Virus record (IMG/VR): IMGVR_UViG_2574180227_000016
Source of the DNA: a virus
Lineage: Duplodnaviria; Heunggongvirae; Uroviricota; Caudoviricetes
DNA length: 21,365 nucleotides
Reading direction: 5' to 3' (one strand)
Shown here: one piece after another, positions 1-21,365 of the stretch
Layout: each line of letters starts with the position of its first letter
Position numbering within the stretch: the first letter of the stretch is position 1
Notes under the pieces: generated by a model
Told to the model about the DNA's origin: nothing
The model's database searches: none
Seen by the model: the letters and a program-made list of their open reading frames with translations, nothing else
Position numbers and translations under genes: made by a program

Positions 1-285
1 CCCTTCACCAAAAGACATTGAGTTTGACTGCCCCGCCAGAACAACAACAAAGTAATACTCCGGTTCGCTGGTGGTGCTGATAACTGTGCCTTCTCCATCC
101 GACGGCTTCACCACCACAGGTGTGGTGACATCACCTTCCGCCGCAATGGCCTGCATCAGGGTATAAGGCGTGATGGCGACAGGGCTGCCAAATGGCTGCC
201 ACCCCTCCTTCAGTTTTTGTGTCAGTCGCTCCGCAAGGTCTGACGGCGATGCCGCCCTGACAACATCATAGTGTTTAAATGCCAT
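1..285 (-). CDS. 5' portion of a DUF1737 / SGNH-hydrolase (NanS-p-like sialate O-acetylesterase) gene; continues beyond the window start
   Basis: Reverse-strand ATG at 283-285, open to position 1. Translation MAFKHYDVVRAASPSDLAERLTQKLKEGW...YYFVVVLAGQSNSMSFGEG has a GQSN block typical of SGNH/SASA esterases. Sits downstream of Q in the late direction. Not in the ORF track because it is truncated. Confidence 0.55.
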   Translation of the reverse strand, partial: MAFKHYDVVRAASPSDLAERLTQKLKEGWQPFGSPVAITPYTLMQAIAAEGDVTTPVVVKPSDGEGTVISTTSEPEYYFVVVLAGQSNSMSFGEG

Positions 286-545
286 GGTTCTTTCCACCAT
301 CTGAAAAATAATTCTTTAAAATACCTGACATGTAATACAGAAAAAACACAAAACCATACCTTAAATAAAAACCTCATCATCAAGCAGATATGCATGGGTA
401 AACTACAAGACGAGATATAAACCACCCTGCATTTAAATAAACAATAAACAACATCAGAAAAATAATTCTGCTCTATGGTTTACATTCAAAAATATCATTT
501 ATACTTTTCAGAACATCACCAGCAAGACATAAACAAGGAAACTAA

Positions 546-881
546 ATGAAGTGGATTGTGATTGATACAGTTATCCAGCCATCATGCGGAATATCTTTTT
601 CAGTCATATGGAGTAAAATAAAATTAATAATCTGGTATCAATCGGATGCTTTCTTACCTCCTGAAAGTATATTTACACTGACTCACACAGGCATCATGCT
701 CAATAACAAAGTGCTACCTGTAACCATTTACAACGTAGTACCATTCAATAAAAAATTCTGGAATTTAATCAAAAACAGCCAGGAATGCCCTACAAATACA
801 GATAACGTATTGAATGAATGCTTTAATAACCGTTGCACTCTGCAAATATGTCCTTATGGACTAAAACAACAAAGTCCATAA
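546..881 (+). CDS. hypothetical protein, AT-rich, oriented against late transcription (possible moron)
   Basis: 111-aa ORF with AAGGAA 5 nt upstream of the ATG and a hairpin just downstream. Composition is unusual and no family is recognised, so it may be non-coding. Confidence 0.25.
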
Positions 882-899
882 GGAGTTTACTCACATCTG

Positions 900-936
900 A
901 CAAAATCAATATAAACAGCCCCTCCGGAGAGGGGCT
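900..936 (-). terminator. candidate stem-loop terminator (AGCCCCTC-CGGA-GAGGGGCT)
   Basis: Perfect 8-bp stem with 4-nt loop at 917-936. On the - strand it is followed by a moderately T-rich tract (GTTTATATTGATTTTG). Confidence 0.3.
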
Positions 937-1176
937 GGAGAGTGGCGCTATGTGCCATTGCATGGTGCCGGGTGCCTCCCGGTGAGTTCAGTATCAGCAC
1001 CTGAACCCGCACAGAAAGGATAAGGGTCGGTGACAAAACACCAGTTGCTGATTGCCCCTCCGCACAGGGGGATTCACCATGCCAGTTTCTTTTAACAAAC
1101 TCCCCGCAAACCAGACAACAGTCAACCGCCTGAATTGTGAGGCATTTAAAAATTTCAACGGGTAACTGATACCCTG

Positions 1177-1329
1177 CTAATCGCCTGATGCTTTCTTTTT
1201 CAGCAACGGGAAAGCAACAACCACCACACCCGCCACCAGCACACCGTCAGCCAGCACTGACATTATCCGGCTGCTGAAGTCCACCATCACCACCAGAAAC
1301 AGCAGGAGCGCAACCACAGCCAGACGCAT
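1177..1329 (-). CDS. small hydrophobic membrane protein (50 aa)
   Basis: Manual translation MRLAVVALLLFLVVMVDFSSRIMSVLADGVLVAGVVVVAFPLLKKKASGD. ATG lies 8 nt after the stop of the upstream TerB-like gene. Under the ORF-track length cut-off. Confidence 0.3.
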   Translation of the reverse strand: MRLAVVALLLFLVVMVDFSSRIMSVLADGVLVAGVVVVAFPLLKKKASGD

Positions 1330-1337
1330 TTTTACCG

Positions 1338-1769
1338 TCACAGATGATTCTCCAGACGAAGGCCCAGGACACCGGCAATCTCTTCCAGCACCTTGCGCTC
1401 TTCCGGCTCTATTTCGCCGTCTGCTTCGGCAATGGCCACCGCCACATCCAGCACGTCTTCCGCTTCACGCGTATCGTGTTTCACATCCTCGATCTCACGT
1501 AACGCCGCTCGACGACCAATTTTAAAGTTCGTATCCAGCTGACCGATAATGGTTGCGCTAATCGCATTAATTTCTGACGTAAACGCGGACAACGCAGGCT
1601 GGTTACGCAAGACCTGCTCGATCTTCGCTTTCTCTGAAGCCTCACATTCACCATCTGCATAGGCCACCAGATAGGCAGCATTAATAACCGCCTGTGCCAG
1701 ATCACGTTTCTCAAACTTTTTAATTTCCACTGCCGCTCGGCGGGCTTTTTTACCAAAAATACCAAACAT
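1338..1769 (-). CDS. TerB-like (tellurite-resistance TerB fold) protein
   Basis: Start set at the internal ATG (MFGIFGKK...) preceded by AAGGAA. Two copies of the TerB-type A-x-A-D-G-E motif (LVAYADGECEASEK and AIAEADGEIEPEER). Confidence 0.6.
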   Translation of the reverse strand: MFGIFGKKARRAAVEIKKFEKRDLAQAVINAAYLVAYADGECEASEKAKIEQVLRNQPALSAFTSEINAISATIIGQLDTNFKIGRRAALREIEDVKHDTREAEDVLDVAVAIAEADGEIEPEERKVLEEIAGVLGLRLENHL

Positions 1770-1937
1770 CGTGACGTTCCTTTGGGTGGGTGAGCCAACG
1801 CCCGGGAGCGATCTGCCCACAGAGAAAGTCACACTGACCACTCCGTAAGCTCACCCCCGAAAGGCTCTGTGGTTGATATGCGCCGGGCGTGGCGCAGATA
1901 CAAAAAAAGCCCGCCGAAGCGAGCCTGATAATAAATC

Positions 1938-2012
1938 TGGAGCGGGTAGCGGGAATCGAACCACGATAAGAAGGTTAACAGCCTTCCGTAATGACCTTTA
2001 TACGACTGACCC
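1938..2012 (-). pseudogene. degenerate tRNA-like sequence (tRNA-Gly-like scaffold, GUU in the anticodon loop, unpaired acceptor and T stems)
   Basis: Reverse complement reads GGGTCAGTCGTATAAAGGTCATTACGGAAGGCTGTTAACCTTCTTATCGTGGTTCGATTCCCGCTACCCGCTCCA. It has U8, a D arm, an anticodon stem GAAGG/CCTTC with loop CUGUUAA, a TTCGATT T-loop and 3' CCA, but the acceptor and T stems do not pair. Confidence 0.35.
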
Positions 2013-2058
2013 AAATAAAAAAAGCCACCGTTGCAACTTAAGAGTCACTAACGGCAGC
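2013..2058 (-). terminator. rho-independent terminator just downstream of Q (tR'-like candidate)
   Basis: In - strand sense: GCTGCCGTT-(17-nt loop)-AACGGTGGC followed by TTTTTTTATTT. The 9-bp stem includes two G-U pairs. It lies 18 nt after the Q stop. Confidence 0.5.
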
Positions 2059-2075
2059 TTACCCTCTAATTATGG

Positions 2076-2594
2076 CTAAATGGCTAATTGCATGTCAAGG
2101 CTTTTAACAGCAACATGCTTAACTTTCTCAACACGTTTACGCATTTTGAAAGCATTTTGCATTGGTTGGTACAAAACAAATAATGACGCTTTCAGGATAT
2201 CGTCAATTTCGTTTCTACAGGTTGCCAGTGAAGGTTTTCTCCATCCCTCGCCACCGCGTCCACACATCTTGCGTGGCTTTGCAGTCGCGTGATAGTAGGA
2301 TGCAATTGCTCTCTTAGATGAACCATGAGCGTAGTAGCTGAGGAGGATGCCAAAGGCTTTCTTGTCAATGTACATGACGGAATCGACGACCTGAGAAATC
2401 AACATTCCATCATCATCATTACACATTGGTCTTGTCATAACTCTTCCCGGCTCTACGCTCTCCATGAACTTCGCTATTACGCTGCTCATGCGCTTTTCCA
2501 GACGACCTGAATAAACCCATGCGCCCCACAGTTCAAGCCAGCCATTCAGCCAATCGTGCTGTTCTTTGGTGAGGTTTAGTTCTCTTATGCCCAT
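2076..2594 (-). CDS. Q: late-gene antiterminator Q (Q82/QuuD-type family)
   Basis: 172 aa with a WLELWGAWV...RPMCNDDDGMLI...YYAHG pattern resembling QuuD-type antiterminators. AAGGGAGAAG RBS. Positioned at the end of the nin region before the late genes. Confidence 0.7.
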   Translation of the reverse strand: MGIRELNLTKEQHDWLNGWLELWGAWVYSGRLEKRMSSVIAKFMESVEPGRVMTRPMCNDDDGMLISQVVDSVMYIDKKAFGILLSYYAHGSSKRAIASYYHATAKPRKMCGRGGEGWRKPSLATCRNEIDDILKASLFVLYQPMQNAFKMRKRVEKVKHVAVKSLDMQLAI

Positions 2595-2637
2595 GCGACT
2601 TCTCCCTTGTTATCTGGAATGGTTTTTACTGAGAGCG

Positions 2638-3243
2638 TCATGCGGCCTCACTTCTGCTGTTTCGCAGGTCTTTGAGTTTCTGTTGGTACTCTGCCTTGAT
2701 GGCCCTGCACTCTTCGACAGTCCAGCGATGGCGGTTATGGTTTGATTCGATTTCATCTACTGCTTCCTGCCCGATGCGGCTAATCAGTTCGACGCGATAC
2801 GGAACGAGATTTCCGCTTTTGTGCTGGTTGCACACCACGCATTGCTTGTGAATATTGCGTTCATCAAATCGGAGTTGAGGTGCCGCAGCAGTTGTCCGGT
2901 AATGTCCGGCATCCCACTGAGCAGACGTGAGCGTTCCGCACGAGATACATGGTAAGTCGCGGTCTCTTTCTCTGATGAAGGCGTTTACGGCTTGTTGGGC
3001 TTGTTTAATCCAGTAACTGCGGGGCTTTAAGGCGAGTTTTCGAATCTTCAGTTTATCTTTCTGTTTCTGCTCCTCTCGTCGTCGTTTCTTCTCTGCTGCT
3101 TTTTCCGCTTTTTCGCGTTCTTTACTTCGTCGTTCGAGTGCTAATTGAGTTCCGTGTTCCGGGCAGCACCACCACTGATTTGAGAATGCCGGGTGAAACC
3201 ATTCTTTGCATATTTTGCATTTCCTTCGCGCTGGTTTAGCCAT
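2638..3243 (-). CDS. ninG: NinG (Rap) recombination protein
   Basis: 201 aa, [26 protein letters not shown]...[19 protein letters not shown], close to lambda NinG. Start overlaps the upstream stop (TAATG). Confidence 0.85.
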
Positions 3244-3971
3244 TAAGCAGCCTCCCCTGTTACTTTCAGCATTCCGTTATCGAGCAGCTTTCTGGTCAGC
3301 CACTGTTGACCACGCCCGGTGATTTTTGTGGTGAACGATATCTGTATTCCGTGATTTGTGTTGACCGCTGTTTCTTTCACTGTGAAATAGCCGCGCTCCA
3401 TATATTCCTGCATTGGCACATTGCGCCGGGCACCTGAAGTAATAAGGATTTTGTGATCGCGCATCCACGCAAACAGTTTGTTTGGACCAATTCCAACAAC
3501 CTTTGCATAGTTTCCAATCAAAATTCCGCTGGCCTCGCCAACGCGATCGGCAAACTCAACTTTAGGTGCTGCGAGAGCAAGCTGTTTCTCCAGTTCAGCC
3601 TTCTGGTCTTCAAGGTCGGCCGCAAGGCGCAATGCCTCAGAAAAGGTTTGTGGTATTTTCGCGGTTGCCCCTTCGAGTTCTCGCCAACGGTCAACAAGAC
3701 GAGCGGTGAATTCCGGCGACAACTGAGCGACGACAATAATGCTGTCTCGCTTACCTTGTTCGCCTTCGAATATATACACGCTTGTGAATTTGTTAGGGCT
3801 AATTGTTTGTTTATTTTCAACTTTTTGCATTGGAGGAAGTTGAATCACCCCACGCTTTGCCAGACGTTCTATTGATATTCTGACATTACCGTGTTGGCTT
3901 CCCACCAACTCAGCGATTTCAATGCTTGTCATTTTGATGACGTTGCTATTTATCAGCTCATTCATTGTCAT
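3243..3971 (-). CDS. phage antirepressor-like protein (Rha-type N-terminal domain, KilA-C-type C-terminal domain)
   Basis: 242 aa with GAGAGG RBS. Domain assignment is from recalled family patterns, not a search. Confidence 0.5.
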
Positions 3972-4039
3972 GTCCTCTCATATTGAAAATTCAGCAATAA
4001 AAAACCCAGCCGAAGCTGGGTTTGTTAAGTTGTCAATTG

Positions 4040-4723
4040 TCAGTAGCGATGCAGTGAAGGCGGCAACTCTTTGTTCTTAAGCCTTTCCCATGCCAGAAGG
4101 TTCGTCGGCCCGTCAGGCTCATAAATATCTATATCCCGCGTGTGATTAATTAAAACGCCCCTCGCCCTCCCGATGGTATACGAGAACTCATAGCCGTAGT
4201 CGTGGCATATGCCGGAATAGCCAGACTGAATCAGTTTTAATGCGGGATACAACTCACGGAACAATGCCTGTGAGCGGTTGGCATAATCCCACAGCCATAC
4301 AAGGCTGTCTGTTTCTTTTGCGGAAAGCCCGTTGGGCTTCTTCTCTTGTTTGCCAGTATTTTTCTCGCACTGGCTGAAATAGCAGTCTTCCAGTTTTTCG
4401 AACACTTCCCACGCCCGATCGGTTTCGAGCATTTTTGCATGACGGGCTGCGCCGCGTTCTGTCCATAGGATGAGGGAGCGAACGTTACGGGCAATTTTCA
4501 CAGAGTAGTTAAAAGCTACTCTGTGCTTGAACTCACGTAAAGTTTCACCTTCAAGTTTGAAGAAGTGTTTTTCCTCAATGAAACGACCTTTGTTTTCGTG
4601 GTGATTCTGGCGAATACGAATAGCTTCTGTGCCGTAAAGGTGCGCCAAAAGTTCGGTAGTGATAACGGGGATCTGCTTGTAAGTAATCGTGGAGAGTGTT
4701 TCAACAGAAACTTGAGTTGTCAT
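4040..4723 (-). CDS. nin-region DNA-binding/antirepressor-like protein (ORF6N/Roi-like)
   Basis: 227 aa. N-terminus [33 protein letters not shown] resembles ORF6N-type antirepressor domains. Preceded by a 277-bp structured intergenic region. Confidence 0.45.
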
Positions 4724-4884
4724 AATGACGCCCTCGAGTGGTTTCTAAACTATCACCACCGTCAGGTTCCTAATCATCGGGTGGCGAGACGTACAGGGTT
4801 AGGAACTACCGGGAAACCAACCGGCGAGCTTTTCAGCTCCCCTATACGCCCCACCATAATTCAGATGTGCGTGTGCATACGACA

Positions 4885-4909
4885 ATAAAAAACACGCTCG
4901 CGGCGTGTC
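4885..4909 (-). terminator. rho-independent terminator inside the nin region (tR2-like candidate)
   Basis: In - strand sense: ACACGC-CGCGA-GCGTGT followed by TTTTTTATTG. Confidence 0.45.
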
Positions 4910-5000
4910 TCTGTCGCGGTTTCTATCCGGGGTTCCTAATCCCGACGCCAGATTTTGCTGGCGCGTGAGGAATATAGCCCCGAATAAATCATCACGTCAA

Positions 5001-5183
5001 TCACCTTGTTTTCCTCGCACGATGTCTTAGCCACCGGATATCCCACAGGTGAGCCGTGTAATTGAAGGTTTTAACGTCAGATTCTTTTGGGATTGGCCTG
5101 GGTTTATTTCTGGAGCGTTTCGTTGGAAGGTATTTGCAGTTTTCGCAGATGATGTCGGTGATACTTCGTCGCTGTCGCCTCAT
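5001..5183 (-). CDS. ninE: NinE
   Basis: 60 aa from the internal ATG: [60 protein letters not shown], matching lambda NinE as recalled. ATGA overlap with the upstream methyltransferase stop. Confidence 0.7.
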
Positions 5184-5707
5184 GCCGCCCTCCTGACGCC
5201 CTGCCCGATCGCCATCAATGCCGCTTTGGATACGGTAGTAAACATCCGTCGAGGACTGATGAACGGTCGCCAAATCAGCAGCATGGAACCTTTGCTGTTT
5301 CCCTTCTTCTCCAGCCCTGTCGATGGTTCGATAAAATTAATCCGTCCATCAGTGATGATGCGAACTTCGTCAACACTCTCCAGAGCCTTACTGAACCATC
5401 CGACAGACATATCCTCTGGCACAAGCATCACTACCGTCTGTCGTTGTTGTATGCACTGCTCAGCGGCTTTTTCCACCCACGGCCTGATATTGCTGTACGG
5501 TGGGTTATTCCAGATTGCACCGTGGCTTACCCACTCAGAATTGAGCGCGTCGTCGGCCTCAGTTAGCCAGTGAGCACACAGAGCATTTTTGTCGCTCGCT
5601 GCCGAATCCAGCCAGAATCCAAACTCAATATCCAGTGCATCAAAAAGCCAAAGCGGCGTTTGCCAGCAGTCCTTGTCGTGTGCTGGCGTATTTGATTTGA
5701 TAGTCAT
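5180..5707 (-). CDS. phage Dam-family DNA N6-adenine methyltransferase
   Basis: 175 aa from the ATG overlapping the NinB stop. Contains the NPPY motif (IWNNPPYS) of N6-adenine methyltransferases and an upstream WQTP motif. Confidence 0.75.
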
Positions 5708-6150
5708 GCAGCCTTCCCTTTTCGTTGTGACCATTCATACTCTCGCCAGGAGTCATCACTCCACCGCACGTTGCGCTCTGAGCCGAACCAGAACATGATT
5801 TCGATAAGCTCAGTCATGCTGGCCTTCCGCATTTTGCTGGTGCGCACACCAAGCATGACAACGCCACCGCCGATACCAGGCGCACTTCGTTGCTCCAGTT
5901 TTTTGGTCTTAAGCCACAGGGCAGTGAACAGGTCTTTCCAGTCTTCCGGCGCCAGCCGTTGACCATGCCATAGCACCTGACGCGAAACATCGTTCAGCAT
6001 CGGCCACATACGGTCATTCTGCGCTTTGCTACGCTTGGGTTCTTTAACGTGGACTTCGTGGGGTGACTTGTCGTCGATGGGTAGTGAGAGAATGGCGTCT
6101 ATGGCGTTATTTCTGATTGCTTCGTTGCGAAGCAGAAAGGTTTGCTTCAT
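5704..6150 (-). CDS. ninB: NinB (Orf-family recombination mediator)
   Basis: 148 aa from the ATG at 6150 with GGAGAG upstream. LNDVSRQVLWHGQRL and WSDDSWREYEW blocks parallel lambda NinB. Confidence 0.8.
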   Translation of the reverse strand: MKQTFLLRNEAIRNNAIDAILSLPIDDKSPHEVHVKEPKRSKAQNDRMWPMLNDVSRQVLWHGQRLAPEDWKDLFTALWLKTKKLEQRSAPGIGGGVVMLGVRTSKMRKASMTELIEIMFWFGSERNVRWSDDSWREYEWSQRKGKAA

Positions 6151-6343
6151 CTCCTGCTCTCCGGTTCCATTTTTCAGCCGCCGCAGCAACTGATGGTGCC
6201 CACGCCCCCCTGGCTTCACAGAGGTCACATTCTGCATAGCCCCACACATCAATATTTATTCCGGCCTCAACCCACAGACGAGCATTACCGCCGCAAAACG
6301 GACATTCTTTTAGCTTTGGCTGGGTTAATGATAGGTCGCTCAT
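6107..6343 (-). CDS. Lar-family restriction-alleviation-like zinc-ribbon protein
   Basis: MSDLSLTQPKLKECPFCGG...ECDLCEARG...KWNRRA has the CPFCG/CxxC and AWNRR-type signature of Lar-family proteins. GAAGGAG RBS 5 nt upstream. The 3' end overlaps the ninB start in another frame. Confidence 0.55.
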   Translation of the reverse strand: MSDLSLTQPKLKECPFCGGNARLWVEAGINIDVWGYAECDLCEARGAWAPSVAAAAEKWNRRAGDEANLSASQRSNQK

Positions 6344-6353
6344 GCTCACTCCT

Positions 6354-6569
6354 TCACTTTAAATCCAGACTCCGGATAATTCTGTTGCGCTGAAACTCAT
6401 TGTTGAGTTTGAACAACCGTCGAAGAACACGGTCACGCGGATAGCATCGTGCGGCAGGTGAATGCTCATACAACTCATCAAGCGGCAAACTGGACGATGA
6501 ACGATACCGATACCAACGCACCAACTCTTCACGAAAATTAGCCCTGACAAGCTCAGCTATCGTACTCAT
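6354..6569 (-). CDS. hypothetical protein (nin region)
   Basis: 71-aa ORF. Its ATG overlaps the stop of the upstream small ORF and its stop lies in the Lar RBS. No family recognised. Confidence 0.4.
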   Translation of the reverse strand: MSTIAELVRANFREELVRWYRYRSSSSLPLDELYEHSPAARCYPRDRVLRRLFKLNNEFQRNRIIRSLDLK

Positions 6570-6658
6570 TTCTTAAAGCCTCCAATTACTCTTCCCCAAA
6601 TAAAAAGGCCTGCGATTACCAGCAGGCCTGTTACAAGCTCAGTGATGTAGATGGTCAT
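6566..6658 (-). CDS. small hydrophobic peptide (30 aa)
   Basis: MTIYITELVTGLLVIAGLFIWGRVIGGFKK. ATGA overlap with the ren stop and TGA/ATG overlap with the next ORF. Under the ORF-track cut-off. Confidence 0.25.
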   Translation of the reverse strand: MTIYITELVTGLLVIAGLFIWGRVIGGFKK

Positions 6659-6945
6659 CTTTTAACTCCATATACCGCCAATACCCGTTTCATCACTGCA
6701 CTCTGGCGACACTCCTTAAAAATCAGGTTCGTGCTCACCTTTCCTTCCCGTTCTTCCCTGGTAGCAAACCGGTAATACACCGTTCGCCAGACCTTACCAT
6801 CAATGACAAGGATTCCTGCCCGCGCCATTTTAGCCGCAGCCTGATTTATACTGGTTACGGTTGCGCCTGTTACCGCGGAAACGTCCTGTGCACAGAAGTT
6901 CTTATGCGCCCCGAGGTAATGAATAATTGCCTCTTTGCCCGTCAT
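6655..6945 (-). CDS. ren: Ren
   Basis: 96 aa, MTGKEAIIHYLGAHKNFCAQDVSAVTGATVTSINQAAAKMARAGILVIDGKVWRTVYYRFATREEREGK, near-identical to lambda Ren as recalled. Confidence 0.85.
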   Translation of the reverse strand: MTGKEAIIHYLGAHKNFCAQDVSAVTGATVTSINQAAAKMARAGILVIDGKVWRTVYYRFATREEREGKVSTNLIFKECRQSAVMKRVLAVYGVKR

Positions 6946-7643
6946 ACACTTGCTCCTTTCAGTCCGAACTTAGCTTTAATTTCTGCGATCTTCGCCAGAG
7001 CCTGTGCTCGATTTAGAGGTCTGCCGCCCATGACAGGAAGTTGTTTTACTGGTTCAGGTATCGTCTCACCACGGTTAATTCGTGCTGTCATACAGGTCAG
7101 TTCATCGGCAGCCTTGCGCCGTAATTCCGCGTCAGTCAGCGCATTGGCCCGCATGTTCTGGTACAGGTTGGTAACCAGCCAGTAGTGCGCGTTTGATTTC
7201 CACGGATAAGACTCTGCATCCGGATACAGGCCACGCTTCCGGCAATACTCGTAAACCATATCAACCAGCTCGCTGACGTTTGGCAGTCCGGCGATAACGG
7301 ATGCTTCTTCCCGGCACCATGCAACAAACTGCCCGGGTGATGGAAGAAATGGTCGATTCTGCCGACGGGCTACGCGCATTCCTGCGTTAACCTGTTCCAT
7401 CGAGGTGATCCCGTTTTCCCGGAAAGCCAGAACCCACTGGCGGCGGATTTCATTCAGTTCGTTCTGGCCCCGGTTAGCCAGACTCGCCGGGAAAGTTGCC
7501 AGTAACTGGCTGAACACACCGTTGATGATCTGCGCTACCTGTTGTACCTGCGGCTTTTCGTCGTACTGTTCCGGCATGTTGTTGGCGATCCGACGCATCT
7601 GCTCACGGTCAAAGTTAACCATCTGTGCGGCGATGTTTTTCAT
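6942..7643 (-). CDS. P: replication protein P (DnaB helicase loader)
   Basis: 233 aa, [44 protein letters not shown]..., essentially lambda P. Overlaps the O stop by 4 nt. Confidence 0.9.
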   Translation of the reverse strand: MKNIAAQMVNFDREQMRRIANNMPEQYDEKPQVQQVAQIINGVFSQLLATFPASLANRGQNELNEIRRQWVLAFRENGITSMEQVNAGMRVARRQNRPFLPSPGQFVAWCREEASVIAGLPNVSELVDMVYEYCRKRGLYPDAESYPWKSNAHYWLVTNLYQNMRANALTDAELRRKAADELTCMTARINRGETIPEPVKQLPVMGGRPLNRAQALAKIAEIKAKFGLKGASV

Positions 7644-8545
7644 AAATCCACCCCGTAAATCCAGTCAGTGTTTGTCAGGTCGAGTTTTGGTTTGCTGGCT
7701 GTCACGCCTGCCTGTTGCTTGTTACGGTTGATTTCGAGCTGGGTCCACTTGTCGCGGAGTTTGGCCGGACTCAGCACGTTACCGGACCAGAAGTTGTCCT
7801 GGCAGGCCCAGCGGAAAAGCACACACATATCGCGGTGGTTACGTCCGTCACGTTCACGCATCAGGCGGATATCGTTAGCCCACCCTGCAAAATTCGGTTT
7901 TCTGGCTGATGGTGCGATGGTCTTCACCATGTCAAACATCCACTCTGCGGCGGTCAGGTCTTCTGCTGTTCCCCACTTGCTGCCGCTCTGAATTGCAGCA
8001 TCCGGTTTAACCACAGAAAGATCGTTTTCTGGCTGGTCAGAGGATTCGCCAGAATTCTCGGACGAATAATCTTTTCTTTTTTCTTTTGTAATAGTTTCTT
8101 TTGTGTGTCCCTGTTTTGGTGACAGCGCTGTCACCGTTTTGGTGACACTTTTTGTCACCAATGCAGTGACATTATCACCAGAGTAGTGACACCCTTCGAT
8201 TTGCCATTCCTCGATGTTCTTGTTAGGCCCGATTTGCTGGCCTTCGCGAAGGATAACCTTCATCGCGATAAGCTCATTCTTGGCCTTGTTTACCTTCTGT
8301 CTTGGCAGCCTGGTAATTTGAGCTAACTGACTATCAGAGATGCGATCCATCTTTTTACCGTAGCCGTATGTTTTACGGCATATGGCGTGGGCAACCTTGC
8401 TCTGATTTTTCGTTAAATCTGCGCCGATAAGCTCTTCATACAGGGCATTTGCAAGACGGGTATAACCATCTTCAACTTCTGCCACACGACGCTCCACAGG
8501 CCGTTGTGAAGGCCTTAAATGTGTTACGGTTGCAAGATTACTCAT
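7640..8545 (-). CDS. O: replication initiator O
   Basis: 301 aa. N-terminus ([56 protein letters not shown]) parallels lambda O. The central linker is encoded by the iteron region. Confidence 0.9.
8064..8195. other. candidate replication origin inside O: AT-rich tract plus four GTGACA/TGTCACC-type inverted-repeat iterons
   Basis: AT-rich 8064-8105. Iterons GGTGACAGCGCTGTCACC (8118-8135), GGTGACACTTTTTGTCACC (8141-8159), GTGACATTATCAC (about 8166-8178) and GTGACAC (about 8185-8191). The location matches ori-lambda sitting in the O linker. Confidence 0.5.
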
Positions 8546-8716
8546 GACCTTTCTCCTTCTGCATCAGCTTCACTTTTTCCAACCCAGCCCGGAATCGACC
8601 AGGCTGCTTGAAGCTGGACAGGAAGCGATCACGTAGTATGTGTTTGTGAATTTTGTCCTGGTAAGGACTGAGTTGTTTTGTCATAATGACTCCTGTAGAT
8701 TGATCCAGTAATTCCC

Positions 8717-9013
8717 TCAGAATTCCATCTGGATTTGTTCAGAACGCTCGGTTGCCGCCGGGCGTTTTTTATTGGTGATTCCATCAAGCGCATACTTAAA
8801 AGCCCTGCTAATCGGACTGATGTCTGATGCCATTCCGAAAGCACACAGGACCGAAGCAATAAATCTCCAGTCCGTTCTGCTTATCTTCGATTCATGACAG
8901 CCAATCATCTTTGCCAGTCCCCTTTGCGTCAGAGCTGACAGGTTGATAAGTAAATCCGTTTCAGCGCGATCAACGTCACGCTGTGATAGTTTGCTGTAAC
9001 TTGTTTGTGTCAT
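8717..9013 (-). CDS. cII: CII-like transcriptional activator
   Basis: 98 aa. The C-terminal tail [20 protein letters not shown] matches the lambda CII C-terminus; the N-terminal part is divergent. Lies between cro and O. Confidence 0.75.
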
Positions 9014-9098
9014 TTCTTAATATTTCCAATAGTGAATAGTTAGTTGAAAGGTATGCGTGGAAACGCATATGGCCTTAGTTGGTCAGATATATTGGGAC

Positions 9099-9144
9099 TC
9101 GCTTTGTCAGCGACGTAGGACGAATGTCCATTGTGAAAAGAGTG
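9099..9144 (-). promoter_or_regulatory. nutR candidate: boxA-like CACTCTTTTCACAA and boxB hairpin TCGCTGACAAAGCGA
   Basis: In - strand sense, between cro and cII. The boxB loop TGACAAA is identical to the boxB hairpin upstream of N. Confidence 0.5.
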
Positions 9145-9154
9145 GATCCGCTTA

Positions 9155-9370
9155 TTAAGCGGCTTGGTGTTCCGGCGGGAACACGTCATCAAGACTGACT
9201 TTTGCGCCGAACTTGTTTAGGCACGCAACAAGAGCACGGCATGTTTTAAGGTCTGGGAAGCGACGACCAGATTCCCAATGTCCGATAGCCCCCTGTGTGC
9301 ATCCAACAGCCTTAGCAAGGGTTGTTTGAGAGATCTTCAGTGACTCTCGATATTTTCGTAGGTTGCTCAT
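9155..9370 (-). CDS. cro: Cro-like HTH repressor
   Basis: 71 aa from the internal ATG with GGAGGG RBS: MSNLRKYRESLKISQTTLAKAVGCTQGAIGHWESGRRFPDL. Divergent from the repressor gene. Confidence 0.75.
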   Translation of the reverse strand: MSNLRKYRESLKISQTTLAKAVGCTQGAIGHWESGRRFPDLKTCRALVACLNKFGAKVSLDDVFPPEHQAA

Positions 9371-9396
9371 ATGCCCTCCATAGTAACCATGAAACA

Positions 9397-9425
9397 ATAA
9401 TACGATATGTACTTTTGGAATGCAA
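9397..9425 (-). promoter_or_regulatory. PR candidate promoter (TTGCAT-17 nt-TATTAT, - strand)
   Basis: Reverse complement of 9420-9425 is TTGCAT and of 9397-9402 is TATTAT, with a 17-nt spacer, about 30 nt upstream of the cro ATG. The -10 overlaps an operator repeat. Confidence 0.5.
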
Positions 9426-9473
9426 TCGAAAAAATACATCTTGTGCATGGATGGTTTTAGTACGGAGCGTAAT
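9399..9473. promoter_or_regulatory. OR operator cluster: three 15-bp sites of form AGTAC-N5-GTACT
   Basis: AATACGATATGTACT (9399-9413), AATACATCTTGTGCA (9433-9447, weaker), AGTACGGAGCGTAAT (9459-9473). The same motif recurs at OL (AGTACACATCGTACT). Confidence 0.45.
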
Positions 9474-9488
9474 AATGAGGGTATGAAA

Positions 9489-10142
9489 ATGAAATGGTAT
9501 GAACTGGCTAGATCCAGAATGAAAGAACTCAGCATAACTCAAGAGAAGTTAGCTGAAGAGCTTGGTATGACGCAGGGTGGAATTGGTCACTGGTTGCGCG
9601 GATCTCGTCATCCATCTCTTGACGAGATTGGTGTGGTGTTTAAGTACCTTGGTATTAATAACGTCTCATTCAACCACGACGGTACATTTTCACCTGTTGG
9701 CGAATACTCATCAGCCCCCGTTAAAAAACAATATGAGTACCCTGTTTTTTCTCATGTTCAGGCCGGGATGTTCTCGTCTGAGCTTAGAACCTTTACCAAA
9801 GGTGATGCGGAGAGATGGGTAAGCACAACCAAAAAAGCCAGTGATTCTGCATTTTGGCTTGAGGTTGAAGGTAACTCAATGACCGCACCAACAGGTTCCA
9901 AACCCAGTTTTCCTGACGGGATGTTAATTCTTGTTGACCCTGAGCAGGCTGTTGAGCCAGGTGATTTCTGCATAGCCAGACTTGGTGGTGATGAGTTTAC
10001 CTTCAAGAAACTGATCAGGGATAGTGGTCAGGTGTTTCTACAGCCACTAAACCCACAGTACCCAATGATCCCATGCAATGAGAGTTGTTCCGTTGTTGGG
10101 AAAGTTATCGCCAGCCAGTGGCCTGAAGAGACGTTTGGGTGA
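9489..10142 (+). CDS. cI: CI-type prophage repressor (HTH plus LexA/S24 autopeptidase domain)
   Basis: N-terminal HTH ([25 protein letters not shown]) and C-terminal S24 signature ([10 protein letters not shown], catalytic Ser; TFKKL, Lys). GAGG sits 8 nt upstream of the ATG at 9489. An ATG at 9483 could give a leaderless start. Confidence 0.85.
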
Positions 10143-10151
10143 GGAGGATAG

Positions 10152-10493
10152 ATGGCGTTCACTGACCTTGAATATCAAGCGGTCAAAAAAGAAGTTCACC
10201 AATTCATTGAAAGCATAAGGCCGCCTGAACATATCCGCAATGAACTGGATATTGTTTATAGCATCAATGACCAAACGATAGATATCGGCGAACAGCGCCC
10301 CGTGTGGCAGGGCAACCCAGGTGAAACAAACATCCTGCCATCAGCAAGAATCAAGTACATACGTTCTCTGGATAGATGGAAAATCTATTGGATGCGGAAG
10401 GATATGAAATGGCATCAGTACAGTACTGAACTTTCGCTGACTGATGCGCTTGAGCTTGTGCGTGCTGACCCGGATTGCTGCTTCTTCGGATGA
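10152..10493 (+). CDS. hypothetical protein co-transcribed with cI (cargo gene A, 113 aa)
   Basis: GAGGAGGA RBS directly after the cI stop. Tryptophan-rich C-terminal half (WKIYWMRKDMKWHQY). Flanked by a 15-nt direct repeat. Confidence 0.6.
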   Translation: MAFTDLEYQAVKKEVHQFIESIRPPEHIRNELDIVYSINDQTIDIGEQRPVWQGNPGETNILPSARIKYIRSLDRWKIYWMRKDMKWHQYSTELSLTDALELVRADPDCCFFG

Positions 10494-10563
10494 GTGAAGA
10501 GACGTTTGGATGATGGATGGTCGCAGAGATGCTCGTAGAGCATACAGCGATGCAGGAGAATTT

Positions 10564-10998
10564 ATGGCACTTAATTTAGAAAGAATATCTTTTATAACCC
10601 CATTTGATAGCAGCGAAGAACCCAACCAACCGACGCTTAATTTTACATGCAATGAATTTCCTGCGCGGCTATCAATTGATTTCAGGGTTGGTATGATCGG
10701 GTTGAAACCAAATTCAAGATATAATTTGGGTATTATGGTAATCCCCGCGCACCTAATTATAAAAAAAGGTGAGGAAATTCAATTCCCTGACGGCTCTTCG
10801 GAATCAGTTTCACTTTTCATCGATACGAAAGATAGCCATTTTGAAACAGGGGTTGGCGGACAGGTAATAGTAACATTGAAAGAAATTAGGGTCCCAGCTA
10901 AAGGGCTGTATAGTGTTATAGGGATATTGCAAGATAATGAAGACCCTAAAAATGAACTTCATAAAAATGAATCATTTTTCACCGTAGAGCTATTATGA
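10564..10998 (+). CDS. hypothetical protein (cargo gene B, 144 aa), AT-rich
   Basis: AGGAGA RBS 5 nt before the ATG at 10564. No TM segment and no recognised family. Confidence 0.55.
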   Translation: MALNLERISFITPFDSSEEPNQPTLNFTCNEFPARLSIDFRVGMIGLKPNSRYNLGIMVIPAHLIIKKGEEIQFPDGSSESVSLFIDTKDSHFETGVGGQVIVTLKEIRVPAKGLYSVIGILQDNEDPKNELHKNESFFTVELL

Positions 10999-11615
10999 GT
11001 GACGACAGTAATTTAAATAATCATGGAAAGCAAGACACCAACATATCTGAAAGCCGGAGGTTGAAGGTTGTTGGCGGTTCTGATTTTGAGGCTGAATTTG
11101 ATAATTCTCCCACCAAGGTGCAAAATAATTACATAAAACCGCCACAAACGGAGGAAGAAGTGGGAACGATCAGCAGAGAGGAACTTGATGCTCGCTTAGC
11201 TGCTAATAAAGCAGAGATGGAGTCTATTGCTTCCTCCATTAGGGCTGACATGGCTCTATCTCGTGAAAGCGTTAATGTCCAATTTGCATCACTTAATGCA
11301 GCCATAAGCTCTCTATCGTCCAAGATCGATGGAAAGATGGATAGCGCTGCTGGCGATATAAAAGCAATTAATGGGAGATTCGAAGGAATTCAAGGACAAA
11401 TAACAGGGGTTAATACCGCAATTAGTGGTGTTCAGTCGGGTATTTCTATACGATTAGCCATTTTTAGTGTCATTATCGCTGTAATAGTTGCGATTCCCGG
11501 GCTGGTATCAGCTTTAAAGTCAGACCACGCACCTTTGCAACAGCCTTCCACTTTGCAAGCGCCGCCACAAAATACCCAGCCAACAGACAACAAAAAAATC
11601 ACTCCCCAGCATTAA
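10995..11615 (+). CDS. hypothetical membrane-anchored protein (cargo gene C, 206 aa)
   Basis: ATGA overlap with gene B. Polar N-terminus, repetitive Ser/Ala/Ile-rich central segment, one predicted TM helix (IRLAIFSVIIAVIVAIPGLVSAL) and a Pro/Gln-rich tail. Followed by a strong terminator. Confidence 0.6.
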   Translation: MSDDSNLNNHGKQDTNISESRRLKVVGGSDFEAEFDNSPTKVQNNYIKPPQTEEEVGTISREELDARLAANKAEMESIASSIRADMALSRESVNVQFASLNAAISSLSSKIDGKMDSAAGDIKAINGRFEGIQGQITGVNTAISGVQSGISIRLAIFSVIIAVIVAIPGLVSALKSDHAPLQQPSTLQAPPQNTQPTDNKKITPQH

Positions 11616-11621
11616 CGCATT

Positions 11622-11649
11622 AACCCGGCCTCAGCGCCGGGTTTTCTTT
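11622..11649 (+). terminator. rho-independent terminator ending the cI operon (tIMM-like)
   Basis: AACCCGGC-CTCAGC-GCCGGGTT followed by TTTTCTTT. Confidence 0.6.
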
Positions 11650-11821
11650 GCCTCGCGATCCCCCACCTAAAAAAACATAACTCATTGTATTTATTGAAAA
11701 ATAAATAGATACAACTCACTAAACATCGCAATTCAGATCTCTCGATCACCTCCCAAGCCACTCAACCCTGCAAAATATAACCCCATAAAATACAAAACGT
11801 TATAAAAAACTAATCATATTT

Positions 11822-11864
11822 AGAACATTTTGTATTGACCCAATAAAGTACACATCGTACTATT
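11822..11864 (+). promoter_or_regulatory. PL candidate promoter (TTGACC-17 nt-TACTAT) with two overlapping OL operator sites
   Basis: -35 TTGACC 11836-11841, -10 TACTAT 11859-11864. OL sites AGTACACATCGTACT (11848-11862, perfect inverted repeat) and AGAACATTTTGTATT (11822-11836). Confidence 0.55.
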
Positions 11865-11931
11865 TAGCCATCAGCAGGATGCACCACTCACCAGGGCGGT
11901 GAATATACAACGATTCGAATATGAATCTACG

Positions 11932-11946
11932 GCGCTGACAAAGCGC
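11932..11946 (+). promoter_or_regulatory. nutL boxB hairpin GCGCTGACAAAGCGC
   Basis: Perfect 4-bp GC stem with loop TGACAAA, in the leader about 165 nt upstream of N. This sequence matches the P22-type boxB as recalled. Confidence 0.5.
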
Positions 11947-12111
11947 AATAACCAAAGTGAACTTTGGGGTGTGGTGAAGGGTTCATGGACGGGAATATGT
12001 CGCACGTAAAGCGGCGAGGCCTGCGGGACTATTGCCGAATTGAAGTAGGCCGAAACAGGTCGAAATGGGTCTCCCACCTACCACACCACCAAAGTTCATC
12101 AGGAGGTCTAT

Positions 12112-12495
12112 ATGACACGCAGAACTCAGTTCAAAGGCAATTCACGTTCTCGTCGTCGTGAGCGTTTAAAGGCAAAGGCATTAGCTAACTGCGTACTGGC
12201 CCGCGAAGAAGCAATAAGTTCAGAAGTATTACACCGCCCTACTCTAAGCAGAGCGCAGATTCAGGCTAAAGGTACTCACGAAACGCCTGAGCGCATAGAA
12301 GACGCTAAGCCAATTAAGTTCATGGCACAGGACGTGATCTGGCAACAGAAAGAATACAGACGCAATCTGGAGCGAGCAGCCATTGTGTACGCGAATGAGT
12401 TTGGACATAAGCAACCAGAAACTGGTGTATGTCTTCCAAACGTAGCCATTTACGCGGCAGGCTACCGGAAATCAAAACAACTGACGGCGAGGTGA
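12112..12495 (+). CDS. N: N-type antitermination protein with N-terminal arginine-rich motif
   Basis: AGGAGG RBS. N-terminus MTRRTQFKGNSRSRRRERLKAKA is an arginine-rich motif. First gene downstream of PL/nutL. Confidence 0.7.
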   Translation: MTRRTQFKGNSRSRRRERLKAKALANCVLAREEAISSEVLHRPTLSRAQIQAKGTHETPERIEDAKPIKFMAQDVIWQQKEYRRNLERAAIVYANEFGHKQPETGVCLPNVAIYAAGYRKSKQLTAR

Positions 12496-12556
12496 CTTGT
12501 GTTGGTCGCCAGAAAATGAGATTAGGCAGCAAACCACTTATTTGAGAGGAATTAAT

Positions 12557-13180
12557 ATGTCATCAATCCGCTTAACTACGAGAATGAAAGAGGAAATCGC
12601 TCGTAACGCTTTAATTAAGTCTGGGGTTTTCACTGAACTTGAAGAAGTAACAAAGTTAAAGAACCAGCTTGCACTTGACGCCAGAGTTATTGCGTTTGGC
12701 GGTAAAAAGAAAACTGAGGAAGTGGATCAGTTATCATCCAAGTTGGTAGCTATAAGTGAAGAACTTGAAAAGATGGGATGTTCATTTTACTCATACGATG
12801 TTAGTTCTACTTCAATTTATCTGACTGTATCTGGCAGAAGGGTTGGATGGCATTCATATGGGAAAGACGGCAACGGCAAAGATATATTGCTCCCTACTCC
12901 GACCAAAGATAAATGCATGTTTGACGCAGAGCACGAAATAACAAAAAGGTTTGATGAAATCTGCGCATTGCAACAAAAACTTGAAGCCAAGAAAAAGGAT
13001 ATCGAATCAAATGTATGGGCTGCTTTAAACTCAGTCACAACAGTTAAGCGATTTATTGAAGTTTGGCCTGAAAGCAAAGAATTGCTACCAAAAGAAGCAG
13101 ATAAAGCAAGTACAGCACTTCCTGCTTTACGGGTAGAAGATTTGAATAAGATGATTGGACTTCCTTCCGAGGCCGCATAA
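12557..13180 (+). CDS. hypothetical protein (207 aa), AT-rich cargo between N and cIII
   Basis: Start placed at the internal ATG with GAGAGGA RBS (the track ORF begins with TTG at 12497). Lysine/glutamate-rich, no recognised family. Confidence 0.55.
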   Translation: MSSIRLTTRMKEEIARNALIKSGVFTELEEVTKLKNQLALDARVIAFGGKKKTEEVDQLSSKLVAISEELEKMGCSFYSYDVSSTSIYLTVSGRRVGWHSYGKDGNGKDILLPTPTKDKCMFDAEHEITKRFDEICALQQKLEAKKKDIESNVWAALNSVTTVKRFIEVWPESKELLPKEADKASTALPALRVEDLNKMIGLPSEAA

Positions 13181-13313
13181 TCAGCCTTTATTTTTGGCAT
13201 AAACAACAGAATAAACACTGCACTGTGTATTCATTCCAACGAGTGAATACACGGAGCAATGTCGCTCGTAACTAAACAGGAGCCGACTTGTTCTGATTAT
13301 TGGAAATCTTCTT

Positions 13314-13337
13314 TGCCCTCCAATGTGAGGGCTTTTT
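13314..13337 (+). terminator. rho-independent terminator (tL-like)
   Basis: GCCCTC-CAATGT-GAGGGC followed by TTTTTT. Confidence 0.55.
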
Positions 13338-13352
13338 TATATGCATACCAAT

Positions 13353-13377
13353 AACGCTTCACTAGAGGCGTTTTCGT
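13353..13377 (+). terminator. second weaker hairpin terminator
   Basis: ACGCTTC-ACTA-GAGGCGT (one mismatch) followed by TTTCGTT. Confidence 0.35.
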
Positions 13378-13404
13378 TATGTGTAAATAAATAAGGAGCA
13401 CACC

Positions 13405-13545
13405 ATGCAATATGCCATTGCAGGGTGGCCTGTTGCTGGCTGCCCTTCCGAATCTTTACTTGAACGAATCACCCGTAAATTACGTGACGGATGGAAACGC
13501 CTTATCGACATACTTAATCAGCCAGGAGTTCCCAAAAATGGATAA
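13405..13545 (+). CDS. cIII: CIII (FtsH/HflB inhibitor)
   Basis: Manual translation [46 protein letters not shown] (46 aa) matches lambda CIII over its length; AAGGAG RBS. Under the ORF-track cut-off. Confidence 0.8.
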   Translation: MQYAIAGWPVAGCPSESLLERITRKLRDGWKRLIDILNQPGVPKNG

Positions 13546-13681
13546 AACACTTATGGCTATCCAGACTAAATTCACTATCGCCACTTTTATTGGTGATGAA
13601 AAGATGTTTCGTGAAGCCGTCGACGCTTATAAAAAATGGATATTAATACTGAAACTGAGATCAAGCAAAAGCATTCACTAA
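13538..13681 (+). CDS. kil: Kil (host cell-division inhibitor)
   Basis: 47 aa, [47 protein letters not shown]. Overlaps the cIII stop (ATGGATAA). Confidence 0.75.
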
Positions 13682-13754
13682 CCCCTTTCCTGTTTTCCTA
13701 ATCAGCCCGGCATTTCGCGGGCGATATTTTCACAGCTATTTCAGGAGTTCAGCC

Positions 13755-14051
13755 ATGAACGCTTATTACATTCAGGATCGTCTTGAGGCTCAGAGCTGGG
13801 CGCGTCACTACCAGCAGATCGCCCGTGAAGAGAAAGAGGCAGAACTGGCAGACGACATGGAAAAAGGCCTGCCCCAGCACCTGTTTGAATCGCTATGCAT
13901 CGATCATTTGCAACGCCACGGGGCCAGCAAAAAAGCCATTATCCGTGCGTTTGATGACGATGTTGAGTTTCAGGAGCGCATGGCAGAACACATCCGGTAC
14001 ATGGTTGAAACCATTGCTCACCATCAGGTTGATATTGATTCAGAGGTATAA
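13755..14051 (+). CDS. gam: Gam (RecBCD inhibitor, short form)
   Basis: 98 aa, [60 protein letters not shown], near-identical to lambda GamS. Confidence 0.9.
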
Positions 14052-14056
14052 AACGG

Positions 14057-14842
14057 ATGAGTACAGCACTCGCAACGCTGGCAGGGAAGCTGGCTGAACG
14101 TGTCGGCATGGATTCTGTCGACCCACAGGAACTGATCACCACTCTTCGCCAGACGGCATTTAAAGGCGATGCCAGCGATGCGCAGTTCATCGCATTGTTG
14201 ATCGTCGCCAACCAGTACGGCCTTAATCCGTGGACGAAAGAAATTTACGCCTTCCCTGATAAGCAGAACGGCATCGTTCCGGTGGTGGGCGTTGATGGCT
14301 GGTCCCGCATCATCAATGAAAACCAGCAGTTTGATGGCATGGACTTTGAGCAGGACAATGAATCCTGTACATGCCGGATTTACCGCAAGGACCGTAATCA
14401 TCCGATCTGCGTTACCGAATGGATGGATGAATGCCGCCGCGAACCATTCAAAACCCGCGAAGGCAGAGAAATCACCGGACCGTGGCAGTCGCATCCCAAA
14501 CGGATGTTACGGCATAAAGCCATGATTCAGTGTGCCCGTCTGGCCTTCGGATTTGCTGGTATCTATGACAAGGATGAAGCCGAGCGCATTGTCGAAAATA
14601 CTGCATACACTGCAGAACGTCAGCCAGAACGCGACATCACTCCGGTTAACGATGAAACCATGCAGGAGATTAACACTCTGCTGATCGCCCTGGATAAAAC
14701 ATGGGATGACGACTTATTGCCGCTCTGTTCCCAGATATTTCGCCGCGACATTCGCGCATCGTCAGAACTGACACAGGCCGAAGCAGTGAAAGCTCTTGGA
14801 TTCCTGAAACAGAAAGCCACTGAGCAGAAGGTGGCAGCATGA
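14057..14842 (+). CDS. bet: Bet (Red-beta single-strand annealing protein)
   Basis: 261 aa, essentially identical to lambda Bet over the full length. Confidence 0.9.
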
Positions 14843-15519
14843 CACCGGACATTATCCTGCAGCGTACCGGGATCGACGTGAGAGCTGTCGAACAGGGGGA
14901 TGATGCATGGCACAAATTACGGCTCGGCGTCATCACCGCTTCAGAAGTTCACAACGTGATAGCAAAGCCCCGCTCAGGAAAAAAGTGGCCTGACATGAAA
15001 ATGTCCTACTTCCACACCCTGCTGGCTGAGGTTTGCACCGGTGTGGCTCCGGAAGTTAATGCTAAGGCGCTGGCCTGGGGAAAACAGTACGAGAACGACG
15101 CCAGAACCCTGTTTGAATTCACTTCCGGCGTGAATGTTACTGAATCCCCGATCATCTATCGCGACGAAAGTATGCGCACAGCCTGCTCTCCCGATGGTTT
15201 ATGCAGTGACGGCAATGGCCTTGAGCTGAAATGCCCGTTTACCTCCAGGGATTTCATGAAGTTCCGGCTCGGTGGTTTCGAGGCCATAAAGTCGGCTTAC
15301 ATGGCCCAGGTGCAGTACAGCATGTGGGTGACGCGAAAAGATGCCTGGTACTTTGCCAACTATGACCCGCGTATGAAGCGTGAAGGCCTGCATTATGTCG
15401 TGATTGAGCGGAATGAAAAGTACATGGCGAATTTTGACGAGATGGTGCCGGAGTTCATCGAAAAAATGGACGAGGCACTGGCTGAAATTGGTTTTGTATA
15501 TGGGGAGCAATGGCAATGA
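14839..15519 (+). CDS. exo: Exo (lambda exonuclease, Red-alpha)
   Basis: 226 aa, essentially identical to lambda Exo. Overlaps the bet stop. Confidence 0.9.
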
Positions 15520-15674
15520 AGCATCCTCACGATAATATCCGGGTAGGCGCGATCACTTTCGTCTACTCCGTTACAAAGCGAGGCTGGGTATTTCCCGGCC
15601 TTTCTGTTATCCGAAATCCGCTGAAAGCACAGCGGCTGGCTGAGGAGATAAATAATAAACGGGAGAGTGTATGA
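15516..15674 (+). CDS. small protein coupled to exo (orf60a-like position)
   Basis: Manual translation [52 protein letters not shown] (52 aa). ATGA overlap with the exo stop and ATGA overlap with the next gene. Confidence 0.4.
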
Positions 15675-16423
15675 TTCATTTTCACGGTGGTCCAATAACT
15701 CCCGATACCTGTGCGTTGAAAGCCTGGAAAGGCAGACACGCATTCATCAGTTTTGCTAATCCAGCTCAGATTGATCTGGCTTCCGAAGTCACCCAATCAT
15801 TTGCTCTTGATAATGGTGCATTCACATTCTGGACAAAAAACAAGGCCATAGACTGGAATGAATATTACAGATTTGTTGAACGCTGGGGTAATCACCCTCG
15901 TTTCTCATTCGCAGTTATCCCGGATGTTATCGGCGGAACCAGTGAAGAGAATGACGCCCTGATTGCGGCATGGCCTCACGGTAAATTTATTGGTGCTCCG
16001 GTGTGGCACATGAACGAACCAGATGAGCGATTTATTCGTCTGTGCCATGAGTTTCCCCGCGTCTGCATCGGCTCGATGGGGGAATACGATGCAAAACGAC
16101 CGAGAGCGTGTCGGGCTAAACTACGCGATCTTATACGTCATGTTGTAGATCAGTACGGCTACCCAATCACCAAGATTCATGGGTTACGGATGTTAAATAA
16201 AGACATTTTTACTCATGTACCGCTTTCGTCTGCAGACAGCACGAACGTCGCAAGAAATATAGGCATCGACAAATCCTGGGTAGGTTCGCCATATGCTCCC
16301 GCAAGTAAAGAAACCCGTACGCAAGTTCTTGTGGAACGCATTGAATCATTCAACAGTGCCAGTTCACTTAATTACAACGCTGAACGGGACGTCTTTACCC
16401 CTCAACTGGCATTCGAAGTGTGA
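15671..16423 (+). CDS. TGT-fold / DpdA-like protein (putative nucleic-acid guanine transglycosylase); function tentative
   Basis: 250 aa. Motifs FALDNGAFTFW, VIPDVIGG and HGLRM...SSADSTNVARN resemble the catalytic Asp blocks of queuine tRNA-ribosyltransferase. There is no C-terminal zinc motif, as in phage DpdA-type proteins. Confidence 0.5.
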   Translation: MIHFHGGPITPDTCALKAWKGRHAFISFANPAQIDLASEVTQSFALDNGAFTFWTKNKAIDWNEYYRFVERWGNHPRFSFAVIPDVIGGTSEENDALIAAWPHGKFIGAPVWHMNEPDERFIRLCHEFPRVCIGSMGEYDAKRPRACRAKLRDLIRHVVDQYGYPITKIHGLRMLNKDIFTHVPLSSADSTNVARNIGIDKSWVGSPYAPASKETRTQVLVERIESFNSASSLNYNAERDVFTPQLAFEV

Positions 16424-16430
16424 GGCCAAT

Positions 16431-16646
16431 ATGACAATAGAACATAATAACGCCCTTCGCAGCATTGCCCGTCAGGCTAATTCTGAAATCAAAAAAGCCA
16501 GACAGCAGTTTCCGGATAAAAACGTCGATGACATTTGCCGTAGCGTACTGAAGAAGCACCGCGAAACGGTAACGCTGATGGGATTCACACCGACTCACTT
16601 AAGTCTGGCAATCGGTATGTTAAACGGCGTCTTTAAGGAACGGTGA
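16431..16646 (+). CDS. small hypothetical protein (71 aa), exo-xis region
   Basis: MTIEHNNALRSIARQANSEIKKARQQFPDKNVDDICRSVLKKHRETVTLMGF... Start at the internal ATG with GAGG upstream. Confidence 0.5.
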   Translation: MTIEHNNALRSIARQANSEIKKARQQFPDKNVDDICRSVLKKHRETVTLMGFTPTHLSLAIGMLNGVFKER

Positions 16647-16744
16647 ACATGAAAAGCAAAATCATCAGGGAGCTACAGGCTCCTTTTTTATTATTCGCAT
16701 TCACCCTCAAGCGTATTAACCAACAATTCAGGGATTAATGGAAG

Positions 16745-16966
16745 ATGGCAGACCTCATTGATTCAGCATCAGAAATTGAAGAATTACAGCGCAACACAGC
16801 AATAAAAATGCGCCGCCTGAACCACCAGGCTATATCTGCCACTCATTGTTGTGAGTGTGGCGATCCCATAGATGAGCGAAGACGCCTGGCCGTTCAGGGT
16901 TGTCGGACTTGTGCAAGTTGCCAGGAGGATCTGGAGCTTATCAGTAAACAGAGAGGTTCGAAGTGA
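16745..16966 (+). CDS. TraR/DksA-family C4 zinc-finger protein (lambda Orf73-like)
   Basis: 73 aa with two Cys pairs (CCECG and CRTCASC), the DksA/TraR zinc-finger arrangement, at the usual exo-xis location. Confidence 0.6.
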   Translation: MADLIDSASEIEELQRNTAIKMRRLNHQAISATHCCECGDPIDERRRLAVQGCRTCASCQEDLELISKQRGSK

Positions 16967-17748
16967 GCGAAATTAACTATCAGGAACTGCGTGAAAAGGC
17001 AGAGAAAGCAACTAAAGGAAGCTACATCGTAGGGCATACATCTGTTAACCAGCACGGCAATTTAACAGGAGTTTTTGTTTGTCAAAAATGGAAAGGAGAA
17101 CCCGGTGGCGTGATTGCCGAATGTCATGTTAACTGCCTGATTGAATCAGATGCTCAGGCTTATGCAAACGCTGAATTTATAGCAGATGCTAACCCAGCTA
17201 CCGTACTGGCGCTACTGGATGAACGGGAAAGAAACCAGCAATACATCAAACGCCGCGACCAGGAGAACGAGGATATTGCGCTTACGGTTGGGAAGCTGAG
17301 AGTTGAGCTTGAGGAGACAAAATCAAAACTCAACGAGCAGCGTGAGTATTACGAAGGTGTTATCTCGGATGGGAGTAAGCGTATTGCTGAACTGGAGAAA
17401 ATCGCCACTGACTATGCACTGAAATTTCAGAAAGCCCAGGACGCATTAAAGTACGCTGTTTTGCTGCGCAAATCAGGGCAGGAAGCACGGGAAATAAAAC
17501 CAGCCAAAGGCGAAGTTCTTGTCGTTGTATCTGGTTTTACTGGTTGCGGAAAAAGCGCCATCGCCGGGGAAATAGAAATCGCGATGAAGTCTATTGGTGT
17601 ACCGGTTAAGTGGACTAATGGCGATGCGGAAAAGCGCATGACAGGAGCTGACTGGCTGACAGCGATTGAGATGTACAAACCAACAGTGCGCATCGTGGAA
17701 GTTAATGTGCCACGCGCCGCAGGCATTCGCATCAAAGGAGGTGCGTAA
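16963..17748 (+). CDS. ea22: Ea22-like mosaic protein
   Basis: GTG start with GAGAGG RBS, overlapping the upstream stop. Central block LLDERERNQQYIKRRDQENEDIALTVGKLRVELE...NEQREYYEGVISDGSKRIAELE matches the conserved Ea22 core. N- and C-terminal domains differ from lambda. Confidence 0.65.
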   Translation: MSEINYQELREKAEKATKGSYIVGHTSVNQHGNLTGVFVCQKWKGEPGGVIAECHVNCLIESDAQAYANAEFIADANPATVLALLDERERNQQYIKRRDQENEDIALTVGKLRVELEETKSKLNEQREYYEGVISDGSKRIAELEKIATDYALKFQKAQDALKYAVLLRKSGQEAREIKPAKGEVLVVVSGFTGCGKSAIAGEIEIAMKSIGVPVKWTNGDAEKRMTGADWLTAIEMYKPTVRIVEVNVPRAAGIRIKGGA

Positions 17749-17924
17749 TGCGTGTCGCGTTTATCGGTTTATTACCATACCCGACTCGTTTTTGGGCTTC
17801 TGCGCTAATTGCAAAGCCGCATGTACTGATGGCTGACAACATCATCCCGGCACCAAAGCGCCGCCATACCGGTATTGCGGCTGCACGACGCGAAGTAAAG
17901 AAACGCAGGAGAGCAAAACGATGA
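17748..17924 (+). CDS. small basic protein (58 aa)
   Basis: AGGAGG RBS 6 nt upstream; TAATG overlap with the ea22 stop. Manual translation MRVAFIGLLPYPTRFWASALIAKPHVLMADNIIPAPKRRHTGIAAARREVKKRRRAKR. Confidence 0.35.
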   Translation: MRVAFIGLLPYPTRFWASALIAKPHVLMADNIIPAPKRRHTGIAAARREVKKRRRAKR

Positions 17925-18103
17925 AAAACCGTAAGGCAAAAATTCTGTTAGCTCGCAGAAACGGTGTTGGGGTCTGGCGCTGGTTGAGGATTAGTAACAG
18001 ACGAGTGAGGTTGACGGGGTGTTGCGGGGTGATGGGGCACAGCTGTTGCAAAAAGCCCAGCGCGTCACAGAACAGGCGGAAGAAAGGGTACGCAGTAAGA
18101 TGA
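17921..18103 (+). CDS. small basic protein, first of a tandem paralogous pair
   Basis: MKNRKAKILLARRNGVGVWRWLRISNRRVRL... ATGA overlaps on both sides. Confidence 0.35.
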   Translation: MKNRKAKILLARRNGVGVWRWLRISNRRVRLTGCCGVMGHSCCKKPSASQNRRKKGYAVR

Positions 18104-18291
18104 AAAACCGTAAAGCAAAGATGCTTATTTCCCGTGTATACAGACGTTGCTATCCCAGCCAGTGGTTGAGAGTTAGCAATCGCCGTGTGGTGTTGTACTT
18201 ATATTCTGGAATTGCCAGAGAGGGAATCAAAGATAAGCGCAGCGCGGCGCAAAACCGCTGGAAAAAACACTTGCGCACTAAAGGAGCCTGA
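18100..18291 (+). CDS. small basic protein, second of the tandem pair
   Basis: MKNRKAKMLISRVYRRCYPSQWLRVSNRRVVL... shares the start and the WLR-SNRRV-L block with the preceding ORF. Confidence 0.35.
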   Translation: MKNRKAKMLISRVYRRCYPSQWLRVSNRRVVLYLYSGIAREGIKDKRSAAQNRWKKHLRTKGA

Positions 18292-18292
18292 T

Positions 18293-18502
18293 ATGTCTAT
18301 TGCCGCAAGTTACACCATGCATCTCTATTGTGACTGCCGCCAGTGTACGGAAGGTGTATATCCAGTGCCAGACTTCGGTGAGTATATCGGTACGTCATGG
18401 TCTGGTTGTGCAAAAGAGGACCGTAAAGACGGGTGGCGAATAAGCAAAGACAAAACACGTGCTTTTGCGCCAGGGCATAAAGTTTTAAGGATTAACACAT
18501 GA
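18293..18502 (+). CDS. hypothetical Cys-rich small protein (69 aa)
   Basis: AAGGAG RBS. MSIAASYTMHLYCDCRQCTEGVYPVPDFGEY... Confidence 0.45.
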   Translation: MSIAASYTMHLYCDCRQCTEGVYPVPDFGEYIGTSWSGCAKEDRKDGWRISKDKTRAFAPGHKVLRINT

Positions 18503-18918
18503 CCACTATTACCAAAGAACGTATTGAATTGTTCATTAAAAATCCGCTTGAAAACGGGCTTACTCGTGGCGAACAAATGGAACTGGCACGAATTGCACTG
18601 GCATCACTGGAACGCGAACTGATTCGCCACGAGCATGCCAAATGGTCTGACTCCACATTTGGCTGCGTTGGCCCCATTGGTCCACTGAAACACCTCTCAA
18701 AAGAGGCTCTGGAAGCCGCAGCCGAACCAGACGATCTCAGCGAGTGGGCTGATATGCATTTCCTGTTGTGGGATGCACAGCGCCGTTCTGGCATCAGCGA
18801 TGCTGAAATTACCGCTGCTATGGAAGATAAATTGAAGATCAACATGGAGCGCCAGTGGCCTGAACCAAAAGATGGTGAGCCTCGCTTGCACATTAAAGAA
18901 CCGGCAACTCTCCGGTAA
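18499..18918 (+). CDS. DUF550-like / MazG-like nucleotide pyrophosphohydrolase-type protein (tentative)
   Basis: 139 aa. The acidic helix KEALEAAAEPDDLSEWADMHFLLWD resembles the MazG-type E/D metal-binding motif. ATGA overlap upstream. Confidence 0.4.
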   Translation: MTTITKERIELFIKNPLENGLTRGEQMELARIALASLERELIRHEHAKWSDSTFGCVGPIGPLKHLSKEALEAAAEPDDLSEWADMHFLLWDAQRRSGISDAEITAAMEDKLKINMERQWPEPKDGEPRLHIKEPATLR

Positions 18919-18971
18919 TTCCGGATGGTTTATCCACGGTACGAGCTGAGGCTTATCAGGTTGTAGGAGTT

Positions 18972-19307
18972 ATGGCAGATGCGCTTGGTGTATTCGGTGA
19001 TGCAGCAGTACAGAAAGTTCTGGATAACCTGTCACAGCAAAAACTTGTTCACAGAGATGTGCTGCCGTTCTCGCTTCCGGTAACTCCGGATGGTTGGATA
19101 AGCTGTAGTGAGCGAATGCCGAACGATAAACAGTATGTTTGGTGTTGGGGTAAGTCTTACGGCTGGACTGAGTGCGATACCTTCGAAGGGTATTACGATT
19201 GTTCGAGAAACAAATGGTGGGCAGTTACTGACAATGGGGAAGAACCGGCATCGAAAGTAACCCACTGGATGCCGCTGCCAGAACCGCCGCAGGAGGTGAA
19301 TCAATGA
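18972..19307 (+). CDS. DUF551-like protein
   Basis: 111 aa with the GWISCSERMPND...THWMPLPEPP pattern typical of DUF551 prophage proteins. GGAG RBS. Confidence 0.5.
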   Translation: MADALGVFGDAAVQKVLDNLSQQKLVHRDVLPFSLPVTPDGWISCSERMPNDKQYVWCWGKSYGWTECDTFEGYYDCSRNKWWAVTDNGEEPASKVTHWMPLPEPPQEVNQ

Positions 19308-19391
19308 GCTGGCCTGATGCAATCGTAACTCTGGGGATGGTATTCGCAGTAGCGTTTGTTGTGTACTCGATTTGTCGATGGGGATAACCAC

Positions 19392-19634
19392 ATGTTCGCT
19401 TTGATTCAACGCGGGCAGATATACACCGATAGTGCTGGCTACCCGATAAAAATTGTTCGCTGCATAAACAACACTGTGTTGTACAGAAGAATGGATGGGC
19501 GAACACAGTCAGTAAAAATAAACGATTTCAATGAACTGTTTGAACGGATTGATCACCAAGAATACCGACAAATTCTGGCAGAAACAGAGCAGGAAGCTCA
19601 TCTGAAAAAATTACGGGCCATGAAAAGGAAGTAA
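19392..19634 (+). CDS. hypothetical protein (80 aa)
   Basis: Start at the internal ATG. MFALIQRGQIYTDSAGYPIKIVRCINNTVLYRRMDGRTQSVKINDFNELFERIDHQEYRQILAETEQEAHLKKLRAMKRK. Confidence 0.45.
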   Translation: MFALIQRGQIYTDSAGYPIKIVRCINNTVLYRRMDGRTQSVKINDFNELFERIDHQEYRQILAETEQEAHLKKLRAMKRK

Positions 19635-19637
19635 ACA

Positions 19638-19772
19638 ATGAATAAAGCATTTGAACGATGGGTCCACCAGCGTTACAGCAATCGCTATGATCTGACGCGA
19701 GATGTTGACGGTTTCTACTGTCGTGAAGTTGTGAAGCGAATGTTTGACGTGTGGTGCCACTGCCGTGGATGA
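19638..19772 (+). CDS. small hypothetical protein (44 aa)
   Basis: AAGGAAG RBS. MNKAFERWVHQRYSNRYDLTRDVDGFYCREVVKRMFDVWCHCRG. Under the ORF-track cut-off. Confidence 0.3.
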   Translation: MNKAFERWVHQRYSNRYDLTRDVDGFYCREVVKRMFDVWCHCRG

Positions 19773-19790
19773 AAATTTTATGAGGTTGGC

Positions 19791-20045
19791 ATGCAGACAA
19801 TCATCTATCAGATAACCCCCAGCAAATGGTGTACGGAGAGAGTCCTCATTGCATCAACAGGGCTAAAGCCTGGCACCATTGAGCGGGCAAGAAGAAAGTC
19901 ATGGATGCAGGGAAAAGAATACCGCCATTACGCTGTAGAAGTTGATCCGGGGCACTACAGTGAATGCCTGTACAACATCGAAGAAATTATGCGATGGATC
20001 GAAAACCAGAAACAACCAGGTGCCAAAAATGCAAGTTCCGGTTAA
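19791..20045 (+). CDS. putative excisionase / recombination directionality factor
   Basis: 84-aa basic protein immediately upstream of the integrase, with GAGG 5 nt before the ATG. Assignment rests on position and size only. Confidence 0.45.
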   Translation: MQTIIYQITPSKWCTERVLIASTGLKPGTIERARRKSWMQGKEYRHYAVEVDPGHYSECLYNIEEIMRWIENQKQPGAKNASSG

Positions 20046-20078
20046 CCTGTTAATGCTCCTGGACGTCTGGGAGGTTTA

Positions 20079-21365
20079 ATGAGTAACGCATCATACCCGA
20101 CAGGCGTTGAAAACCATGGAGGATCACTCCGTATATGGTTTCACTATAATGGCAAACGTGTCAGAGAAAACCTCGGTGTTCCTGACACAGCCAAAAACCG
20201 GAAGATCGCTGGTGAACTTCGCACTTCCGTTTGTTTTGCAATCAGAATGGGGAGTTTCGACTACGCCGCGCAGTTCCCTAATTCCCCTAACCTGAAACAC
20301 TTTGGTCTGGGAAAAAGAGAGATAACCGTTAAGGCACTTTCGGAAAAATGGTTGGACCTTAAGAAAATTGAGATTTGTGCGAATGCACTTAACCGTTACC
20401 AGTCAGTAATTAAAAACATGTTACCAATGTTAGGTGAAAAAAAACTGGTTTCATCCATAACAAAAGAGGATTTACTTTTCGTAAGGAGAGATTTGTTGAC
20501 CGGTTACCAAAAGCTTTCTAATGGAAAGACTTCTTCCATAAAAGGGCGCTCAGTGGTCACGGTAAACTACTATATGACAACCATAGCTGGAATGTTTCAA
20601 TTTGCAACAGATAATGGTTATACCTCAGGAAACCCATTTAACGGTCTGGCTCCCTTAAAAAAGTCCAAGGTAAAACCAGATCCTCTCACCCGTGACGAAT
20701 TTATTCGTTTTATTGAGGCTTGCCGTCATCAACAAACAAAAAACCTGTGGATTCTCGCTGTATACACGGGTATTCGTCACGGGGAGTTGGTATCGCTGGC
20801 ATGGGAAGATATAGACCTTAAAGCAAGGACTATAACCATCCGTAGAAATTATACAAAACTTGGCGAATTCACTCCACCAAAAACCGATGCAGGCACCGGA
20901 AGGACAATTCATCTGGTTCAACCAGCTATTGATGCTCTTAAAAGCCAGGCGGAAATGACCATGCTTGGAAAGCAACATTCTGTAGAGGTGAAGCAGAGGG
21001 AATATGGGAGAACTGCTGTGCATAAATGCACTTTTGTTTTTAGTCCTCAGGTAACAAAACAGCAGCAGTTGTCCGGACCTCACTACAAGGTTGACTCCAT
21101 CAGGGAGTCATGGACAAGTATCTTAAAACGCGCAGGTCTGAGACACAGAAAATCGTACCAATCCAGGCATACTTATGCATGCTGGTCACTTGCCGCAGGA
21201 GCTAATCCTAGTTTTATCGCAAGCCAGATGGGCCACACAAACACACAAATGGTATTCAATGTTTACGGAGCATGGATGAAAGACAACAATCACGAACAGA
21301 TAGAACTCCTTAACAAAAGACTATCTGAAAGTGTCCCATGTATGCCCCATAAGAAAGCTGGGTAA
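20079..21365 (+). CDS. int: tyrosine site-specific integrase
   Basis: 428 aa. C-terminal catalytic region contains the R...HxxR...Y tyrosine-recombinase signature (GIRHGELVSLAWEDID; SRHTYACWSLAAG; VYGAWM). Stop is at the last base of the window, so the att site lies beyond it. Confidence 0.9.
   Translation: MSNASYPTGVENHGGSLRIWFHYNGKRVRENLGVPDTAKNRKIAGELRTSVCFAIRMGSFDYAAQFPNSPNLKHFGLGKREITVKALSEKWLDLKKIEICANALNRYQSVIKNMLPMLGEKKLVSSITKEDLLFVRRDLLTGYQKLSNGKTSSIKGRSVVTVNYYMTTIAGMFQFATDNGYTSGNPFNGLAPLKKSKVKPDPLTRDEFIRFIEACRHQQTKNLWILAVYTGIRHGELVSLAWEDIDLKARTITIRRNYTKLGEFTPPKTDAGTGRTIHLVQPAIDALKSQAEMTMLGKQHSVEVKQREYGRTAVHKCTFVFSPQVTKQQQLSGPHYKVDSIRESWTSILKRAGLRHRKSYQSRHTYACWSLAAGANPSFIASQMGHTNTQMVFNVYGAWMKDNNHEQIELLNKRLSESVPCMPHKKAG

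Follow-up and report, generated by a model that had tools for sequence, protein, structure and literature searches.

The Ea22-family gene of this prophage raises the question of whether its product is a lambda-type Ea22 in which a coiled-coil core was retained while both ends were replaced, as an earlier note on this DNA had proposed, or a typical member of its family. Within the window (the whole 21,365 nt stretch of DNA that was analyzed), the gene occupies 16963..17748 (+) and, in the list of open reading frames, encodes 261 aa between a GTG start and a TAA stop, including both peptide strings quoted in the note. Residues 2-145 match the full length of the PF13935 model (Ead_Ea22; IPR025153; model positions 1-139 of 139) with a score of 138.7 bits (E = 2.4e-40; cutoff 27), and the protein also matches phrog_250 (E = 5.5e-76). 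An identical 261-aa protein, named “ead/Ea22-like family protein”, is found on 358 public contigs and in 426 collection blocks. Because dN/dS is 0.03-0.15 in every block, the gene is under purifying selection and is a real coding sequence; a spurious or decayed ORF is ruled out by the low dN/dS and by how widespread the exact protein is. The product is an intact, common, expressed-looking member of the Ead/Ea22 family.

The gene belongs to a lambdoid E. coli prophage that is integrated next to mlrA, and lies in its pL-side exo-xis region; this mlrA-adjacent context was found again in six public assemblies. The gene order is gam, bet, exo, a TGT-like gene, orf73/TraR, ea22, small ORFs, a MazZ-like pyrophosphohydrolase, DUF551, xis, and int, with domain matches around ea22 to RecT, YqaJ exonuclease, the TraR zinc finger, MazZ-like, DUF551, excisionase, and integrase. 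As is characteristic of the family, ea22 lies in this early-left region directly 3' of orf73 (16745..16966, +), which encodes a 73-aa protein with a TraR/DksA-type zinc finger (Pfam zf-dskA_traR, E = 7.7e-9). The TGA stop of orf73 overlaps the GTG start of ea22 by 4 nt (GTGA), and the identical overlap is annotated in phages 1717 and P32.

In agreement with the earlier note, only a central block (residues 51-145) aligns with lambda Ea22 by BLASTP, with similarity far beyond chance (E = 2e-40), and the identical core at residues ~80-145 corresponds to lambda residues 36-101. The note had further described the N-terminal 80 aa as replaced, which holds for a part of this region only. Lambda DNA homology (96.5% nt identity) runs through 17011 and covers block 1 (residues 1-16; 16963..17011, +), an N-terminal segment common to the Ea22 genes compared, lambda included. 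Over these residues this protein reads MSEINYQELREKAEKA and lambda MSEINSQALREAAEQA, and I4, Q7, L9, R10, and E11 are invariant in a seven-sequence alignment. Block 2 (residues 17-80; 17012..17202, +) is without lambda homology, as the note would have it; it is present in the Ea22 genes of Stx phages and of phiV10, with 93-96% nt identity to phages 1717, P32, and phiV10. At this position lambda Ea22 has ~20 unrelated aa, and the segment has been described as 63 aa that lambda Ea22 lacks (Goddard, 2024; PMC10834534). Block 2 falls within the PF13935 match, and the same model spans residues 2-101 of lambda Ea22. Since the model spans both proteins, lambda Ea22, rather than the 261-aa protein, is the short outlier, and the N-terminal region studied here is the family-typical form and not a replacement.

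The conserved coiled-coil core (block 3, residues 81-145; 17203..17396, +) has 91.8% nt identity to lambda. A continuous helix is predicted from residue 78 to 170 by single-sequence AF2 of the whole protein, with pLDDT >89 at residues 91-150; this long helix is the only confident part of the model, and both terminal regions have pLDDT <50. The hydrophobic periodicity of 3.5 residues is 1.7-3.8x background, and 63-65% of the a/d heptad positions are hydrophobic, consistent with the central coiled coil of the Ea22 family. Block 4 (residues 146-174; 17397..17483, +; KIATDYALKFQKAQDALKYAVLLRKSGQE) is an extra helical segment, opposite which phiV10 gp48 has a 29-aa gap. This segment lies inside the predicted helix and within the windows of strongest heptad signal, and it is predicted to lengthen the coil. 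Of 5426 complete E. coli genomes, only 23 carry the corresponding 87 nt; these 23 genomes, and a resemblance to Sb32 of ST64B (67.7% over 31 aa), rule out that the segment is unique to this locus.

Domain shuffling around the conserved coiled-coil core, which the earlier note had also put forward, is supported because the DNA homology to several phages breaks off abruptly. Breakpoints occur at 17011/17203 (lambda), at 17312 (D6 and the 933W-type P32 gene), at 17396-17400 (lambda, phiV10, and the V3 gene of phage 1717, homology to which stops at 17400), at 17481 (phiV10), and at 17740 (E. coli S19-651). A sharp DNA breakpoint was also seen against ST64B, and the protein alignment likewise supports mosaic blocks. 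Homology to S19-651 is confined to 16962-17740; in S19-651 and phiV10 the gene follows the replication genes, and near-identical ea22 copies elsewhere sit in a nin-like region, not in the exo-xis region. Among the 5426 complete E. coli genomes, 2685 contain some part of the gene, and 405 the C-terminal domain (the Walker-A class described below, ~7%). The mosaic organization of Ea22 has been published (Dydecka, 2020, PMC7093339; Goddard, 2024, PMC10834534; PMC8614690), so the finding of a retained coiled-coil core between exchanged ends in itself changes little.

As to the C-terminal ~100 aa, which had been described as different, residues 146-252 indeed have no lambda counterpart; this does not extend to the tail, whose last eight shared residues, AGIRIKGG, are homologous to lambda AGIRIKGE. 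The tail junction, GCAGGCATTCGCATCAAAGGAGGTGCGTAATG (17719..17750, +), read directly from the sequence, encodes AGIRIKGGA* and contains a Shine-Dalgarno sequence (AAGGAGGT, 17735-17742). The final three letters of the junction are the ATG start (17748-17750) of the following ORF, and this ORF overlaps the TAA of ea22. The conserved tail AGIRIKG(E) is coded by a junction whose AAGGAG is the Shine-Dalgarno for whichever gene follows: at 103 of the 113 IMG/VR sites with the 19-nt tail, GGAG is followed at 6-7 nt by the start codon of an ORF that is 40 aa or longer, and at least 10 unrelated C-terminal classes share the tail. The protein ends in IKGGA and, with the DNA junction present, lacks the C-terminal +GE (K/R-G-E) motif described for the family (Dydecka, 2020; PMC7093339); its relatives end in KGE or KGGE. 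A simple explanation for this “+GE motif of unknown significance” is that it represents the translated Shine-Dalgarno/recombination junction of the downstream gene, and it need not be a functional motif at the protein level. Here the downstream gene is a 58-aa ORF (17748..17924, +; phrog_13831, E = 1e-40), a homologue of phiV10 p49 that public assemblies include among their called genes and that is probably translationally coupled to ea22.

Between the helical extension and the tail lies a mobile C-terminal module of ~75 aa (block 5, residues 181-253; 17503..17721, +) with the Walker-A-like motif GFTGCGKS (residues 191-198; 17533..17556, +). Homologues of the module form 437 clusters at the 50% identity level (E ≤ 1e-3). 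Of 147 representatives, 127 carry it at the C-terminus and 13 at the N-terminus, and a near-stand-alone form of 83 aa, P0304, exists. The pattern G..G.GKS is present in 144 of the 147, and in alignment A3 the G, T, G, G, K, and S of the motif are invariant. The Walker A consensus, GxxxxGK[ST], follows a hydrophobic strand (VLVVVSGFTGCGKS, residues 186-198), and V242, I244, and E246 (VRIVE), also invariant, belong to a second hydrophobic stretch with a terminal Glu, a candidate Walker B. The module matched no family in Pfam or NCBIfam, in a Pfam scan most of the partner regions in 60 distant full-length relatives stayed unannotated, and literature searches turned up nothing relevant on Ea22 together with Walker A, P-loops, or phiV10. 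The C-terminal domain is an uncharacterized, autonomous, and conserved module with an ATP-binding-type motif; this and the origin of the conserved tail residues in the ribosome-binding site of the following gene are modestly new points.

Sub-threshold matches to the P-loop clan were obtained from 31 of 31 module sequences, with best E-values of 4.9e-5 (APS_kinase) and 3.4e-4 (AAA_16). For the window protein, APS_kinase scores 14-16 bits (cutoff 21.1), and the P-loop matches span only ~40 residues, comprising the strand, Walker A, and the helix. No curated P-loop family model passed (Pfam matches were below thresholds, and NCBIfam kinase/ATPase matches far below cutoffs), no PDB chain was matched at E ≤ 0.1, and sequence and profile searches of the PDB gave just weak P-loop matches. 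For structure prediction of the terminal domains, suggested in the earlier note, AF2 was given an alignment of relatives of ≥53% identity, from which the BcepC6B, RSF1, and SURPRISE13 sequences were left out, and modeled the module as a monomer with pLDDT 80.6. DSSP assigned zero beta-strands to this monomer model, which does not show the three-layer alpha-beta-alpha P-loop fold with a central parallel sheet, and Foldseek returned no significant structural neighbor (best E 4.7 in PDB, 0.85 in BFVD). The module is too small for a complete NTPase unless an oligomer completes the fold, and the monomer model leaves room for a sheet formed in that way.

We favor a joint explanation, to which we assign a probability of roughly 0.7, in which a block-assembled Ea22-family gene encodes an oligomeric scaffold with a phosphate-ligand effector that acts as an early, pro-lysogenic modulator. 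The gene is put together from exchangeable blocks (residues 1-16, 17-80, 81-145, 146-174, 181-253, and the tail, 253-261), and recombination at conserved junctions transfers the whole gene, and blocks within it, from phage to phage. By analogy with lambda, 24B, and P27, the long helix would oligomerize the protein and so present the C-terminal effector domain in several copies, and the protein would be a non-essential modulator that works soon after infection or induction and favors lysogeny. The effector domain, to judge from its motif, may bind a phosphate-bearing ligand (nucleotide or nucleic acid) via the P-loop. Lambda and P27 Ea22 form tetramers, and the pro-lysogenic phenotype comes from experiments with lambda, 24B, 933W, and P27 (PMC7093339; PMC10834534). 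This role has been shown only in lambda and a few Stx phages, with other C-terminal domains.

A possible though less probable reading is that the module serves only in protein-protein interaction or dimerization, and that its Walker-A-like motif is a structural relic without nucleotide binding. Consistent with this, the module is about half as long as the smallest P-loop families that it weakly matches (APS_kinase, 152 positions; gluconate kinase, 175 aa), its monomer model is strandless with no significant match to a P-loop NTPase fold, and the lambda C-terminal domain is a dimerizing alpha-beta domain without a known ligand, for which an interaction role has been proposed. However, the motif is retained in nearly all representatives down to ~53% identity and also in Burkholderia and Ralstonia phages, the hydrophobic strand ending in the invariant Glu is kept as well, and conservation of a glycine-rich loop together with Lys-Ser is hard to account for structurally alone. 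In the opposite direction, the module could fold on its own as a natural Walker-A domain of ~75 residues that binds the phosphate of a nucleotide or nucleic acid only when the coiled coil gathers several copies, a proposal that we regard as doubtful. If true, the module would be a portable ligand-sensing effector grafted by phages onto many scaffolds, and would parallel in nature the engineered minimal P-loop prototypes that model NTPase origin.

It is unlikely that the protein, or its C-terminal module, acts in phage-host or phage-phage conflict (counter-defense, restriction evasion, or exclusion) and not in the lysis-lysogeny decision. Two of 60 representatives join the module to Lar restriction-alleviation domains, a neighboring gene in Yersinia phage fHe-Yen8-01 is annotated as an anti-restriction protein, distant relatives adjoin DNA methyltransferases, and ea22 itself lies between the TGT-like gene and the MazZ-type dATP/dGTP pyrophosphohydrolase; high mosaicism is also typical of conflict genes. 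These neighborhoods are circumstantial, however, as such regions gather all kinds of accessory genes, and PADLOC gave no match to the module and just weak coiled-coil-type matches to the full protein, while the published Ea22 phenotypes are pro-lysogenic, not anti-defense. That a lambda-type Ea22 acquired new N- and C-terminal ends at this locus is scarcely credible, for although only 2 of the 5426 complete E. coli (RefSeq) genomes carry the whole gene in one piece, the 261-aa protein is not a unique chimera, because those 358 public contigs carry the exact protein, phiV10 gp48 aligns with it collinearly save for one 29-aa indel, and the N-terminus of the 261-aa protein is family-typical by PF13935. 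The full-length collinear homology to a single Ea22 variant that the earlier note had named as a refutation is essentially present.

Given the at least 10 unrelated C-terminal classes that share the tail, the published catalog of Ea22 C-terminal domains (lambda, V1, V2, and V3) is incomplete, and the Walker-A class offers a testable handle on the biochemical activity of Ea22.

Domain-wise alignment with Ea22 homologues, a check named in the earlier note, found C-termini in lambda and in the V3 and P32 genes that differ from the one described here, as expected from the note, and, against it, an N-terminus 93-95% identical in nucleotides to Stx-phage genes and phiV10. Lambda Ea22 (NP_040612; NC_001416; 182 aa) has in common with the 261-aa protein the PF13935 family, the GTG start, the first 16 residues, the core, and the tail AGIRIKG, but it has neither segment 17-80 nor the 29-aa helical extension, and where the start codon follows the tail here (ATG), lambda has ATC. 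Its C-terminal domain, for which an NMR structure is available (Goddard, 2024; PMC10834534), is unrelated in sequence to the Walker-A module; no similarity to lambda residues 102-182 was found by BLASTP, which stops at residue 145, only AGIRIKG being shared. The C-terminal domain matches none of V1, V2, and V3, the V1 prototype having been compared solely via the 933W-type P32 gene, and DUF551, which defines V2, has no match in the protein. The carriers of V3 include P27, 1717, and 2851 (Goddard, 2024; PMC10834534). The V3 gene of phage 1717 (gp07, 315 aa) is 94.6% identical in nucleotides from 5' of the gene through 17400 (residues 1-146) and shares the orf73 overlap, the tail, and the exo-xis position; after residue ~146, V3 has an unrelated C-terminal region of ~160 aa, whereas the helical extension and the Walker-A module follow here.

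Another close counterpart is phiV10 gp48 (YP_512303; 232 aa), which is collinear from end to end, is identical at 224 of 231 aligned positions, and has a C-terminal module 98.9% identical and downstream genes in common to window position 18518; it differs in lacking the 29-aa segment and in its location after the replication genes, not in the exo-xis region. Orf100 of phage D6 shares the C-terminal module, but its N-terminal half is different and its tail is longer. Outside the Ea22 family, P-loop kinases and engineered minimal P-loop proteins are the best profile matches to the module, all sub-threshold and with no fold match. Natural P-loop kinases of the APS-kinase/gluconate-kinase type are 150-200 aa long with lid and substrate domains, compared with ~75 aa here, and these kinases, the “phosphate-loop protein” of PDB 6c2u, and the designed ATPase 9jix all have a hydrophobic strand, GxxGxGKS, and a helix, as the module does.

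The ea22 gene is a common, already annotated member of the Ea22 family, and its product has a block structure in which a long amphipathic helix precedes a conserved Walker-A module. The ORF (16963..17748, + strand) has a GTG start and encodes 261 aa, in which both peptide strings quoted in the earlier note are present. The GTG overlaps the TGA stop of an upstream 73-aa gene (GTGA), known as orf73 in the exo-xis nomenclature of lambda, whose product is a zinc-finger protein of the TraR/DksA type (Pfam E = 7.7e-9). Annotations of Stx2 phage 1717 and phage P32 show this 4-nt overlap too. The gene order here (RecT/bet, YqaJ/exo, a 250-aa TGT-like gene, orf73, ea22, small ORFs, a MazZ-type dATP/dGTP pyrophosphohydrolase, DUF551, excisionase, and integrase) is that of the exo-xis region on the pL side of a lambdoid prophage, and it recurs in public assemblies encoding the exact 261-aa protein, with the integrase adjoining mlrA. 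In six of the six places shown from these assemblies (loci L012-L017), the prophage carrying ea22 is integrated beside mlrA, which is the yehV site where Stx1 phages of O157:H7 integrate. The gene is a real and constrained coding sequence, with Nei-Gojobori dN/dS values of 0.09-0.11 for the N-terminal half (vs. phiV10, 1717, and P32), 0.15 for the core (vs. lambda), and 0.03-0.15 for the C-terminal module (vs. phiV10 and D6).

Lambda ea22 (from NC_001416) was used for comparison. By BLASTP, only residues 51-145 of the window protein align to lambda Ea22, including an identical core (residues ~80-145, lambda 36-101; E = 2e-40). At the DNA level, homology to lambda covers 16500-17011 (96.5%, including the first 16 ea22 codons) and 17203-17396 (91.8%), and none was found past 17396. 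The intervening N-terminal variable segment (17012-17202, residues 17-80) contains C40, C54, H55, and C58. The earlier claim that only the central block matches lambda is therefore roughly correct, but it fails at both extreme ends, where the first 16 codons and the tail peptide (AGIRIKGG in the window protein, AGIRIKGE in lambda) match as well. The accompanying claim of a replaced N-terminus is an artifact of the choice of lambda as reference: the alignment of Pfam model PF13935 (Ead_Ea22) to residues 2-145 takes in the full model, positions 1-139 of 139 (138.7 bits, cutoff 27), and residues 17-80 have 93-96% nucleotide identity to phage 1717 (a carrier of the published variant V3), P32 (933W-type), and phiV10. 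Because the same model also spans lambda residues 2-101, lambda represents a short form, and the amino-terminal portion of Ea22 “appears to be truncated in lambda” (Dydecka et al., 2020; PMC7093339). Goddard et al. (2024; PMC10834534) describe here a 63-aa segment that lambda lacks.

DNA comparison delineates the blocks of the gene. Homology extends up to 17400 in phage 1717; up to 17312 and again from 17713 (the tail and downstream sequence) in P32; over 16962-17396 and 17481-18518 in phiV10; over 17194-17312 (86.6%), 17466-17740, and downstream pieces in D6; and over 17377-17444 in ST64B. The segment of ST64B sb32 (locus L006) corresponding to the N-terminal variable segment, residues ~20-55, has the pattern CxxC...C...C. 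In E. coli S19-651, homology covers exactly 16962-17740 (99.6%), and the flanks are unrelated. Both the S19-651 copy (L010, 9001-9783) and phiV10 gp48 (L002, 3001-3699) are located downstream of replication genes, in a nin-like and not the exo-xis region; this placement, together with S19-651 homology that ends at the gene ends, argues that the whole gene moves as a cassette while its inner blocks are exchanged. Some part of ea22 is present in 2685 of 5426 complete E. coli genomes, the C-terminal module in 405 (112 of its 441 match positions lie on plasmids), the 87-nt helical segment in 23, and the whole gene in one piece in two. In a larger collection, the identical protein occurs on 358 contigs, named “ead/Ea22-like family protein,” and phiV10 gp48 is collinear with it over its full length except for a 29-aa gap. 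Full-length collinearity with a known Ea22 variant, which the earlier note had set against its own reading, is thus essentially present; the note's observation is partly confirmed, and its interpretation as domain shuffling is partly supported, although such shuffling had already been published for the family.

In a single-sequence AF2 prediction, residues 78-170 form one helix, and pLDDT exceeds 89 across residues 91-150. A 3.5-residue hydrophobic periodicity is present at 1.7-3.8 times background over residues 78-168, and its maximum, over 120-168, includes the extra 29-aa segment, which therefore lengthens the coil. Tetramers are known from experiment only for the lambda and P27 Ea22 proteins (PMC10834534). 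By analogy (PMC7093339; PMC10834534), the long helix would oligomerize the protein and present several C-terminal domains, and the protein would act as a non-essential early modulator favoring lysogeny. The N-terminal residues 17-80 may form a small metal-binding domain, as hinted by their cysteines and histidine, by the cysteine pattern of ST64B Sb32, and by the Lar domains of some relatives of the C-terminal module.

An exhaustive search with the C-terminal module (residues 181-253) gives matches in 437 clusters (50% identity level) at E ≤ 1e-3; the matching proteins are 110-623 aa long. Its position among 147 listed representatives is C-terminal in 127, N-terminal in 13, and internal in 7. 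It makes up almost the whole of an 83-aa stand-alone protein (P0304), lies near the N-terminus of Burkholderia phage BcepC6B gp37, and sits inside large proteins encoded by jumbo phages of Ralstonia and Burkholderia. Fusion partners are mostly unannotated; among 60 representatives they include Ead_Ea22 (7), Lar (2), and DUF4406 (1). The Lar domains present in some of these relatives are zinc-ribbon-like. The motif G..G.GKS occurs in 144 of the 147, and the residues invariant in a 28-sequence alignment include G191, T193, G194, G196, K197, and S198, as well as V242, I244, and E246 of a later VRIVE strand. Profile searches against Pfam and NCBIfam gave no family model for the module; sub-threshold P-loop clan matches are found in all 31 members tested (AAA_16 in 31/31, APS_kinase in 27/31, best E = 4.9e-5), spanning only the strand, Walker A, and helix in the window protein. 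A PDB profile search gives weak matches to ABC transporter nucleotide-binding domains, UvrA, and gluconate kinase, along with two engineered minimal P-loop proteins (6c2u and 9jix), and some automatic pipelines have named relatives “ATP-binding protein,” “adenylylsulfate kinase-like,” or “Mrp family ATPase.”

An AF2 monomer model of residues 172-261 built from an MSA (mb750d7bb22da) is confident (pLDDT 80.6, exceeding 90 at 40 residues; pTM 0.69). It shows three helices but no beta-strand by DSSP, although the sequence contains two clearly strand-like hydrophobic runs, VLVVV and VRIVEV. Foldseek returned no significant neighbor: the best match has E = 4.7 in PDB and E = 0.85 in BFVD, the latter being a viral protein of 82 aa (33% identity) and a possible homolog. 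The strandless monomer, the lack of a Foldseek neighbor, and a size of ~75 aa, about half that of the smallest families resembled, speak against a canonical P-loop fold; the module is therefore classed as a Walker-A-bearing module, fold unassigned, and not as a P-loop NTPase. Its sheet may form only between subunits, and completion of the sheet within an oligomer would reconcile the Walker-A motif with the strandless monomer.

From its sequence, the module is predicted to bind a phosphate-bearing ligand. Two rival readings are a ligand-free interaction domain and a role in counter-defense or exclusion, the latter suggested by Lar fusions, by methyltransferase neighbors, and by the TGT-like and MazZ-like genes in the window. 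The TGT-like ORF (15671-16423, +; 250 aa), between exo and orf73, matches phrog_887 “queuine tRNA-ribosyltransferase” (E = 2e-99), with no Pfam match and no solved relative by sequence search; it presumably resembles phage DpdA-type DNA transglycosylases, which make 7-deazaguanine DNA modifications. Relatives of ~251 aa lie directly 3' of the Ea22 tail junction in at least four IMG/VR loci. After the MazZ-type domain gene (18499-18918, +; PF04447, E = 7e-42) comes a DUF551 gene of its own (18972-19307, +); in one related assembly (L012), the MazZ-type and DUF551 domains are joined in a single 269-aa product. Since DUF551 is the C-terminal domain of published Ea22 variant V2, the same modules occur both fused and free in the exo-xis region.

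GCAGGCATTCGCATCAAAGGAGGTGCGTAA (17719-17750) encodes the final residues, AGIRIKGGA*; within it, AAGGAGGT (17735-17742) is a strong Shine-Dalgarno sequence. The next ORF starts with an ATG (17748) that overlaps the ea22 TAA, and this ORF is probably coupled to ea22. The tail DNA GC(T/A)GGCATTCGCATCAAAGGAG is common to the ends of lambda ea22, 1717 gp07, and the S19-651 copy, with the form ...AAAGGAGGT in phiV10 gp48 and a one-base difference in P32 (AAAAGAGGT), and the C-terminal domains preceding it are unrelated. The gene that follows encodes 171 aa in 1717 and S19-651, and is a small ORF of 51-58 aa in the window, phiV10, and P32; where the others start with ATG, lambda carries ATC. An IMG/VR scan for the 19-mer tail yielded at least 120 loci (L018-L137), with 113 usable sites among the matches listed. 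At 103 of these 113, ATG or GTG occurs exactly 6-7 nt after GGAG and opens an ORF of at least 40 aa; the search pattern itself imposed GGAG, but neither a start codon at fixed distance nor the diversity to either side. Among the matches listed, the downstream ORFs start with 26 different N-terminal hexamers, corresponding to some 20 kinds of gene, and the upstream sequences form 18 classes, at least 10 of them unrelated C-terminal domains. An ORF of the MEIKPE/MQIKPE type follows the tail at 34 of the sites listed. Inspected sites of this type (four, e.g., L103, L106, L108, and L125) carry a “ghost” ea22, a 27-aa ORF whose first eight codons (VSEISYQA) are joined straight to the tail AGIRIKGE, so that the whole ea22 interior is deleted between conserved ends. 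In lambdoid phages, the idea that modules meet at short conserved boundary sequences is well established. For the “+GE motif” of Ea22, the “significance ... is unknown” (PMC7093339); K-G-E as the translation of AAAGGAG, at once ribosome-binding site and recombination junction, provides a simple explanation.

By comparison with published Ea22 types, the C-terminal domain belongs neither to the lambda type (BLASTP against lambda Ea22, PDB sequence search) nor to V2/DUF551 (Pfam), V3, or the 933W/P32 type (protein alignment, DNA comparison), and a search of the Ea22 literature found no paper tying Ea22 to a Walker motif or to phiV10 gp48, which places this C-terminal class outside that literature. 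Proteins of the class are already in databases and in PHROGs, where the assignments are phrog_250 and phrog_11761 (both function unknown). The additions to the known Ea22 family are thus modest: an uncharacterized Walker-A module, and a Shine-Dalgarno explanation of the tail.

Follow-up and report, generated by a model that had tools for sequence, protein, structure and literature searches.

Two adjacent small ORFs, O2 and O3, in the 21,365-nucleotide stretch of phage DNA analyzed here as a whole (the window) are very probably real paralogous genes within a recombining cassette array. The fuller reading, in which these coding paralogs lie in a translationally coupled chain, belong to arrays that recombine, and have a putative nucleic-acid-binding role, appears on balance probable. 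The pair belongs to a catalogued, uncharacterized protein family, and its paralogy had already been noted by the annotators of phage phiV10; the new elements are a corrected gene start, the recognition of arrays of 1–3 units with position-specific tails, and the evidence for cassette recombination.

The source of the window is a lambda-like E. coli prophage, in whose early region the ORFs O1–O4 lie, and its closest phages overall are JLK-2012, BP-4795, and YYZ-2008. The features of the locus are as follows:

13412-13681: Kil (Pfam)
13755-14051, plus strand: Gam (Pfam)
14057-14842, plus strand: RecT/Bet (Pfam)
14839-15519, plus strand: YqaJ/Exo (Pfam)
16745-16966: TraR/DksA zinc-finger protein, Orf73-like (Pfam)
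16963-17748, plus strand: Ead/Ea22-like gene, 261 aa (Pfam PF13935 Ead_Ea22, E=2.4e-40)
17736-17741, plus strand: Shine-Dalgarno AGGAGG of O1, 6 nt 5' of its ATG (read from the sequence)
17748-17924, plus strand: O1, 58 aa, pI 12.0, phrog_13831 (E=1.1e-40)
17907-17911, plus strand: Shine-Dalgarno AGGAG of O2, within the O1 tail, 9 nt 5' of the ATG
17921-18103, plus strand: O2, 60 aa, phrog_1380 unit of the internal type, tail ...SQNRRKKGYAVR
18100-18291, plus strand: O3, 63 aa, phrog_1380 unit of the terminal type, tail ...QNRWKKHLRTKGA
18281-18286, plus strand: Shine-Dalgarno AAGGAG of O4, within the final O3 codons (T-K-G)
18293-18502, plus strand: O4, Cys-rich, 69 aa, phrog_926 (E=9.9e-35)
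18499-18918, plus strand: DUF550 gene of the dATP/dGTP pyrophosphohydrolase family (Pfam PF04447, E=6.8e-42)
18972-19307: DUF551 (Pfam)
19356-19634: DUF4222 (Pfam)
19791-20045, plus strand: excisionase Xis, DUF1233 (Pfam)
20079-21365, plus strand: integrase Int (Pfam)

These Pfam matches bear out the exo-xis placement suggested by an earlier reading of this DNA from its sequence only (hereinafter the sequence-only reading): the ORFs have Gam, RecT/Bet, and YqaJ/Exo on their upstream side and Xis and Int on their downstream side, all on the plus strand, and O2 and O3 hold the place in the pL transcript, after exo and before xis, that marks exo-xis genes. The accessory genes found between exo and xis are early, pL-driven, and dispensable (PMC8614690). 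As no promoter-like or terminator-like sites were found in or adjoining the O1–O4 ORFs, we read these as internal cistrons of the early-left (pL) operon; likewise, no terminator was found between the exo and xis sides of the region. In compartment and expression logic, O2 and O3 are the same as the small exo-xis proteins of lambda and the Stx phages (Orf60a, Orf61, Orf63, the TraR-like Orf73, Ea8.5, and Ea22), and the window has both a homolog of the TraR-like Orf73 and an Ea22-like gene immediately upstream of O1. Searches with Pfam and NCBIfam recovered no homology of O1–O4 to any of these characterized proteins, and the units sit past ea22, in the variable block and outside the conserved orf60a-ea22 block. 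In Shiga-toxin prophages and their relatives, the exo-xis region affects the lysis-lysogeny decision, and hence toxin release, and most genes of its variable part are without a known role.

The coordinates and sizes of the first three ORFs (O1, 58 aa; O2, 60 aa; O3, 63 aa) agree between the sequence and the ORF list, and the strong AGGAGG ribosome-binding site claimed for the 58-aa ORF is indeed present before the O1 ATG. Read directly from the sequence, the ea22/O1 junction is TAATG, with the ea22 stop overlapping the O1 start; the O1/O2 junction is an ATGA overlap; the O2/O3 junction is again ATGA, where the sole upstream motif is a weak AAAGGG at a distance of 11 nt; the O3/O4 junction is TGA-T-ATG (O3 stop at 18289-18291, 1 nt, and the O4 ATG at 18293); and the O4/DUF550 junction is ATGA, with the O4 stop overlapping the DUF550 start. 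The ATGA-linked chain described by the sequence-only reading thus stands at O1/O2 and O2/O3 and gives way at O3/O4, where the genes do not overlap, with tight coupling holding nonetheless. On this basis, O2 and O3 would be expressed inside a translationally coupled chain comprising ea22, O1, O2, O3, O4, and the DUF550 gene. The computed pI of the O1, O2, and O3 proteins is 11.6–12.0. The interval 17748-18291, which had been flagged for the paralogous pair, also takes in O1, a gene without kinship to it; the possibility that O1 is a degenerate third copy of the unit was rejected, with hhalign against the unit profile giving a probability of 0.2%.

O2 and O3 are paralogs of old divergence. They are 48% identical in BLASTP (E=5e-12), and each matches the 62-position phrog_1380 profile over its full length (O2 at 6e-29, profile positions 1–60; O3 at 1.9e-32, positions 1–61). 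The MKNRKAK start and the WLR(I/V)SNRRV.L block from which their relationship was originally recognized are common to both, as is a C-terminal S-A-x-Q-N-R-x-K-K block that had gone unmentioned. At the DNA level, the two are only ~60% identical, the sole near-identical stretch being the first 21 nt, and the synonymous sites separating them are saturated (pS 0.76, pN 0.35). The age of the proposed tandem duplication is hence upheld, while a simple duplication in situ is too narrow an account: since the cores and tails of the units recombine independently (see below), the pair need not be an in-situ duplicate, and, judging from these sequence comparisons, may instead have arisen by recombination between phages.

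The family signature emerging from homolog alignments, MKNRKAK ... SN(R/H)(R/K) ... SAAQNR, is present in both proteins, with O2 showing the internal-type variant of the tail. The families phrog_1380, phrog_13831, and phrog_926 are all catalogued as function unknown, and O1–O4 have no match in Pfam, NCBIfam, or PADLOC (Pfam and PADLOC at E<=1). O2 is identical to PhiV10p50, the 821-nt region shares 94.9% identity with phage phiV10, and the phiV10 annotation already calls p51 similar to p50 and VT2-Sap08. In phage 933W there is one unit, L0068. Thus, O2 and O3 are of the same kind as PhiV10p50, PhiV10p51, 933W L0068, and VT2-Sa p08, which we identify as phrog_1380 members; phiV10 is epsilon15-like, whereas the prophage in the window, which has two units, is lambdoid and related to BP-4795 and JLK-2012. 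When 1.84 billion cluster representatives were searched exhaustively with the profile, 44 scored at E<=0.001, and the family is present in 144 of 50,697 phage records, with the lineages among the records listed including Stx lambdoids, the epsilon15-like phiV10, the P1-like RCS47, and Sashavirus. All phrog_1380 units recovered came from enterobacterial phages and prophages; a few divergent members (P0092, P0093) sit on other phage contigs, among small early genes that carry no annotation, and BFVD holds a likely homolog in phage Av-05. The public names of family members are all “hypothetical protein”, and the literature on these genes, phiV10, and EHEC Ribo-seq yielded no data on the O1–O3 ORFs. 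A search of Phi24B, the model phage in which exo-xis genetics has mostly been done, recovered no unit, so the published Phi24B exo-xis phenotypes do not carry over to this family; phages suitable for its study are 933W and phiV10, which carry units.

The case for coding rests on a set of 83 related loci, in which units were detected by HMM, giving, with the window included, 111 units and 72 unique nucleotide sequences. All unique units of normal length (71/71) keep the proposed frame open, and each of the other frames is open in <=10%. Pooled within unit types, pN/pS lies between 0 and 0.44, and variable third positions are in excess. Per-column analysis shows N3, R4, K5, A6, K7, S26, N27, G37, K46, and N52 to be invariant across the family, and R28, R29, and R53 to be near-invariant, with each of these residues encoded by 2–5 different synonymous codons; the retention of the same residues through many synonymous codons points to selection on the protein rather than on the nucleotide sequence. 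The protein-level conservation claimed by the sequence-only reading is therefore well founded, and, of the tests that it had named, a dN/dS-type comparison and conservation of the frames in relatives returned purifying selection and a uniformly open frame, respectively. The neighbors behave alike: O1 has a pN/pS of 0.25 with the sense frame open in all 22 unique homologs, and O4, with a pN/pS of 0.18, also behaves as coding. An Rfam search of the O1–O4 region matched no family, and RNA folding of the region is not unusually structured (z=–0.42). Frame openness, pN/pS, synonymous codon usage, and these two RNA results together reject chance ORFs or a non-coding element, and the comparative sequence data indicate that O2 and O3 are real coding genes.

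The units occur in arrays. Among the 84 sources (83 loci and the window), 58 contain a single unit, 25 contain two, and one (L017) contains three, these proportions being biased, as the sample was ranked by similarity to O3; every array is head-to-tail. The units fall into several types, namely type A (the O3 type), type B (the 933W L0068 type), type B2 (the O2 type), types C and D, which are seen as first units only, and type E, a 61-aa form from other contexts. The final 8–10 codons vary by array position and not by unit type. Internal units always end in ...QNRR(K/E)KGYAVR followed by the ATGA junction, and the type A, B, and B2 terminal units have the ending ...QNRWKNHLRTKG(E/D/A), e.g., ...WKNHLRTKGE (also given as ...QNRWKNHLRTKGE), with type E and a few variants ending otherwise (...NHVRFQ, ...NHLYKL). 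Regardless of the gene that follows, ACTAAAGGAGnnTGAtATG is conserved as the terminal junction, so that the terminal-tail codons also serve as the Shine-Dalgarno sequence of the next cistron. Similarly, a ..ACGCAGGAGAGCAAAACGATG junction recurs before the first units in many loci.

The identities of cores and tails are discordant across these arrays. Between internal and terminal type B units, nucleotide identity is 97% for the core and 33% for the tail; O2 and the internal type C unit are near random in the core (29%) and 96–100% identical over the C-block and tail, with the tail itself at 100%; and terminal type A and B units are 50% identical in the core and 90–96% at the 3' end. In other genomes (P0098, P0107), the O2 core is joined to the terminal tail. 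This discordance argues for editing of the arrays by homologous recombination at the conserved ends. Each unit has its MKNRKAK 5' end, SNRR hairpin, and SAAQNR block conserved, with a core of high divergence, and closes either with the internal linker ...RRKKGYAVR-stop/ATGA or with terminal ...WKNHLRTKGE codons serving as the Shine-Dalgarno of whichever gene comes next; the same recombination very probably both builds and edits the arrays. The flanking genes are cassettes as well: O1 lies upstream of the array in some loci only, as an optional cassette, and O4 is directly downstream in 33 of the 84 sources, making it the commonest downstream neighbor without being obligatory. The module junctions of mosaic lambdoid phages are likewise conserved, Shine-Dalgarno-containing sequences around swappable cassettes (here O1, the units, and O4); however, unlike those, the recombining sequences in this case lie inside a repeated gene, with variable copy number and position-specific C-termini as the outcome.

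With regard to function, AlphaFold2 with a 30-sequence alignment predicts for O3 the order helix 4–16, strands 20–26, 29–34, and 39–44, and helix 49–61 (pLDDT 72), and for O2 the same α-β3-α order (pLDDT 70), the two runs sharing one alignment and hence not being independent. One conserved block would fall in helix 1, a second (SNRR) in the β1-β2 turn, and a third (SAAQNRWK) where helix 2 begins; invariant Asn, Gln, Ser, Arg, and Lys residues abound in them, and the net charge is approximately +17 per 60 residues. HicA toxins and dsRBDs are α-β-β-β-α proteins of about 60–70 aa, and the RNA-contacting regions of the dsRBD are helix 1, the β1-β2 turn, and the start of helix 2. O2 and O3 resemble both in size, basic charge, and the predicted order of elements, with their conserved blocks at the positions of the dsRBD RNA-contact regions, a resemblance that, coming from models, would serve as a lead on how the protein might work and not as a classification. 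Neither protein matched PF07927 (HicA_toxin) or PF00035 (dsrm) at E<=1, and no 3D similarity of the predicted structures to solved HicA or dsRBD structures was found. Foldseek against the PDB returned nothing significant (best E about 1) and against BFVD only the Av-05 homolog, and a profile search of PDB chain sequences gave nothing meaningful, with a spurious match to Nop16 (E=0.49).

From the charge, the placement of the invariant Asn, Gln, Ser, and Arg residues, and the predicted fold, we infer that the units might bind nucleic acid (RNA, the ribosome, or DNA), an activity whose likelihood we put somewhat short of even. In mechanistic terms, such an α-β3-α protein would bind nucleic acid and thereby influence the expression of host or phage genes in the early phase after induction. 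For such exo-xis chains, the sequence-only reading had put forward small regulators of host processes as a possible product. A bolder extension of the model, which we consider distinctly improbable, is that phrog_1380 defines a new class of minimal (~60 aa) RNA- or ribosome-binding host-takeover proteins of dsRBD/HicA-like topology deployed as modular arrays, in which the conserved terminal helices would supply affinity, the swappable core specificity, and the coupled internal and terminal units heterodimers; were this modular host-takeover reading true, temperate phages could retarget or broaden the activity through cassette recombination.

An alternative is that the units are inhibitors that bind a host factor or a defense-system protein, in a counter-defense or host-takeover role, with an arms race having shaped the cores and arrays. 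Such a role would fit the pronounced divergence of the cores between types (29–50% nucleotide identity) against conserved ends, the combination of different unit types within arrays, the carriage of the accessory region housing the family by unrelated temperate phage lineages, and the location of divergent family members among the small early genes of other phages. We nevertheless consider it unlikely, as the cores within each type are under purifying and not diversifying selection (by the pN/pS values above), the units have a pI of about 12, whereas the known small DNA-mimicking counter-defense proteins are acidic, and there is no PADLOC match; PADLOC covers defense-system proteins, and so this last result speaks to kinship with known defense components and not to a counter-defense role. 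The units as a component of a known anti-phage defense system are rejected on that same search (no match at E<=1).

It is very improbable that the units are small toxins, such as HicA-like or dsRBD-like ribonucleases or poisons of the nucleoid or ribosome, that kill or arrest the induced host. Their length of ~60 aa, basic character, and predicted α-β-β-β-α order do fit the HicA/dsRBD topology; however, unlike HicA, the units are without the catalytic His and without a HicB-like partner. The separate proposal of a toxin-antitoxin pair was rejected, given that 58 of the 84 sources are single-unit, that O1 and O4 are optional, and that both paralogs are equally basic.

Even less credence attaches to the idea that the conserved ends are mainly recombination linkers of mosaic phages, with the ORFs as tolerated passengers of little function of their own. 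The conservation of the junction sequences irrespective of neighboring genes, the discordant histories of core and tail, the coming and going of O1 and O4 as cassettes, and the 933W block, which resembles an insertion splitting ea22 (PMC8614690), are all consistent with linkers. This account would nonetheless leave unexplained why conserved codons are rich in synonymous variation with the amino acids kept, why SNRR, G37, and K46 are conserved though far from any junction, and why the frame is always intact with pN/pS <0.5 in every type.

The start of O3 needs correction in the public record. A 90-aa GTG-start ORF exists at 18019-18291, overlapping O2 (ORF list); PhiV10p51 is annotated in this 90-aa form, as is its counterpart in many E. 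coli genomes, and a 90-aa database entry (P0003) is recorded on 231 contigs. In the alignment, the N-terminal extensions vary from locus to locus, being alternative-frame readings of the upstream sequence, and the phrog_1380 profile starts at MKNRKAK. The 90-aa form is rejected on these two grounds, and the true start of O3, as the alignments indicate, is the ATG at 18100, giving 63 aa, and not the GTG at 18019. A longer real product, i.e., this GTG form or an O2-O3 fusion by programmed –1 frameshifting, deserves almost no weight: beyond the annotated 90-aa entries, it can draw on the position of O3 in the –1 frame of O2 and on a slip-prone AAAAAG within the overlap, but the open –1 stretch ranges from 9 to 47 codons between arrays, in L009, which carries the same O2, the –1 frame does not stay open from the slip site to O3, and the overlaps are without a slippery motif in arrays that begin with a type C or D unit, so that a fusion at CAAAAAG (O2 codons 44–45) is rejected as not conserved across arrays. 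Later work should hence use the 60–63 aa product and not the widely annotated 90-aa form; the result supplies the correct constructs and deletions for the family, and opens no long-standing question. Finally, the O2 cluster members of 123 and 193 aa, considered as possible fusions, are unrelated proteins brought in by a clustering artifact.

The ORF O3 (63 aa), the second of the two paralogous units of the head-to-tail array, has a ...KGE-stop tail (junction at window 18280-18295), whose AAAGGAG codons double as the Shine-Dalgarno sequence of the following gene. Since terminal units elsewhere finish with the same tail, as do some variants of the Cys-rich ORF O4 (...SNKGE) in related loci, a junction design common to the cassettes of the region around O3 and O4 is suggested by these sequence features. 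In phage 933W (locus L002, 1763-4229), the Ea22 homologue is apparently split, as noted by Donaldson 2021 (PMC8614690): its N-terminal part is L0069 and its C-terminal domain L0065, with the unit L0068, the O4 homologue L0067, and L0066 occurring in-between.

A possible natural fusion is seen in the database protein P0092 (locus L085, 5001-5591, on a 72.5-kb phage contig), in which a divergent unit is followed by some 130 additional C-terminal residues that have no Pfam match; such a fusion might offer a hint as to the function of the unit. The 90%-identity cluster that contains O2, the first unit of the array (cluster proteins P0096, P0101, and P0109), additionally includes proteins of 193 and 123 aa. 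These have no sequence in common with O2, and their inclusion is apparently a database clustering artefact.

In homologues of the upstream basic ORF O1 (window 17748-17924 and relatives), one antisense frame is fully open in all 22 of the 22 unique sequences. This openness could be due to base composition by chance, or the frame could be coding as well; of the two frames, the sense one is favoured by the selection statistics.

Two further ORFs, neither with a Pfam match, lie between exo and the TraR-like gene:

15671-16423, plus strand, 250-aa ORF
16293-16646, plus strand, 117-aa ORF overlapping the former

The left part of the window carries three Rfam matches at gathering level:

4777-4861, minus strand, C4 antisense RNA
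4887-4964, minus strand, isrK
4924-4977, minus strand, c4 a1/b1 target

From these matches, the minus strand of 4777-4977 in this lambdoid prophage is predicted to encode an antisense immunity module of the P1/P7 type that controls an antirepressor.

Rfam also detects other RNA elements, the first two of them close to the window's left edge:

907-1111, minus strand, STnc100 sRNA (full-length match, 137.6 bits)
1943-2012, minus strand, tRNA
13392-13450, plus strand, Lambda cIII thermoregulator RNA element (88.5 bits)

The thermoregulator element overlaps the start of an 89-aa ORF (13412-13681), the C-terminal part of which matches Pfam Lambda_Kil.
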